From: Bifidobacterium breve
GTDB taxonomy: Bacteria > Actinomycetota > Thermoleophilia > Miltoncostaeales > Miltoncostaeaceae
Reading direction: 5' to 3'
DNA length: 58,439 nucleotides
Assembly (NCBI GenBank): GCA_945876305.1
Contig: CAMCOB010000001.1
Coordinates: 1 to 58,439, forward strand
The notes beneath the pieces were generated by a model. That model searched no databases. It was not told the origin of the DNA and worked only from the letters and a program-made list of their open reading frames with translations. The translations under genes and the position numbers were made by a program. Below, one piece after another: positions 1 through 58,439 of the stretch. The first letter of the stretch is position 1. Each line of letters begins with the position of its first letter.

Positions 1-225
1 ACCAGCACCGTGCCAGGCCGATGGGTCCTCACCGGTACCCGCTACGGCCATTGCCGCCCACGCGGTATCCGCTGCCTGCCCGGGGCCCGCAGGGCCGATG
101 GCACCCGTGAGGGAGTCCTGCCGGGCTGAAAGGTGATCGAGCGCCTTCTCGAGCGGGGAGCCCGTCGCGAGGGGGGGAGCGGCCGCCATGGTGGCGAGCA
201 CGATGATGGCAAGAGCGCGGCGCAT
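1..225 (-). CDS. secreted protein, N-terminal 75 codons only (gene runs off the left edge)
   Basis: Absent from the ORF track because no stop lies in the window. ATG at 225-223 is followed by MRRALAIIVLATMAAAPPLATGSPLEKALDHLSARQD..., which has a basic n-region and a hydrophobic core typical of a Sec signal peptide. Third-position GC is very high, as in neighbouring real genes. Function is not assignable. Confidence 0.45.
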   Translation of the reverse strand, partial: MRRALAIIVLATMAAAPPLATGSPLEKALDHLSARQDSLTGAIGPAGPGQAADTAWAAMAVAGTGEDPSAWHGAG

Positions 226-320
226 GTCCGCAACCTTGCCCGACCGCGCCGGACGCGGTACTTCGCAGGGTCGCCGGATAACCTCGCCACGCGGTTGGGC
301 CACCGCTGCATCGCGGTCGT

Positions 321-1232
321 TCAGGTGGCGTCTGCCCCACGCGCGTCAAGCAGTTCTCCAAAGCGGGTCGCACTACGCAATGCGAAGTCCCCATGGTTGT
401 TGTTGAACACCACGGCCACTTCGCTCGCCGCGCCGGCCATGGCCATCACCGGATCGACCCACTCCCCCAACTCCTCGTCGGAGTACTGCCAGTCGAAGCG
501 CTCGGCCACGGTACGGCTGCCCTGCCAGGTCGCTGTATTTCGCCCATGCAGGCGGAGGTACGCGAGGCCGGGTGAGGTGACCTCCACGATGGGCGGCATC
601 GCACTCGCCACGTCCATACGAGGGGCGTCAACACACACCCATGCGGCATCGCGCTCCCCAAGCATCTCCACCGCCGCCTCGCGCTCGCCCGGTGCCGTCC
701 ACGAGGCATTCCTGAACTCCACGGCGGTGCGAAGGGGTGACAGGCGATCGATAATGCGCCCGATCTCTGCACGCTGCTCGGGACCCGACGTCACATGCGG
801 GGGCAGTTGCAAAAGCACCGACCCCATCTTTGAGCGAAGCGGTGCGATCACTTCCACGAATGCATCAATGACTGCATCCCGCAGCTCGCGCGACGGTTTG
901 CGGATGCGGCCCCGTGCGTCGGCCTCGTACGCAAGCTCCCGCAGCGGCTCGGGCAGTCGCGCCGGATCGGCGGCGTGCCCGCTGATCACCTGATTCGCCT
1001 TCACATGAAACCGGAAATCATCAGGCGTGCGCTCGGCCCACCCATCCACGGTCGATCGGCGCGGAATGGCGTAGAAGGTTGCGTTTACCTCCACCATGGG
1101 AAATTGCGATGCGTAGTACCGCAGCCGCCCCTCGGCGTCGTTCTTCACGTCGTCCGGGTACCAGCCCGCCTTGATGAACTCGGGGTCGGTCCACGATGCG
1201 GTGCCGATGCGGATTCCATCTGCCGTGCTCAC
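321..1232 (-). CDS. DUF72 family protein (YecE-like)
   Basis: 303 aa. IGTASWTD...YASQFPMVEVNATFYAIP...TPDDFRFHVKA matches the DUF72 consensus. The GTG start overlaps the ccmH stop as GTGA. Confidence 0.85.
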   Translation of the reverse strand: MSTADGIRIGTASWTDPEFIKAGWYPDDVKNDAEGRLRYYASQFPMVEVNATFYAIPRRSTVDGWAERTPDDFRFHVKANQVISGHAADPARLPEPLRELAYEADARGRIRKPSRELRDAVIDAFVEVIAPLRSKMGSVLLQLPPHVTSGPEQRAEIGRIIDRLSPLRTAVEFRNASWTAPGEREAAVEMLGERDAAWVCVDAPRMDVASAMPPIVEVTSPGLAYLRLHGRNTATWQGSRTVAERFDWQYSDEELGEWVDPVMAMAGAASEVAVVFNNNHGDFALRSATRFGELLDARGADAT

Positions 1233-1675
1233 CCTGGATGCTTGCGCAGCTCATCCTCAAGCAATGCGGCGTCCTCAGGCGAGATCTCGGGTGCAGGCGC
1301 GTCACCCGCTCGCTTGCGGGCCCAGGCCCGGGTAACAAAGGGGATCGCGCCAAGCCCCACGACCACGAGAAGGATCGGCACGATCCACGCCACCAGGTCA
1401 AAGCCCGACTTCGGCGGAGTGGCAAGCACCTCACGGCCAAACTCGGCCACGAGCGCATCGAGAATCTGATCCTCCGATTGCCCCTTTGCCACCCGGACGG
1501 CGATGAACTCCTTGATGTCCAGTGCGGCCGGAGAGTTGGAAATGTCGAGGGGGGTATTGCACGTGGGGCACCGCGTCTCGCGATAGATCTCCTGCGAGGT
1601 GACTCCGAGCGCAGGGGTCACCGCTGCGGCCAGGGCGAAGATCAACAGCACCACCGCAAGCGAGCGACGCATCAC
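1229..1675 (-). CDS. ccmH: cytochrome c-type biogenesis protein CcmH/NrfF-like
   Basis: 148 aa with a signal peptide, an RCPTC (CXXC) motif followed by LDISNSPAA, and a C-terminal TM helix. The GTG start overlaps the tlpA stop (GTGA). Confidence 0.8.
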   Translation of the reverse strand: MMRRSLAVVLLIFALAAAVTPALGVTSQEIYRETRCPTCNTPLDISNSPAALDIKEFIAVRVAKGQSEDQILDALVAEFGREVLATPPKSGFDLVAWIVPILLVVVGLGAIPFVTRAWARKRAGDAPAPEISPEDAALLEDELRKHPG

Positions 1676-2271
1676 TTCTCAGCCAGAACCTGGTCGAGGG
1701 GCACAGTGATCTGCCGAAGTTCGGTGACCTGCCCGGTGATGTGGAGGGCAATACGGCCCCGCTTGTCGATGATGTAGGTCTCGGGCACTCCTGTGGCCTC
1801 AAGATCGCGCTTACTGGCATCAGTGCCGTCACGCAGCGATGGGTACGTGATGCCGTTTTCGCGAAGGAATGCCAGAGCATTCCCGCTGAGGTCCTGAAGG
1901 TCGAGACCGAGCACCAGGGCACCCTTGCCCCTGTAACGCTCCCACGCGGTCTCGAAGATGGGGGCCTCGTCGCGACAGGGGCCGCACCACGACGCCCACA
2001 GGTTGAGCACCACGGGGGTGCCCTTGAGCGACGACAGCGACACCCGTTGCCCGGCCGGCGGAAGCCCCGGACCGCTCACGAGAACCGGGAGCGTGATGTC
2101 GGGCGCGGGAGGCCGTTGCCCTGAGACCAGTGCATCGTCAATCGCCGTTCTGCCCCCGCTGGCGGCGAGGCCCACCACGAGCAACACGATGATGAGCAGC
2201 GCCGCGACCCCGCCCGCAATGAGCCCGATCAGGCGCCGGCGGTCTGAACCGCTGTCGTCGGCCTCGACCAT
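1672..2271 (-). CDS. TlpA/ResA/CcmG-family membrane-anchored thiol:disulfide oxidoreductase
   Basis: Contains the thioredoxin motif WASWCGPCRDE and an N-terminal TM anchor (LIGLIAGGVAALLIIVLLVVGL). I chose the internal ATG at 2271 (MVEADD...), which overlaps the upstream stop by 1 nt (TGATG). The ORF-track extension to 2394 lies inside the upstream gene. Confidence 0.85.
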   Translation of the reverse strand: MVEADDSGSDRRRLIGLIAGGVAALLIIVLLVVGLAASGGRTAIDDALVSGQRPPAPDITLPVLVSGPGLPPAGQRVSLSSLKGTPVVLNLWASWCGPCRDEAPIFETAWERYRGKGALVLGLDLQDLSGNALAFLRENGITYPSLRDGTDASKRDLEATGVPETYIIDKRGRIALHITGQVTELRQITVPLDQVLAEK

Positions 2272-3545
2272 CAGCCGAACGGTGCGTAGATGGCGCGTGC
2301 GGTACCGAGCAGTGAGGTACCGAGGATGGCCTGCATCCCGCCCCTGATGCGACGGCTTGAGGGCACCTTGGTCCACTTGCCGGCGCCACGCCACACGGCG
2401 GCGCCGCGGTCAAACCGCACCACGGCGCGGCGTGACGCCACAACCGCAGTGGCGCCAATGGAGAGCGCCGCACCGCTTCGGGCGCGCCCGCCAGCCGTCG
2501 GCGCCACGATTCCCATGCGCGCAGCGGGCACGCCGGATACCCGCACGGCCGAGGGCTCGCCGATAAGCGAGAAGCCCCCACCGGCATCGAGGCCGACGTA
2601 GGTGCCGCCGGTACGGGAGTCAGCGGTAAACAGCAGGTCACCTGCGCCATTGCTGCCGTCAAGCGTCATCCCCGAGAGGCTGAATCCGCTGCCGTTCCCC
2701 AACCGCACGCCGGCTCCGGCATTCCCCGACACCACGCTGTCGCGAAGCCCGATACGCAGGCCGCCGCCGCCGATGAGCACACCGTTACGGGCATTGGACG
2801 ACGCGGTGACCCCAACCAGCGAGATATCCGACGTACCGGAATCCTCGCTGGCGATGCCATCAATCCCGTTGCCCGTCGCGCGAAAGTTGGTCACATCGAG
2901 CCTCGCCACATCGTCCGCCAAGCGTAGGCCATCCTGCCCCGCCCCTGACACCGAACCGCCGGTGATGGCATACGGGCCGGCTGCAGTCAGCGCCGCGAGG
3001 CGGATACCATCGCGTTTGGTCGCCGTGACCACTGCGTCGGCAATCACGATGCCAGTGCCCCCGGTGACCGCGATCCCATCCACACCAGCGCCGTCCACTG
3101 CGATACCGCGCAGCACGATGCCGCCCTCTGCATTCGGTGGCGTGACATTGACGCCGGTGCGCGACGCACCTCGGCACACGATTCCGTCGAGGGTCACTGG
3201 TCCACGCGTGATGTCAATGCATCCGCCGCCGGTGTCGTTGGTGCCGCCATAACCGGCAATTACGGCGCTGCCCGGGGGATCGGCCGCGACGGTGAGATTG
3301 CGCTGCGTGATTGCGGCGTCGCCATACGTGCCGGCCCCAATGGCGAGTGCCCACGGGCGCACGTCTGATCCACGCTGCGCCTGCACCGCACCGAGGGCGT
3401 CGCGAATGGCGTCGGCCCCCGATTTGGTGTCAATGAGCGTGCCCAACTCATCGCGTACCTCAACTGTGCCGGGAACCGGCGCAGCGCCCGCCGTGGCGGC
3501 TGCGACGGCAAGGAGCAGCGCTGCGGCTGCAATCCGGCGGGTCAG
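2271..3545 (-). CDS. secreted right-handed parallel beta-helix (PbH1) repeat protein
   Basis: Repeated G-x-D-G-I / N-G-V-L-I-type beta-helix turns run through the 391-aa ORF. The 33 in-frame codons upstream of the track TTG start (3446) encode TRRIAAAALLLAVAAATAGAAP, a classic signal peptide. The only plausible initiator there is CTG at 3545, overlapping the trpC stop as CTGA. The 5' end is therefore uncertain (3446 versus 3545). Confidence 0.7.
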   Translation of the reverse strand: MTRRIAAAALLLAVAAATAGAAPVPGTVEVRDELGTLIDTKSGADAIRDALGAVQAQRGSDVRPWALAIGAGTYGDAAITQRNLTVAADPPGSAVIAGYGGTNDTGGGCIDITRGPVTLDGIVCRGASRTGVNVTPPNAEGGIVLRGIAVDGAGVDGIAVTGGTGIVIADAVVTATKRDGIRLAALTAAGPYAITGGSVSGAGQDGLRLADDVARLDVTNFRATGNGIDGIASEDSGTSDISLVGVTASSNARNGVLIGGGGLRIGLRDSVVSGNAGAGVRLGNGSGFSLSGMTLDGSNGAGDLLFTADSRTGGTYVGLDAGGGFSLIGEPSAVRVSGVPAARMGIVAPTAGGRARSGAALSIGATAVVASRRAVVRFDRGAAVWRGAGKWTKVPSSRRIRGGMQAILGTSLLGTARAIYAPFG

Positions 3546-4336
3546 TCCGACGACCTCGCCGACCCGAGGAGCGCGCGCACAGACTCCCCGGTGTCATCGC
3601 TTCGCATCAGCATCTCGCCCACGAGGATTGCATCAACACCGGCCACCTCAAGGCGATCGACGTCCGCGCGCGACGTGATGCCGCTCTCGGCCACCACAAT
3701 TGTTCCGGCCGGCGCATCCGGCAGCAGCCGTAGTGCTGTCTCCGGATCCACCTCGAGCGTGTGCAGATTGCGGTTATTGACGCCGATGATCTCGGCCCCT
3801 GCTTCCACCGCGATCTCCATCTCCTCCTCGTCGTGCACCTCCACAAGGCAATCGAGGCCGACGCCCGCAGCGACCTCCTGCAACTCCACCAGCCGCTCTG
3901 GACTAAGGGCCGCGACAATCAGCAGGATCGCATCGGCGCCCGCCACCCGCGCCTCGAGGATCTGGTACCGCGTGACGATGAAGTCCTTGCGCAATAGCGG
4001 CAGGTCAACCGCCGCGCGCGCCTCAACAAGGTCATCCAGCGAACCCCCGAACCATGCGGGCTCGGTGAGAATCGAGCACGCCGATGCGCCGGCCTGCTCG
4101 TACGCCTGGACGATCTGAGTGACCGTGGCGTCGGGGCGGATGGGACCTTTCGACGGGCTCGCGCGCTTCATCTCGGCGATGAGCGAGATGCCCTCGGCAA
4201 TGAGCGCCTCGCTGAACGGGCGACTGCGCCCCGGCGCCGAAATCCGTTCACGCAGCGCCTCAACGGCCACCACCTTTGCGCGGGCATCGACATCAGCGCG
4301 GGTGCGTTCGATCACCTGGTCGAGAAACGTGGGCAT
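3542..4336 (-). CDS. trpC: indole-3-glycerol phosphate synthase
   Basis: MPTFLDQVIERTRADV...IAEMKRASPSKG...LRKDFIV..YQI.EAR..GADAILLI...NNRNL match TrpC motifs. I chose the internal ATG at 4336; the longer track ORF overlaps trpD. Confidence 0.9.
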   Translation of the reverse strand: MPTFLDQVIERTRADVDARAKVVAVEALRERISAPGRSRPFSEALIAEGISLIAEMKRASPSKGPIRPDATVTQIVQAYEQAGASACSILTEPAWFGGSLDDLVEARAAVDLPLLRKDFIVTRYQILEARVAGADAILLIVAALSPERLVELQEVAAGVGLDCLVEVHDEEEMEIAVEAGAEIIGVNNRNLHTLEVDPETALRLLPDAPAGTIVVAESGITSRADVDRLEVAGVDAILVGEMLMRSDDTGESVRALLGSARSSD

Positions 4337-4355
4337 GTTGGGTGCGCTTCCCTCT

Positions 4356-5393
4356 CTATGCCGCGGGGGCGAGGCGGCCGGTTGTGTTGATGAAGCGTTC
4401 GAGAACATCCTTCGCCGCGCCCGAGGTGGCGGCCTCCTCGGCACGGGCCATGCCGTCCTGCAGCGACGATGCGATACCCGCCATCCACAGCGCGGCAGCC
4501 GCGTTGACCACAAGGATGTCGCGCACCGGCCCGGCGGCGCCACCGATCGCACGCACCAGAATGCGCGCATTGTCATCGGGGCCCCCGCCCGCCAGATCGC
4601 CAGGTGACGGCGGCATCAGCCCGAGCGACGCCGGGTCAATCACAAACGCGTCAAGGCGGTCCTCCTCGATGAGCACAGCGTCGGTGGCCTCCATGGTGCT
4701 GATCTCGTCAAGTCCGTCGCGGCCGCACACCACGATGGCGCGCTCGGTGCCCAGCCCGCGGATCGCCTGCCCGACACGTTGGAGGTAGTCACGGCTGTTC
4801 ACACCGATCACCTGACGGCGTGCCCCTGCGGGATTCGCGAGCGGGCCGAGCAGATTGAATGCGGTCCGCACGCCGAGCGCTTTGCGCGCAGGGCCCACAT
4901 GCCGGAATGCCGGGTGGTGACCCGGCGCGAACATAAACCCCAACCCGACCGTCTCGATGCACTCGGCAACCGCCTCGGGGGCGAGATCCACCCGGGCGCC
5001 CATTGCCTCCAGCACATCGGCGCTGCCGCACGACGACGTCACCGCACGGTTGCCGTGCTTGGCCACGTGGGCACCGGCGCCGGCGGCGAGGAACGCGGCA
5101 CCGGTGGAGATGTTGACCGTGGATGGTCCGCCGCCTGTACCGCAGGTATCCACCAGGGTGAGCGCAGGATCGACCGTGACAGCCTCGGCCCGTATGCGCA
5201 CGGCGTCGGCGATACCCGCCAGCTCCTCCGCCGTCTCCCCCTTCGCACGCAGGGCGATGAGGAACCCGGCGACCTGGGCATCCTCCACTGCCCCATCCAT
5301 GATCACGCCAACGGCCGCCTGCGCGCCGGCCCGGCCGATGTCCTCGCGGGAGAGCAGGCGTTCGATGGCGTCGGTGAGGATTGGATCAGGCAC
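4356..5393 (-). CDS. trpD: anthranilate phosphoribosyltransferase
   Basis: Contains DTCGTGGGPSTVNISTGAAF and HGNRAVTSSCGSADVLEA motifs. The GTG start at 5393 overlaps the trpG TAG by 1 nt. Confidence 0.9.
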   Translation of the reverse strand: MPDPILTDAIERLLSREDIGRAGAQAAVGVIMDGAVEDAQVAGFLIALRAKGETAEELAGIADAVRIRAEAVTVDPALTLVDTCGTGGGPSTVNISTGAAFLAAGAGAHVAKHGNRAVTSSCGSADVLEAMGARVDLAPEAVAECIETVGLGFMFAPGHHPAFRHVGPARKALGVRTAFNLLGPLANPAGARRQVIGVNSRDYLQRVGQAIRGLGTERAIVVCGRDGLDEISTMEATDAVLIEEDRLDAFVIDPASLGLMPPSPGDLAGGGPDDNARILVRAIGGAAGPVRDILVVNAAAALWMAGIASSLQDGMARAEEAATSGAAKDVLERFINTTGRLAPAA

Positions 5394-5974
5394 TAAATTC
5401 GTATCTCCAGGAAGTTGCCAAGCAGGGTACGACCCGCATCGGTGAGGATGGATTCGGGGTGAAACTGCACACCCTCCACGGGAAGTTCGCGATGGCGCAG
5501 CCCCATGATGACGTCGCCATCGCACCATGCCGATACCTCAAGCACGTCAGGGAGCGTGGTCGGGTCGACCACCAGCGAGTGGTAGCGGGTGGCGGTCATC
5601 GGCTGGGGCAGCCCGGAGAACACGGTGCGCCCGTCGTGGCTGATCTCACTCGTCTTGCCGTGCACCGGCTCAGACCCCCGCACCACGTCGCCACCAAATG
5701 CCTGACCGATGGCCTGATGGCCCAGGCACACGCCGAAGATGGGCACCTCCCCAGCCATCTCGCGGATGACGTCCAGCGAGATACCGGCCTCGTCGGGTGT
5801 TTTGGGCCCGGGTGAGATGACCACGTGCGTGGGGTTGAGGTCACGTATGCCGTCCACAGTGATGCGGTCGTGGCGGTGCACATCCACCCGCGCGCCAAGC
5901 TCAGCCAGATACTGGAAGAGGTTGTAGGTAAACGAGTCGTAGTTGTCGACGATGACGACGTGGGGACTACTCAC
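5393..5974 (-). CDS. trpG: anthranilate synthase component II (glutamine amidotransferase)
   Basis: [24 protein letters not shown] (catalytic Cys) and VQFHPES motifs. The GTG start overlaps the trpE stop (GTGA). Confidence 0.9.
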
Positions 5975-7503
5975 CAGTCCTCCTGCTGCGCCGCCACCTC
6001 AATCGCCCGGAACATCCCCGCAGCCTTGCGCTGGGTCTCCTCGAACTCCGATTGAGCGTTGCTGTCGGCCACCACACCGGCGCCTGCCTGCACGTGGCAT
6101 CCACCGTTACGACACACGATCGTGCGGATGGTGATGCAGGTGTCGAGGTCCCCATTGAACCCCAGGTAGCCCACCGCACCGCCATACGGCCCGCGCTTGG
6201 TCGGCTCCAGTTCGTCGATGATCTCCATTGCCCGCACCTTGGGGGCACCACTGAGCGTGCCCGCCGGAAACGTTGAGCGCAGCGCATCCACAGCCCGGCG
6301 CCCCTCGGCGAGATGCCCCACCACGCTGCTCTCGATGTGCATCACGTGGCTGTAGTACTCGACCACCATCAAATCCTTCACCCGCACGCTTCCCGGCTCG
6401 CACACACGACCCAGATCGTTACGGCCGAGGTCCACCAGCATTACGTGCTCGGCACGTTCCTTGGGGTCGGCCAACAGCTCCTCTGCCAGCGCCAGATCCT
6501 CCGCGCGGTCAGCACCGCGTTGGCGGGTACCGGCGATGGGACGGGTCTCAACCACGCCCTCGGTCACCTTCACCAGCATCTCGGGCGACGATCCGGCCAA
6601 CTGCACATCGCCGGTGTCGATGAAGAACATGTATGGCGACGGATTGACCGTGCGCAGGCCGCGGTAAATGGCGAAGGGCTCGAGGTCAGTCTGCACCGAG
6701 AACCGCTGTGACGGGACCACCTGAAATGCATCGCCGGCGTATACGTACTCGCGTACGGCCTCCACCCCGGCGCAGAACCGGTCGTGGCCGATGTTGCTCT
6801 CGACCATCCCGATCTCGGCGGGGACATGAGGTGTCGGCGCCGGCACCGGGCCAGCCAGGCGCGCCTTGATCGCCTCAATCACGCCAATGGTGGCCGCATA
6901 GGCCGGGGCCGGGTCAATACCCGTCTGCACCGGGCACGGGGCCATGATGGTGATGGACCGTCGAAGGTGGTCAAACAGCACCACGGGGCCGGTCACCATC
7001 ATCACCATGTCGGGAATCGCCAGATCGTCATTGGGCACGTCGGGCAGGTGCTCCACCGTGCGCACCAGGTCGTACCCGAAGAAGCCCACGGCACCACCCC
7101 AAAACGCCATCTCGTCGGCCGGCGGGGCCACCGCTGCATCGAGCACGACGGACTGCACTGCGCCAAACGGATCAGATGCGTCGAGTTCGGTCTCGTTGCC
7201 GTCGTCCCGACGCATGACCAGACGCCCGCCCTCGGCGCGGATAATGGCCTGGGGATCGATGCCGAGCATCGAATACCGGCCAATGCGCTGCCCCTCCTCA
7301 GCAGACTCGAGCAGGAAGCACGGGCCCCCGTCCCGCAACTTCAGCATGGCGCCCACTGGCGTCTCGCAGTCGGCGAGGTACGTGTGAACCACCTGCACCT
7401 GAAGGTACTGCGAGGAGAGCGCCCGTACCTCGTCCAGCGAAGGGGTCACCGCGATGCCCGCCCCGGGGGTGCGCGCGGGTACGTCGATGCGAAGGGTGGT
7501 CAC
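5971..7503 (-). CDS. trpE: anthranilate synthase component I
   Basis: Chorismate-binding domain with [26 protein letters not shown] and AGAGVVADS motifs. The GTG at 7503 overlaps the hisIE stop (GTGA). Confidence 0.9.
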
Positions 7504-8150
7504 CCCTGCTCCCGCCTCCGCGATGCCAGTTCCTCGGCCACGTCCGCCAGGCGCACGTCGAGCGACTGCCACAGCACAACAAGGTGGTACAGCAGATCGG
7601 CGCTCTCATAGATGAGCTGGTCGCGCTCCTCGCCCTTCGCCGCGATGGCCACCTCGGTGGCCTCTTCTCCGATCTTCTTGCACATGGTGTCAATACCACG
7701 GTGAATGAGCGACGCCGTGTACGACGACTCGGGGTCGGCCTCGGCCGCGCGGGCACGGACGATGGCCTCGAGGTCGGGAAGCATGGCGTAGGGCGCATTG
7801 TCGGCACCCACCGTGCCGCTGAGGGGCACGTGAAAGCAGCTGTTCTCACCGGTGTGGCATGCAGGGCCCGCAGGGCGCACCGACACCACGATGGCATCGT
7901 CGTCGCAGTCGGTGGACACGCCGGTCACCACCTGCGTGTTACCGCTGGTTGCGCCCTTGTTCCACAGCTCCTGGCGCGAGCGGCTCCAGAACCAGGTCTG
8001 GCCGGTCTCCAGCGTGCGCCCCAGCGATTCGGCGTTCATCCACGCCAGCGTGAGCACGCGACCGGTATCGGCGTCCTGCACAACAGCGGGTACGAGCCCG
8101 TCGTCGCCGAAGGCGATACGGCCCGCGACATCGCCCGGCGCGGCGCTCAC
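7500..8150 (-). CDS. hisI: bifunctional phosphoribosyl-AMP cyclohydrolase / phosphoribosyl-ATP pyrophosphatase
   Basis: The HisI part has [19 protein letters not shown] and [15 protein letters not shown]. The HisE part has SYTASL...[25 protein letters not shown]. The GTG start overlaps the upstream stop (GTGA). Confidence 0.9.
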
Positions 8151-8827
8151 GCGGCCACGCGCATAAGGGTGTCCACCATCACAGGGGCGGCGTTCGTCGA
8201 AACCCGCTGCGCTCCTGCATCCAGCAGGGCGATGGCGGACGCAAGGTCACGCACCGCACCGGCTGCGATGACGCCCACATCGGCTGGCAGCGACTCGCGC
8301 ATGATCTCCACGTCCTGGGTACGGGCCTCGCCCCCAACCCCGGTGGCGGTCACCGCAAAGTCCGCGCCCACCAGGGCAACCACGCCGCAGGCGTGCCGAA
8401 GAAGGCGCTCGCCCAGCAGGGGGGCCTCAAGAACTGCACGCACCATCACGCGGGCGCTGGTACTGCCCCGCGCAGCATCCACCGCGGCACCGAGGTCGGC
8501 GCGGGCTGTTCCGAAGCGCCCCGCCAGCAGCGCCGAAACGTCCATCACCACGTCCACCTCGCGTGCGCCGGCGGCCACTGCAGCGCGTACCGCCGCGGCT
8601 TTCACGGATGTGTCGTCGAACCCGAACGGGTAACTCACCACAGTGCCCACCTTCACATCACCGCCGCGCAGCGCGTCGGCCGTCATCGCCACCATCGACG
8701 GGGGCACCACCACGCTGGCCACGTGCAGACGCGCCGCCGTGGCGCAGTGAATCGCCACGTCGTCGGCAGTGACCCCCGCCCGTACGAGCGTGAAGTCGAG
8801 GCTCTTCGCGAGTTCGCGGGCCCTCAT
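8147..8827 (-). CDS. DeoC/LacD-fold (deoxyribose-phosphate aldolase-like) protein lacking the catalytic lysines
   Basis: Collinear with DERA: [35 protein letters not shown]. The lysine motifs instead read [17 protein letters not shown] and [10 protein letters not shown] chose the internal ATG at 8827 ([13 protein letters not shown]). Confidence 0.7.
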
Positions 8828-8875
8828 CGTGCCGTGTCGTCCCGGGGTCGTGACATGGCGCGGAAGTATAGGGAG

Positions 8876-8894
8876 ATCGGGGCGACTCCCCGAT
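8876..8894 (-). terminator. 7-bp GC-rich hairpin 9 nt after the era stop (terminator-like, no U-tract)
   Basis: The plus strand reads atcgggg-cgact-ccccgat. It lies in the only sizeable gap (76 nt) of the long minus-strand gene run. Confidence 0.3.
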
Positions 8895-8903
8895 GGCACA
8901 GGG

Positions 8904-9788
8904 CTACAGCCCGAGGCGGTCCAGCATGGCGTCATCACGCCGCCATCTGGGCCTCACCTTCACCTGAAGGTTGAGGTGCACGGGCTGCTTGAAGAAGTCG
9001 GCCAGCACCATTCGTGCCTGGGTACCGATGTCGCGGATCATCGTGCCGCCCTTCCCCACCACGATCCCCTTCTGACTCTCGGCCTCCACGTAGATGTAGG
9101 CCTCAATGCGCACGCCCTCCTTGGCGTCGCTGATGTCCTCGACGTGCACAGCGAGCGCGTGGGGTATCTCGTCACGCATGCGCTGGATGGCGGCCTCCCG
9201 GATCATCTCGGCCGCCATCTCTTCTTGCGTCTGGTCAGTGCTCACGCCATCGGGGAAGTACGACGGCCCCTCGGGAAGGAGCGCCGGAAACTCTTCGCGC
9301 AGCGCGTCCAGTCCCTCGCCCGTAAGCGCGCTCACCGGGTGCAGCGCCACGAAGTCGGGCAGCAACTCGGATGCCTGCAGGATGACCCGTGCCACCACAT
9401 CGGCCTCGACGCGATCCACCTGATTGACCACGATCACTACGGGCAGGCCACTGGCCTTGAGGCGGTGAGCGATAAACCGGTCGCCCTTGCCCACCTCTTC
9501 TGCCGCATTGAGGAGAAACAGCGCCGCATCGGTGTCGCCCACCGTCCGGTCCACTGTGTCCTGCATGCGTTCAGTCAGGCGATCCGCTGGTCGCTGAAAC
9601 CCCGGGAGGTCGAGCAGCACGGCCTGCCACCCCTCTCCCCGTGCCACCGCCAGCACCCGACGACGGGTGGTCTGGGGTCGGTCGCTCACGGCCGCCACAT
9701 GGGCACCCGCCAGCGCATTGGCGAGCGTGCTCTTGCCCACGTTGGGGCGGCCTGCAAGTGCAACCAGCCCTGAATGAAGCGGTGTCAT
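8904..9788 (-). CDS. era: GTPase Era
   Basis: G1 motif GRPNVGKSTL, DLPG, NQVD, and a C-terminal KH domain (VEAESQKGIVVGKGG). Confidence 0.95.
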   Translation of the reverse strand: MTPLHSGLVALAGRPNVGKSTLANALAGAHVAAVSDRPQTTRRRVLAVARGEGWQAVLLDLPGFQRPADRLTERMQDTVDRTVGDTDAALFLLNAAEEVGKGDRFIAHRLKASGLPVVIVVNQVDRVEADVVARVILQASELLPDFVALHPVSALTGEGLDALREEFPALLPEGPSYFPDGVSTDQTQEEMAAEMIREAAIQRMRDEIPHALAVHVEDISDAKEGVRIEAYIYVEAESQKGIVVGKGGTMIRDIGTQARMVLADFFKQPVHLNLQVKVRPRWRRDDAMLDRLGL

Positions 9789-9789
9789 G

Positions 9790-10563
9790 TCATCCCCAGA
9801 TCTGAAAAAGAATCAGCGTCACGCCAGCACCCAGCATTGCGCCGGCCACTGTCTCGACGGCTGAGTGGATCCCCGCCTCCACCCGTGACTGCGCCACGAG
9901 CAGCGCCATCATGAAGGCAAGGGTGGAGACGAGTGCTGCGTGTGTCCATGGTGCCACCACGATTGTGATCGCCATCCAGCCGGCGAATGCCACCGCTGCG
10001 TGACCTGATGGGAATCCGCCCCGCAGCGGCGTGCCCCGGCCCACGTAGGCCTTGATCGCGATTGCCGCAAGCACCGTGACGGCGAGCGCGATGAGCACCA
10101 CATGGGTGGGTGCCTGACGCACTCCGCGAAGGAGATTGCGCCCTGGCTCGGTGAGCCGCCCATAGAGCACCAGATAGGCGATCGCTGTCGCACACGCTGC
10201 GGCGATGAGCACGGCACCGGCTGCCACATCCTTCGCCACCTTCACGAGGGGGTGGTAACTGGTGACCACGGCGTCCACCGCCGCCTCGATCGCCGTGTTG
10301 AACATCTCGGCCACAAGCACCAGGCCCACGGCGCCCACAAGGGCCAGCAACTCGAGGCGGCTTACGCCGAGGGCCAGAGCAAGAATGAACACCCCGATGC
10401 CCGCGGCCACGTGCAGCTGCATATTGCGCTGGGTGCGCAGCACAAACACGATGCCCTCGAAGGCCCACGTGAATGACCACCGCAGCGACCCCTGACGCGG
10501 AAGCGCCCCGGCACGCGGACGGCGGAGCAGCCGCTGAACCGGGCGCTGGTCGTCGTCGTTCAA
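9790..10563 (-). CDS. dgkA: fusion protein: DgkA-family lipid kinase (undecaprenol/diacylglycerol kinase) + minimal PAP2 lipid phosphatase
   Basis: The N-terminal half has the DgkA signature VAEMFNTAIEAAVD. The C-terminal half has PAP2 motifs PSGH and SRVEAGIHSAVE, preceded by KAYVGRGTP, within four predicted TM helices. The TTG start overlaps the ybeY stop (TTGA). Confidence 0.75.
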   Translation of the reverse strand: MNDDDQRPVQRLLRRPRAGALPRQGSLRWSFTWAFEGIVFVLRTQRNMQLHVAAGIGVFILALALGVSRLELLALVGAVGLVLVAEMFNTAIEAAVDAVVTSYHPLVKVAKDVAAGAVLIAAACATAIAYLVLYGRLTEPGRNLLRGVRQAPTHVVLIALAVTVLAAIAIKAYVGRGTPLRGGFPSGHAAVAFAGWMAITIVVAPWTHAALVSTLAFMMALLVAQSRVEAGIHSAVETVAGAMLGAGVTLILFQIWG

Positions 10564-10988
10564 CGGGCCTCCGCCGCGTCCACGATCTCATCCTGCAGTG
10601 CCAGCATCTCGCCGTCGTCCGTCTCGTGGTCGTAGCCCATGAGGTGCAGCAGGCCATGAATCGCAAGTGTGGTGAGGGGCTCCTCAGCAGCCGCTGGGCA
10701 GATAATGATGTCGCCGAGCTCGGGCGGCGGGCCATCATCTGGCCAGTCGAGAGCCTCAGGGCCATCCACCGGGAATGACAGTACGTCGGTCGGCGTGGGC
10801 TTGTCGCGGTGCTCACCGTTGATGCGTGCCATCTCATCGGGCCCGATCACCATCAGTCCCACCGTCGCACGCTCCACACCCACCCGCGCGCAGGCAAACC
10901 GCACGTGATCGGCGAGCTGATCAAGGTCAACGGGCGCGAGGCCGTCTGCGGCGGATGCCTCGATCTCGATCAGCGTGTGCCACCCCAC
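10560..10988 (-). CDS. ybeY: rRNA maturation endoribonuclease YbeY
   Basis: Metal-binding motif HGLLHLMGYDH and DVLSFP. The start is either the GTG at 10988 (19-nt overlap with phoH) or the CTG at 10973 (CTGA overlap). Confidence 0.9.
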   Translation of the reverse strand: MGWHTLIEIEASAADGLAPVDLDQLADHVRFACARVGVERATVGLMVIGPDEMARINGEHRDKPTPTDVLSFPVDGPEALDWPDDGPPPELGDIIICPAAAEEPLTTLAIHGLLHLMGYDHETDDGEMLALQDEIVDAAEAR

Positions 10989-11935
10989 GGATTGTCGCCT
11001 TCCTCATGCACCCGGTAGGCCTCCACGATGTGCTGCACCAGTTTGTGGCGCACCACGTCCTCGTGCGAGAAGTGGACGACCTCGATGGCGGGAATACCGC
11101 CGAGCACTTTCTCGATGTCCGCCAGACCGGACCGGCGGTCACGGGGAAGATCCACCTGCGTGATGTCCCCGGTCACCACCACCTTCGACCCGAAGCCCAG
11201 CCGCGTGAGGAACATCTTCATCTGTTCCACCGTGGTGTTCTGGGCCTCGTCAAGGATGATGAATGAGTCGTTGAGCGTGCGCCCCCGCATAAATGCGAGC
11301 GGCGCCACCTCAATCTGACCGCGCTCGAGGTACTCCTGCGCGCGGTCGGCGTCCAGCATGTCGTGCATGGCGTCAAAGAGCGGACGCAGGTACGGGTCGA
11401 CCTTTGCGGCGACGTCCCCGGGCAGAAACCCCAGCTTCTCCCCCGCCTCCACGGCCGGACGGGTAAGGATGATGCGCCCCACCTCGCGGCGCGACAACGC
11501 AGCAGTGGCCAGCGCCACGGCCAGGTAGGTCTTGCCGGTGCCCGCCGGGCCGATACCGAAGGTGATGGTGTTTCGGCGGATGGCATCCACGTATTCCTTC
11601 TGGCCCGCCGTGGTGGGTGTGATGCTGCGCTGACGGTGTCGCCACACCACGTCGCCCAGCAGGGCATCGGGCCGCCCCGACTGCTCGATGGAGGCGGCCA
11701 CGGCCTCGATCATGGTGGGGGCCAGGGTGCGGCCCGAATCCACAAGACGCGCCAGTTCATCAATCACCGCCACGCCGCGCTCCACGCGCACGTCCTCTCC
11801 GGTGAGCACCACACGGTTGCCCCGCAGGTTGATGTCGAGCCGCAGGCGCTCCTCGAGCGCGCGCAGCACGGCGTCGTGCTCGCCAGCCAGTTCGACTGCC
11901 ACACGGTCGGCCACCTCAATCGCGCGTTCGGTCAT
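10970..11935 (-). CDS. phoH: PhoH-like ATPase (YbeZ)
   Basis: Walker [23 protein letters not shown] and [13 protein letters not shown] chose the internal ATG at 11935 (MTERAIEV...). Confidence 0.9.
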
Positions 11936-11945
11936 CCTGCTCCTG

Positions 11946-12296
11946 TCACATTGAGTCCGAGAGTTGGGTACCGCCCAGCACATGCCAGTGCAGGTGAAAG
12001 ATGCTCTGTTGGCCGTCCGGGCCGTGGTTGGTGGTGACGCGATAGCCCGACTCGTCGAGCCCCTCCTGTGTTGCCACCTCCGCAATAAACGCGAGCATGT
12101 CCGATCGCTCGGCCTGCGTGAGCCCCGTGACCCCCGCAAGCGACTGCACGTGGCGCTCCGGAATCACCAGCACGTGCACCGGGGCCTTTGGCGAGATGTC
12201 ACGAAACGCCAGCAGGCCATCGCTGCGACGCACGACCTCGGCAGGGATCTCCCCGGCCACGATGCGGCAGAACAGGCAATCATCCGGCATGTCCAC
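11946..12296 (-). CDS. HIT-family (HinT-like) nucleotide hydrolase
   Basis: CLFCRI and the histidine triad HLHWHVLGG. Confidence 0.9.
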   Translation of the reverse strand: MDMPDDCLFCRIVAGEIPAEVVRRSDGLLAFRDISPKAPVHVLVIPERHVQSLAGVTGLTQAERSDMLAFIAEVATQEGLDESGYRVTTNHGPDGQQSIFHLHWHVLGGTQLSDSM

Positions 12297-12308
12297 TCCT
12301 CCGTCGGG

Positions 12309-13046
12309 TCACCCGAGCCCGCCGAGCGCACTCAGAGTCAGTGCGGCGGCGGTGATCGCAGCGGTCTCGGCGCGCAGCACGCCGGCACCCATCTGCACGG
12401 CGGTGAATCCACCCGCGACGGCCTCATCGGCCTCGCCGTCAGAGAACCCCGTGTCCGGCCCCACCAGCAGGGTCACTGCGTCCCCGACGGCGCGGGTGCC
12501 AAGCGCATCGTCAAGCGATGTGCCTGCGCGGGGGTCAAGGATGATCCCCTGGCCCGAAGGTGTGGTCTCGATCACGTGCGCCCACGGTACCAATCCCATC
12601 TGAATGGGGCGCACCCCGCGGCCCGACTGTCGCGCTGCCGAAACGGCGAGGCGCTGCATGCGCGCGGCGCGGCGATCCCATGCGTCGGCGTCCGGTACGC
12701 GCTTGGCGCGCGCGGTCACCACCACACCCAGGCGCCTCACACCCAACTCGGCCGCCTTCTCGGCCACCAGATCAAGCCGGCCAGGCTCGGTCAGACCAAC
12801 CCAGAGGGTCACGTCACACGCCGCCGGAGCCGGCAGGGCAGGGCCGACGACACGCACGGTGGCCGGGCGACCGACGGTAACCACCTCGCACGGCCACAGA
12901 TCACCGGCCGGGGCAATCACCTCGACCGGGTCGCCCGCCTGCCGGCGCACCACGCGCGACAGATGGTGCGAATCATCGTCACACAGACTGATGAGGTCGC
13001 CCTCTGCCGGATCCCCGTCAACCAGATACCGGAAGACATGCCTCAC
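12309..13046 (-). CDS. rsmE: 16S rRNA (uracil1498-N3)-methyltransferase
   Basis: RsmE-type PUA-like N-terminus plus a C-terminal VGPDTGFSDGE motif. The GTG at 13046 overlaps the prmA stop (GTGA); the track start at 13070 is the alternative. Confidence 0.8.
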   Translation of the reverse strand: MRHVFRYLVDGDPAEGDLISLCDDDSHHLSRVVRRQAGDPVEVIAPAGDLWPCEVVTVGRPATVRVVGPALPAPAACDVTLWVGLTEPGRLDLVAEKAAELGVRRLGVVVTARAKRVPDADAWDRRAARMQRLAVSAARQSGRGVRPIQMGLVPWAHVIETTPSGQGIILDPRAGTSLDDALGTRAVGDAVTLLVGPDTGFSDGEADEAVAGGFTAVQMGAGVLRAETAAITAAALTLSALGGLG

Positions 13047-13867
13047 CGGCGCATCCTCACCGAGGCCCATCCATCCTCCTCGAGCCTCCGTACCTCGTGC
13101 AGGCCCAGAGGAGCGAACGCTGCCACGGCCTCGTCCACCTCGTACACGCGCAGGCCGCTCGCCACGAGATGATCCGGGGCCTGCCCCTCGAGGGCCCCGG
13201 CAAGAATGCGCAAGACCTCGAGCGTGAGGTTTGCGAGCACGATGGGCGCGTACGGCAGCGGATCGGTGCCGATGCGCATCTCGTTCACCACGAGATGCAC
13301 CATGTTGGCCCGCGCCCCGGCACGAGCGGCCCGTACGGCGTGGGGGTCATGGTCAATGGCGACGATCGGACCAAACCCGAGGCGGGAGGCGGCGATTGAC
13401 AGCACGCCGGTGCCACAGCCGGCATCAAGGGCCGCGCCCGGTGGCACCTCGGCAAGCAGTTGGAGGGTCGTGCGCGTGGTGGGGTGCTGTCCGGTGCCAA
13501 AGGCCATTCCGGGGTCGATCACCACATCCAGCATGCCCGGCGCCGCAGCAACCCACGGGGGGCGCACCCGGATGCGCCCTGCCACGACTGGCTGGTGAAA
13601 ATCGCGCAGCGCACTGCGCCAGGCATCCGACTCCACCTGCTCATGTACCTCGGCGGTAATGCCGGCGTGGGCCAGCACCGCGCGCAGGGCATCAGCCCCA
13701 GGATTGGTGACCCCGGGAACCCACAGGTCGAGCACCACGACGCCATCGATCGGCTCGCCCTGGCGGCACCCACCGCCTGTGAGCGCGCAGCCCTCGGCGA
13801 TGGCCAGGTCCGTGTCGGCTTCGGCCACCCGGGCCGTCAGCCGCACCAGACGATCAGCGGAAGGCAT
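13043..13867 (-). CDS. prmA: ribosomal protein L11 methyltransferase
   Basis: SAM-binding motif LDAGCGTGVLSIAASRLG..IVAIDHD and an FGTGQHPTT motif. The start is ATG at 13867 (14-nt overlap with dnaJ) or GTG at 13846. Confidence 0.8.
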   Translation of the reverse strand: MPSADRLVRLTARVAEADTDLAIAEGCALTGGGCRQGEPIDGVVVLDLWVPGVTNPGADALRAVLAHAGITAEVHEQVESDAWRSALRDFHQPVVAGRIRVRPPWVAAAPGMLDVVIDPGMAFGTGQHPTTRTTLQLLAEVPPGAALDAGCGTGVLSIAASRLGFGPIVAIDHDPHAVRAARAGARANMVHLVVNEMRIGTDPLPYAPIVLANLTLEVLRILAGALEGQAPDHLVASGLRVYEVDEAVAAFAPLGLHEVRRLEEDGWASVRMRR

Positions 13868-14981
13868 GCCGGAGGCGCCCGAAGAACCCCTCGTCGTCGC
13901 CATCGTCACCCGACTCGGCAAGGTGCTCGGCCAGCGGGCGAAGCGCCTCACGGCCCTCGTCAGATGTGATGCGCGGAATGCGTACGTCCACGACGACCAC
14001 CTGATCGCCATGCCCCCTCCCCTGCACCTGCGGGAATCCCTTGTCCTTCAGCCGGATCTGCTCGCCGGGCTGCACGCCCGCGCGCAGATCCACCTCGCGC
14101 TCGCCTTCGATGGTCGGCACGGTCACCGTGGTGCCCACCATGGCATCGGTGGCGCTGATGTGCGCCTCGCAGATGATGTCGAGATCGTCGCGGATAAAGC
14201 GGTCGTCAGACATCACCTTCACCTCGACGTACAGGTCGCCCGCTGGCGCGCCCCGCTCGCCCGCGCCGCCACGCCCCGACATGCGAATGCGCTGACCGGC
14301 GGCGATACCCGCAGGAATGCGCACCGACACCTTGGACCGCGCCCGCACCCGCCCGCGGCCGCGGCAATCGCCGCAGGGGTCGGTGATATGCAGGCCCGAT
14401 CCGCTGCACGCCGGGCAGGCACGCGCGCGGGCGAACTGGCCGAGGGGTCCGTTCAGTATCTGGCGCACCTGTCCATTGCCCTCACAGGTGGTGCAGGTGG
14501 TGGGGTTACTGCCGGGCGTCGCGCCTGACCCGTCGCACACCGCGCACTCCTGCACGCGCTCCACTGACACCTCCTGCTCCACACCGGTGGCCGATTCGAC
14601 AAATGACACCGACGTGCCCACCAGGATGTCGTCACCGGCCTGCGCGCCCGCTGCGCCGCCACCGAATGCGTCGCCGCCGAAAAAGGCGCCGAAGATGTCC
14701 TGAAACGATCCGAAGTCCTGCGCGCCACCGCCACCGCCACCGCCGCTCGCACCACGCACGCCCTGATGCCCGAATCGGTCGTACCGGGCGCGCTGGTCGG
14801 GGTCGGAGAGCACCTCGTACGCCTCGGCCACCTCTTTAAACCGTGCCTCAGCTGTGGGGTCGTCGTGGTTCACATCCGGGTGCAGCTCGCGGGCAAGCCG
14901 GCGGAATGCCGACTTCAGATCCCGATCGGAGGCATCCCGGGACACCCCGAGGATCTCGTAATAGTCACGCGTCGTCGGCAA
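13854..14981 (-). CDS. dnaJ: molecular chaperone DnaJ
   Basis: J-domain DYYEILGV...HPD, a G-rich linker and four CxxCxGxG zinc-finger repeats. The TTG start at 14981 lies 1 nt after the upstream TAG. Confidence 0.9.
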   Translation of the reverse strand: MPTTRDYYEILGVSRDASDRDLKSAFRRLARELHPDVNHDDPTAEARFKEVAEAYEVLSDPDQRARYDRFGHQGVRGASGGGGGGGAQDFGSFQDIFGAFFGGDAFGGGAAGAQAGDDILVGTSVSFVESATGVEQEVSVERVQECAVCDGSGATPGSNPTTCTTCEGNGQVRQILNGPLGQFARARACPACSGSGLHITDPCGDCRGRGRVRARSKVSVRIPAGIAAGQRIRMSGRGGAGERGAPAGDLYVEVKVMSDDRFIRDDLDIICEAHISATDAMVGTTVTVPTIEGEREVDLRAGVQPGEQIRLKDKGFPQVQGRGHGDQVVVVDVRIPRITSDEGREALRPLAEHLAESGDDGDDEGFFGRLRHAFR

Positions 14982-14982
14982 C

Positions 14983-15654
14983 CTAGTGCCCGTGCGACCC
15001 TTCGGAATCGTCGTCTGAGTGCTCTTCGGGATGCGTGGCCAGATTGGCCTGTGCCGACTCCACGAGCGCCTGCGCCTCCTCGAGCGTGGTCGATTCCAGC
15101 AGCAGGCGGGCAAGGCTCCGTGCGTCACGGGCGGCTAGGTGATCGACCGCCCCCTGCTCCACCCAGAAGGGAGCCGAATCGGGGTCCTGTCGCAGCATCT
15201 CCACGGCCTGATGCCCGCAGTCGAGCGTGTAGGTGGCGATGGCCCAACGGGTGGACGACGGCGCGTCGTCGGGCTCCCAGGGCACGAGCGGCGTCGAGCG
15301 CACCCCGCCCGGTTCCACCACCACCGACGACAGATCGATGTCGCGCCACTCCAGGTCAACCGGCACGCGCAGGTCGAACAGCAGATCCTCGGCCTGCTCG
15401 GGCTGCCCATCGTTGCTGGCGATAACGGCGGCCACCCAGTGCGCCTCGGCAAATGTGAGGCCAGAGAACACGTCGGTCTCCTCCGACACCGGGTCGAACA
15501 CCGAGTCAGGATCGGTGCTCACACCAACGGCGTACTCCTCGGGTCCATAGGCGCCGGCCTCGATGCGTGCGAGCACGCGTACTGCCGCGCGACCCTCCTC
15601 GCCGATGGGTCGTCGCCAGACCTCAAGGATCTCGAAACGCGGATCGTCAGTCAC
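14983..15654 (-). CDS. hypothetical acidic protein embedded in the hrcA-dnaJ operon
   Basis: 223 aa, rich in D and E with a C-terminal EEHSDDDSEGSHGH tail. No signal peptide, no TM helix and no motif I recognise. Codon bias resembles its neighbours. The GTG start overlaps the hrcA stop (GTGA). Confidence 0.6.
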   Translation of the reverse strand: MTDDPRFEILEVWRRPIGEEGRAAVRVLARIEAGAYGPEEYAVGVSTDPDSVFDPVSEETDVFSGLTFAEAHWVAAVIASNDGQPEQAEDLLFDLRVPVDLEWRDIDLSSVVVEPGGVRSTPLVPWEPDDAPSSTRWAIATYTLDCGHQAVEMLRQDPDSAPFWVEQGAVDHLAARDARSLARLLLESTTLEEAQALVESAQANLATHPEEHSDDDSEGSHGH

Positions 15655-16706
15655 CCGTACACGTCCTCCACATAGGACGACAGCGCACGAGATGCCTCGC
15701 GCACAGTCGTTATCGCAAGGGCGTAGTCCATGCGGACCGGACCGATGAGAGACACCGTGCCCAGATCACCCCGTGCGGGACCGTAGCCCGCCGCGACGAT
15801 GGACACACCTGAGAACCCTGTCGGGAGTTCCGATCCGATGCGCAAATAGGTGCGCCCCGTGCCATCAATTGCGTTTCGCAGCACCGCCAGGAGCACGTAA
15901 CGCTCTTCGAGCGCACGCATGAGACCATCGATCTCGTTGATCTCACCGCGGCGCTGCTCGGTGAGCACCCGCGACTGCCCTGAGACGTACACCGCCCGCT
16001 CCTCCTCCATCTCCAAAAGCGCCGGGGCAATGGCTCGCAGGAATCCCATCTCCGATATCCCGAGCGAGGGATCGGCGAGCCGGCTCGCGATGGTGCGGCC
16101 ACCGATGGGGAGCCCCTCTGCACGATCGTTGAGAAATGCCGCCGCCCAATCGGCCAGCCCCGGATCCACGGGGTGGTCGAAGGCGAAGAGGCGCTTACTC
16201 ACGTCGCCGGTCGAGGTGATGACCACCACGGTCACCAGATTGGGCTGCAATACCAGCACCTCGATGTGGCGCACGGTGGCCGATGCCACAGGCGGCCCGG
16301 TGACCACGCTCATGAGGTCGGTGACCTCCGAGATGGCCTCGCTCAGGCGTCGCATCGTCTGATCCACCTCCACGTGCACCAGGTCCTTCGCAATGGCGGC
16401 ATCAACAGCGGCACGCGGTGCGGGCAGCGATCCCTTCGGGAGCAGTTGATCCACGTAGTAGCGGTAGCCCACATCGGTGGGCACCCGGCCGGCCGAGGTG
16501 TGCGGGTGTTTGAGGTAGCCCAGATCCTCCAGCCGGTGAAGCTCGTACCGAATGGTGGACGACGCCCACTCGAGATCGCCATGCCCGGCAATGTGCTTGC
16601 TGCCCACCGGCTGGCCGCTGGTGATGTGACTCTCCACCACCGCCCGCAGGACCTCCTCCTGGCGAGAGGTCAGCGGCGGCTGGATGGCGTCGGTGGTATC
16701 GGTCAT
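15651..16706 (-). CDS. hrcA: heat-inducible transcriptional repressor HrcA
   Basis: N-terminal winged-helix region LTSRQEEVLRAVVESHITSGQPVGSK plus an HrcA C-terminal domain. The ATG start overlaps the hemW stop (ATGA). Confidence 0.9.
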   Translation of the reverse strand: MTDTTDAIQPPLTSRQEEVLRAVVESHITSGQPVGSKHIAGHGDLEWASSTIRYELHRLEDLGYLKHPHTSAGRVPTDVGYRYYVDQLLPKGSLPAPRAAVDAAIAKDLVHVEVDQTMRRLSEAISEVTDLMSVVTGPPVASATVRHIEVLVLQPNLVTVVVITSTGDVSKRLFAFDHPVDPGLADWAAAFLNDRAEGLPIGGRTIASRLADPSLGISEMGFLRAIAPALLEMEEERAVYVSGQSRVLTEQRRGEINEIDGLMRALEERYVLLAVLRNAIDGTGRTYLRIGSELPTGFSGVSIVAAGYGPARGDLGTVSLIGPVRMDYALAITTVREASRALSSYVEDVYG

Positions 16707-17818
16707 GCGAAGTCCATGAGTTGCTGCACAACTGCATTCTGAAGCAGGCGTCCACGGCGCGTAAGGCGCACGGTCCCGGGGCCGGTCTCGATGAGCCCCT
16801 CAGCCTCGAGCATCTCCAGTGCCGCAGGGCGATCGGGAGGGCCGGCCCACGCCACATCAAGATCGGAATCCACCCGCGTACCCAGCATCCAGCGCTCCCG
16901 GCGGCGCGTATCGGCGTCGAGCTCCTCGTGGGTTCGCGAAGGCGCGTCTCCCGCGGCCAGTGCGGCCATGTAGCGATCGATCCCCGGGGCGTTGCGCCAC
17001 CGCCGCGGTGCGATGGTGCTCACCGCTCCCACGCCAATTCCCAGATAGTCGCTGGCCGCCCAGTACGCGAGGCTGTGGCGGCATTCGGCTCCAGGGCGAG
17101 CGAAGTTCGCCAGCTCGTACCAGCGGTAGCCGGCGGCTTCCAGACCATCAACCGCGGCGAGATAAAGATCAGTGGCCATGTCTTCATCCGGCGGCGTCAG
17201 GTTGCCGCGCGCAATGGCGCTCCCCTCCTTGAACTCCAACTCGTACCACGACACATGATCGGGCGCGGCGGCGCTGACCCACTCCAGATCGGCCGCGAGG
17301 TCGTCGGGCGACTGCCCGGGCACGGCGAGGATGAGATCCACCGACAGTGCGCCGATCCCGGCCGCGCGCGCAAGAGCCACGGCCCGCGCCGCGTCGTCGG
17401 GCGTGGCACGGCGGTCGAGTACTCCAAGCAGATGGGGACGCGACGACTGCACCCCGAGCGACAGACGCGTGACCCCGCCATTCACGATGGCGTCCAGCAA
17501 GGCCTCATCCACGGTCTCGGGGTTGGCCTCCATGCTCACCTCGGCACCCGGTGCGAGCAGGGGGCCAATGGCGGCGAGCAGCTTCGCCAGGCGGTCGGCG
17601 CCCATCAGCGACGGCGTGCCACCGCCCAGGTACACCGTGTCGAGCGGTCCGAGCACCGCTCGCTCGCGCTCCAGCTCCATCAGCAGCGCATCGAGGTAGG
17701 CATCGCGCTGGTGCTCCTGCCCCACCTCCACCACGAACGCGCAGTACCCACAACGCGACGCGCAGAACGGCAGGTGCACGTACAGGTGCGCGACCCCGTC
17801 GGGATCGCTCAGCATCAT
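16703..17818 (-). CDS. hemW: radical SAM family heme chaperone HemW (HemN-like, oxygen-independent coproporphyrinogen oxidase family)
   Basis: YVHLPFCASRCGYCAF (CxxxCxxC) and a HemN C-terminal domain. The ATG at 17818 overlaps the lepA TAA by 1 nt. Confidence 0.9.
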   Translation of the reverse strand: MMLSDPDGVAHLYVHLPFCASRCGYCAFVVEVGQEHQRDAYLDALLMELERERAVLGPLDTVYLGGGTPSLMGADRLAKLLAAIGPLLAPGAEVSMEANPETVDEALLDAIVNGGVTRLSLGVQSSRPHLLGVLDRRATPDDAARAVALARAAGIGALSVDLILAVPGQSPDDLAADLEWVSAAAPDHVSWYELEFKEGSAIARGNLTPPDEDMATDLYLAAVDGLEAAGYRWYELANFARPGAECRHSLAYWAASDYLGIGVGAVSTIAPRRWRNAPGIDRYMAALAAGDAPSRTHEELDADTRRRERWMLGTRVDSDLDVAWAGPPDRPAALEMLEAEGLIETGPGTVRLTRRGRLLQNAVVQQLMDFA

Positions 17819-19623
17819 TACTGGGAGTTCTCGTCGAGCTGCAGCACGGCGAGGAAGGCCTCCTGCGGCACCTCGACATTTCCCACATGCTTCATGCGCT
17901 TCTTCCCGTCCTTCTGCTTCTCGAGCAGCTTGCGCTTTCGGCTGATGTCGCCGCCATAGCACTTGGCGAGCACGTCCTTGCGCTTGGCCTTCACCGTCTC
18001 GCGGGCGATGATCTTGCCGCCGATGGCGGCCTGCACCGGCACCTCAAACATCTGGCGCGGGATCGTCGCCTTCAGGCGCTCCACGAGGCCCTTGCCGCGT
18101 GCGAACGCACTGTCGCGGTGCACGATCATCGACAGGGCGTCAACCGGCTCACCGGCCAGCAGGATGTCGAGCTTCACCAACGCACCCACCCGACCCTCGA
18201 TCATCTCGTAATCCAGCGAGGCGTAGCCACGTGTGCGCGACTTCAGCTGGTCGTAGAAGTCGAGCACGATCTCGGCCAGCGGCATGTCGTACACCACCTG
18301 CTGGCGGTTCTCGATGGGGGTCATGGTCACGAAGTTGCCGCGCCGGTCCTGACACAGACCCATCACGGCGCCCACGTGATCCTGCGGCACAAGCACCGTG
18401 CAACGCACGTACGGCTCCTCGATCTGCTCGATGTGATTGGGGCTCGGCAGGTCCACCGGCGATCGCACGGCCACGACCTCGCCCGTTGTCGTGGTGACCT
18501 CGTACTGCACGTTGGGCGTGGTGGTGATCAGGTTGAGGTCGTACTCGCGCTCGAGGCGCTCGCGAATGATGTCCATGTGCAGCAGGCCGAGGAACCCGCA
18601 GCGGAACCCGAAGCCGAGTGCCTGTGAGGTCTCGGGCTCCCACACGAGTGAGGCATCGTTGAGCGAGAGCTTCTCAAGAGCGTCGCGGAGCCCCGGATAG
18701 TCATCGCTGTCCACCGGGAACAGGCCGCAGAAGACCATCGGCTTGGCCTCGCGGTACCCCGGAAGGGCCTCGGTGGCGGGAGCGGCGGCCATCGTGATGG
18801 TGTCGCCCACGCGGAGTTCGTGCAGGCTCTTCAGCCCCGTCACGATGTATCCGCTCTCCCCTGCCGACAGGCGCGCGATGGGGGTCATCACGGGAGACAT
18901 CACACCAACCTCCTCGGCGTCGAAGTCGCTTGCCGTGGCCATGGCGCGCAGCTTGGTGCCGCCCGTCAGATACCCGTCCATCACGCGCACGAACGCCACC
19001 ACGCCGCGGTACTGGTCGTACACCGAGTCAAACACCAGGGCACGGGTGGGGGCATCGGGATTACCGCGCGGCGGCGGCATGCGGGTGACGATGGCCTCGA
19101 GCACCTCCTTCACCCCCTGGCCGGTCTTGGCCGAGATGCGCAGCACGTTCTCGGGGTCGTCGCCGATCAGGTCGGCCAGCGCCCTCGCGTGCAGGTCGGG
19201 GTCGGCGGCCGGCAAGTCGATCTTGTTGAGCACCGGGACCAGTTCAAGATCCCCTTCAATCGCCAGGTATGCGTTGGCCAGCGTCTGGGCCTCGATGCCC
19301 TGGCTGGCGTCCACCACCAGCAGCGCGCCCTCGCACGCCGCCAGGCTGCGCGAGACCTCATACGAGAAGTCCACGTGTCCGGGCGTGTCGATGAGGTTGA
19401 TCTGGTAGGTCTCGCCGTCGTCGGCGGTGTACATCACCCTCACGGCCTGCGCCTTGATGGTGATGCCCCGCTCGCGCTCCAGATCCATCGAGTCGAGTAT
19501 CTGCGCCCGCATGTCGCGGTCGCTCACCGCCCCGGTGATCTGCAGGATGCGATCGGCCAATGTCGACTTGCCATGGTCGATGTGGGCGATGATCGAGAAA
19601 TTCCGGATATGCGATTGATCCAC
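17818..19623 (-). CDS. lepA: translation elongation factor 4 (LepA)
   Basis: [29 protein letters not shown] and a LepA C-terminal domain. Confidence 0.95.
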
Positions 19624-19633
19624 GCGGGCGACC

Positions 19634-21163
19634 CTATCGCACGCCGCGTCGGGCGCTCAGCAGTCGTCGGCCCGCCGCGATCTCGGGCATCCCAAGCGCC
19701 TGTGCCGCCGCGAGGAACGCCGCGATGCAGGCGACCCCGGCCATTCCCACGCTCACCACCTGCGCGGGGAACGACGTCCCGAGCCAGCCGTCCAGCACGT
19801 ACCAGGTGGCACGCGCCAGAACCGCAGCCAACCCCGCGGCGATCAGCGCCTTGACGAAGCCGTCGGCCACATGGCGCAGGTTCATGCCCCCAGTCCGCTT
19901 GCTGAGGAAGTGCAGCAAGAGGGCGAAGGTGACGAACGAGGTGATGCTGGTGGCGAGTGGGATGCCGCCAATGCCGAAGGGCTTGAAGAAGATGGCATTG
20001 AGCACCACGTTGAGCAGCACCCCACCGCCGGCGATGAATGTGGGCAGCCACGGCTGCTGCATGCTGAAGAATGCGCGGATGAGCAGCAGGCTGGCGCCGT
20101 TGAACACCAGGCCGATCGTGAAGAAGAAGAGCGCCTCTGACGTGATCAGCGTGGAGTAATCGTTAAACGCACCGCGCTCGTACACCAGTCGCACCGCGGG
20201 CATGGACAACATCATGAGAAATGCCGTGGCAGGCAGAAGCAGGAAGAAGATCTGCCTGAGCCCTGAGTCGACCGACGTCCGCAGGCCCGGCATGTCGTGC
20301 TTGGCGGCCATACGGGAGATGGTGGGAAAGAGCACGGTGGAGATGGCAACGCTGAAGATTCCCTGCGGCAGGATGTACAGGCGGAATGCCGCGTCGATTG
20401 CGCGCACGGCCTGGTCGCTCACCAAAGTGGCGAAGACCGCGTCCACCAGGGCGTTGATATTGATGAGCCCGAGCCCCACCGTGACCGGCAGCATGAGGAT
20501 GAGCACACGGCGCACCATGTGGTTGCCAAACCCCATGCTGATGGGGAATGGCCCGAAGCCCCGCATGTACGGGAGCAGGTAGAGCAGTTGGGCCACGGTG
20601 CCCAGCAGGATGCCGATGGCATACACCCAGATGCGCTCGTCGGATGCCACAAACGGGCTGATGCCCACCAGGCACAGCAGAATCACCGCGTTCCACAGCA
20701 CGGGAACGAATGCGGTGGGCGTAAACCGCCCTTCGGCCTGCAGCACGGCGGCCACGATCCCCGTGAGCCCCAGCAGCGGCACGATGGGGAACATCACCTG
20801 CGACAGGCTGATGAGGTAATGCTGCAGCGACGAGTCGAGCCCGGGCGCGAGCAGCGGCATCACCCATGGCGCAGTGAGGATGGCCACCAGGGAGATGGCA
20901 CTGAGTCCCAGCACGATGACGCTGGACAGCGCGCCCACCAGGCGACGGGCATCCTGCTTGCGCCCCTGCTCCTGCAGTTGCGTGTAGATGGGCACGAACG
21001 CAGCCGAGATGGCCGAGTCGGCTACCAGACTGCGGAGCAGGTTGGGCACCTGGAACGCGATGACAAACGCGTTGATGGCGCCCTGAGTACCGAAGAGCGC
21101 AGCCGCCACAACCTCGCGGGCGAGCCCCGCGACGCGGCTGACGGCGGTCCAGAATGAGAACAT
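19634..21163 (-). CDS. murJ: lipid II flippase MurJ (MviN)
   Basis: Polytopic MOP-family protein: [33 protein letters not shown] chose the start at MFSFW (21163). The track start at 21304 would overlap the divergent rpsT start; GTG at 21226 is also possible. Confidence 0.85.
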
Positions 21164-21297
21164 AGCCGTCGACCGGCCGAGGCCACCCTTGGGGCTCCCG
21201 TCGGTTCCTTCGGTCGTGTCCGTCACGCTCGTTCTGTCGCCCAGGTCATCCGTTGCTACGATACCCGGCCGACCTACAGGAATCGGGAGACCCACGC

Positions 21298-21558
21298 GTG
21301 GCAAACATTAAGCAGCAGAAGAAGCGCAACCGGAGATCGCTCAAGCAGCGGGACACCAACATCCGCTATCGCTCGACCGTTCGTTCGGGAATGAAGCGTC
21401 TTACGACTGCCGTCACGGAGGGCGAGAGCATCACTCCGGAGCAGGCTGCAGAGATGGTGAAGACCATCGATCGTGCGGCCGCCCGCGGTGCACTTCACAA
21501 GAACACCGCCGCTCGCCGCAAGGCGCGCGTCGCACGTCTGGTGACCAGAGCCGTCTAG
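21298..21558 (+). CDS. rpsT: 30S ribosomal protein S20
   Basis: ANIKQQKKRNRRSLKQRDTNIRYRS... begins at GTG 21298, preceded by GGGAG 8 nt upstream. Confidence 0.9.
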   Translation: MANIKQQKKRNRRSLKQRDTNIRYRSTVRSGMKRLTTAVTEGESITPEQAAEMVKTIDRAAARGALHKNTAARRKARVARLVTRAV

Positions 21559-21570
21559 AGATACAGGGTC

Positions 21571-21603
21571 GAGCCCCCGGTGCCGAGATGGCGCCGGGGG
21601 CTC
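21571..21603. terminator. perfect 10-bp GC hairpin between convergent rpsT and holA (bidirectional terminator candidate, no U-tract)
   Basis: gagcccccgg-(13 nt)-ccgggggctc, lying between the rpsT stop (21558) and the holA stop (21610). Confidence 0.4.
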
Positions 21604-21609
21604 CCCAGT

Positions 21610-22626
21610 TCATCCCCGGCAGGCACCCAGCAGGTCGCGTACGCCGAGTTCCAGCACCATCCGCGCGCCGTCGCCGGATGCCTCGCCGAGGTCCTTCAGC
21701 GACGACACCCGCAGATCCAGTTCGAGATCGGCGAGCCGGGCCACGCACCACTCACCAGCCCCGGGACCGAGTTGCCGGGCCTGTTCCACGGCCTTCTGCG
21801 CCGGATACCCCTTAAGGCCCGCGATGCGCTCCACGTCCGATTGCGTGGCACCCGGCCCCTGAGCAACAGCGATGCCCCTGAAGTGCCTCGCCAGCATGCG
21901 CTGAATGACGATGGGCTCGGTGGTCTCGCTTCCGCCCGCAAGGTCGGCAAGCATCGCGTACGCACCGCGGGCGTCGGCCTGCACGATCAGATCCCCAAGC
22001 AGATACGCCTTTGCCTGCGGATCAACCACCACAAGCGCGTCGACGTCGTCCTGGCTCACGGCGGCGTCGCCAGCGGCCATCGCCAACTTGGTGGCTTCGT
22101 TGGCGAGATGGCCTGCGTCCTCACCCGCACGCCCCGCGCGCGTCACGACCTCGGCGGCCAGCGTCTTAGTGATGCTGCTGCCGTACTTCTTCACCTCGGC
22201 CTGGACATACGCGGTGAACCACGCGATGCGCTCTTTGCCTGACGCCTTCGCCGGCGGGCCGAACGCCAGCAGCTGGCCCGAGGCCTCCACCGCCTTCAGC
22301 ATCCTCGGTGTGGGTGCACCGTCAGATACAAACGCCAGGCACGTCGAGGGCAAGGGGTCATCGAGGTAGTCGATGAGCGGCTCCACGTCGGCCGCCTTCC
22401 ACTGGTCCGCGCGACGCACCAGCACAAGACGTGTGCCGCCAAAAGACATGGCCTCACATGCCGCGCGCACCTCGAGGGCCGGCACCTCACCGGCCTCAAA
22501 GCGCTCGGCCGGCATGCCGCCTTCGGCCTCCACGCGCGCCACCAGCCGGCGCAGGGCACGGTCAACCTTGGCCCGGTCCTCGCCGTAAATCCAATAGACG
22601 GGCTTGAGTGGTTCGGGCTGAGACAC
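21610..22626 (-). CDS. holA: DNA polymerase III delta subunit
   Basis: 338 aa with a YWIYGED N-terminus typical of HolA, and the conserved position after comEC. Confidence 0.7.
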   Translation of the reverse strand: MSQPEPLKPVYWIYGEDRAKVDRALRRLVARVEAEGGMPAERFEAGEVPALEVRAACEAMSFGGTRLVLVRRADQWKAADVEPLIDYLDDPLPSTCLAFVSDGAPTPRMLKAVEASGQLLAFGPPAKASGKERIAWFTAYVQAEVKKYGSSITKTLAAEVVTRAGRAGEDAGHLANEATKLAMAAGDAAVSQDDVDALVVVDPQAKAYLLGDLIVQADARGAYAMLADLAGGSETTEPIVIQRMLARHFRGIAVAQGPGATQSDVERIAGLKGYPAQKAVEQARQLGPGAGEWCVARLADLELDLRVSSLKDLGEASGDGARMVLELGVRDLLGACRG

Positions 22627-22635
22627 GTCCGCAGG

Positions 22636-24996
22636 TTACCCACGGCGCACGACGATTCCGCCCTGCCCCGCTCGAATATCCACATCCCCGCCCGAATCCG
22701 TGCGAAGCACCCCGGCGCCGGCATCCGCCAGCGCCGTCAGCACCTGCGCCCGCGGGTGGCCGTAGTTGTTGCCAGCCCCGCTTGAGACCACCGCCACCAC
22801 CGGTCGGAGGCGCGCAAGTACCGGGGGTATGGCCGGATCCTCCGACCCGTGATGCGACACCACCAGCACCGGCGTGGGCGGGAGCGAGAGGTCGCGCAGC
22901 ACATTGCCCTCGGCATCTCCGGGCAGCAGCGCCGACAGGCCGGGTGCACGGGCAAGTACCACGAGGCTACGGTCATTCGCCTCCGCGCTTCGGGCATCGT
23001 CCCGTCCCGGTCCGACAACGCGCGCGCTCCACGGTCCGATTGAGATCTCGCTCCCCGCCGAGACCCACGTCACTGGTACCCCACGCGCCATCGCATGCGC
23101 GGCCACCTCCCGTACCAGAGGAGCGTCGTGATCCGGGTCGGGCAGCAGTACCCGGCCAACGGGCATGGCATCGATCACCGCAACGGCCCCTCCCGCGTGG
23201 TCCAGCGCGCCATGGCTGATGATGATGACCCCCACCGAGTCCATGCCGGCCCGGGCCAATGCATCGATGACCGGCGGGGGCTCGCCCGGCGGGCCGCAGT
23301 CCACCAGCACGTCGGCCCGTGCACCGTCGCGGAGCACCGCCGCCGATCCCTGCCCGATGTCAAGCACGCGCAGCGCGGGCCCCCCGGGCAGTGCGCCGGA
23401 GCCGGTCCACCCCGGTAGCCCGGCGGTGGCAATCACGACGACTCCCGTCAGGCCGATAAGACCCACGCGCATCCAATGGCCGCGCCCCGGCATTCCCCAC
23501 CCCGGTCCCACCGCCGTCTGGGGTACCCGCCGAAGCCATGCCCACACCAACACGGGCGACGCAGCCACCAGCGCGAGGGGGACCACCCCCCAGCCCGGCA
23601 CCGCCACCACCGCTCCCGGAATGGCCGCCGTGACGCGCGCCACCCCCATCACGATGCCGGCCCCCATGGCTGCGATCCACGCCAGCCCCACCCCAGCAGG
23701 CCCCCATACCGAATGGGCCACGGTTCCGAGCAGCGCAACAACCACCACCGGCCCTGCCACCGGGACCGCCACGAGGTTGGCCACCAACCCGACTGTCGAG
23801 ATTTGGCCAAACCCCGATGCAAGCACCGGCGCGGTGGCGAGTCCGGCTGCGCCCGACTGCGCAAGCAGGTCGGCAATACGCCCTGGCATGAATCCGCGCA
23901 GCCACACAGCCAGCGGGGGCCCAATGGTAAACAGCCCCGCAACGGCGGCAAACGACAACTGAAGCCCAGGATCCTCGGCCGACAGGGGATCCAATGCCAG
24001 CAACACAACCAGCACGAGCATCAGCGCATACCACCGGGCGCGTGGCCTTCCGCCCAGATCGGCCATCAGCGCCACGGCCCCCATCAGCCCCGCCCGCGCC
24101 ACCGATGCGCCCCCGTCACAGGCCAGACAGTAGGCAGCCATTGCGGCGCCCGATGCGAGCAGCCGCGATCGCCGGGATACCCCCGCAGCGCCCAGCAGAG
24201 CCCCCATGCCGATTCCCACCACCGCCACGTTCTGTCCACTTACTGCGAGCAGATGCCACAGCCCCGCATCGCGCATGCGTTCCGCGGTGTCATCGGTGAG
24301 CCCTGCCCCTCCTCCCAGGGCCATCCCCCGCACAATGGCCCCCAGGTCGCCGGAGAGTCCTTGCGCCACGTTGTCGCCTGCCCATCGCCGAAGGGCATCA
24401 CGCGCGCCCATCGGCCCTCCCCTCACCCCGACCTGAGTCCAACTGTGTGCACGCAGACGGCCCGCAATGTGCTGGCGCCGCAAATAGGCCCGCCACCACG
24501 CGGGGGCACTGGCTTCTGCGGCCGGCGCCACAGCCCCGCTCAATTTGATGACGAACCCCACTTGCGGCACGGGTGCGGAACTCGGCAGATCCAGCAGTAA
24601 TCGCGTGCCCGGAGCGACGGCCACCGATCCCGAAAGGCGGTTGACCAGCACCTGAGCGCGAGCGCCGTAGGTGGTGACAGCGGGCGGGGTATCAACCACC
24701 ACCGTGCCGCTCGCCCCGCCCGACTGGTGCATCGGCGCCACGTCGATCACCTGAACCCGGGCTGCTCCCCATGCGCTCCCGGCCATCAGGCACGCGGCCA
24801 GCAGCAGCGCGGTGGCTGCACCTGAATGCCGCTCACGCACCGCGATGGCCGCAGAGCATCCGCACCCGGCCGCCCCCATGGCCGCCCACGCCGCAGGCAC
24901 GCCGTGAGGGCCCACCAGCAACCCCGCGGCAAGTGCGCACAGCATCACCAGCGGTGCATTCCGGACCAGCGCCGGCACACCGCCGGCGCCGGTCAC
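22636..24996 (-). CDS. comEC: DNA internalization competence protein ComEC/Rec2
   Basis: Polytopic competence domain plus a C-terminal metallo-beta-lactamase domain (ISHGALDHAGG, VVSHHGS). The GTG at 24996 overlaps the comEA stop (GTGA). Confidence 0.85.
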   Translation of the reverse strand: MTGAGGVPALVRNAPLVMLCALAAGLLVGPHGVPAAWAAMGAAGCGCSAAIAVRERHSGAATALLLAACLMAGSAWGAARVQVIDVAPMHQSGGASGTVVVDTPPAVTTYGARAQVLVNRLSGSVAVAPGTRLLLDLPSSAPVPQVGFVIKLSGAVAPAAEASAPAWWRAYLRRQHIAGRLRAHSWTQVGVRGGPMGARDALRRWAGDNVAQGLSGDLGAIVRGMALGGGAGLTDDTAERMRDAGLWHLLAVSGQNVAVVGIGMGALLGAAGVSRRSRLLASGAAMAAYCLACDGGASVARAGLMGAVALMADLGGRPRARWYALMLVLVVLLALDPLSAEDPGLQLSFAAVAGLFTIGPPLAVWLRGFMPGRIADLLAQSGAAGLATAPVLASGFGQISTVGLVANLVAVPVAGPVVVVALLGTVAHSVWGPAGVGLAWIAAMGAGIVMGVARVTAAIPGAVVAVPGWGVVPLALVAASPVLVWAWLRRVPQTAVGPGWGMPGRGHWMRVGLIGLTGVVVIATAGLPGWTGSGALPGGPALRVLDIGQGSAAVLRDGARADVLVDCGPPGEPPPVIDALARAGMDSVGVIIISHGALDHAGGAVAVIDAMPVGRVLLPDPDHDAPLVREVAAHAMARGVPVTWVSAGSEISIGPWSARVVGPGRDDARSAEANDRSLVVLARAPGLSALLPGDAEGNVLRDLSLPPTPVLVVSHHGSEDPAIPPVLARLRPVVAVVSSGAGNNYGHPRAQVLTALADAGAGVLRTDSGGDVDIRAGQGGIVVRRG

Positions 24997-25583
24997 GGGG
25001 TCAGATGCGGCCGAAGGGCCTCGAGGCGTGCCGGGCCGATTCCCGGGACGTCGTCCACCTGGTCCACCGACGAGAACCCGCCGTGCGCCTGCCGCCATTC
25101 CACAATGCGGGCGGCCAGCGCCGGTCCCACGCCATCGAGGGCTTCGAGGTCAGCCGCAGTTGCCGACGACAGGCTGATGGGGCCGCGCCGCGCGCCCGAT
25201 GCAGATGCAGTCCCGCCAGCCGCTGCGCTCACGCGGGCCGGCACGAGAATCTGCTGCCCGTCCGCCACCGGTGCCGCGAGGTTGAGCCCCTGCAGGTTCG
25301 CCCGGCCGGTTGGGCCACCCGCCAGACGAATGGCCTGGATCACCCTCGAGTTGCCCCCGATTCGGTACACGCCCGGATTCCGCACCTCGCCAGCCACATG
25401 CACGACGGGCATTGAGGTGGTCACCGGTCGACGCACCACGCTCGCAGTGGATGTACCAGTGCCGCCGCCGGTTGACTCATCGTGCCCCTCTGCGGCCCAC
25501 CGGAATGCCACCACCGCCAGCACCACGGCGACGAGGGCATACATCCATCCGCTCCGGCGAAGCCATGGCAGCAATCGGTCCAT
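24993..25583 (-). CDS. comEA: ComEA family DNA-binding protein
   Basis: TM anchor, SLBB-like region (VHVAGEVRNPGVYRI) and a C-terminal tandem helix-hairpin-helix (LDGVGPALAARIV...VPGIGPARLEAL). Confidence 0.85.
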   Translation of the reverse strand: MDRLLPWLRRSGWMYALVAVVLAVVAFRWAAEGHDESTGGGTGTSTASVVRRPVTTSMPVVHVAGEVRNPGVYRIGGNSRVIQAIRLAGGPTGRANLQGLNLAAPVADGQQILVPARVSAAAGGTASASGARRGPISLSSATAADLEALDGVGPALAARIVEWRQAHGGFSSVDQVDDVPGIGPARLEALRPHLTP

Positions 25584-25650
25584 GGCCCCACGCTATGAAC
25601 CCGGGGCACGCACGTGGGTGACACCCCGTGCCAACACCCGCGCGGGTTGG

Positions 25651-28191
25651 TTACTTCCCGCCCACCACCAGGTTCACGAGCTTTCCGGGCACCACGATCT
25701 TCCGCATAATCGCTGCCCCGCCGAGCGCCGCCTCCACCTTGGGCAGCGCAAGCGCCATCTCAAGCAGGGCGTCATCGTCTATGCCGGGGGCCACTTCGAT
25801 ACGGTCGCGCAACTTGCCGTTGACCTGCACCACGATGGTCACCGAGTCGGCAACGAGGAACGCCGGATCGGCCACGGGCCAGGGCTCCTCCCACAACCGC
25901 TCGCCGCCACCCATGCGCTCCCACAACTCGCTTGCGATGTGCGGGGCAAAGGGAAAGAGCAGCGACACCGTGGTGCGTGCCGCATGGTGCAGGGCCCGGT
26001 GCCCCGCCGGCGTGTCGAGCGTGCCATCACCGGCGTCGCGCGTGGCGTGGTTCACCAGTTCCTGAATGGCGCTGATGGCCGTGTGGAATGAGAAGCGCTC
26101 GCCGATGTCGTCGCTCACCTTGTCGACGGTGGCTTCGGCCTTTCGCACCAGCGCCAGCGCAGCATCGTCACCCGCAAGTTCGTCCGGAGTGGGACGCTCG
26201 CCCGCCCCGTCATCTGGAAGCGCCATCACGAGGCGCCACACGCGGTCGAGGAACCTTCGCTGCCCCTCAACGCCCGAATCGCTCCACTCGGCATCATCGG
26301 CCGCCGGGCCCATGAACAGGATGTACAGGCGCAGTGTGTCGGCACCAAACCGATTGATGATGTCGTCGGGGGGCACCACGTTGCCGCGGCTCTTGCTCAT
26401 CTTGGCGCCCTGGTGGTGGATCATTCCCTGCGTAAACAGGCGCGCGAATGGTTCGCGGGTGCCCACCAGCCCCAGGTCGTAAAGCACCTTGGTGAAGAAG
26501 CGCGCGTAGAGCAGGTGCAGAATCGCGTGCTCCACCCCGCCGATGTACTGGTCAACGGGCAGCCAGTAGTCGGTGATCTCACGCGAGAATGGTGCATCGC
26601 TCAGATGTGGGGCGGTGTAGCGCAGGAAGTACCACGACGAATCCACGAACGTATCCATGGTGTCGGTCTCGCGCGTCGCGGCGCCACCGCAGGCCGGGCA
26701 CGTGGTGTGCAGCCACTCGGTGGCCGAGGCCAGCGGGCTCTGCCCCTTGGGCGCGTAGTCGTCAATGTGCGGCAGGAGCACCGGCAGCTGGTCGTCAGGT
26801 ACGGGCACCACGCCGCACTCGGGGCAGTTGACCACTGGAATGGGCGCACCCCAGTAGCGCTGACGCGAGATGAGCCAGTCGCGCAGCCTGAATCCCACGG
26901 TGGCGTCGCCAAGATCGCGCTCGGCAAGCCACGCGCACATGGTCGCCTTGGCCTCCTCCACTGCCATCCCATCGAGCACATCGCTGTTTACGAGGCGCCC
27001 GGGATCGGTCATGGCCTCCGGCAGCGGCGCGTCCGCCTCCACGCCCTCCTCGGCGATCACACGCCTGATGGGGAGTCCGAATGTGCTGGCGAACTGAAAA
27101 TCGCGGGCGTCGTGCCCCGGCACGGCCATGATGGCCCCGGTGCCGTAATCCATCAGCACGTAGTCGGCCACCCACACCGGGATGGGTTCCCCGTTGACCG
27201 GGTTGATCACATGCCGGCCCGTAAACACGCCGGTCTTGGTGCGCTCGGCGGAGCTGCGCTCGGCCAGCGGGGTGCGGGCAGCGGTGCCCACATAGGCGGT
27301 GACCTCGGCCTGCTCGGGCCGCCCCTCAATCAAGCGGGGCACCATCGGGTGCTCGGGCGCAACGAGGAAGAACGTGGCCCCATGCAGCGTGTCGGGCCGC
27401 GTGGTGAACACCGGGATGGTTGCCGAACCGTCGTCGAGCCCGAATTCCACCCGGGCACCCACCGATCGCCCGATCCAGTTGCGCTGCATGGTGAGCACGC
27501 GCTCGGGCCAGTCGACCAGCAGATCCATGTCATCAAGCAGTGCCTGCGCGTAGTCGGTGATGCGCAGAAACCACTGCGGCAGTTGGCGCAGCTCCACCGG
27601 TGCCTTGCATCGCTCGCACAGACCATCGACCACCTGCTCATTTGCAAGCACCGTCTGGTCCTCGGGGCACCAGTTGACCGCCGCCTCGCGCCGCTCGACC
27701 AGCCCCTTCTCAAGGAACCGCAGAAAGATCCACTGGGTCCAGTGGTAGTAGCCCGGGTCCGCCGTGGAGATCTCCACGTCCCAGTCGATTGAGAATCCGA
27801 GGCGCTTCAGCTGGGTGCGGATGGCGGCGATATTCCGGGCGGTGACCTCCGCCGGGGGCTCGCCCGTGCGGATTGCGGCGTTCTCGGCGGGCAGGCCGAA
27901 GGCGTCGTAGCCCATCGGGTGGAACACCACGTGACCAGTGCGGCGCCGGTGGTGCGCGACCACATCGCCCATCGTGTAGTTCTTGACGTGCCCCATGTGG
28001 ATCTCGCCCGATGGGTAGGGGAGCATCTCCAGCACGTACGCCTTGGGCCTCTCCGGGATGACTACGACCTCGCCGTCGCGGGCCACCGGCTCGGCATGGA
28101 AGGCCTTCTCGGCGTCCCAAATGCCCTGCCATCGGGCCTCGGCGGCCGCCGGGTCGTACCGTTCCGGGAGTTCGCTCGGTGGTGTCGTCAT
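25651..28191 (-). CDS. leuS: leucyl-tRNA synthetase
   Basis: PYPSGEIHMGH (HIGH) and KMSKSRGN (KMSKS). I chose the internal ATG at 28191 (MTTPPSELPERYDP). Confidence 0.95.
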   Translation of the reverse strand: MTTPPSELPERYDPAAAEARWQGIWDAEKAFHAEPVARDGEVVVIPERPKAYVLEMLPYPSGEIHMGHVKNYTMGDVVAHHRRRTGHVVFHPMGYDAFGLPAENAAIRTGEPPAEVTARNIAAIRTQLKRLGFSIDWDVEISTADPGYYHWTQWIFLRFLEKGLVERREAAVNWCPEDQTVLANEQVVDGLCERCKAPVELRQLPQWFLRITDYAQALLDDMDLLVDWPERVLTMQRNWIGRSVGARVEFGLDDGSATIPVFTTRPDTLHGATFFLVAPEHPMVPRLIEGRPEQAEVTAYVGTAARTPLAERSSAERTKTGVFTGRHVINPVNGEPIPVWVADYVLMDYGTGAIMAVPGHDARDFQFASTFGLPIRRVIAEEGVEADAPLPEAMTDPGRLVNSDVLDGMAVEEAKATMCAWLAERDLGDATVGFRLRDWLISRQRYWGAPIPVVNCPECGVVPVPDDQLPVLLPHIDDYAPKGQSPLASATEWLHTTCPACGGAATRETDTMDTFVDSSWYFLRYTAPHLSDAPFSREITDYWLPVDQYIGGVEHAILHLLYARFFTKVLYDLGLVGTREPFARLFTQGMIHHQGAKMSKSRGNVVPPDDIINRFGADTLRLYILFMGPAADDAEWSDSGVEGQRRFLDRVWRLVMALPDDGAGERPTPDELAGDDAALALVRKAEATVDKVSDDIGERFSFHTAISAIQELVNHATRDAGDGTLDTPAGHRALHHAARTTVSLLFPFAPHIASELWERMGGGERLWEEPWPVADPAFLVADSVTIVVQVNGKLRDRIEVAPGIDDDALLEMALALPKVEAALGGAAIMRKIVVPGKLVNLVVGGK

Positions 28192-28229
28192 CGGCGGGTG
28201 ACGGTACCAACTCCTGGAGGAATCCACCG

Positions 28230-28661
28230 GTGACCACGATTGGCGCGCCCACGCAGATACGGCAGGTTGAGGTCGCTGACGACTTCCCCGGCATTCTGGC
28301 CGTGTATGCCGCAAATAATTGGAGTCATGCACGCACCCCGGAGCGCCTGCGCACTGCAGTGGAGCGGGCAGACCTCGCACTGGTGGCCGTGCAGGACGAC
28401 GGCATCGTGGGCTTCGTCCGCACCATGAGCGATGGCGCATTCGCCGTGTACATCGCCGACATTCTTGTGCTGCCCGACAGTCAGGGGCAGGGAATCGGTC
28501 GAGAACTGCTGCGCACGGTGCTCGATCATTACCCCCTCGAAACCTTCCACCACCAGGTGCTCATCGCTGAGCGTGATGCCGACGGTTTCTACCGCCGAAT
28601 GGGAATGTCAGCGATCGGGGCCTTCGGTTTGACCGCATTCATCCGCACGCAGAAGAAGTGA
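28230..28661 (+). CDS. GNAT family N-acetyltransferase
   Basis: Acetyl-CoA motif LPDSQGQGIGRELL. The GTG at 28230 avoids overlap with the divergent leuS; the track start is 28179. Confidence 0.7.
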   Translation: MTTIGAPTQIRQVEVADDFPGILAVYAANNWSHARTPERLRTAVERADLALVAVQDDGIVGFVRTMSDGAFAVYIADILVLPDSQGQGIGRELLRTVLDHYPLETFHHQVLIAERDADGFYRRMGMSAIGAFGLTAFIRTQKK

Positions 28662-28702
28662 ACAATGTTCTTTGAGCGGGGAGAACTGTCCGCATTTGCA
28701 CC

Positions 28703-28769
28703 AATCGGGTAACGCTGCAACGAAGAATTGGGCCTTCCGGCGGGGGGAGGACTAGCGTTCTACCCGATT
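28703..28769 (+). promoter_or_regulatory. long-range imperfect inverted repeat in the csp upstream leader
   Basis: aatcgggtaacgc (28703-28715) pairs with gcgttCTacccgatt (28755-28769), giving 13 bp with a 2-nt bulge. It lies 95 nt upstream of the csp GTG in a lower-GC leader. Confidence 0.3.
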
Positions 28770-28863
28770 ACCCATTCTGGTGATCTCAGCAATGCGTGGA
28801 AAAGCAGCCGTCGGTACAAAGCTCGGCGTGCAGTGGCATTCCTCGCCGAACAAGGTGGATAGC

Positions 28864-29067
28864 GTGCCGGAAGGCGTCGTGAAGTGGTTCAACGCCGAGA
28901 AGGGCTTCGGCTTCATCACCCCCGATGACGGGGGTAAGGATCTGTTTGTGCACTTCTCCGAGATCCAGGGTTCGGGTTACCGTTCCCTCGACGAGGGCCA
29001 GCGAGTGAATTTCGTCGCTGGTGAGGGCCCCAAGGGTCCGCAGGCACAGCAGGTCACGGCCGTCTGA
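28864..29067 (+). CDS. cspA: cold-shock protein (CspA family)
   Basis: [15 protein letters not shown] (RNP1) and DLFVHFSEI (RNP2). 67 aa from GTG 28864, with AAGGTGGA 4 nt upstream. Confidence 0.9.
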
Positions 29068-29103
29068 GCCGCGGGTGCCGTGAGGCACCCCCATTGATGT
29101 GCC

Positions 29104-29138
29104 GACGGGCTCCTCTTCGAGGAGCCCGTCCTCGTTTT
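29104..29138 (+). terminator. rho-independent terminator of csp
   Basis: Perfect 12-bp stem gacgggctcctc-ttc-gaggagcccgtc followed by ctcgttttc. It is preceded by a second hairpin, gggtgcc-gtga-ggcaccc (29073-29090). Confidence 0.7.
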
Positions 29139-29154
29139 CGGGCATATTCCACCC

Positions 29155-30066
29155 ATGCCGCGCGCTCCGGACACCACATACCGCGCACGCCGTACGGCGG
29201 AGATGCGTTCCCATTTGCGGAAGACGATCATCTGGACTGTGGTGGCGATCGTCCTGTTCGGCACCGGTTTCGCGATTGTCGCCGCCGGAAGGGGCGTCGT
29301 CGTCGTACTCGGGGGAACGGCTGCGTTTGTGCTCATCATCATCGCGTGCGCCGCCTATCTCGCGTGGCAGGCTGCGGGTACGCGGGCGTCAAGCACGATG
29401 ATCAGCGACTGGGCTGCCGCCAACGGCTGGGCCTACTGGGGCCGCGACACGCCTGATGGCCCAGCGCCCGAGCCCTTCGAGTCGCGGTTCGACGACTACA
29501 TGCTGGCGCATGAAACATTTCCTGAGGCCACTCCCCTCCTTCGCAAGGGCACTCGCCGCTACGTCATCGACGTGCTCGCCGGCACCGTGGATGGCGTTGC
29601 CGTGCGCATCGCCAACCACTGCTACGAGACCACGACGTACAACTCCCACGGCACCCCCCATACGTCGTACACCCACCATGTGGTTGCCCTGATGGCGCAG
29701 CGGCCCAAGGTCACCCCGCTGCGTCTTGTCCGCAGATCACGCCTCGGGAAGGCTCTTAAGGGGGCAGATGACCATGTGGCCGGGAGAGGACGCATGAAGG
29801 CGATCGATCTGGAGAACCAGTCGTTCAACCAGGCCTTCTCTGTTCGCGTCGCCGACGACGCCGACATGGTGCTGGTGTACGAGATGTTCGATCCAGTGCT
29901 GCAGGAGCATCTGGGCGACGGCACGGTGGTGCCCGGGATCGACATGGTTGAGGTCGAGGGTGCATGGCTGATGGTCGCCGACGGAGGACCGGTCACGGGG
30001 GGCAATCTCGAACGAATCGAAGTCATGGTGGCCGCCGCCCGATGGGCCATCACCACATTCCGCTGA
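29155..30066 (+). CDS. membrane protein, DUF3137-like (tentative)
   Basis: Two N-terminal TM helices. The C-terminal IDLENQSFNQAFSVRVADDADMVLVYEMFDPVLQEHL resembles my recollection of the DUF3137 core. The start may instead be ATG at 29203. Confidence 0.55.
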   Translation: MPRAPDTTYRARRTAEMRSHLRKTIIWTVVAIVLFGTGFAIVAAGRGVVVVLGGTAAFVLIIIACAAYLAWQAAGTRASSTMISDWAAANGWAYWGRDTPDGPAPEPFESRFDDYMLAHETFPEATPLLRKGTRRYVIDVLAGTVDGVAVRIANHCYETTTYNSHGTPHTSYTHHVVALMAQRPKVTPLRLVRRSRLGKALKGADDHVAGRGRMKAIDLENQSFNQAFSVRVADDADMVLVYEMFDPVLQEHLGDGTVVPGIDMVEVEGAWLMVADGGPVTGGNLERIEVMVAAARWAITTFR

Positions 30067-30134
30067 CCGACTAGGGTGCTTGATCGCGCACGCACCCCTG
30101 CCTGTGCCCACAGCGAACGGGACCTGACCACCTG

Positions 30135-31604
30135 ATGACGAACGCGGTCACGCACGCCGACCCGCACCACAGCCGGCGATGGGCAATCCTTGCAGTCCTC
30201 GGGCTTGCACAGCTGATGGTCGTTCTGGATGCCACCATCGTGAACATCGCCCTCCCCTCCGCTCAGTCGGATCTTGGGTTCAGCGACGCCAACCGCCAGT
30301 GGATCATCACGGCGTACGCGTTGGCATTCGGTTCGTTGCTGCTGTTCGGCGGGCGCCTGAGCGACCTTCTCGGACGCAAGCGGGTGTTTATCGGCGGCCT
30401 CATCGGCTTCGCCGCGGCGTCGGCTCTTGGCGGCCTCGCCCAGGACTTCACCGTGCTGGTCACCGCGCGTGCACTGCAGGGTGCCTTCGGTGCGCTCCTC
30501 GCACCAGCGGCCCTGTCGCTTCTCACCACCACCTTCACGGAGCCCGAGGAGCGCGGCAAGGCCTTTGGCATCTATGGCGCCATCGCCGGTGGAGGAGGAG
30601 CGCTCGGCCTGCTGCTCGGCGGGGTGCTCACCGAATACCTGTCATGGCGCTGGTGCCTCTGGGTAAATCTGGTCCTTGCGGTACCGGCGGCCATCGCCGC
30701 GGTCGTGCTGCTTGTGCACTCACGCCAGGACAAGGTGCACCTTGACCTCCCCGGCACGATCACATCGGTGCTCGGGCTTCTCTCGCTGGTCTATGGCTTC
30801 GCAAAGGCTCAGACGGATGGCTGGACCGCAGGCATCACTATTGGCCTTCTTATCGCGGCGGTGGTGCTGCTCGCCATTTTCGTGGTCATCGAGACCCGCG
30901 TGAAGCACCCTCTGCTGCCTATGCGGGTGGTACTCGACCGCAACAGAGGTGGTTCGTACCTCGGCCTCACGCTGGCCTCGATGGCCCTATTCGGCGTCTT
31001 TCTGTTCCTCACGTACTACCTGCAGACCACGCTCGGGTACTCGCCCATCAAGACCGGGCTCGCCTTCTTGCCCATGATCGGGGCAATCATGGTGACCGCC
31101 ACCACATCCACGGCGCTCCTGCTGCCCCGGATCGGTGCGCGCATTCCCATCACCATCGGGCTGTTCCTTGGGGCCATCGGCATGGTGCTGTTCACCCAGC
31201 TGGGGGTCGATACGCCCTACGTCACGCATGTACTGCCGGGTCTCATCGTGACCGGCCTCGGGCTCGGTCTGGTATTCGCAATCTCCTTCGAGGTCGGCAC
31301 GATGGGTGTGGACGCCAACGACGCCGGTGTGGCCTCGGCCATGGTCAATACCACTCAGCAGATCGGTGGCTCGATCGGTACGGCGTTGCTCAGCACGATC
31401 TTCGCCACGGGGGTCGCGTCATTCCTGTTGGGTGCAGGTGACCCCAGCACCCCGGAGGCCCAGGCTCAGGCCGCCGTACATGGGTATTCGATCGCCTTCT
31501 GGTGGTCGGCGGTTATCTTCCTGGTCGCTGCCATCGCCTGCGGCGCACTGCTCACCAGCGAGGTAGCCGACCACGACCCTGACATCCCGGGGGCGACTGC
31601 GTAG
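30135..31604 (+). CDS. MFS transporter, DHA2 (EmrB/QacA, 14-TMS) drug-efflux type
   Basis: LDATIVNIALPS, GGRLSDLLGRKR and about 14 hydrophobic segments over 489 aa. Confidence 0.9.
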   Translation: MTNAVTHADPHHSRRWAILAVLGLAQLMVVLDATIVNIALPSAQSDLGFSDANRQWIITAYALAFGSLLLFGGRLSDLLGRKRVFIGGLIGFAAASALGGLAQDFTVLVTARALQGAFGALLAPAALSLLTTTFTEPEERGKAFGIYGAIAGGGGALGLLLGGVLTEYLSWRWCLWVNLVLAVPAAIAAVVLLVHSRQDKVHLDLPGTITSVLGLLSLVYGFAKAQTDGWTAGITIGLLIAAVVLLAIFVVIETRVKHPLLPMRVVLDRNRGGSYLGLTLASMALFGVFLFLTYYLQTTLGYSPIKTGLAFLPMIGAIMVTATTSTALLLPRIGARIPITIGLFLGAIGMVLFTQLGVDTPYVTHVLPGLIVTGLGLGLVFAISFEVGTMGVDANDAGVASAMVNTTQQIGGSIGTALLSTIFATGVASFLLGAGDPSTPEAQAQAAVHGYSIAFWWSAVIFLVAAIACGALLTSEVADHDPDIPGATA

Positions 31605-31637
31605 AAATCCCATCGGGGGCCCCGGTACGGTCCCGGC

Positions 31638-31823
31638 GTGACCACCACCATCATCTTCGCACTCACGCTGGTCGGAACGATTTACGGCATGAACTTCGAC
31701 AACATGCCCGAACTCCACTGGCAGTACGGCGACCTGTGGGCGCTCTTCCTGATGGTCGTTATTGCTGCGGGTCTCTATTTCATCTTCAAACGCACGGACT
31801 GGCTCTCGTCGCATGAGCGATGA
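31638..31823 (+). pseudogene. corA: CorA magnesium-transporter C-terminal fragment (TM1-YGMNF-TM2 only)
   Basis: The 61-aa ORF TIIFALTLVGTIYGMNFDNMPELHWQYG...YFIFKRTDWL is the last 60 or so residues of CorA, including the GMN motif. The approximately 250-aa cytoplasmic domain is absent, because the MFS gene ends 33 nt upstream. Confidence 0.6.
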
Positions 31824-32685
31824 GATGCAGCGGGCCCCGGCACTGCTACCGGGGATGGTGCAGCGCTATCGCGGTGAGCCCATGCACTGCGACCAAATGC
31901 GCGTGGATGACGCGCGGGATGCCCCCGACGCCATCCGCGATGCCCACACCGTGGTGGACGAGCACATCGCCGGGGTGCACTGCACGTGGATCAATCCGGA
32001 GCACCGCGCGAACGGCCTCATCGTCTCCCTGCACGGCGGGGGATACATCGTGGGGCCCGGCGCTGCGCATTGGGGATGGGTCAGCACCCTCTGCCGCGAC
32101 ACCGGTCAGGCGGGATTGCTCATCAGGTACTCGCGTGCCCCGGAGGCCACCTACCCCACGGCACTCAATGAAGTGCTCGCCGTAGTGCGCACCCTCGACG
32201 GCTCGTGGCAGCTCATCGGTGACAGCGCCGGCGGTGGGCTCGGTCTCGCCACGACATTCAGCCTGCGCGACGCTGGCGAAATGGTGCCCACGGCAATGGT
32301 GCTCAGCTCACCCTGGCTCGACATCACCATGGCCCACCCCGAACAGGCCGCCAACGCGCACATCGACCCGATGATGGGCATCCCTGCCCTCGACCATTAC
32401 GCACGGGCGTACGCCGGCGCGACAGACCGCACGCACCCTCACCTCTCTCCTCTCTACGGCGACCCCACTGGCCTGTCGCCCATGCTCATCACCGTGGGCA
32501 CCGCGGAGCTCTTCCTATTTGAGACCCGCGACTGGAAGGCCAAGTGCGACGCGATGGGTACCTCATGCAAGGTCATCGAGGTGGACGGCGCCATTCACGA
32601 CTTCGCAATCATGTTGGGCCTCATGCCCGAGGCCAGCGAGGTGCTCCCAGCGCAGACGGCGTTCCTCGCAGATCACCGGGCCTGA
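31813..32685 (+). CDS. alpha/beta hydrolase, HSL-type esterase/lipase
   Basis: Oxyanion-hole HGGGY, nucleophile elbow GDSAGG and a C-terminal DGAIHDF. The ATG at 31813 overlaps the corA fragment by 11 nt. Confidence 0.8.
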   Translation: MSDEMQRAPALLPGMVQRYRGEPMHCDQMRVDDARDAPDAIRDAHTVVDEHIAGVHCTWINPEHRANGLIVSLHGGGYIVGPGAAHWGWVSTLCRDTGQAGLLIRYSRAPEATYPTALNEVLAVVRTLDGSWQLIGDSAGGGLGLATTFSLRDAGEMVPTAMVLSSPWLDITMAHPEQAANAHIDPMMGIPALDHYARAYAGATDRTHPHLSPLYGDPTGLSPMLITVGTAELFLFETRDWKAKCDAMGTSCKVIEVDGAIHDFAIMLGLMPEASEVLPAQTAFLADHRA

Positions 32686-32693
32686 ATCCCGGG

Positions 32694-33146
32694 CTACTTC
32701 AGTGCAATTACCCACGAGTCGTTCAGCGTGCATGGCGTCCCGCCCTTGGGTGCCGACGCGGGCACGCTCGGCTGCGACACCACTCCCCCGCTCCTGGTCC
32801 AGTCGAACACGTTGGGCAGTCGGTCGCCGGGCTCCTGCAGGAACAGCGATACCCCGGTGTCGGTGACGACCAGCTGGCACGTGTAGCCCGGCGCGAGGAT
32901 CACCGAGGGCGCCGCGAGGTTCGCCGCGGTGCCACCCCCACCCCCGCTCTCAGCCCAGGCGGTACTCAGTCCGTTGTCAGGATCGTTAAGCGCCACAACC
33001 GCCTCCGCAACCGGTGAGGCCTCAGTGGCCATGGGCGTTGTGCCTGACGTCTCCGCACTGGACGACCCACCACAGCCGGAAAGGGCCAACGCACCGCCCG
33101 CGAGCAGGACCGGAGCGACGAGCAATCGTATGATTCGAGGGCGCAT
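32694..33146 (-). CDS. small lipoprotein, unknown function
   Basis: MRPRIIRLLVAPVLLAGGALALSGC provides a signal peptide and lipobox. I chose the internal ATG at 33146; the upstream part of the track ORF is R/S-rich junk. Confidence 0.6.
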   Translation of the reverse strand: MRPRIIRLLVAPVLLAGGALALSGCGGSSSAETSGTTPMATEASPVAEAVVALNDPDNGLSTAWAESGGGGGTAANLAAPSVILAPGYTCQLVVTDTGVSLFLQEPGDRLPNVFDWTRSGGVVSQPSVPASAPKGGTPCTLNDSWVIALK

Positions 33147-33380
33147 GGGAAGTCTCCGTAGTCGTGTCCGCGAGGCGTCAGGGTATCTGGAACCACCAAG
33201 GCCCTCGCACCCACCAGCGCGGTGATGGCACAGGCGGTGAAGGTCGCGCGGGTGAAGTAGACCCCATCTCGGGGCGCAGGAACCAGAGATGCTTGCACTC
33301 TGATTCCTGCTGTTTAGGCTGCTCTCACGCTTTGTTGCGCGATGCCGCCAAGCCGCCGAACCGCCACTCAAGGAGCAACT

Positions 33381-34100
33381 GTGAAACTCCCCGCCCGATG
33401 TCTTTCAGGCGCAGCCGCCGTCCTCAGCCTCGCAGCCCTGGCCGCGGTGCCTGCCGCACAGGCTGCACCCGCGGGGGGTGCTTCTTCGGCGGCCATGGCA
33501 CCCACGGCCAGAGCCCTCGCGCTGCTACCCACCAACATCAAGGCGGGCCTCGACATCCGCATTGCGTACCGGCGCTACGCGCTGTGCGCGGCGAGCAACA
33601 TCACGCCCAGCAATAAGTCGGTCTACATCAACAAAACGAAGTACCAGGTCGGCACGGGGCTCTGTCCCATCGTCACGGGCATGACGGTCTACAACAAGAG
33701 CCTTCAGGGCACGGGGACGACCCCGAAGGGTGCCTCCACCATCTGGTCGAGCTTCGGAAGCCCGCCCTCGCTGCCGCAGTACAACGGCACGAGCTGGACT
33801 GTGGCCGCTCCGCAGGGTGGATTGGTCACTGAGGGTGTGTCGCCCAATGCGGGGATGGCCAACTTCTGGGGATTCCCCTGTGTGGTGACCACGCCCGTAA
33901 CCATCGACGGAACCAAATACCCGATGGCGATGTGTGCCGGCCCGCTCATGGAGAACATCGACAACCGTCCGGTTGCCCCGGGTTCGTCCATCTACACCGA
34001 CAACCCCTCGGCCACGATTCCGGTCGGCTTCGGTAAGCCTCTCACCGGCTCGCTCGCTGGGATGGACTCCTTCTTCATGAACCCGTTCCCAACGTCCTAA
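33381..34100 (+). CDS. secreted protein, unknown function
   Basis: GTG at 33381 is preceded by AAGGAG at 5-nt spacing. The signal peptide is KLPARCLSGAAAVLSLAALAAVPAAQA. The mature part is Asn/Lys/Thr-richer than its neighbours and has 4 Cys. A possible TTGCAC-16 nt-TAGGCT promoter lies at 33293-33320. Confidence 0.65.
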   Translation: MKLPARCLSGAAAVLSLAALAAVPAAQAAPAGGASSAAMAPTARALALLPTNIKAGLDIRIAYRRYALCAASNITPSNKSVYINKTKYQVGTGLCPIVTGMTVYNKSLQGTGTTPKGASTIWSSFGSPPSLPQYNGTSWTVAAPQGGLVTEGVSPNAGMANFWGFPCVVTTPVTIDGTKYPMAMCAGPLMENIDNRPVAPGSSIYTDNPSATIPVGFGKPLTGSLAGMDSFFMNPFPTS

Positions 34101-34106
34101 CCCGTT

Positions 34107-34150
34107 GAACCACGACCTCGGTGCTGTTGGAGGCGCCGAGGTCGTGGTTC
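34107..34150. terminator. perfect 15-bp hairpin just after the secreted-protein gene (terminator candidate, weak U-tract)
   Basis: gaaccacgacctcgg-(14 nt)-ccgaggtcgtggttc, starting 7 nt after the stop at 34100. Confidence 0.5.
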
Positions 34151-34499
34151 GTATTCGGCGTCCTGCCTCAGCAGCGAGTCCGCAGACGTCAGGATCTTGG
34201 CCCTCACCGGCTGCGCAGTGACGCCCGTCTTCCCAAGGCCCTTTATGGTGATGGTCCATTTGCCCTTCGACCGGCGGATGGTGCACCCTTAGGTGCGCGT
34301 GGCCTTTGCGCAGGTGGCGTATGTCTTCTGCCCACACCATCTCGCAGCGGAAGATGCCGTCAGCGCCCGTCAGCGTGCGAAGCTCGATATTTATGGCGAC
34401 GAGCTGTTCTGCGTCATGCGCCCCGCCGCCTCGTGGGATCGGGCACCGGCCACACGTCAGCCGTGTTCACAACGGGTGTGAGTAGGACACACCGGGGGC

Positions 34500-36419
34500 C
34501 TACCCCAGGTTGAGGCTCGCAGAGCGAATCATGAGGTTGTTCATGACCGCGTACCAGATCTCATTGAGCGCGAGCCTGGCGCCCGATTCCTCGCGGGGGG
34601 TTCCTCGGAGCGCCCGATAGATCCCGGTCGACCACTCTCGCTGCCACACCGGGTAGCTCATGTTCTCTCCATTCCACTGCAGGAACGCCGTCCACTCGGC
34701 GATGGTTTGCTCGCCTCCCTCCACCGCGTTACGCAGGAGTTCGCGCTCGTATGCGCTCTGCGCGTCCTTGTCGAAGCCGGCATCGGTGATGGTGGAGTCA
34801 GAGAAGCCGTAGGCGTCGCCGCTCGCCAGCGTGGTGCCGAGGACGTAATACGTGGTGGCGTAGGCCGATTGCTGGATGGCCTCCTGCAGCGAGCCGGCCT
34901 CGGCCATGGCGCCCTCGACCTCATCGCGAAGGGCCGCGAGGACCTCGTAGGAGCCGGTGCCCCCTCCCGTCGTGCCGGGCGCTTTGGACAGGGCCTCGTA
35001 GAGCACCCGGTTGGCACCGCCCGCGCGCGCCAGGAACGTGGAGTAGCCGGACATGAAGGCGGTGGCCTGCTCCTCGGGGACAGCCGTCCGTGAACTCGCC
35101 GCGCGCACGACCGCGATAGCGTCCGGGCCCAGGTGTTCGAGCGCCAGGCGCTCGCCCTCGACGTCCCTGGCGATGTCCGCGAGCTGGGCGATCTGCTTGG
35201 CTTTGCCGACACCCACCACCGGCTGCTTCAGCGCGGTGCCCGCTGCCTGCAGTACGGCCTGGGCATACACCACCCAACCCATTGCCGACGGCAGGGTGAG
35301 CCACTGCTCCACCCGCAGGCCGGCGGGGTTGGACTGCTGCTGGAACTGCGTGTTGGCCCGCGCAAGCAGGCTGGCGACGTCGCCAGCCAACGCCGTTCGT
35401 GCCGCGGCGACGCCCTCCTCGCGGGCCAGCGTGGTGACGCGAGCCCCCCCGCTGGCGCCGCCGATGCGGTAAAGGGCCTCCACTGCCCAGCCATAGGCCT
35501 CTCCCGCCCTGCCCGCGGCTATGGCTGAACGGGCGCTCCCAAGGTCGGCGGCGATTCCGGCGCGGGCGCGCTGCGGGATGAGGCTGCGATTGCGGACAAA
35601 CGAGGCCTGCGCCGCCGCCAGGGTGCGACGGGTGGTGGCCACCGCAACCGCCCGGGCCTCGGGCGACAGGCTGGCCGGGCGCGCCGCAGGCGGCGCAATG
35701 GTCTCGCCCGTGAAATCCCGATACGCCTCGTTGATGTCGTGCACCGTGCGCACCGTCAGGCCGAGGGTACGACCGAGGGCGATGACGTCCACGACCTTCC
35801 CGGATGCCGAATCAACCGACATTCGGTTCCCCACCGGGATGAGGACCAGCGTGAACCCGTCCTTGGCTGCCGCGGCCACCTTCGCGGGCACGAGGCCCAC
35901 CCGACCGATGGTGCCGTCAGGAAGGATGGTGCCCGTCATCACCACCTTCGGTCGCACGGTGTCACCGCGGATGGCGGCAATCGTGCCCAGGGTCAGGGCC
36001 GCACCACCCGAGGGGCCATCAATGGGCCCAGTGATGTCATATCCCAGCGTGAGGGTGGCGGGGTCTGCGCCCGTGTAGAGGGTTGCAAGCGTGGCCGCGC
36101 TCGCCGTGGCGGCCAGCCACTGCGCGCCGGCGCCCTTGGTCGTGATGTCGCCGAGGTTGACTTCAAACGTGGGCTCTCCGGAGGTCTCGGCGAGAATCAC
36201 CGCAGGCTCGATGCCCGCGCTGACCTTCCCGAACTCACCGGATGCAGCCCAGAGCACCGGGAATGTGATCTTCGTCCGGGGAATCTGCCACCAGGCTCCG
36301 GCCTGCTGCGCCTGCCCGCAGCCGGACGCCATAAGCACGGTTGCACCGATGGCAACCGCCCACGACGCGACGAAGAGCCGCCAGCGGGCGGGTGGGGAGT
36401 AGCGACTCATGGCCCACAT
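34500..36419 (-). CDS. Lon-like S16 peptidase-domain lipoprotein with long novel C-terminal region
   Basis: The N-terminus WRLFVASWAVAIGATVLMASGC is a signal peptide plus lipobox-like Cys. The Lon proteolytic domain reads GPIDGPSGGAALTLGTIAA...MTGTILPDGTIGRVGLVPAKVAAAAKDG..LVLIP (Ser-Lys dyad region). The following 400 or so residues are Ala/Leu-rich with no motif I recognise. The start is 36419 or 36410. Confidence 0.7.
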   Translation of the reverse strand: MWAMSRYSPPARWRLFVASWAVAIGATVLMASGCGQAQQAGAWWQIPRTKITFPVLWAASGEFGKVSAGIEPAVILAETSGEPTFEVNLGDITTKGAGAQWLAATASAATLATLYTGADPATLTLGYDITGPIDGPSGGAALTLGTIAAIRGDTVRPKVVMTGTILPDGTIGRVGLVPAKVAAAAKDGFTLVLIPVGNRMSVDSASGKVVDVIALGRTLGLTVRTVHDINEAYRDFTGETIAPPAARPASLSPEARAVAVATTRRTLAAAQASFVRNRSLIPQRARAGIAADLGSARSAIAAGRAGEAYGWAVEALYRIGGASGGARVTTLAREEGVAAARTALAGDVASLLARANTQFQQQSNPAGLRVEQWLTLPSAMGWVVYAQAVLQAAGTALKQPVVGVGKAKQIAQLADIARDVEGERLALEHLGPDAIAVVRAASSRTAVPEEQATAFMSGYSTFLARAGGANRVLYEALSKAPGTTGGGTGSYEVLAALRDEVEGAMAEAGSLQEAIQQSAYATTYYVLGTTLASGDAYGFSDSTITDAGFDKDAQSAYERELLRNAVEGGEQTIAEWTAFLQWNGENMSYPVWQREWSTGIYRALRGTPREESGARLALNEIWYAVMNNLMIRSASLNLG

Positions 36420-36601
36420 TCTAGTGGCGGCCTTCGGTGTGTCCGTGTGGGGCGCAGATGGAGTGACTTCGGCCTGCACACCGCATTCTTCCCCGTGTGG
36501 GTGCGAGGAGGTGAGGAAAGGGGACCATACCCCGCGCCCGAACGTAAGGTTGCGGCGTGCCCCGCCCGAGCCAGTCCATGCATTCCCGCGCCGTTACGGC
36601 A

Positions 36602-36736
36602 GGAGGTGTTGGAGAGGACCGCGCCGCTGAGGCTCGCGCTGGCAGGCCACGCGTCGCCGAGGCTCACGCTGGTGAGGTTCGCCTGGGAGAGGCCCGCGTT
36701 GTTGAGGCTCGCGCTGGAGAGGACCGCACCGCCGGC
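36602..36736 (-). pseudogene. pentapeptide-repeat gene remnant (about 8 repeats)
   Basis: The minus frame, opening right after a TGA at 36739-36737, reads AVLSS ASLNN AGLSQ ANLTS VSLGD AWPAS ASLSG AVLSN, which fits the A(D/N)LXX periodicity. It is visible as 15-nt DNA periodicity. Downstream, the frame degenerates into R/P-rich sequence and runs into the S16 gene start. Confidence 0.45.
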
Positions 36737-36762
36737 TCATCGCCCGTGAGGCCCGCTCATCA

Positions 36763-36788
36763 CCGCATTGGTGCCTGCACCAATGCGG
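36763..36788. repeat. perfect 12-bp inverted repeat with 2-nt spacer
   Basis: ccgcattggtgc-ct-gcaccaatgcgg, in the 475-bp non-coding gap between tRNA-Ala and the S16 peptidase gene. Confidence 0.6.
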
Positions 36789-36850
36789 GAACTCATGGGA
36801 GCGGCCCGTGGCAGGTTGGCTGCACGCCATCACCGCCACGACGACTTGGG

Positions 36851-36885
36851 TGAAAACGACAAAAGGCCCGTCGGACCGGACCTTT
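36851..36885 (-). terminator. rho-independent terminator downstream of tRNA-Ala
   Basis: On the minus strand: AAAGGUCC-GGUCCGAC-GGGCCUUU (8 bp including one G-U), followed by UGUCGUUUUC. The G-U pair would be a C-A mismatch on the plus strand, which favours minus-strand function. Confidence 0.6.
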
Positions 36886-36894
36886 CGTGTGAAG

Positions 36895-36967
36895 TGGAGG
36901 ATGACGGGATCGAACCGACGACCTCTACGCTGCCAGCGTAGCGCTCTCCCAGCTGAGCTAATCCCCC
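36895..36967 (-). tRNA. tRNA-Ala (anticodon GGC)
   Basis: Hand-folded cloverleaf, 73 nt. Acceptor GGGGGAU/AUCCUCC with the G3:U70 alanine identity pair; D-arm GCUC-AGCUGGGA-GAGC; anticodon arm CUACG-CUGGCAG-CGUAG; T-loop UUCGAUC; discriminator A. There is one U-U mismatch in the T-stem, and CCA is not encoded. Confidence 0.9.
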
Positions 36968-36999
36968 GGGAACGCGTCCGAGTATAGACGGCCCGCGGG

Positions 37000-37341
37000 C
37001 TAGGCGGGAGTGCTCTCGAACCGCTCTGTTGGCGCCTCCCGCCACAGGCGATCAAGGCGGTAGAAGTCGCGAGCTTCCGGCGTGAACACATGCACGACGA
37101 TGTCGAGCGCGTCCACCAGGATCCAGTCAGCCTCTTTTTCGCCTTCGACGCGGCGGATCTCCACGCCGTACTCCTTTTTGAGCACTCCACGGATCTCGGC
37201 GGCGATGGCCTTGGTCTGACGCGGGGTGCGCCCGGTGCAGATCACCAGGTAGTCGGTGTAGTCCACGATGCCGCGCATGTCGAGGATCACAATGTCCTCC
37301 GCCTTCTTGGCGTCGGCGAGCTCTGCGGCGATACGGGCAAT
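37000..37341 (-). CDS. rsfS: ribosomal silencing factor RsfS (iojap-like)
   Basis: DYLVICTGRTPRQTKAIA...DWILVDALDIVVHVF..EAR.FY.LD.LW. The track ORF starts at GTG 37290, but 17 more in-frame codons (IARIAAELADAKKAEDI) match the family N-terminal helix and contain no canonical start. The 5' end is uncertain (37290, 37332 ATC or 37341 ATT). Confidence 0.8.
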   Translation of the reverse strand: MARIAAELADAKKAEDIVILDMRGIVDYTDYLVICTGRTPRQTKAIAAEIRGVLKKEYGVEIRRVEGEKEADWILVDALDIVVHVFTPEARDFYRLDRLWREAPTERFESTPA

Positions 37342-37415
37342 TTCCTCGGTATTCGAGGGGTCTCCTCAATCGGAACGACGAATCCCTGCGAGGCTAGTCG
37401 GGGTGCGGCCCCCCA

Positions 37416-38003
37416 TCAAGACGCCGGGGCAGACTCCAGCAAATCCGCAACCGCCGCCGGCACCAGATGACGGATCGAATCGCCCTGCGCCAGGTACTCA
37501 CGAACCAGAGTGGACGACACCGGGACCTCGGGCATCTCCACCAGATCGACGCGGCCAACGGCGATGCCGCGGGCCACGTCACCCGCGGCGCTCGCATCGG
37601 CACCGGGACGCATGGCCACCGCGATGCGGGCAAGCGCCACGATGTCCTCGGGGCGGCGCCAGGATGCGAAGCCAGCCAGTTGGTCGACCCCCATCACAAA
37701 CCACAGATCCGCTCCCGGATACTGCGCTGCGATCTCCTCGAGCGTCTCGGCGGTGAATGTCGGGCCATCGCGATCGAGTTCGAGGTCGCTGGCCTCGAGA
37801 AGCGGATCATCGGCCACGGCGGCCTCCACGAGCGCCAACCTGCGCACGGCCGACATCGTTGCCCCATCAGGCTTGTGCGGGGGCGCCCCGGCCACAACCA
37901 GAAGCACGCGATCGAGGTGCAGTTGGCGGGCAGCCTCCTGGGCAAGCGCGATGTGGCCATTGTGCAGCGGATCGAAGCTGCCGCCCAGCATGCCGATTCT
38001 CAT
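37416..38003 (-). CDS. nadD: nicotinate-nucleotide adenylyltransferase
   Basis: GMLGGSFDPLHNGHIALA (the (H/T)xGH motif) and a C-terminal SSTLVRE. Confidence 0.9.
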   Translation of the reverse strand: MRIGMLGGSFDPLHNGHIALAQEAARQLHLDRVLLVVAGAPPHKPDGATMSAVRRLALVEAAVADDPLLEASDLELDRDGPTFTAETLEEIAAQYPGADLWFVMGVDQLAGFASWRRPEDIVALARIAVAMRPGADASAAGDVARGIAVGRVDLVEMPEVPVSSTLVREYLAQGDSIRHLVPAAVADLLESAPAS

Positions 38004-38007
38004 CGGG

Positions 38008-39270
38008 TCAGCGGATCTGACCGGTACCGGTGATGAGGTACTTCACCGTGGTCAGGTGAGACAGGCCGATGGGCCCGCGGGCGTGCAGTTTCTGCGTCGA
38101 GATCCCAATCTCTGCGCCCATCCCGAACTCCCCACCATCAGTAAACCGGGTGGATGCGTTGACGTACACGCATGCCGCGTCCACGCGCAACTGGAATGCC
38201 TGCGCGGCTTCAAGCGATGCCGTGATGATCGATTCGCTGTGCCCCGACCCGAACCGGTTGATGTGGTCAATTGCCTCGTCCACCGAGCCAACCACGCCGA
38301 CCGAAAGGATGAGCGACAGGAACTCACGGGCGAAGTCGTCGTCGGTGGCGGCAGGCAGGTCAGCCGCAGAAGGTCCGATGGCTGCCCGGGCCTCGTCGGA
38401 CACACGCAGTTCCACACCCTGGGCGATGAGCGCCTCGGCGGCGCGTGGCAGGAACTCCGCAGCCACATCGCGGTGCACCAGCAGCGACTCGGCCGCGTTG
38501 CACACGCCTGGCCGCTGGCACTTGGCATTTACGATAATCGCGAGGGCATCGTTCAGATCGGCTGACGAATCGACGTACACGTGGCAATTGCCCGATGCGG
38601 CGTAGATGACCGGCACCCGGGCGTGCTCGATGAGATAGGCCTTGAGCTCCTCGCCTCCGCGTGGGATGACCAGATCAACCTGACCCTCGGCGCGGATCAT
38701 CTCGAGCATCTCATCGCGATCGGTGCCCAGCATCGTGATGGCGCCATCCGGCACGCCCGCGCCTGCGAGCGCGGCCATCACCACATCACCGAGGATGCCG
38801 TTGGAGCGGGCGGCGATGCTGCTGCCACGAAGCACGATCGCATTGCCGCTCTTCAGAGCCAGCGCCGCGGCATCGGTCGTGACGTTGGGCCGGCCTTCAT
38901 AGATGACCCCGATCACACCCAGCGGCACACGCGTCTCGAGGATCTCGAGCCCGTTGGTCACCCGCCACCCCGCATCCACGATGCCCACGGGGTCGGGCAA
39001 GGCGGCAACTGCGCGGATGCCCTGTGCCATGGCACCCAGCCGCGAGTCGTCAAGCAGCAGGCGGTCAACCATCGCGGTGGGGGCATTGGCCTGCCGGGCG
39101 GCCTGCACATCCTCGGCATTCTCGGCGATGATCTCGGCCGATCGCGAGGCGAGGGCCCGCGCCATGGCCTCCAGCGCGTCCACCTTGTCGCCGGGGCTCA
39201 TCACGGCCAGTGTGCGACTGGCCGACCGTGCGGCCGCGAGGCGATCGTTCAATGAGGTCGTGGCGCTCAT
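38008..39270 (-). CDS. proA: gamma-glutamyl phosphate reductase
   Basis: Aldehyde dehydrogenase fold with catalytic CNAAESLLVH. 420 aa. Confidence 0.95.
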   Translation of the reverse strand: MSATTSLNDRLAAARSASRTLAVMSPGDKVDALEAMARALASRSAEIIAENAEDVQAARQANAPTAMVDRLLLDDSRLGAMAQGIRAVAALPDPVGIVDAGWRVTNGLEILETRVPLGVIGVIYEGRPNVTTDAAALALKSGNAIVLRGSSIAARSNGILGDVVMAALAGAGVPDGAITMLGTDRDEMLEMIRAEGQVDLVIPRGGEELKAYLIEHARVPVIYAASGNCHVYVDSSADLNDALAIIVNAKCQRPGVCNAAESLLVHRDVAAEFLPRAAEALIAQGVELRVSDEARAAIGPSAADLPAATDDDFAREFLSLILSVGVVGSVDEAIDHINRFGSGHSESIITASLEAAQAFQLRVDAACVYVNASTRFTDGGEFGMGAEIGISTQKLHARGPIGLSHLTTVKYLITGTGQIR

Positions 39271-39282
39271 CAGGTGGTCACG

Positions 39283-40395
39283 CTATCGCACGTATCCATC
39301 GGACCCGGCCAGCACGAAGCGATCGCGGTGCACGATCTCGCTCGGCGCACCGGGCAGCACGCCTGCGGCCTGGTCGGACCGCATACCGATTACCCGACGC
39401 ACCTCATCCGCAGAGAGCTCCGTAATGCCCTTGCCCACCTCGGTGCCGTCCGGGCCGGCAACCACCACGGCATCCCCTGCACGGAAGGTGCCGTCGCAGG
39501 CGGTGACACCCACCGGCAGCAGCGATGTGCCCTTCTCGACGAGGGCGCGTACGGCCCCAGCATCAACCGTGATCGTTCCCATACTGGGCTTGGCGTGACG
39601 GAGCCACATCTTGAAGGAGGCCTGTGGGCGCCCGGAGGCGGGAAACCGTGTGCCCACCGCCTCGCCGGCCGCCGCGGCAGGGATAACACCTGCGTCACGA
39701 CCACTGGCGATCACGCAGGTAACACCGCATCCGGCGGCGATCCCGGCCGATGCCAGTTTGCTTTCGATGCCACCACTGCCGATCCCCGACCCGGGAAGCA
39801 CCGCCACCTCGACCTCACGCGGGTCTGTGCCAACAGCCACCTCACCGATCAGTTCAGGTCCGCTCGTCCCCGGTGCATACAGCCCATCACGGTCGGTGAG
39901 CAGCAGCAGTACCCGGGCGCGCAACAGGATTGCCACCTGGGCAGCAAGCACGTCGTTGTCGCCAAAGGTGAGCTCATCGGTGGCGGTGGTGTCGTTCTCA
40001 TTAATCACCGGAACCGTGCCCAATGCCACAAGGCGCTCAAGCGTGTTCTGCGCGTTGACATACGAGGTGCGGTGCTCAAGGTCGGCCGACGTGAGCAGCA
40101 CCTGCGCGGGCACCACGCCGTGCGCGGCGAAGGCTGTGATGTACCGCGCGAACAACGCCCCCTGCCCCACCGCGGATGCCGCCTGCAGGTCGGGAAGGGC
40201 GTCAGGACGGCTGGCAATACCGAGGACACCCAGCCCGCACGCGATGGCGCCGCTCGACACCAGCACCGGATTCATGCCGGCATCGCGCAGTGCGGCGATC
40301 TCGGCCACTCGCGCCACGAGCACGTCCTCGCGCAGCACGCCCTGCTCGTCCACCAGCGTGGATGAGCCGATCTTGATGACGATGACGTCGGTCAC
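39283..40395 (-). CDS. proB: glutamate 5-kinase (with PUA domain)
   Basis: VIKIGSSTLVD, an amino-acid kinase fold and a C-terminal PUA domain. The GTG at 40395 overlaps the obg stop (GTGA). Confidence 0.9.
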   Translation of the reverse strand: MTDVIVIKIGSSTLVDEQGVLREDVLVARVAEIAALRDAGMNPVLVSSGAIACGLGVLGIASRPDALPDLQAASAVGQGALFARYITAFAAHGVVPAQVLLTSADLEHRTSYVNAQNTLERLVALGTVPVINENDTTATDELTFGDNDVLAAQVAILLRARVLLLLTDRDGLYAPGTSGPELIGEVAVGTDPREVEVAVLPGSGIGSGGIESKLASAGIAAGCGVTCVIASGRDAGVIPAAAAGEAVGTRFPASGRPQASFKMWLRHAKPSMGTITVDAGAVRALVEKGTSLLPVGVTACDGTFRAGDAVVVAGPDGTEVGKGITELSADEVRRVIGMRSDQAAGVLPGAPSEIVHRDRFVLAGSDGYVR

Positions 40396-41321
40396 GCGAT
40401 CCACTCGATCAGCGCGTCGCGGAGTTCGGGAATGCCCTCCGCGGTTTCCGCAGAGGTGGCGAAGTCGACGCCGTCCGGCGGGTCCTCGAGATCGCACTTG
40501 GTGGCGACGATCACCTGACGGGCGCGCTCGGGGGCGTACGGCGCGATACCGGCGCGAACGAGGGCGATGCGCTCGTCGGCATCCCACGGGTCAGATGCAT
40601 CAACGCAGTGCAGGATGACCTTGGCCCGCTCCAACTGTCCGAGGGCGGCGCCGTTGCGCTCGCTGCCGTCGGCGGCAAGCCCCGGAAGATCGGCAACCAG
40701 GTGGGGTTCACCGAAGCCATCGTCCAGCGGGCCGAGTGCCGGCTCCTTCGTGGTGTGCGGGTACGGGGCAACCGTTGCGCTCGCACCGGTGATGGCATTG
40801 AGCAGCGAGGTCTTGCCCGAGTTCGGCATACCCACGATGGCCACATCAACCGGCAGGCGCATCTCCAGCACAAGCCATGTGCCCTCGCCATCCTCGCCCG
40901 GCACGGTAATGCGGGGGGCGCGCTGCGTTGATGAGCGGAAGGCGCGGTTGCCCACGCCACCACCACCGCCACGCGCAACCGACACTCGATCGCCCACCGC
41001 ACCGAGTACGGCAATCTCCTCGTCGTCGCGGAACACCCGGGTACCGGGGGGAACGCTCACCTCGAGGTCGCCGCCATTCCTGCCGTGCTTATTGCGTCCC
41101 TCGCCGTCACCGCCAACGGTTGCCTTGTGGTGCACCGCGTGGCGGAACTGCGTCAGGTCGATCATCTGCTCGTCGGCGACCAGCACGACATCGCCGCCGC
41201 GTCCGCCGTTCCCCCCATCGGGGCCGCCCTTGGGCGAATGCGCCTCACGACGGAATGAGAGGCAACCGTTGCCCCCGCGCCCCGCCTGGACGTGGATCTG
41301 GGCCCGATCGGTAAATGACAT
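40392..41321 (-). CDS. obg: GTPase Obg/CgtA
   Basis: Obg fold FTDRAQIHVQAGRGGNGCLSFRRE..GGPDGGNGGRGGDV, G1 motif GMPNSGKTSLL and DLPG. I chose the internal ATG at 41321. Confidence 0.9.
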   Translation of the reverse strand: MSFTDRAQIHVQAGRGGNGCLSFRREAHSPKGGPDGGNGGRGGDVVLVADEQMIDLTQFRHAVHHKATVGGDGEGRNKHGRNGGDLEVSVPPGTRVFRDDEEIAVLGAVGDRVSVARGGGGGVGNRAFRSSTQRAPRITVPGEDGEGTWLVLEMRLPVDVAIVGMPNSGKTSLLNAITGASATVAPYPHTTKEPALGPLDDGFGEPHLVADLPGLAADGSERNGAALGQLERAKVILHCVDASDPWDADERIALVRAGIAPYAPERARQVIVATKCDLEDPPDGVDFATSAETAEGIPELRDALIEWIA

Positions 41322-41349
41322 GGTGCGGAGCCTCAGGCCCCGCCCCGGC

Positions 41350-41616
41350 TCAGGACGCCGGGGCCTCCACCGGGTGCACGAAGACGCGCCGACCCTTGAT
41401 GCCATTTGTGAACTCCACCCGGCCACTTACGGTGGCGAAGATGGTGTGGTCACGACCGATGCCCGTCCCGTTGGCAGGCTTGAACACCGTGCCGCGCTGG
41501 CGGACGATGATCGAACCGGCCGGAATGACCTGGCCAGCGAATACCTTCACGCCGAGGCGCTTGGAGTTCGAATCGCGACCGTTGCGGCTGGAGCCGCCAC
41601 CCTTCTTATGTGCCAT
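41350..41616 (-). CDS. rpmA: 50S ribosomal protein L27
   Basis: [24 protein letters not shown]. Confidence 0.95.
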
Positions 41617-41619
41617 TGC

Positions 41620-41922
41620 TCAGCCCCCGATTGCCGTGATGCGCACCCGCGAAAGGTGCGAGCGGTGACCCATCTTGCGCTTGCTGTCCTTCTTGGCGCG
41701 GTAGGTGAAAACCGTGATCTTCGGTCCGAGAACGTGCTCCTCGACCTCCGCGGTCACGGTGCCCCCATCGGTGATGCCATCGGCGCTCCCGGTTGCGAGA
41801 ACCCTGGGCGAGATGGACTCACCGGGCTCGGCCGCAATGCGGTCCACGACGATACGCTCACCTTCACGCACCCTGTATTGCTTGCCCCCGAGGGCGATCA
41901 CGGCATACTCAGCCACGGACAT
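41620..41922 (-). CDS. rplU: 50S ribosomal protein L21
   Basis: YAVIALGGKQYRV...KITVFTYRAKKDSKRKMGHR. Only the last 100 codons of the 384-aa track ORF are credible. The start is ATG at 41922 or GTG at 41916. Confidence 0.9.
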   Translation of the reverse strand: MSVAEYAVIALGGKQYRVREGERIVVDRIAAEPGESISPRVLATGSADGITDGGTVTAEVEEHVLGPKITVFTYRAKKDSKRKMGHRSHLSRVRITAIGG

Positions 41923-41967
41923 CTCCACTACTGACGACGGGACGCCCGTCTCCGGACGCGATCGCGC

Positions 41968-43617
41968 ATGGTAGCGACACCGGACCCGAAGTACCACACC
42001 GAAGGGGAAATCTCGCACCCACGCATCGCACGTATCGCCGGTATCGGGCTCCTGATCGCGATTTCGGGCACCTCGCAGGCCCTCGGGGCCAGCGGTGAGC
42101 TGCGCGTCGAGGCCGGGGGCAACCCGGACTTCCTCGACCCTGCACTGGCCCGGGACCCGCTCGCGTGGCAGATAATGGGAGCCACGCAGGGCGGTCTGGT
42201 GGCGTTCCGGCGTGCCGGAGGTACTCCGGGAACCACCGTGGTGCCAGACCTCGCCACAGCCCTTCCGGTCGTCTCGTCCAACGGTCTGACGCTCACCTTC
42301 ACGCTGAGGGATGACGTGCGGTTTGGCCCGCCCGCCTCGCGCGTTGCGCTGCCAAGCGACGTGAAGAGCAGCCTCGAGCGCATGCTCATCCTCGACTCCC
42401 GTGGCACCGCGCTCTACACCGCGATCGATGGCGCGCCGGCGGTAATCGCGGGGCGCACCCGACAGCTGTCCGGCGTCGTGGCCGACGACGCCGCACGTAC
42501 CGTCACCATCAGCCTCACGCGACGGGATCCAACGCTGGTGCAGGCGCTCGCGCTTCCATTTGCATCGGTTGTTCCCAAAGGCACCCGGGCGGTCGATCAA
42601 ACCGTTGACCCACCGGCGGGCCTGGGGCCGTACGCCATCTCGGCCTTCGAACCCGACCGGCGCATCGTTCTCACAGCCAACCCGGGCTACGTGGCGCGGG
42701 ACGGCCTGCCCGCTGGCCATGCAGCCGGCATCACCATCCGCCTCGGCTTCACACCCCGAGCTGCTGCGGCGCACGTCGCAGCCGGCGACGCCGACTACTC
42801 GGTAATGCCAATTGCCCGGTCGGCCACACGTCGCGGTGGCTATGCGGCCGGTGCCACCGCCAATGCCGTCACCGATTCGGCCACGGCGTACGTGGCAATC
42901 GACCCATCCCAGGCTCCGTTCACAGACCCTGGTGTGCGGCGTGCCGTTGGGCTGGCTCTCAATCGGTCCGTTGCGGCGGCGGCGATCACCACCGGGGCCC
43001 GTGCCGCCAGCCGCATGATTCCGCCCGGCACCCCGGGCAACCGTGAGGGAACCCGAGCGCCCGACCTGCGCACCGCACGGGCACTGGTGTCCGGGGCGGG
43101 GGCCACCGGCACCGCGGTAACGCTCTGGACGGGAACCGGATCCGCAGAGCGCGCCATCGCCCCGGCCGTGCGTGACGCACTTTCGAAGATTGGTCTCGTC
43201 CCAATCGTGAAGGCACTGCCAAAGAACTCGGGCCTCGGTCGCGCCGCGCCGCGTGCCGCGATTGCCACCGCCATGTGGACTCAGACACTCCCAGACGGAT
43301 CAGATGCCTATGCGCAGCTGCTGGGCACCACCGCTCCGGGCACGCCCGCCACCCCACCGATACCCGCCATCTCCGGCGATGCTGCCCTTCGATCGCGCGC
43401 CCGATCAGCCGCCAACGCGGTCCTCGGCACCGCGCGCGATTCGGCATGGGCACAGGTGGATGCCAGCGCGGTTGCCGACGGCCGTGTGGTGCCGGTCGCC
43501 ACCCCCGTCGCAACGGAGGTCACCGCACCCGGTGTGTCCGGTGTGACGGTGAACCCCGTGCTTGGAGTACTGCTCGGATCGCTGCAGCCCGCGGGCGGGA
43601 GCGACCGCGCGCGCTAG
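41968..43617 (+). CDS. ABC transporter substrate-binding protein, family 5 (peptide/nickel type), orphan
   Basis: Signal peptide IAGIGLLIAISGTSQALGA, then motifs typical of SBP family 5 (VPDLATALPVVSSNGLTLTFTLRDDVRF). No permease or ATPase genes are adjacent. Confidence 0.7.
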   Translation: MVATPDPKYHTEGEISHPRIARIAGIGLLIAISGTSQALGASGELRVEAGGNPDFLDPALARDPLAWQIMGATQGGLVAFRRAGGTPGTTVVPDLATALPVVSSNGLTLTFTLRDDVRFGPPASRVALPSDVKSSLERMLILDSRGTALYTAIDGAPAVIAGRTRQLSGVVADDAARTVTISLTRRDPTLVQALALPFASVVPKGTRAVDQTVDPPAGLGPYAISAFEPDRRIVLTANPGYVARDGLPAGHAAGITIRLGFTPRAAAAHVAAGDADYSVMPIARSATRRGGYAAGATANAVTDSATAYVAIDPSQAPFTDPGVRRAVGLALNRSVAAAAITTGARAASRMIPPGTPGNREGTRAPDLRTARALVSGAGATGTAVTLWTGTGSAERAIAPAVRDALSKIGLVPIVKALPKNSGLGRAAPRAAIATAMWTQTLPDGSDAYAQLLGTTAPGTPATPPIPAISGDAALRSRARSAANAVLGTARDSAWAQVDASAVADGRVVPVATPVATEVTAPGVSGVTVNPVLGVLLGSLQPAGGSDRAR

Positions 43618-45137
43618 GCCCCGGCGGGCTTCACGGCGGACCGGCTGCGAGTGGTGCGGGTACGCGAACGGCTCGCACCGCTCCCCGCGGCCCCACCACC
43701 AACCCGCGCACTCCCCGGTGCCAACGAGGCATCTGACTCCAGCGTGATCGAGATGCCGAGGTCCTCCTCAATCGCCGCCAGCACCGCGCTGTCGTCTGCG
43801 GTGAGGAACCCCATGACCTCCGGGTGAACACTCACGGCAACGGGCGACTCAGATGTGCCGGTAAGCGCCATGCGGATCTGGCGCTCGGCGTCAATGGCGT
43901 GGGTCTCGGCGCTCACAACGAATCCCTGCCCCCCGCATGTGGGGCAGTGGTTGGTCATGATCTCGCGGGCACCGTCACTGATGTTCTGACGCGTCATCTG
44001 CACCAGGCCGAGCGGCGAGATCTCCACCACGAAGGTCCGGGTGCGATCGTTTGCGAGTGCGTCATTGAGCGCCTGGGTCACCGCCCGGCGGTTCTTCGCG
44101 TTATCCATGTCGATGAAGTCGATAACGATGATGCCGCCGATGTCGCGCAGCCGCAGCTGACGCACGACCTCGGTAGCCGCCTCAAGATTGGTACGGGTGA
44201 TGGTGTCTTCGAGATGGGTGTTGCCACGCCCCACGTTCTTGCCCGAGTTGACGTCGATCACCGTCATGGCCTCGGTGTCATCAATCACCAGAGAACCACC
44301 GGATGCCAGTGGCACACGGCGGTTGAGGGTGGACCGGATGGCGTCCTCCACCCCGAAGTGCTTCAGCAACTGCCCCTCGCCGTCCCACACCTTCACGCGA
44401 TCGGCGAGTTCCGGAGACGTGCGTCTTAGGAACCCCACAATGCGCTCGTGCTGGCGGGCATCGTCCACGAGCACCTCATCAACGCTGTCGTTGAGGATGT
44501 CGCGGATGACCTTGAGCGACGAGTCGGCTTCGCTATAGAGCAGCGACGGAAGCGGCACCTGTGCTGACCGCTCACGGATGGCCTTCCACAGCAGGTTGAG
44601 CGATGCAAGGTCGCGCGCGAGCTCAGTGGCCGAGGCGCCCGCCGCCGCAGTACGCACGATCAGGCCTCCCCCATCGCGCGGCAGCTTCTTGCAGATGTCA
44701 CGCAGGCGGTGGCGCTCATCGTCATCAAGGCGCTTTGAGATACCGATGCCGTCACCGAATGGCACGTACACAAGAAACCGGCCAGCCAGCGACAACTGCA
44801 TGGTGAGTCGTGCGCCCTTGGTCCCCATCGGGTCCTTGACGGCCTGCACGATGACCTCGTCGCCCTTCTTGAGCATGTCGGCGATCAGGCGCTTCTTCTT
44901 GGGCACGCCCTCGGCCACCACGTCATCCACGTGGAGGAAGCCGTTCTTGCCGATGCCGACCTCGATGAATGAGGCCTCCATACCGGCAAGCACGCTCTCC
45001 ACGCGGCCCTTCCAGATGTGGCCCACAACTGAGCCCTTGCCACGACGCTCAATCTGCACCTCGGCGACGCGCCCGTCCTCAAGGATGGCCACGCGCGTCT
45101 CGGCGCGATCGATTGACACCAGAATCTGCTTGATCAG
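43614..45137 (-). CDS. rng: ribonuclease G/E family endoribonuclease
   Basis: S1 domain VGHIWKGRVESVLAGMEASFIEVG, the catalytic core IVIDFIDM and a Zn-link CPTCGGQG. The start is CTG at 45137 (CTGA overlap), GTG at 45119, or the far-upstream track start at 45269. Confidence 0.85.
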   Translation of the reverse strand: MIKQILVSIDRAETRVAILEDGRVAEVQIERRGKGSVVGHIWKGRVESVLAGMEASFIEVGIGKNGFLHVDDVVAEGVPKKKRLIADMLKKGDEVIVQAVKDPMGTKGARLTMQLSLAGRFLVYVPFGDGIGISKRLDDDERHRLRDICKKLPRDGGGLIVRTAAAGASATELARDLASLNLLWKAIRERSAQVPLPSLLYSEADSSLKVIRDILNDSVDEVLVDDARQHERIVGFLRRTSPELADRVKVWDGEGQLLKHFGVEDAIRSTLNRRVPLASGGSLVIDDTEAMTVIDVNSGKNVGRGNTHLEDTITRTNLEAATEVVRQLRLRDIGGIIVIDFIDMDNAKNRRAVTQALNDALANDRTRTFVVEISPLGLVQMTRQNISDGAREIMTNHCPTCGGQGFVVSAETHAIDAERQIRMALTGTSESPVAVSVHPEVMGFLTADDSAVLAAIEEDLGISITLESDASLAPGSARVGGGAAGSGASRSRTRTTRSRSAVKPAGA

Positions 45138-45994
45138 CTCTTCCCCTTCCGCCCCAGACGGGCGCGGATGAACGCCTTCACGGCGTCCTTCGGATCGATG
45201 TTCATATCGTCGCCGAGCCGGCGCGAAATACGCTCCGTCGCCGCGGCAAGTGCCACGGTCGAGGCCCATGCGACAGCGCCTCGCACCATCCAGCTGGGTG
45301 CGGGCACGATACGTGATGCGCCGCGGGCAACGATGCCCACGGCGATACCCGTTGCGGTCGCTGCGACCACCTCGGGAATGCGCTTGGCGGAAAGACCCTG
45401 CCCCTCGGCAGACCCCATTCGCACCACCATTGCGTGCTGGGCAGCCGCGCTGCCCGAGAACCAGTTGAGCGCGCCGGCGATTGCCGACTCCCGTGCGGCA
45501 ACGTCGACCAGGTGGCGATGCACCGGGTCTCGTAACGCCGGGTAGCGCCTGGCAGCGGGCACCATGCCCGTGCCGAGCGAGCGGATGACGGCCTGCATCA
45601 CCGCACTCACAGATGAATCGGACTCCAGATCGGGCACGAATGCCAGATCGCCGATCGTGACGTCGTCCTCGGCGAGCAACTCGCGCTCGATGCGGCCACG
45701 CTCATGCAGAGCGCACACGATGAGAACGAGCGTGCGATGGTTCTGCCGAGACCTGGCGGCAACTTCGAGGGCGGCGGCACGGACATCGTCACCGGCGCCC
45801 AGCGGGATAACCAGCAGGGTGGCTGCAGTCCGGTCGCCAACGGGTACGCCGAGCATCCCCGACAGCCGGCCACCCAGTACGGGGCTCGTCGGCAGGATCG
45901 CCATCACGCCGCCGTCAAGGGCCTGCTCATGATGCTCGCGGGTGTCCTTGGCCACGCGGTTGACTCGCTTGGCCAGCGTGGTGATGGCGCCCAT
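45134..45994 (-). CDS. hypothetical protein between rodA and rng (C-terminal half DUF697-like, tentative)
   Basis: 286 aa. The ATG abuts the rodA TAG with 0-nt spacing. The C-terminal hydrophobic segments (IPEVVAATATGIAVGIVARGASRIVP...RGAVAWASTVALAAATERI) resemble the DUF697/YcjF layout as I recall it. The N-terminal half has an alpha/beta pattern without a P-loop. Confidence 0.55.
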   Translation of the reverse strand: MGAITTLAKRVNRVAKDTREHHEQALDGGVMAILPTSPVLGGRLSGMLGVPVGDRTAATLLVIPLGAGDDVRAAALEVAARSRQNHRTLVLIVCALHERGRIERELLAEDDVTIGDLAFVPDLESDSSVSAVMQAVIRSLGTGMVPAARRYPALRDPVHRHLVDVAARESAIAGALNWFSGSAAAQHAMVVRMGSAEGQGLSAKRIPEVVAATATGIAVGIVARGASRIVPAPSWMVRGAVAWASTVALAAATERISRRLGDDMNIDPKDAVKAFIRARLGRKGKS

Positions 45995-47170
45995 CTATGC
46001 GGCTCCGGCAGCCTGAGCGGCGCGACCGCGCATGCCGATGCGAAGGAGGACGCCAACGGCGACAAGGTTTGTCAGTGTGTGGCTCCCGCCATACGACATC
46101 AATGGCAGCGGGATTCCCGTGATCGGCATGATCCCCACGTTCATGCCGATGTTAACGAACACCTCGAACGCCAGCATTGCGGCGATACCCGCCACCACCA
46201 GTCGCTCGAGTTCGGTGGGTGCCAATCGCATGATCACGATGGCCCGCCAGATGATGATGAAGTAGGCCGCGATGAGGAGGCCGCCCCCCAGAAATCCGAA
46301 CATCTCGGCCACCACAGCGAAGATGAAGTCGGTGTGGTGCTCGGGCAGGAAGTCATTGATGGTCTGAGTGGCACCGGAGGGGCCCTTGCCAAATGCCCCA
46401 CCCGAACCGATGGCCACCTTGCTCTGCTCCAACTGGTACCCCGACTGCGTGCGATCGCCGCCCGAATCAACGAACGACGTGAGTCGATCCACCTGATACG
46501 GACGCAAAACGTCCAGCCCCGCCGCCGGAAGCACATAGAGGATCATTCCCGCCGCCGCCACGATGACCGCGCCTGCAACGATGAAGTGCGTGATGGGCTG
46601 CCCAGCCACCCAGAGGATGGCCACGGCGATTGCCACGTACACAAGGGCGGTTCCGAGGTCGGGCTGCAGAAACACGATGACCGCGGGCAGCATCGTGAGA
46701 CCGAGCACCATCCACGACAGCCGGGCCGGCTCGATCGCCTTCAGCCGTTCCACCACCACGACGGCAAGCACGAACGCGATCAGCACCTTGCCGAGCTCTG
46801 ACGGCTGCACACGCACCGGGCCGAGTTCGATCCAGCGAGTGGATCCGCGGGCGGACGCGCCGAGCACCAAGACGGCCCCCACCGACGCCACCAGAATCGC
46901 GTAGATGGTCCACACATAACGCGACAGATCGTCGAGGTTGAGCCGCAACACGAAGAACAGGCACACCAGTCCCACCACGGTGAACGCCAGTTGGCGGGTG
47001 AAGTAGAAGCCCGAATTCGACGCCACGTCCGACTCCGTGGCGGCCCTGACCACAAACACGCCGAAGCCGGAGACCGCGAGGGCCATTCCCAGCAACCACC
47101 AGTCAAGCCCGCCGGTGGCCTGGCGCAGGCGGGCCCCGACCCCCTGGGGCTCCCCGGTCAGGGTCGTCAT
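45995..47170 (-). CDS. rodA: SEDS-family peptidoglycan glycosyltransferase RodA
   Basis: FtsW/RodA/SpoVE signature TDFIFAV..E..G, PITGIPLPLMSYGGS and 10 TM segments. Confidence 0.9.
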   Translation of the reverse strand: MTTLTGEPQGVGARLRQATGGLDWWLLGMALAVSGFGVFVVRAATESDVASNSGFYFTRQLAFTVVGLVCLFFVLRLNLDDLSRYVWTIYAILVASVGAVLVLGASARGSTRWIELGPVRVQPSELGKVLIAFVLAVVVVERLKAIEPARLSWMVLGLTMLPAVIVFLQPDLGTALVYVAIAVAILWVAGQPITHFIVAGAVIVAAAGMILYVLPAAGLDVLRPYQVDRLTSFVDSGGDRTQSGYQLEQSKVAIGSGGAFGKGPSGATQTINDFLPEHHTDFIFAVVAEMFGFLGGGLLIAAYFIIIWRAIVIMRLAPTELERLVVAGIAAMLAFEVFVNIGMNVGIMPITGIPLPLMSYGGSHTLTNLVAVGVLLRIGMRGRAAQAAGAA

Positions 47171-49107
47171 CAGTTGACCTTCGCCCCGCTACCGCAACGA
47201 CTTTCCGCGAACCCCAGCGACGCAGCCATGGTCACACACACGGCCGGGGCCGCCGAGTTGCTGCCCTGCCCGCCGCGTTCGATCACCACCGCCACCACGA
47301 TGGTCGGGTCATCTGCAGGCGCGTAGCCCACAAACCATGCGTGGTCGATTTTGGACGAGTTCTCGGCGGTTCCGGTCTTGCCCGCCACCTTGAATGCCCG
47401 GGGGAGGCCGCCGAACACAGGGGTCGATGTGCCGCTATTGCCGTTCGCGGCAAGTTTCAGCCCCTGCTTGACCTGGTCGAGAACCCCGGCCGGAAGACCC
47501 AGATCATTCTTGGCGCGCGCGCTCAACAGATCCCGCAGCACACGGCCATCGTTGTCGACGACAGCGTTCCCGAGGGTCGGCGTGACCACCTTTCCGCCAT
47601 TGCCGATCGCCCCGTATGCCACCGCCATCTGCACCGGCGTCACCAGAACATTGCCCTGCCCGATTGACATGTTGATGGAGTCGCCAGGCCGCCACGAGCA
47701 GTTGATCGGGTCCACCTTGCGATCACATGTCTGACGCTTGTAGGCCAGATCAGGAATGAGGCCAGCACTCTCGCCCTCCGTGAGATCGATTCCCGTGGCC
47801 TTTCCGAGGCCGAACCTGTGCGACCACTCCTGCAGCGGCCAACCCGGACGACGGTATGAGCGATCGCCGAGTGTGTAGAAGAACGTGTCGCTCGATACCT
47901 CAAGCGCCTGCGGCAGCGCAATCGCGCCATATGCCTTGTTGTTGAATCCGCGGAAGCGCGTCTTGTAGAGCATCAGGGATCCGGGGGACTCAATCTGCTC
48001 ACCCGGCGTGTACAGCCCCGACGCGAGCGCTGCAGAGCCGATGATGGCCTTGAAGGTTGAGGCGGCGGGATACTCACCGCCGATGGCACGGTCGAGCAAG
48101 GGCCGCCCCGGGCTTGTGAGTACACGCTGGATCTCACGGGGAGTACCCGATTCAAATACGTCGGGCTTGAAGGTGGGCAACGACGCCATTGCCAGTACCG
48201 CGCCGGTTTTTGGATCGATGGCCACCCCGGCCGCGCCGGTCGATGTACCGGCGGCTGCCACCTCGCGCGCCAGCGCCCGCTCAAGCGCCTTCTGAACGCT
48301 CAGATCGATGGAAAGGCGCAGGGTCTGTCCCGGACGCGGCGACGTCTGCGAGATGACCCCCCGCCCCACGATGTCGCCGCGCGCATCCACCTCAACCTGC
48401 TGCCGGCCCGCGATGCCGCGTAGGTATTCCTCATACTGACTTTCGATGCCGGCACGACCCACGGTTTCGTTGCCCAGATATCCCTGATCCCGGTACTTGC
48501 GAGCGGACTCCGCGGGAATGGGACCCGTGTAGCCCAGAAGATGGGCAGCCATCGTCCCGTTGGGGTATTCGCGCTTGTAGGCAGACTGGAGATCGATGCC
48601 CGGAAGCTGCGCCCGGCGCTCCTCAACGTAGGCCTGCAATTGCGGCGACGCATCCTCCTCAAGCACAACTGCCTCGAACGGACTGGCCTTCTGGGCCCTG
48701 GCTACCTTCGCTGCAAAGTACCCGGCGGGGTGCCCCAGCGCGGCGGAGAGCCGGGTGAGCGTCCGCGCGCCGGCGTCGCCCACCAGATCCTGTGGCTGGG
48801 CCACGAGGTTGAGCACTTCCTTGCTCGTCACCAGCGCCTTGCCGTTGCGATCGGTGATCGCGCCACGCGGTGCTTCGGTAATGACGGTGCGCAGGCGATT
48901 GGCCTCCGCCCGCTCCTGATATCCCGCACCCCCGATCACCTGAAGAAACCACAGGCGCACGACCAGTACCACCAGCAGCACAATGGCGAGACCGGCAAAC
49001 GACGCCATGCGCAGCACGGACCGGGGCGGGCGCCCGGATCGACGAGGCCTACGGGGCGGCGGATCGTCAGTCGGCGACGTGGGGGTACGGGGTGGCATCG
49101 TGCTCAC
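47170..49107 (-). CDS. mrdA: penicillin-binding protein 2 (elongasome transpeptidase)
   Basis: TM anchor, PBP dimerisation domain, and SxxK (ASTFK) and KTGT motifs. The GTG start overlaps the mreD stop (GTGA). Confidence 0.9.
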   Translation of the reverse strand: MSTMPPRTPTSPTDDPPPRRPRRSGRPPRSVLRMASFAGLAIVLLVVLVVRLWFLQVIGGAGYQERAEANRLRTVITEAPRGAITDRNGKALVTSKEVLNLVAQPQDLVGDAGARTLTRLSAALGHPAGYFAAKVARAQKASPFEAVVLEEDASPQLQAYVEERRAQLPGIDLQSAYKREYPNGTMAAHLLGYTGPIPAESARKYRDQGYLGNETVGRAGIESQYEEYLRGIAGRQQVEVDARGDIVGRGVISQTSPRPGQTLRLSIDLSVQKALERALAREVAAAGTSTGAAGVAIDPKTGAVLAMASLPTFKPDVFESGTPREIQRVLTSPGRPLLDRAIGGEYPAASTFKAIIGSAALASGLYTPGEQIESPGSLMLYKTRFRGFNNKAYGAIALPQALEVSSDTFFYTLGDRSYRRPGWPLQEWSHRFGLGKATGIDLTEGESAGLIPDLAYKRQTCDRKVDPINCSWRPGDSINMSIGQGNVLVTPVQMAVAYGAIGNGGKVVTPTLGNAVVDNDGRVLRDLLSARAKNDLGLPAGVLDQVKQGLKLAANGNSGTSTPVFGGLPRAFKVAGKTGTAENSSKIDHAWFVGYAPADDPTIVVAVVIERGGQGSNSAAPAVCVTMAASLGFAESRCGSGAKVN

Positions 49108-49640
49108 TCGTCAAGCATCCCCGGCTCGACGTCAATCGGGGCCCCCAGAAGTCTCCGCGCGACCAGCAGGACGGGGGGACCGAGCAGGGCCGAGAGCGCC
49201 ACGGTGGGAACAACAATGCGCATCGCAATCACCGACGCCGTCACATCAGTCCCCAGAAGCCACTGAAACAAGGCATATCCCACCTGCACGAAAGCCGCGC
49301 CGGCCACGATGAGGCCGAGCGGAAGACCAATGGTGGATGCCTCGGGGCGGTCGGCAAACAGCCCGCACCACGCTCCCACTGCGAGATAGAGCAATGCCAT
49401 CACACCCAGAGTGCCGACGGGCGTGGTCAGTTCCACGAGGAATCCGCAGGCGAAGCCGGTGACGGCGCCCACCAGCGACCCCCGAAGCACCGCGATGGAC
49501 ACCACGGCAGCGATGACGATGTCGGGTGATCCATCGGCGACCGTGATGCCTGGCATTACCGTGATCTGCAGGATTACTGCAGCGGCGGCGAGCAGCGCCA
49601 CGCGTTTGAGCGCGATACCCCGATCGGGCAGTGCCCGCAC
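49104..49640 (-). CDS. mreD: rod shape-determining protein MreD
   Basis: 178-aa polytopic membrane protein in the canonical position after mreC. Confidence 0.7.
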   Translation of the reverse strand: MRALPDRGIALKRVALLAAAAVILQITVMPGITVADGSPDIVIAAVVSIAVLRGSLVGAVTGFACGFLVELTTPVGTLGVMALLYLAVGAWCGLFADRPEASTIGLPLGLIVAGAAFVQVGYALFQWLLGTDVTASVIAMRIVVPTVALSALLGPPVLLVARRLLGAPIDVEPGMLDE

Positions 49641-49693
49641 CGGCCGCTGACGGGCGGCACGGACGCGTGCCGCCGCGCCAAGGGTTCGCTCGC

Positions 49694-50566
49694 TCAGCCG
49701 GCTGCCCTCCGTCGCGCAGCGGCCGACTGCGGCGTGAGCACGGCGACGTCAGCCAGGGTGCGCACATCAACGTAGGGCGTCACCTGAATGGTCTGGAACG
49801 TATCGACATCGCGTGATCCGACCCCGGCCACCAGCCCCACCGCGATACCGCGCGGGAACACGGACGGAAGTCGCAGATCGGCCGAGAACCCGGCTGTGCG
49901 AACGATGCCGCCCGGCTTCACGCGGAAATCGCGCGGCACGCCACCCATCATCAACTGCCCGCCCACTGTCGGACGAAGAACGCCCAGCGCGCCACCAGAC
50001 CCATCCACCGTGGCGCCCACGCGGATGGAGGCGTCGGTGATGAATGTGACAACCGATGTGAAGGCCGAGGCCTCGGTGATGATCCCCACAAGCGCGGCAC
50101 CGGGCGCCGCACCGCTCACCACCGGGCTGTTCACCACGATGCCGTCAGAGGTCCCGGCGCTCAGGGTGGCGCGCGCGTACCAACTGGTGGGCGAGCGCCC
50201 CACAACTGATGCAACAACCGACTTGTAGCCCGAAGGAACGCTCCCATCAATGCGTAGCAGCGTCCGAAGGCGGGCGATCTCGGCCGATTGGTCGGACAGC
50301 GCCAGAACGCGCGCCTGAAGCGCCGCATTCTGTGCCTTCAGATCCTCATTCTGCCCGCGGGCATCCACAAGCCCAGTAACCCAGCCCCAGCCATCGCGAA
50401 ATGGTTGCGTCGCGCGCTCGGTAATTGATTGCAGTGGCATCGCTGCTGATCCCGCCATCTGCTGGGCGCCGTGCAGCGGGCCGCTGCCGGACTCGCGGAA
50501 ATACACCGTAAACACGATGAGACACAGGGCGATGAGGCCGCCGATCACCCCGCGCCGAATCATCAT
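49694..50566 (-). CDS. mreC: rod shape-determining protein MreC
   Basis: N-terminal TM helix, a coiled coil (LKAQNAALQARVLAL) and beta-barrel domains (PVVSGAA...GIITEASAFTSVVTFITD). Confidence 0.85.
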   Translation of the reverse strand: MMIRRGVIGGLIALCLIVFTVYFRESGSGPLHGAQQMAGSAAMPLQSITERATQPFRDGWGWVTGLVDARGQNEDLKAQNAALQARVLALSDQSAEIARLRTLLRIDGSVPSGYKSVVASVVGRSPTSWYARATLSAGTSDGIVVNSPVVSGAAPGAALVGIITEASAFTSVVTFITDASIRVGATVDGSGGALGVLRPTVGGQLMMGGVPRDFRVKPGGIVRTAGFSADLRLPSVFPRGIAVGLVAGVGSRDVDTFQTIQVTPYVDVRTLADVAVLTPQSAAARRRAAG

Positions 50567-50695
50567 CCGGTGCTTCTCGGGGTCATTTCTTCTCGGCGAT
50601 TCGGGGATTTCCGTTCTCTCCTCGACCAGTCACGGGCATCCGGTCCACGATATGACACGGCAGCGGTCGATGGTCATTTCGCGGGTTCCGGTAAC

Positions 50696-51748
50696 TCAGT
50701 ACCGGCTGCGCCTCGAGCGCCGCCCACCGTTGGAGGAACGGCGCATGACCTCGAACTCCTCGAGTGATCGGCCCGAGCCCACGGCAACACAGGTGAGGGG
50801 GCTGTCGGCGAGGTGGATCGGCATCTCCGTTTCGGCACGCAGGCGATCGGCGAGACCATTCAGCAGCGAGCCGCCGCCTGCCATAACGATGCCGCGGTCC
50901 ATGATGTCCGATGCAAGCTCGGGCGGCGTGCGGTCCAGCGTGGCCCGGACGGCCGCCACGATCTGCCCCACCGGCTCCTCAAGCGCCTCGCGCACCTGCT
51001 CGCTGGTCAGCACGACGGTTTTCGGCAGCCCGCTGATCATGTCGCGGCCGCGGACCTCGGCCTTCATCTCGTCCTTCAGCTTGTAGGCAGATCCGATCTC
51101 AAGCTTCACCTCTTCGGCGGTCTGTGAACCGATCAGCAGCTTCCGCTCCCGCTTCACGTAGTTGACGATGGCCTCGTCGAGCTCGTCGCCACCCACCCGA
51201 ATGGACTGCGCCACAACGATTCCGCCCAGAGAGATGACTGCAACCTCCGTGGTGCCGCCACCGATGTCCACGATCATGTTCCCGGTCGGCTCGCCGACGG
51301 GCAGCCCCGCGCCGATTGCGGCGGCCATGGGCTCCTCAATGAGATACGCCTGGCGCGCACCGGCAGACAGCGTGGCCTCCTCGACGGCGCGCTTCTCCAC
51401 GCCCGTCACGCCCGACGGCACGCATACGACCACGCGGGGGTGCGCCCACCTGTTCTGATGCACCTTCTGGATGAAGTGACGGAGCATCTGCTCGGTCACG
51501 TCGAAGTCGGCGATGACGCCATCTTTCAGCGGGCGAATAGCGGTGATATTGCCCGGGGTACGACCGAGCATGCGCTTCGCCTCAATGCCGACAGCGTGCA
51601 CATCACCGGTCCGTTGGTCGATTGCGACCACAGACGGCTCAGACAAAACGATGCCGCGACCCTTTACGTAAACGAGAGTGTTGGCGGTGCCGAGGTCCAC
51701 GGCCATATCGCGGCCGCCGAACCCCGTCAGGTAACCGAGAAACCCGAT
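50696..51748 (-). CDS. mreB: rod shape-determining protein MreB
   Basis: Actin-fold motifs [10 protein letters not shown] and [11 protein letters not shown]. The track start is ATG at 51706. The 14 in-frame upstream codons ([14 protein letters not shown]) resemble the MreB N-terminal extension and begin at an ATC 6 nt after a GGAGG. The 5' end is uncertain (51706 versus 51748). Confidence 0.9.
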
Positions 51749-51860
51749 GGCGGGCCTCCAATGGTGTGAGTGACGAGGGCATTACACCCGAAGATGCTGC
51801 GGGAGCGTATCGCGCCCCTCAATTCATAGGCCTATGCAGGGGATGCCTGCACGACGCGTT

Positions 51861-52445
51861 TCAGGCGGCCGTCCCCCACGGGGCGAGGCCGGCGTCGTCC
51901 AGCAGCAGCCCCAACGCACCGATGGGGAGGCCGATAACGGTGGAGGGCTCGCCCTCAATGCCCTCGATCAACGCCCCGCCTGCGCCCTGCACGGCATATG
52001 CCCCCGCACGGCCTTGCCACTCCCCGCGCCCGAGGTACCAGCGAAGTACCTCATCGTCGATCGGCCGCATCCGCACGGTGGCCCGGGCAAGGCACTCATG
52101 CTCACCGTGAGCGGTCACCAGCACCAACCCGGTCATCACCGTGTGCTCGCGCCCGGCGAGCGCCTGCAGCATGCCGCGCGCATCAGCCTCGTCGGCCGCC
52201 TTGCCAAGTGCGATGCCATTGAGCACCACCTCGGTATCCGCGCCGAGCACAGCGCCGCCACCCGGAATACCCACCCGACCGGCCACGTCGCGCGCCTTGC
52301 CGCGTGCATGGGCCATCACGCGCTCCTCTGCCGGCAGCCCGGGATCGCTGTCCTCGGCCTCGTCGGAGGCCACGACGCGAAACGTGATGCCAAGCGCCCC
52401 CAGCAGCCCACGCCGCTGGGGGGAGCGCGAGGCGAGGATGATCAG
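51861..52445 (-). CDS. maf: Maf-like nucleoside triphosphate pyrophosphatase
   Basis: The Maf motifs GADTEVVL and GAYAVQG lie in the track ORF. The family N-terminal motif [18 protein letters not shown] is encoded in frame upstream of the first canonical start (GTG 52373). A CTG at 52445 overlaps the ndk TGA (CTGA). Confidence 0.85.
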
Positions 52446-52861
52446 CCGAGCAGCTCCGACGCGGCGAAGTGGATGCCCAGCTCGCGCGCGGCACTCTCGG
52501 TGCCGTCAGAGCCATGAATCACGTTCTGACCCAGGTCGAGCGCGTAGTCACCGCGGATGGTCCCGGGCGCGGCATCTTGCGGGTTCGTCGTGCCCATCAT
52601 CATGCGGCACGCGGCGATGGCACCATCGCCTTCGATGGCCATCATCACGACCGGACCCGAGGTGATGAACTCCACCAGCTCGGCGAAGAACGGTCGGTCG
52701 CGGTGCTCGTCGTAGTGCTCCTCGGCGGCCGCGCGTGTCATGACCGTCTTTTTGAGCCCCACCAGCTGAAAGCCGCGGCGCTCGAATCGGGCGATGATCT
52801 CGCCGGAGATCCCGCGCGCGGTCGCGTCGGGCTTCACCATCACAAAGGTACGTTCGATCAT
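52442..52861 (-). CDS. ndk: nucleoside diphosphate kinase
   Basis: [10 protein letters not shown] and NVIHGSD (catalytic His). The ATG start overlaps the upstream stop (ATGA). Confidence 0.95.
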
Positions 52862-53406
52862 GAGATTCCGGGCTCCGGGTCCTGGTTGGTGTCGTCACGG
52901 CGACGGCGTTCGATGCGCGTGTCGTCGAGGGTTCGGCTTGATGTGGGCGCCGCCGGGGCGGCGCAGTACGGACACACCTGCCAGTGGGGCTCGAGCGGCT
53001 CGGAGCAGCGTCGGCACGGCTGGCGAAGTGAGGCAGTGCAGTTGGGGCACACGAGAAACCGTGGGCCCACGACACCGTCGCACGACAGGCAGCGAAGGCC
53101 TTCCACCTGACTCTCAAGGGCCAGGGTCTCCAGCTCGCGGTCGTGAGCGTCGGTCAAGTACTCCGGCGGACGGATGAACAGGTAGACCAGCGCACCCAGA
53201 AACGGGATGATGAGCGCGATGGCCACGCATGCGGTGATGGCCCCCGAGTTCTCAAACCGGCGGCGGGCGTCCTGATACACCCAGTAGGCGAGCGCGAGCC
53301 ACAGGGCCGCTGCGAACACCTGGATGAGCACCAGGGCGATAGTCCAGACGCTGGATCCGAAGAAATCGGATACCGACTGGAATGGATCACTGCTCAGAAA
53401 GGTCAT
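52858..53406 (-). CDS. membrane protein with C-terminal double zinc-ribbon
   Basis: Two TM helices ([24 protein letters not shown]; [20 protein letters not shown], PLDc_N-like) followed by CLSC...CPNC...CRRC...CPYC. The ATG at 53406 overlaps the folC stop (ATGA). Confidence 0.6.
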
Positions 53407-54770
53407 TGACCCCAAATCTCCTCGGCGCTTGCGTCCCGCCCGTGAGCGGCGGCGAGTCTACCACTGGCGTTTTCGCTGCCAGATGCCACCGCAATGGGTG
53501 CGAGATCGGACAGCAGATGAAGGGATCCCGCCACGAGCACGGCCCCATTGGGACCTGCGTCGAGGCATGCGCGCTCCAGCGCGCGGGCGGGTCCGGGAAC
53601 GACCTGCACTGGGACGCCGCGGATTTCGAGCATGCGCGCGATGAACTCGGGTCTGATGGCCCGCCCCGACGATGCGCGGGTAACGCAGGCCGCACTGATC
53701 GCTGGTGCGAGGGCCTCACAGATTCCCGAGGCATCCTTGTCGGCCATCATTCCGATGACGGCCACCGGTCGGATGTCGCCCAGGATTTCCGGCAGCGTCG
53801 CGGCCAGCGCGGCGGCCCCGGCCGGGTTGTGCGCGCCATCGAGCACGATGATGGGTGAACCGAGAATGATCTGCAGGCGTCCCGGATTTCGCATCTCACG
53901 AATGGCCCGCTCCACCCGGTCGCGATCCACGCCACGCCCGAGCACCTGCTCAGCGGCGCCCACGGCCAGCGCAAGGTTGCCCCGCTGCCAGTCGCCGTGA
54001 ACCGGTATGTCCATGTCGGCCAGCGCGCCGTTGGGAGTGGAGATCGTCACGAGGAGTCCGTTTCCGGATCGGACCGCGATCTCCTGCCCCACGGCCCATC
54101 CTGAGAGGCCCCTGCGGGCCATGATCGGTGCCACTGCGTCGCGCGCCCCGGAAGCGAGCGGGCCCAGCAGTACCGCGCCCAGGCCATCGCGCGCCACTGC
54201 CAGCTTCTCTGCTGCGATCTGCGGGAGGGTCTCGCCGAGCAGCTCAGTGTGGTCGAGGTCCACGCCGGTGAGCGCCACCACATCGGCATCAACCACGTTC
54301 GTGGCGTCCAGGCGCCCACCGAGCCCCGCCTCGAGAACAATCACCTCGGCGCGCGCGGTGCCAAGCGCATCCAGCGCCACCGCCGTGAGTGCCTCGAACT
54401 GGGTGATGGCGCCCCCCGGAACACCCGACACGGCATCGCTCACCCGACTCGCCGCATGAGCAAAGGCCCCCGGCGAGATGTCAACCCCATCAAGCGCGAC
54501 GCGTTCGCCCCACCCGGTGATGTGCGGTGAGATGTACGCCCCGGTGCGTACCCCGTGGGCAGTGAGGATTGCGGCAGTCATGCGGGTCACCGACGACTTG
54601 CCGTTGGTCCCCACCACATGCACCGCCGGAATACCGGCAACCGGCTGACCGAGCGCAGACATAAGTGCCTGCATGCGCTCCAGCCCGAACTTCATGCCCA
54701 TTCGGTCGAGGCCCTCAATCCAGCGAACGGCGCCCCCGTGATCCATTGCGGGCCTAGCCGAGGGCGTCAA
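53403..54770 (-). CDS. folC: bifunctional folylpolyglutamate synthase / dihydrofolate synthase
   Basis: Mur-ligase P-loop VVGTNGKSS and FGLERMQALMSALG. The start is 54770 (17-nt overlap with valS) or ATG at 54746. Confidence 0.9.
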   Translation of the reverse strand: MTPSARPAMDHGGAVRWIEGLDRMGMKFGLERMQALMSALGQPVAGIPAVHVVGTNGKSSVTRMTAAILTAHGVRTGAYISPHITGWGERVALDGVDISPGAFAHAASRVSDAVSGVPGGAITQFEALTAVALDALGTARAEVIVLEAGLGGRLDATNVVDADVVALTGVDLDHTELLGETLPQIAAEKLAVARDGLGAVLLGPLASGARDAVAPIMARRGLSGWAVGQEIAVRSGNGLLVTISTPNGALADMDIPVHGDWQRGNLALAVGAAEQVLGRGVDRDRVERAIREMRNPGRLQIILGSPIIVLDGAHNPAGAAALAATLPEILGDIRPVAVIGMMADKDASGICEALAPAISAACVTRASSGRAIRPEFIARMLEIRGVPVQVVPGPARALERACLDAGPNGAVLVAGSLHLLSDLAPIAVASGSENASGRLAAAHGRDASAEEIWGQ

Positions 54771-57252
54771 GCCGCGCCAAGATCTCCTCGACCTCGGCGG
54801 TGAAGCGACGGGCCTTCTCGCGCTCGGCCTCTACCAGGTGATCGGGCGCACGACTGGTGAAGCGCTCGTTGGCGAGTTGCTTCTCGGCGCGACCCAATTC
54901 ACCGCGGGCACCGACGAGCGTACCCTCCAGGCGGGCGCGCTCAACGGCCGGGTCAACCTCGGGTGCGGGAACCATGAGGCGCCCGAACGACACCGGCACC
55001 ACCAGGGCGTCGTTACCCACCTCGCCCACTTCCACCCCGGCAATCGCAGCGAAGGCATCAATCGGGAGCGCGCTCTGACCATCGACCGCGATGGTCACGG
55101 TGAGCGTCTCGCGAGGGCTGATGCCGTGCTCCGCTCGGAACGCGCGCATTGCCTGCACGGCCTCGCGCAGGGCGCTGATGGCGGCCTCGGCGTCAGCATC
55201 ACGGGGACCGATGGCATGGGCGGGCTCATGCGTGAGCATCAAGCCGGTCGACCCGGGGAGCCTGCTCCAGCACTCCTCAGTGGTGAATGGGATGACCGGG
55301 TGCGCGAGCGCGAGTACCTGCGTAAGCGCGGCCCCCGCAAATGCCGGGTCTGCCAGATCGGCCTTCAGCAGCTCGAGGTACCAGTCGCAGAGGTCATCAA
55401 AGATGAGGTGGTACAGCCCGTCGGCGAACTGACTGAACTCAAAACCCTCCACCAGATGGTCGGACTGCTCGATGGCGCCGGCGATGACCGACGCGATCCA
55501 GCGGTCGCCGAGTGTGGTGGGCTCGGGGGCAACACCCGCGCGCCCACCGCGGTCCACGACCAGGCGCGTCGCGTTCCACAACTTGGTGACCAACTGGCGC
55601 CCCTGCTTGATGCGATCCTCGCTGAAGCGCACATCCTGCGTGGAGGTGATCATGAGCAGGCCAAACCGCAGCGCGTCGGCGCCCTCGCGGTCGACCACCT
55701 CGAGCGGGTCGATGCCGGTGCCGAGGCTCTTGCTCATGCGTCGTCCATCGGGCGCCTGCACCACCGAGTGGATGTACACGTCGGTGAACGGCACCTCGCC
55801 CATGTACTCAAGCCCCATCATCACCATGCGGGCCACCCACAGGAAGATGATCTCGCGCGCGGTGGACAGGACGCTGGTGGGATAGAAACGTTCAAGTTCG
55901 GGGGTGCGATCCGGCCAGCCGAGAGTGGCGAAGGGCCAGAGCGCCGACGAGAACCACGTGTCGAGCACGTCGGGGTCGCGCTGCCACCCCTCGCCCTCGG
56001 GCGCCTCCATGCCCACGAACACCTCGTCACCGCGGTAGTACACCGGCAGCTGGTGCCCCCACCACAGCTGACGCGACAGACACCACGGACGGATCTCAGC
56101 CAGCCAGTCCTGGTACACCCGGCCAAAGGTGGGTGGGGTGAATCGCACGCGCCCGTCGGCCACCGCATCAATCGCAGGGGCGGCCAGCTTCTCCATGTCG
56201 CAGAACCACTGCAGCGACAAAAGGGGCTCAACCCGTGCACCGGAGCGGTGTGAGAATGGCACCGTGTGCAGGTACTCCTCGGTACCGCGGATCAATCCGG
56301 CGGCGTCGAGATCGGCCACCACGGCGGCCTGCGCCTCGGCGACGGTGAGCCCGCGGTAGGCCTCGGGCGCATTGGCGGTGATGCGGCCATCCTCGCCAAT
56401 CACCTGAATGGCCTCCAGCCCGTGGCGGCGCATGATCTCGAAGTCGTTGGGGTCGTGCGCCGGGGTCACCTTCAGTGCACCGGTGCCAAACGTCGGGTCC
56501 ACATGAGTATCCCCGATGATCGGTACCTCACGGCCCGACAGGGGCAGCGTGATGGTTTTGCCCACCATGTCGCGGTAGCGCTCGTCGTCGGGGTGCACCG
56601 CAACCGCGGTATCACCCAGCATCGTCTCGGCGCGCACGGTGGCCACCACGACCTCGCCCGAGCCATCGCTCAGCGGGTAGGCGATGCGCACGAGGGTGTC
56701 GGTCACCTCCCGGTTTTCCACCTCGAGGTCGGAGATCGCCGACCCGAGACCCGGATCCCAGTTGACCAGATAGGTATCGCGGTAGACGTAGCCCTTTTCG
56801 TACAGGTCAACGAATACCCGCAGCACGGCCTTTGCATAGCCGTCATCCATGGTGAAGCGCTCGCGTGTGTAGTCCATGGTGCAACCGAGCCGGGTGAACT
56901 GCTCGATGATGCGACCGCCGTACTCGGACTTCCACTCCCACACGCGCTCAAGAAATTGCTCGCGGGTCAGGTCGGCACGACGCACCCCCTGCGTGGCCAA
57001 CTCCTTTTCAACCACTGCCTGGGTTGCGATGCCGGCGTGGTCGGTGCCGCATATCCACTCAGTCTCAAATCCGGCCATACGGTGACGGCGGATGAGCACG
57101 TCCTGAATGGTGCCGTTGAGTGCGTGCCCCATGTGCAGGGCACCGGTGACGTTGGGAGGAGGCACTGCAATGACGTACGGCGCCCGCGGGCTTGATGGGT
57201 CGCCGCGCGTGACGCCGGAATCGCGCCATGCATCAACCCAATGGGGCTCCAT
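54754..57252 (-). CDS. valS: valyl-tRNA synthetase
   Basis: PPPNVTGALHMGH (HIGH), RMSKSLGTG (KMSKS) and a C-terminal coiled coil. Conserved-looking sequence (WPARLEPLE) continues in frame upstream of the ATG, so the 5' end could be as far as 57306. Confidence 0.95.
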   Translation of the reverse strand: MEPHWVDAWRDSGVTRGDPSSPRAPYVIAVPPPNVTGALHMGHALNGTIQDVLIRRHRMAGFETEWICGTDHAGIATQAVVEKELATQGVRRADLTREQFLERVWEWKSEYGGRIIEQFTRLGCTMDYTRERFTMDDGYAKAVLRVFVDLYEKGYVYRDTYLVNWDPGLGSAISDLEVENREVTDTLVRIAYPLSDGSGEVVVATVRAETMLGDTAVAVHPDDERYRDMVGKTITLPLSGREVPIIGDTHVDPTFGTGALKVTPAHDPNDFEIMRRHGLEAIQVIGEDGRITANAPEAYRGLTVAEAQAAVVADLDAAGLIRGTEEYLHTVPFSHRSGARVEPLLSLQWFCDMEKLAAPAIDAVADGRVRFTPPTFGRVYQDWLAEIRPWCLSRQLWWGHQLPVYYRGDEVFVGMEAPEGEGWQRDPDVLDTWFSSALWPFATLGWPDRTPELERFYPTSVLSTAREIIFLWVARMVMMGLEYMGEVPFTDVYIHSVVQAPDGRRMSKSLGTGIDPLEVVDREGADALRFGLLMITSTQDVRFSEDRIKQGRQLVTKLWNATRLVVDRGGRAGVAPEPTTLGDRWIASVIAGAIEQSDHLVEGFEFSQFADGLYHLIFDDLCDWYLELLKADLADPAFAGAALTQVLALAHPVIPFTTEECWSRLPGSTGLMLTHEPAHAIGPRDADAEAAISALREAVQAMRAFRAEHGISPRETLTVTIAVDGQSALPIDAFAAIAGVEVGEVGNDALVVPVSFGRLMVPAPEVDPAVERARLEGTLVGARGELGRAEKQLANERFTSRAPDHLVEAEREKARRFTAEVEEILARLDALG

Positions 57253-57302
57253 CTCCAGGGGTTCGAGCCGGGCTGGCCACGCCCCGCCCTCACCCGCGGT
57301 GG

Positions 57303-58439
<1,137 letters not shown>

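Follow-up and report, generated by a model that had tools for sequence, protein, structure and literature searches.

The motif NTGA is the commonest arrangement by which the translation of overlapping genes is coupled, and models of reinitiation at such sites exist (PMC12548453, PMC6728339). In termination-reinitiation at a -4 NTGA overlap (Huber et al. [quoted passage not shown] The described cases are ATGA, GTGA and TTGA, and the debate over reinitiation versus de novo initiation at overlapping genes is unsettled (PMC12548453). CUG, together with AUU, AUC and AUA, belongs to the near-cognate codons from which initiation has been described in E. coli, where it initiates at 1–2% of the level of AUG and is exceptional (Hecht et al., bioRxiv 10.1101/063800). 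[quoted passage not shown]

Here we describe a junction between trpC and a gene for a beta-helix protein, in a 58,439-nucleotide stretch of DNA that was analysed as a whole (hereafter, the window). Like the known -4 overlaps, it joins co-directional genes of one operon through a two-base sharing of start codon and UGA, with an S-D sequence suitably spaced within the upstream ORF, and the overlap is conserved in every sequence in which we could read it. It differs from the described cases in that N is C, which is conserved in a deep clade and recurs at other junctions. With the E. coli near-cognate starts it shares a CUG at a conserved N-terminus and an upstream S-D sequence; unlike those starts, the CUG here is evolutionarily stable, swaps with UUG, and would serve 2–4 genes within 58 kb. 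CUG starts and NTGA coupling are each known, and what is new is that the two occur together, repeatedly and conserved, within a single lineage; our literature search, in a limited library that does not prove novelty, found no description of CTGA junctions or of actinobacterial CTG starts. We consider it probable that the beta-helix gene encodes a secreted protein started at CUG 3545-3543, by termination-reinitiation from trpC.

The trpC/beta-helix junction and its conservation

The features of this junction, and the maf and rng starts described below, are on the reverse strand. The upstream partner, trpC (3542..4336), encodes indole-3-glycerol-phosphate synthase; its product matches the full length of the Pfam IGPS profile (positions 1-254 of 254; E = 7.6e-87), and its 3′ end reads ...GCG AGG TCG TCG GAC TGA, the stop TGA lying at 3544-3542. 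The proposed CUG start of the beta-helix protein (3543..3545) overlaps this stop as CTGA, and opens a preprotein CDS of 424 codons plus a stop (2271..3545). On re-reading the sequence we found the positions given in an earlier note on this DNA for the CTG, the trpC stop and TTG 3446 to be correct. The beta-helix frame is closed by a stop at 3596-3594 and open from 3593, and the 49 open codons ahead of TTG 3446 include no ATG, GTG or TTG, such that the absence of canonical starts that the note had reported for the 33 upstream codons extends over the whole open stretch. A run of 33 codons lacking a canonical start is, by itself, not rare by chance.

The first canonical start is TTG at 3444..3446, which is the choice of gene callers; CTG is likewise a permitted start in translation table 11. 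As the earlier note had stated, the ORF from this TTG has no export signal: its 391-aa product starts after the whole signal peptide. The P0001 cluster, of 391 aa, comprises 114 member sequences with this choice of start. The 33 codons between CTG 3545-3543 and TTG 3446 encode LTRRIAAAALLLAVAAATAGAAPVPGTVEVRDE.

An S-D-like GAGGT (3553..3557) lies within the 3′ end of trpC, and its GAGG core is 8 nt upstream of the CTG. At the equivalent position, GAGG is found in 34 of the 36 sequences in which this stretch could be read (L025 has GCGG). It makes use of a rare Arg codon, AGG, whose share of all Arg codons in 20 window genes is 3.4%. The local RNA fold of 121 nt at the junction was unremarkable (z = -0.34) and gives no support for a start site hidden by RNA structure.

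The genes of the operon are ordered trpE-G-D-C, beta-helix, resA-like, ccmH and DUF72, with neighbours overlapping by 4 nt or 1 nt. The ATG (2269..2271) of the gene for a ResA/DsbE-like thiol-disulfide oxidoreductase (NCBIfam ResA/DsbE) shares 1 nt with the beta-helix stop (TGATG), and the chain of coupled genes thus goes on past the beta-helix gene. In L001-L003, the related loci for which gene calls were read, trpE-G-D-C likewise precedes the beta-helix gene.

We compared the overlap codon in the window and in 36 related loci where the junction was readable. The NTGA overlap with the trpC TGA is present in 37/37 sequences, with N being G in 17 (a distant clade), T in 2 and C in 18, and the CTG-bearing sequences span 63–99% protein identity. 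Sequencing error as the source of the CTG is excluded, since independent assemblies supply 15 distinct sequences that carry the CTG. In a tree restricted to the mature part, with the GTG sequences as outgroup, the CTG sequences belong to one clade; of the two TTG sequences, L003 is nested within this clade and L029 is basal. This indicates that CTG has been stable over a long divergence.

Orthologues with canonical starts (GTG in 17, TTG in 2) begin at exactly the codon homologous to the CTG and carry the same signal peptide, of 21–22 residues in these proteins, indicating that the upstream extension is more than chance. This is the opposite of what the earlier note had said would count against its reading, namely orthologues uniformly starting at the equivalent of 3446 and lacking a signal peptide. 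From the overlap codon to the invariant PGTVEVRD motif there are 25 codons (26 in two loci), and 35/37 sequences have no indels in this interval. We found no conserved alternative start: the ATT four codons in, TTG 3446 (GTG, GTC, AAC or GCC in orthologues) and the GTGs within the hydrophobic core all vary by lineage, and no ATG, GTG or TTG would preserve the conserved N-terminus.

The signal peptide and the beta-helix protein

The earlier note had recognised a Sec-type signal peptide upstream of TTG 3446, and its n-, h- and c-regions are indeed of the expected kind, with the peptide kept in orthologues. Its coding region (3483..3545) specifies residues 1-21, (M/L)TRRIAAAALLLAVAAATAGA, and cleavage is predicted to follow A-G-A. 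The n-region has a charge of +2 (R3, R4); the h-region, IAAAALLLAVAAA, is a 13-residue Ala/Leu/Val core with a maximum Kyte-Doolittle mean over 10 residues of 2.91; and the c-region is A19-G20-A21 followed by A-P, with small residues at -3 and -1. In a rule-based check of residues, in which an h-region of 7–15 residues is expected, the peptide conforms to a Sec/SPase I signal peptide. It does not match the Tat motif S/T-R-R-x-F-L-K, as RR becomes RH, RG, RC or LR in orthologues and there is no F-L-K; nor is there a lipobox with an invariant +1 Cys, the first 30 residues of the orthologues containing no conserved Cys. The peptide shares with Sec (signal peptidase I) signal peptides of monoderm bacteria the charged n-region, the Ala/Leu/Val h-region, the A-x-A c-region and the lack of a lipobox Cys. 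By comparison with these it is ordinary, and only the start codon of the beta-helix protein is unusual.

The sequence that follows the CUG evolves as coding sequence. Among the CTG lineages, dN/dS for the signal-peptide codons is ~0.2-0.6, and their dS of 0.4–1.0 is comparable with that of the mature region. The minimum numbers of changes at the three codon positions of this region are 12/14/34, third positions being the most variable. In the mature part, dN/dS among the same lineages is 0.04-0.28, and this part is thus under strong purifying selection.

The protein matches the Pfam profile Beta_helix (PF13229) with E = 3.4e-7 and 30.5 bits (cut-off 25.9); an NCBIfam search gave no match. In an AlphaFold2 model (pLDDT 83.5, pTM 0.84), beta strands make up almost the entire structure, and the folded domain is preceded by a helix of low confidence spanning residues 2-15. 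A profile score above the gathering score, together with this fold, places the protein among the right-handed parallel beta-helices. Foldseek matches are secreted or periplasmic polysaccharide epimerases, lyases and depolymerases, the best with a TM of about 0.5; the AlgE4 A-module (2pyh), AlgG (4nk6), RbmB (9ozl) and Pel9A (1ru4) have the same fold, with Foldseek E values of 5e-6 to 1e-3. Identity to these four is 10–16% and the C-terminal ~90 residues are family-specific. The likeness is at fold level only. Cys109 and Cys124 are invariant in the aligned orthologues. Given these two cysteines, the secreted or periplasmic structural neighbours, and the ResA/DsbE-like and CcmH genes downstream, the beta-helix protein looks extracytoplasmic, as judged from sequence and model.

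Possible routes of initiation at the CUG

The CUG would most likely be used by termination-reinitiation, or by S-D-assisted initiation. A ribosome completing trpC would terminate at UGA 3544-3542; the terminated ribosome, or its 30S subunit, would be retained by the GAGG 8 nt upstream; and the overlapping CUG would be re-initiated with initiator tRNA, with the first-position C:U mismatch tolerated. The product would have the N-terminus Met-Thr-Arg-Arg, and would be exported by Sec and cleaved after Ala-Gly-Ala. We infer decoding of the CUG by initiator tRNA, and reinitiation rather than de novo 30S binding as the route. The weak CUG codon would then set a low ratio of beta-helix protein to TrpC, and output from the CUG may be very low, given the lesser stability of CUG initiation complexes in E. 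coli. The ancestral start would have been GTG, followed by TTG and then CTG. The T-to-C change is synonymous in trpC, where GAT becomes GAC, the preferred Asp codon; in evolutionary terms, it is silent for the upstream gene and goes toward a preferred codon, and it has persisted through a clade that has diverged to about 63% protein identity.

We weighed against termination-reinitiation a model in which de novo, S-D-directed 30S initiation acts on the CUG, with translation of trpC being irrelevant and with a permissive IF3 or initiator tRNA anticodon stem. Against this model, all of the solid or probable CTG starts of the window sit exactly on a -4 stop overlap, a non-exhaustive scan of open upstream extensions in the window found no free-standing CTG start, and the overlap at the beta-helix gene is invariant in 37/37 sequences. 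The CTGA of maf in the related locus L043, described below, has no S-D sequence nearby, which also argues against de novo initiation. On the other hand, the good GAGG at 8-nt spacing fits such a mechanism, and rsfS, elsewhere in the window, also lacks a canonical start yet is not at a -4 overlap. Moreover, lineage-wide permissiveness is conceivable, since a change in the conserved G-C pairs in the anticodon stem of E. coli initiator tRNA weakens discrimination against CUG (PMC11497404). The only tRNA gene in the window is for tRNA-Ala; the genes for initiator tRNA and IF3 lie outside it. The junction data are compatible with either route, and we consider the de novo one unlikely.

Other explanations dispense with the CUG altogether. 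If the start had decayed, such that only TTG 3446 or internal codons are used, the product would be cytoplasmic and probably non-functional, and the signal-peptide stretch would be a relic. What speaks for TTG 3446 is that no canonical start precedes it in the frame, that gene callers pick it and that a GAGGT lies 10 nt upstream of it, but that GAGGT corresponds to conserved V-E-V codons, and the internal start varies by lineage (codon 7, 11, 17, 21 or 33). A relic would also be expected to lose its frame, its 25-codon length, its hydrophobicity and its dN/dS of <1 at a dS of ~1, and the mature part has kept both its low dN/dS and its invariant Cys pair; we regard decay as very improbable. Initiation at AUU 3533-3531 (3531..3533), four codons in, was rejected as more improbable still. 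This start would drop the Arg-Arg n-region, and it has no S-D motif at a suitable distance. Although AUU is a known weak bacterial start that in E. coli falls, like CUG, in the 1–2% class (bioRxiv 10.1101/063800), the ATT is limited to the closest relatives of the window, being CTT (L005/6/7/10/25), CTG (L008/9/26/27/28) or CTC (L030) in all other CTG lineages, including relatives of up to 93% identity. The ranking of ATT below CTG in the earlier note is thus borne out. Lastly, ribosomes could shift into the -1 frame at the 3′ end of trpC and so make a TrpC/beta-helix fusion, which would need no separate start; in its favour, 16 codons ahead of the CTG are open in the beta-helix frame, which is -1 relative to trpC. 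However, no X XXY YYZ slippery heptamer occurs in ...TCG GAC TGA, and the RNA downstream has no significant structure (z = -0.34), such that neither element of a programmed -1 frameshift site is present; outgroup orthologues use plain GTG or TTG starts at the same codon, and an internal signal peptide behind a cytoplasmic enzyme would be biologically senseless. Frameshifting is the least credible of these explanations, with a likelihood close to nil.

Other CTGA junctions and the significance of the proposed CUG starts

The beta-helix gene had been counted in the earlier note as a second, independent CUG case, which is borne out: the ndk-maf junction at 52445 has a CTGA arrangement of the same kind, conserved in relatives. 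Here, a CTG on the ndk stop (52443..52445) is a solid start for maf: Maf profiles align from residue 2 of the CTG-started protein, and the first canonical start, GTG 52373, would cost 24 residues, including SPQRR, which is invariant in all complete Maf N-termini that we aligned. The Maf annotations of the closest relatives are all truncated at the N-terminus. In L040-L043 (67–78% identity) the ndk-maf junction is CTGA in all and has no canonical start, and in L043 there is no S-D motif nearby; in L044 (59% identity) maf has a GTG beyond a 31-nt spacer.

A probable third case is the RNase G/E-family gene rng, which opens LIKQILVSIDRAETRV from a CTG (45135..45137) on the stop of ORF 45134-45994. 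Residue 4 aligns to position 4 of the RNase G profile NF008689, and CTGA together with LIKQILVS is conserved in L048 and L049. These alignments suggest that CTG 45137 is probably the rng start, the alternative being a GTG six codons downstream. The mreC-mreD CTGA (49697) is suggestive of a possible start: the MreD profile begins at residue 33, a GTG at codon 19 would serve, and the mreD homologue of L049 has GTG-AGC where the window has CTG-AGC.

C occupies 42% of third positions, and chance occurrences of CTGA at gene ends are therefore common. The CTGA at position 324, at the DUF72/SHC-like junction, was rejected as a start and can be taken as a negative control: 33 codons further downstream there is a proper ATG, followed by a signal peptide, so this CTGA is clearly due to chance. 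CTGA alone is consequently not diagnostic, and it is false that every CTGA junction marks a start. A window-wide survey of starts relied on a GC3 gene filter that is crude, missing even the beta-helix gene, and we accordingly claim no genome-wide rate of non-canonical starts.

It may be that in Thermoleophilia/Miltoncostaeaceae CUG is a regular, maintained reinitiation codon at CUGA -4 overlaps (beta-helix, maf, rng and perhaps mreD), a generalisation for and against which we see equal weight. Its cause would be either that a post-termination ribosome, being positioned already, depends little on the start codon, or that initiator tRNA or IF3 is laxer toward CUG in this lineage. GTGA, TTGA and CTGA form a natural series at one homologous site, with maf and rng as independent replicates, and whether a terminating ribosome relaxes start-codon choice is thus directly testable.

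If CUG is used in this way, proteins encoded after CUGA junctions would systematically be annotated too short at the N-terminus in all MAGs of the group, with loss of signal peptides and catalytic motifs, because standard gene callers never consider CUG. All database copies of the beta-helix protein from the clade of the window (e.g. P0001) would be 30–33 residues short and look cytoplasmic, and close Maf relatives would likewise lose a conserved N-terminal motif in annotation. Secretome and functional inference for these abundant freshwater actinobacteria would inherit the start-site error.

Start codon of the beta-helix gene

On the minus strand of the window, the IGPS gene trpC (Pfam E = 7.6e-87) ends ...GCG AGG TCG TCG GAC TGA, with its TGA stop at 3544–3542. 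The proposed start of the beta-helix gene, a CTG at 3545–3543 on the same strand, has its TG in common with this stop, forming a CTGA overlap. The beta-helix frame is open from 3593, the preceding in-frame TGA being at 3596–3594, and its translation from the CTG reads LTRRIAAAALLLAVAAATAGA, then APVPGTVEVRDE, then LGTLID... at TTG 3446. Re-reading the sequence confirmed the positions that an earlier note had given for the trpC stop, the CTG overlap and TTG 3446, and also its claim that no canonical start lies between CTG and TTG 3446: ATG, GTG and TTG are absent from all 49 open codons of the frame upstream of TTG 3446. A Shine-Dalgarno motif, GAGG (3557–3554, minus strand), lies 8 nt 5′ of the CTG and recurs in the same position in nearly every related locus. 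It includes an AGG Arg codon of trpC; the rarity of AGG (3.4% of Arg codons in 20 window genes) argues for retention of GAGG as a Shine-Dalgarno motif. The RNA fold around the junction is unremarkable (z = -0.34).

A protein search returned 33 relatives of the beta-helix protein. Relatives at 50–60% identity are called full-length, with N-termini such as MIRRxGxxxxALLIA...PGTVEVRDE that align residue by residue with the CTG-initiated window sequence; gene calls of the closest relatives are N-terminally truncated, each at another internal codon. We then compared the DNA of 36 loci with a readable junction; their MAGs are mainly of lake origin and carry the label Thermoleophilia, Miltoncostaeaceae or Actinomycetota. 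An NTG overlaps the trpC TGA in the window and in 36 of 36 loci, and lies exactly 25 codons (26 in L033 and L038) before the G of PGTVEVRD, the invariant motif just after the signal peptide. N is G in 17 sequences of a distant clade (50–54% identity to the window protein), T in two (L003 and L029; 69% and 59%) and C in 18 (the window and 17 loci, 15 distinct; 63–99%). Comparison of orthologues for extension length and start codon, proposed in the earlier note as a check, upheld the extension: orthologues with canonical starts begin at the CTG-equivalent codon, and the length is fixed. Two of the MAG records with a Thermoleophilia-type locus (L013 and L020) are titled Bifidobacterium and one (L012) Acidobacteria; the bins in question have probably been mislabelled or contaminated.

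In a neighbour-joining tree built from the mature part of the protein only, the GTG sequences form the outgroup, and the other clade has L029 (TTG) at its base. One large clade holds all CTG sequences, with L003 (TTG) nested beside L026 and L027 (CTG). Given this placement, the CTG state is old and stable, and has been exchanged with TTG at least twice.

Other starts in this frame fare poorly. ATT 3533–3531, which had been rated less likely than CTG, is indeed limited to the window's nearest relatives, the codon being CTT in L005, L006, L007, L010 and L025 and CTG or CTC elsewhere. TTG 3446 is replaced in other lineages by GTG, GTC, AAC or GCC. The first canonical in-frame codon is codon 7, 11, 17, 21 or 33 depending on lineage, usually a Val codon in the hydrophobic core, and the overlap codon is the only conserved position among the candidate starts. 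We conclude from these comparisons that a CUG start is well supported.

Probable translation of the signal-peptide stretch and export

In CTG lineages, codons 2–25 have a dN/dS of 0.2–0.6 (Nei-Gojobori) and a dS of 0.4–1.0, similar to that of the mature region in the same pairs (0.65–1.37); for the window versus L030, dS is 1.02, dN 0.23 and omega 0.23. Minimum changes across the stretch by codon position are 12/14/34. The stretch has a fixed length and retains its hydrophobic core in every sequence (maximum Kyte-Doolittle mean over 10 residues, 2.2–2.9). At about one substitution per silent site, such a pattern would be lost from an untranslated spacer. The coding-type substitution, kept core and fixed length thus bear out, at the level of sequence, the proposal that a signal peptide is encoded upstream of the canonical starts.

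Against Pfam, the protein scores above the gathering cut-off for Beta_helix (PF13229). An AlphaFold2 model from an alignment of 29 orthologues (pLDDT 83.5, pTM 0.84) has a low-confidence helix at residues 1–19, then a long parallel beta-helix. All Foldseek matches in the PDB are polysaccharide-active beta-helices of secreted, periplasmic or virion proteins, including AlgE4, AlgG, RbmB, pectate lyase and tailspike depolymerases (E 5e-6 to 1e-3; best match TM ~0.5). C109 and C124 are invariant among orthologues, and the genes 3′ of the beta-helix gene encode a ResA/DsbE-like thiol-disulfide oxidoreductase and CcmH. Fold, structural relatives, cysteine pair and neighbours fit an extracytoplasmic protein in need of an export signal. 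A C-terminal module, the last ~90 residues, is conserved in the family; it ends ...LGTSLLGT....YAPFG and had no match among Pfam or NCBIfam models. Without exception, the gene lies between trpC and the ResA-like/CcmH pair, a strictly conserved and unexplained neighbourhood.

Other CTGA junctions in the window

We scanned the window for NTGA junctions flanked on either side by coding-like frames. The earlier note had counted the beta-helix CTG as a second, independent CUG-start case, a claim that the ndk-maf CTGA, conserved in four relatives, upholds. Here the CTG of maf (52443–52445; maf 51861–52445, minus strand) overlaps the stop of ndk (52442–52861). Alignments to Maf family profiles begin at residue 2 of the CTG-initiated product. 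No canonical start occurs until 24 codons in, and a protein begun there would lack SPQRR, a motif that is the same in all the complete N-termini aligned. In the database, gene calls for the ~60 closest relatives all fall 15–45 residues short, and more distant ones begin MI(L/V)LASRSPQRR. Four relatives at 67–78% identity (L040–L043 contigs) all read C-CTG-ATC-(ATC/CTC)-CT(C/G)-GCC-TC(G/C), without a canonical start, and a 59% relative (L044) has a GTG start after a 31-nt spacer. Although N falls on a four-fold degenerate position in the last ndk codon, it is C in the window and all four relatives.

At the RNase G/E-family gene rng (43614–45137, minus strand), the CTG (45135–45137) overlaps the stop of a 286-aa ORF that precedes it and has no family match. 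From position 4 onward, the RNase G profile matches the product, LIKQILVSIDRAETRV, and the CTGA and the peptide LIKQILVS are conserved in two relatives (L048 ~17273, L049 ~10114). A GTG six codons in is a possible alternative start. The mreC-mreD CTGA (49695–49697, minus strand) is ambiguous: a GGAGG motif lies 8 nt upstream, the junction codons are CTG-AGC in the window and L048 and GTG-AGC in the L049 homologue, and by profile coordinates full MreD would result equally from a GTG 19 codons further on. A CTGA alone is not proof of a start, since that between DUF72 and an SHC-like gene (321–324, minus strand) is due to chance. A normal ATG lies 33 codons downstream and gives a normal signal peptide, MRRALAIIVLATMAAAPPLATG followed by SPLE; distant relatives have ATGA or GTGA (L001 ~6124 compared). 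This junction can serve as a negative control. In the 58 kb, a CTGA start is needed by at least two genes and probably by three.

In the nadD-rsfS interval (37290–37418, minus strand), an ATG overlapping the stop of nadD (TGATG) opens a 16-codon leader that ends at TGA 37368–37366, in frame with the directly adjoining RsfS domain (GDPSNTEEIA...). In relatives at 74–91% identity (L045–L047 region compared), the same leader runs uninterrupted into an RsfS of 138–149 aa; L045 (88%) has an in-frame TGA at the same codon as the window, and in L047 its place is taken by a 13-codon uORF, with a TTG start overlapping the uORF stop (TTGA). The rsfS frame holds no canonical or CTG start before GTG 37290, and a start there would lose part of the family's N-terminal region. 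As read from these sequences, rsfS would need either UGA readthrough or non-canonical reinitiation.

Proposed reinitiation on CUG at overlapping stops

The operon runs trpE, trpG, trpD, trpC, beta-helix, resA-like, ccmH, DUF72, with junctions GTGA, TAGTG (TGATG in relatives), a gap, CTGA, TGATG, GTGATG and GTGA; all are -4 or -1 overlaps except the short trpD-trpC gap. The remaining -4 junctions are canonical in all loci. Among stop/start arrangements in prokaryotes, NTGA is the most frequent and is linked to tight translational coupling, explained by termination-reinitiation or by RNA unfolding (PMC12548453; PMC6728339). Since the CTG starts found in the window are tied exclusively to -4 overlaps, termination-reinitiation is the most economical reading: a ribosome terminating at the trpC UGA would re-initiate on the overlapping CUG, assisted by the upstream GAGG. 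The T-to-C change at N is synonymous in trpC (GAT to GAC) and toward the codon used for 64% of Asp; codon bias could therefore have driven it, if coupling tolerates CUG.

CUG starts and NTGA coupling are known separately, and the beta-helix junction combines both. In the literature searched, we came across no account of conserved CTGA junctions. The novel case would be the lineage-wide reading, in which CUG is a regular reinitiation codon at -4 overlaps; we rate it about as likely as not. CUG initiation in E. coli is 1–2% of that at AUG (bioRxiv 10.1101/063800), and CUG initiation complexes are weaker owing to the first-position C:U pair (PMC11497404). The weak codon would set beta-helix output below that of TrpC. 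For public annotations, CTGA starts would mean systematic N-terminal truncation of the proteins that begin at them.

Follow-up and report, generated by a model that had tools for sequence, protein, structure and literature searches.

The window analysed here, a stretch of 58,439 nucleotides, comes from an uncultured freshwater actinobacterium of the Thermoleophilia (Miltoncostaeaceae-like) that is known from metagenome assemblies. Between 49104 and 58439 the reverse strand carries, in this order, clpX, valS, folC, a gene for a DZR zinc-ribbon protein, ndk, maf, mreB, mreC and mreD; in relatives, PBP2 and RodA follow mreD. maf is inserted between ndk and mreB of an otherwise actinobacterial folC-ndk-mreB arrangement. 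The ndk product scores 187 bits against Pfam NDK and 205.9 bits against NCBIfam NF001908, and the 3' end of the gene reads ...TCG GAG CTG CTC GGC TGA. Taken from one base before this TGA, the maf frame reads CTG ATC ATC CTC GCC TCG CGC TCC CCC CAG CGG CGT. Direct translation shows the frame running open over the 3' end of ndk, back to an in-frame stop further upstream, and neither the list of open reading frames nor the translation places an ATG, GTG or TTG in it between that stop and GTG 52373. The preliminary description of this DNA had named the same GTG as the first canonical start, and the peptide that it gave for the 24 codons beginning with CTG is exact. Its account of the overlap needs correction: CTG and TGA had been said to share three bases, and they share two (TG), so that the genes overlap by 4 nt. 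The description had also counted 14 canonical ATGA, GTGA or TTGA junctions in the window. With a crude gene list we count 11, and the same list contains four in-frame CTGA junctions besides that of maf. For this reason we rejected the CTGA geometry as evidence by itself; since it is not rare, what carries the signal is that the start-less N-terminus is homologous to that of the family and is conserved. The features discussed below are collected in Table 1.

Table 1. Positions of the maf/ndk junction and of four further start regions in the window.
Feature	Position	Strand	Basis or remark
ndk CDS, including TGA stop at 52444-52442	52442..52861	(-)	ORF list, Pfam NDK, NCBIfam NF001908
GGAG inside ndk Ser-Glu codons, candidate Shine-Dalgarno element	52454..52457	(-)	sequence
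CTG, proposed maf initiation codon, overlapping the ndk stop as CTGA	52443..52445	(-)	sequence, relatives
ATC, maf codon 2 or alternative near-cognate initiator	52440..52442	(-)	relatives
24 codons forming the Maf N-terminus, including Ser8, Arg11 and Arg12	52374..52445	(-)	Pfam gain, pN/pS, AlphaFold, signature
GTG, first canonical start in the maf frame	52371..52373	(-)	gene callers start here, 170 aa
Full maf CDS as proposed, 194 codons and stop	51861..52445	(-)	predicted YhdE-type Maf nucleotide pyrophosphatase
mreB start region	GGAGG 51759-51755; ATC 51748-51746; called ATG 51706	(-)	relatives
valS start region	GAGGAG 57317-57312; ATA 57306-57304; clpX TAG 57305-57303; first ATG 57252	(-)	
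mreD start region	GGAGG 49710-49706; CTG 49697-49695; mreC TGA 49696-49694; first canonical start 49640	(-)	
rsfS region	nadD TGA 37418-37416; ATG 37416-37414; in-frame TGA 37368-37366; GTG 37290	(-)	

The start-less stretch had been proposed to be the family N-terminus of Maf/YhdE proteins, and comparison with Pfam, NCBIfam, PDB and AlphaFold confirms this. The CTG-extended product of 194 residues matches Pfam Maf (PF02545) from profile position 2 to 185 of 187 with 166.2 bits (cut-off 27), whereas the GTG-started product matches only positions 28-185 with 133 bits; the 24 upstream codons thus raise the score by 33 bits, and a match over the whole domain is obtained with the extended frame only. 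The extended product also scores 128.8 bits against TIGR00172 (cut-off 117.15). NCBIfam Maf models align from its residue 2-3, as do PDB chains that include E. coli YhdE and YceF and B. subtilis Maf. The AlphaFold model, for which 45 sequences were used, has a mean pLDDT of 93.3, with values of 92-94 across the first 30 residues, and within the 24 codons it places strand 1 (residues 2-5), helix 1 (9-17), strand 2 (22-24) and the S-x-S-P-x-R-R loop. In E. coli YhdE the Maf signature S-R-E-K-D-K is made up of Ser10, Arg13, Glu33, Lys52, Asp70 and Lys82, the subfamily is defined by Arg12, Thr71 and Gln153, and the R13A mutant is inactive (PMC3899018). The corresponding residues of the window protein, S8, R12, E31, K50, D70 and K82 together with R11, T71 and Q153, are all invariant columns in an alignment of 45 homologues, Ser8 and Arg12 being the counterparts of YhdE Ser10 and Arg13. 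From the profile, the signature and the subfamily residues, maf is predicted to encode a YhdE-type Maf nucleotide pyrophosphatase, a family marked by dTTP/UTP (modified NTP) pyrophosphatase activity. S8, R11 and R12 are all encoded upstream of GTG 52373, and a product started there would therefore be without a core strand and two of the six signature residues.

The evolution of the stretch was followed in a set of 14 sequence-distinct lineages with 64-97% protein identity, for which those at 64-89% were added from metagenome contigs and from contigs fetched via database proteins. In these lineages codons 2-12 of maf have a pS of 0.37 and a pN of 0.024, that is, a pN/pS of 0.064; for codons 2-24 pN/pS is 0.27 with pS at about 0.4. 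The low ratio in codons 2-12 implies that the stretch is translated and constrained. A reading in which Maf truly starts at GTG 52373, or in which the gene is decaying, and the 24 upstream codons are an untranslated relic has in its favour that this GTG is the start that gene callers report. It conflicts with the pN/pS of codons 2-12 and with the composition of the resulting product, which would miss strand 1, helix 1, strand 2, Ser8 and Arg12. In addition, the internal canonical codons of different lineages lie at differing positions. We consider this reading very improbable, and the comparisons lead us to conclude that the 24 start-less codons must be translated and needed for an active enzyme.

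Where the protein begins can be judged from sister lineages. Half of the best 120 database homologues, 60 in number, have gene calls that include the LAS-x-SP-x-R motif. Of these full-length proteins, 47 start as M/V/L-I-x-L-A-S, three residues before LAS. The preliminary description had suggested looking for canonical codons at orthologous junctions, and related lineages indeed carry GTG or ATG at exactly the codon of the CTG. Thus L006 (59% identity) and L100 (63% identity) both have GTG there, with the ndk stop 110 nt and 16 nt upstream, respectively; the spacing between the two genes is 7 nt in L101, a lineage described below, and -4 nt in the CTG clade. These alignments place the CTG at the homologous start position of maf. 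The other 60 of the best 120 homologues are called truncated, at scattered internal ATG, GTG or TTG codons. In a neighbour-joining tree built on the C-terminal region common to all sequences, 57 truncated clusters and the window protein form a single clade with no full-length member inside. (A midpoint-rooted common ancestor of all truncated Maf sequences proved uninformative, as three truncated sequences fall outside this main clade.) The prediction that gene callers would truncate the protein is therefore borne out by 57 database clusters, all those of the clade; the window protein itself is represented by database protein P0001 in its GTG-started, 170-aa form. Every one of these 57 clusters, NCBI records included, is stored without its N-terminus and hence without two catalytic signature residues, and function predictions, structure predictions and family profiles derived from such records will be wrong.

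Within the clade the junction is strikingly uniform. Five species-representative MAGs (Thermoleophilia/Miltoncostaeaceae, 96-98% identity) carry an identical CTGATCATC junction. Codon 1 of maf is CTG and codon 2 is ATC in all 14 lineages, and no clade locus that was compared has a canonical start within maf codons 1-12. The CTG overlaps the ndk TGA in 13 of the 14. In the remaining one, L101, it lies 7 nt after the ndk stop, and the frame is again open without a canonical start; overlap of the two genes is consequently not obligatory. A GGAG is found at the same spacing in 11 of the 14 lineages and is absent in L098, L101 and L104. A more distant sequence, L115 (ENA contig k141_2674660, 1129-1260; 54% identity), reads GCC TGA overlapping CTG ATC CTC CTC GCG TCG, and in the neighbour-joining tree it is one of the three truncated sequences that fall outside the main clade. 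The CTGA junction may then be older than the main clade, or it may have arisen twice independently. The same-strand stop/start pair with its -4 nt overlap is in this way conserved in 13 of the 14 lineages and in L115.

It had been pointed out beforehand that the C of CTGA might be an assembly error; the true junction, misread or misassembled, would then be ATGA or GTGA. Beyond the rarity of such a start nothing favours this notion, and the C recurs in every independent assembly examined, be it one of the five species-representative MAGs, one of several metagenome contigs obtained by different projects or a relative with as little as 54% identity. We rejected it on these grounds, and its probability is negligible.

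The identity of this base deserves attention. The last codon of ndk is variable (GGC, GCC, GTC or GAC) and its third base is invariably C, while A, G or T in its place would create canonical ATGA, GTGA or TTGA, respectively. Eight fourfold-degenerate sites in adjacent maf codons all vary among the same sequences. The invariant C is a single site, and judged from those eight neighbours the chance of finding it unchanged under neutrality is roughly 0.1; its conservation is suggestive of selection for a weak codon. Where the genes overlap, the T and G of the CTG are dictated by the ndk stop, so that conservation of these two bases is not independent evidence.

The uniformity of codon 2 raises the question of whether initiation might take place at the AUC directly after the ndk stop, giving a protein M-I-L-A-S... 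that is one residue shorter. All 14 lineages share the ATC, AUC is similar to CUG in near-cognate strength in E. coli (10.1101/063800), the neighbouring mreB appears to begin at a conserved ATC (see below), and dnaA begins at ATC in Deinococcus (PMC2830850). The conservation of the ATC is, however, explained by the Ile residue that it encodes, as relatives whose preceding codon is a canonical GTG or ATG likewise have Ile at codon 2. Furthermore, the homologous start position is that of the CTG and not of the ATC, and in the window the GGAG is separated by 8 nt from the CTG as against 11 nt from the ATC. Initiation at AUC seems to us unlikely, yet it is the alternative that must be taken most seriously.

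A -1 shift at the end of ndk would produce an Ndk-Maf fusion and remove the need for any maf start. This idea draws on the maf frame being open across the end of ndk, on the conserved ndk-maf synteny and on the fact that both enzymes act on nucleotides. Against it, the junction has no slippery heptamer and the last ndk codons vary (C GGC TGA, C GCC TGA, C GTC TGA, C GAC TGA), which led us to reject a programmed fusion; the CTG of L101 lies beyond the stop, and in L100 and L006 the genes are separated and maf has a GTG start. Nor is there a protein of Ndk-Maf fusion length among the best 120 homologues, or a conserved RNA structure at the junction: RNAalifold found no covarying pairs among 10 lineages, and the z-score of the single-sequence fold is -1.5. 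A fusion therefore has very little to recommend it.

We return to initiation at the CUG. maf combines the absence of a canonical start with coding-like evolution and a homologous start position, as a gene with a near-cognate start would. We propose that initiator tRNA reads the CUG of CUGA as Met, so that the maf CDS would extend from 52445 to 51861. Most ribosomes would probably finish ndk and then reinitiate in place at the CUG, and in most lineages the GGAG within ndk, 8 nt upstream, may also help ribosomes to reach it. Termination-reinitiation at 4-nt overlaps is established for ATGA pairs (PMC10666635; PMC6728339). The lack of GGAG in L098, L101 and L104 favours coupling to ndk; in L101, which has no overlap, reinitiation would have to be short-range and not strictly overlapping. 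With three lineages devoid of GGAG and one devoid of the overlap, no one mode of delivery accounts for every lineage. Relative to AUG, initiation at CUG, AUC, AUA or AUU reaches 0.02-3% in E. coli (10.1101/063800). A weak CUG could tie Maf synthesis to the translation of ndk and keep the level of Maf low. A reason for keeping it low may be that an excess is harmful: in E. coli, overproduced YhdE disturbs the nucleotide pools and slows growth (PMC3899018; PMC4319933). Three elements of this scheme are inferences: that the ribosome starts at CUG rather than at the next AUC, that it gets there by reinitiation, and that the weak codon serves to keep expression low. Taken as a whole, a maf start at the CUG overlapping the ndk UGA, with delivery by termination-reinitiation and a role in low expression, is the explanation that we favour and consider reasonably probable.

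To place maf in context, about 27 genes of the window that have at least 11 start-less codons before their first canonical start were checked against NCBIfam and Pfam. Most proved ordinary; hrcA, hisIE, mreC, lepA, leuS, trpC, trpE, nadD, rne, folC, ndk, rpsT and rplU are compatible with canonical starts, and the four exceptions are mreB, valS, mreD and rsfS. At mreB the order GGAGG, 5-6 nt, ATC GGN... is invariant in 11 of 11 clade lineages, and pN/pS is 0.36 for the 13 codons that separate the ATC from the called ATG. In eight relatives at greater distance this very codon is ATG, which in one case directly follows an in-frame stop. Most likely, mreB starts at AUC, 14 codons upstream of the called ATG.

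In valS, GAGGAG is followed after 5 nt by an ATA that overlaps the clpX TAG stop as ATAG, a codon overlap of -2 nt that is impossible with canonical start codons. The conserved WPARL(E/D)P peptide of ValS is encoded upstream of the first ATG, and ValS family models align 4-9 residues upstream of it. The ATAG junction recurs in a relative at 66% identity, for which the NCBI record calls valS from the ATA. A relative at 78% identity has its ATA in another frame, although a G10 run interrupts the intervening sequence. From these comparisons valS probably starts at the ATA overlapping the clpX stop. As a separate observation on the neighbouring gene, clpX is missing from the called genes of L110:3628-4993 (NCBI GCA_025455865.1), where the frame switches at a duplicated AADFDVKKAETG segment; this looks like an assembly duplication or frameshift and not like biology.

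Another CTGA junction, that of the mreC/mreD pair, is in the frame of mreD and has a GGAGG 8 nt upstream. This arrangement of GGAGG, 8 nt and CTGA is common to the window and a 78% relative, and in a 66% relative the mreC stop is part of a GTGA from whose GTG mreD is called. From the CTG to the called GTG the encoded peptide shows little conservation. A second CTGA start, at mreD, is thus only suggested. The case of rsfS is of another kind. A leader of 16 codons begins with an ATG coupled to the nadD stop by TGATG and is homologous to in-frame leaders in relatives, but an in-frame TGA inside TGAGGAGAC breaks it off. The RsfS domain follows immediately on this TGA, upstream of any canonical start, the next being GTG 37290. 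Relatives at 88% identity (L111-L113) share the TGA. L114, a 77% relative, has AGG instead, but its leader is in another frame. We had considered a simple ATT start for rsfS and dropped it, as homologues exhibit an upstream ATG leader with a conserved in-frame TGA. Readthrough of this TGA and reinitiation behind it are candidate readings.

In 79 model bacterial genomes the annotated starts are ATG (81.8%), GTG (13.8%) and TTG (4.35%), together essentially all (10.1101/063800). Given this near-universality elsewhere, it is striking to see two or three well-founded near-cognate starts in a set of about 50 genes, the sample being a single region. It is possible, and we put it forward tentatively, that the lineage uses near-cognate starts (CUG in maf, AUC in mreB, AUA in valS and perhaps CUG in mreD) far more often than other bacteria usually do and has kept them, on conserved housekeeping and cell-shape genes, over family-level divergence. 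If true, this could reflect a lineage-specific relaxation or exploitation of start-codon selection, for example by way of an altered IF3 or initiator tRNA. An initiator tRNA was sought in the window, whose sole tRNA is Ala-GGC. Frequent near-cognate starts could also reflect selection for weak starts, because any change of the C in CTGA gives a canonical start and none is seen. A CUG start maintained over 54-97% protein identity is, on comparative grounds, a good argument for selection of a weak initiator as opposed to mere tolerance, since sister lineages have a canonical codon at the same place and a canonical codon is only one mutation away. With an AUC-started mreB and probably an AUA-started valS nearby, the lineage could serve as a natural system in which to study relaxed or regulated choice of start codons as well as stop-start coupling with non-canonical codons. 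A near-cognate start at an operon junction is a known kind of thing; what is new is the maf instance, the depth of its conservation, its systematic mis-annotation and the hint of a lineage-wide pattern.

The best-known weak initiators of E. coli are the AUU start of infC, which serves autoregulation by IF3, and the AUU start of pcnB. maf resembles these genes if its weak near-cognate initiator is kept by selection to set or regulate expression. It differs from both in that the codon is CUG and lies at an operon junction, and feedback of Maf on initiation is not indicated.

As a protein, the extended Maf is of the same kind as E. coli YhdE and B. subtilis Maf (PDB 4p0e, 1ex2, 4heb; PMC3899018): it is predicted to have their fold and shares with them the S-R-E-K-D-K and R-T-Q residues and an alignment that runs from residue 2-3 to the C-terminus. 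The genes for those proteins start with ATG, whereas here maf stands between ndk and mreB without a canonical start.

The junction itself may be compared with the ATGA and GTGA overlaps of two surveys (PMC6728339, PMC10666635). In common with these it has a same-strand gene pair, a start one base ahead of the TGA, a conserved overlap and an optional Shine-Dalgarno element inside the upstream gene. Unlike them, it uses CTG, a codon left uncounted in those surveys, one of its lineages has a 7-nt gap, and coupling of maf to ndk is putative.

The closest parallel is found in Deinococcus, where N-terminal proteomics identified near-cognate starts in rpsL (CTG), dnaA (ATC), hppk (CTG) and infC (ATA), that of rpsL being conserved in Deinococcus-Thermus (PMC2830850). 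As in those cases, maf is a conserved housekeeping gene without a canonical start; CTG or ATC alone gives access to its conserved N-terminus, related genomes keep the codon, and earlier annotations have heterogeneous, truncated N-termini. In contrast to the proteomic proof obtained for Deinococcus, the maf start is proposed from sequence comparison, and its CTG, unlike the Deinococcus codons, overlaps the stop of the upstream gene. Finally, Deinococcus has four such genes reported in a whole genome, whereas the present lineage would have at least two or three in a window of 58 kb.
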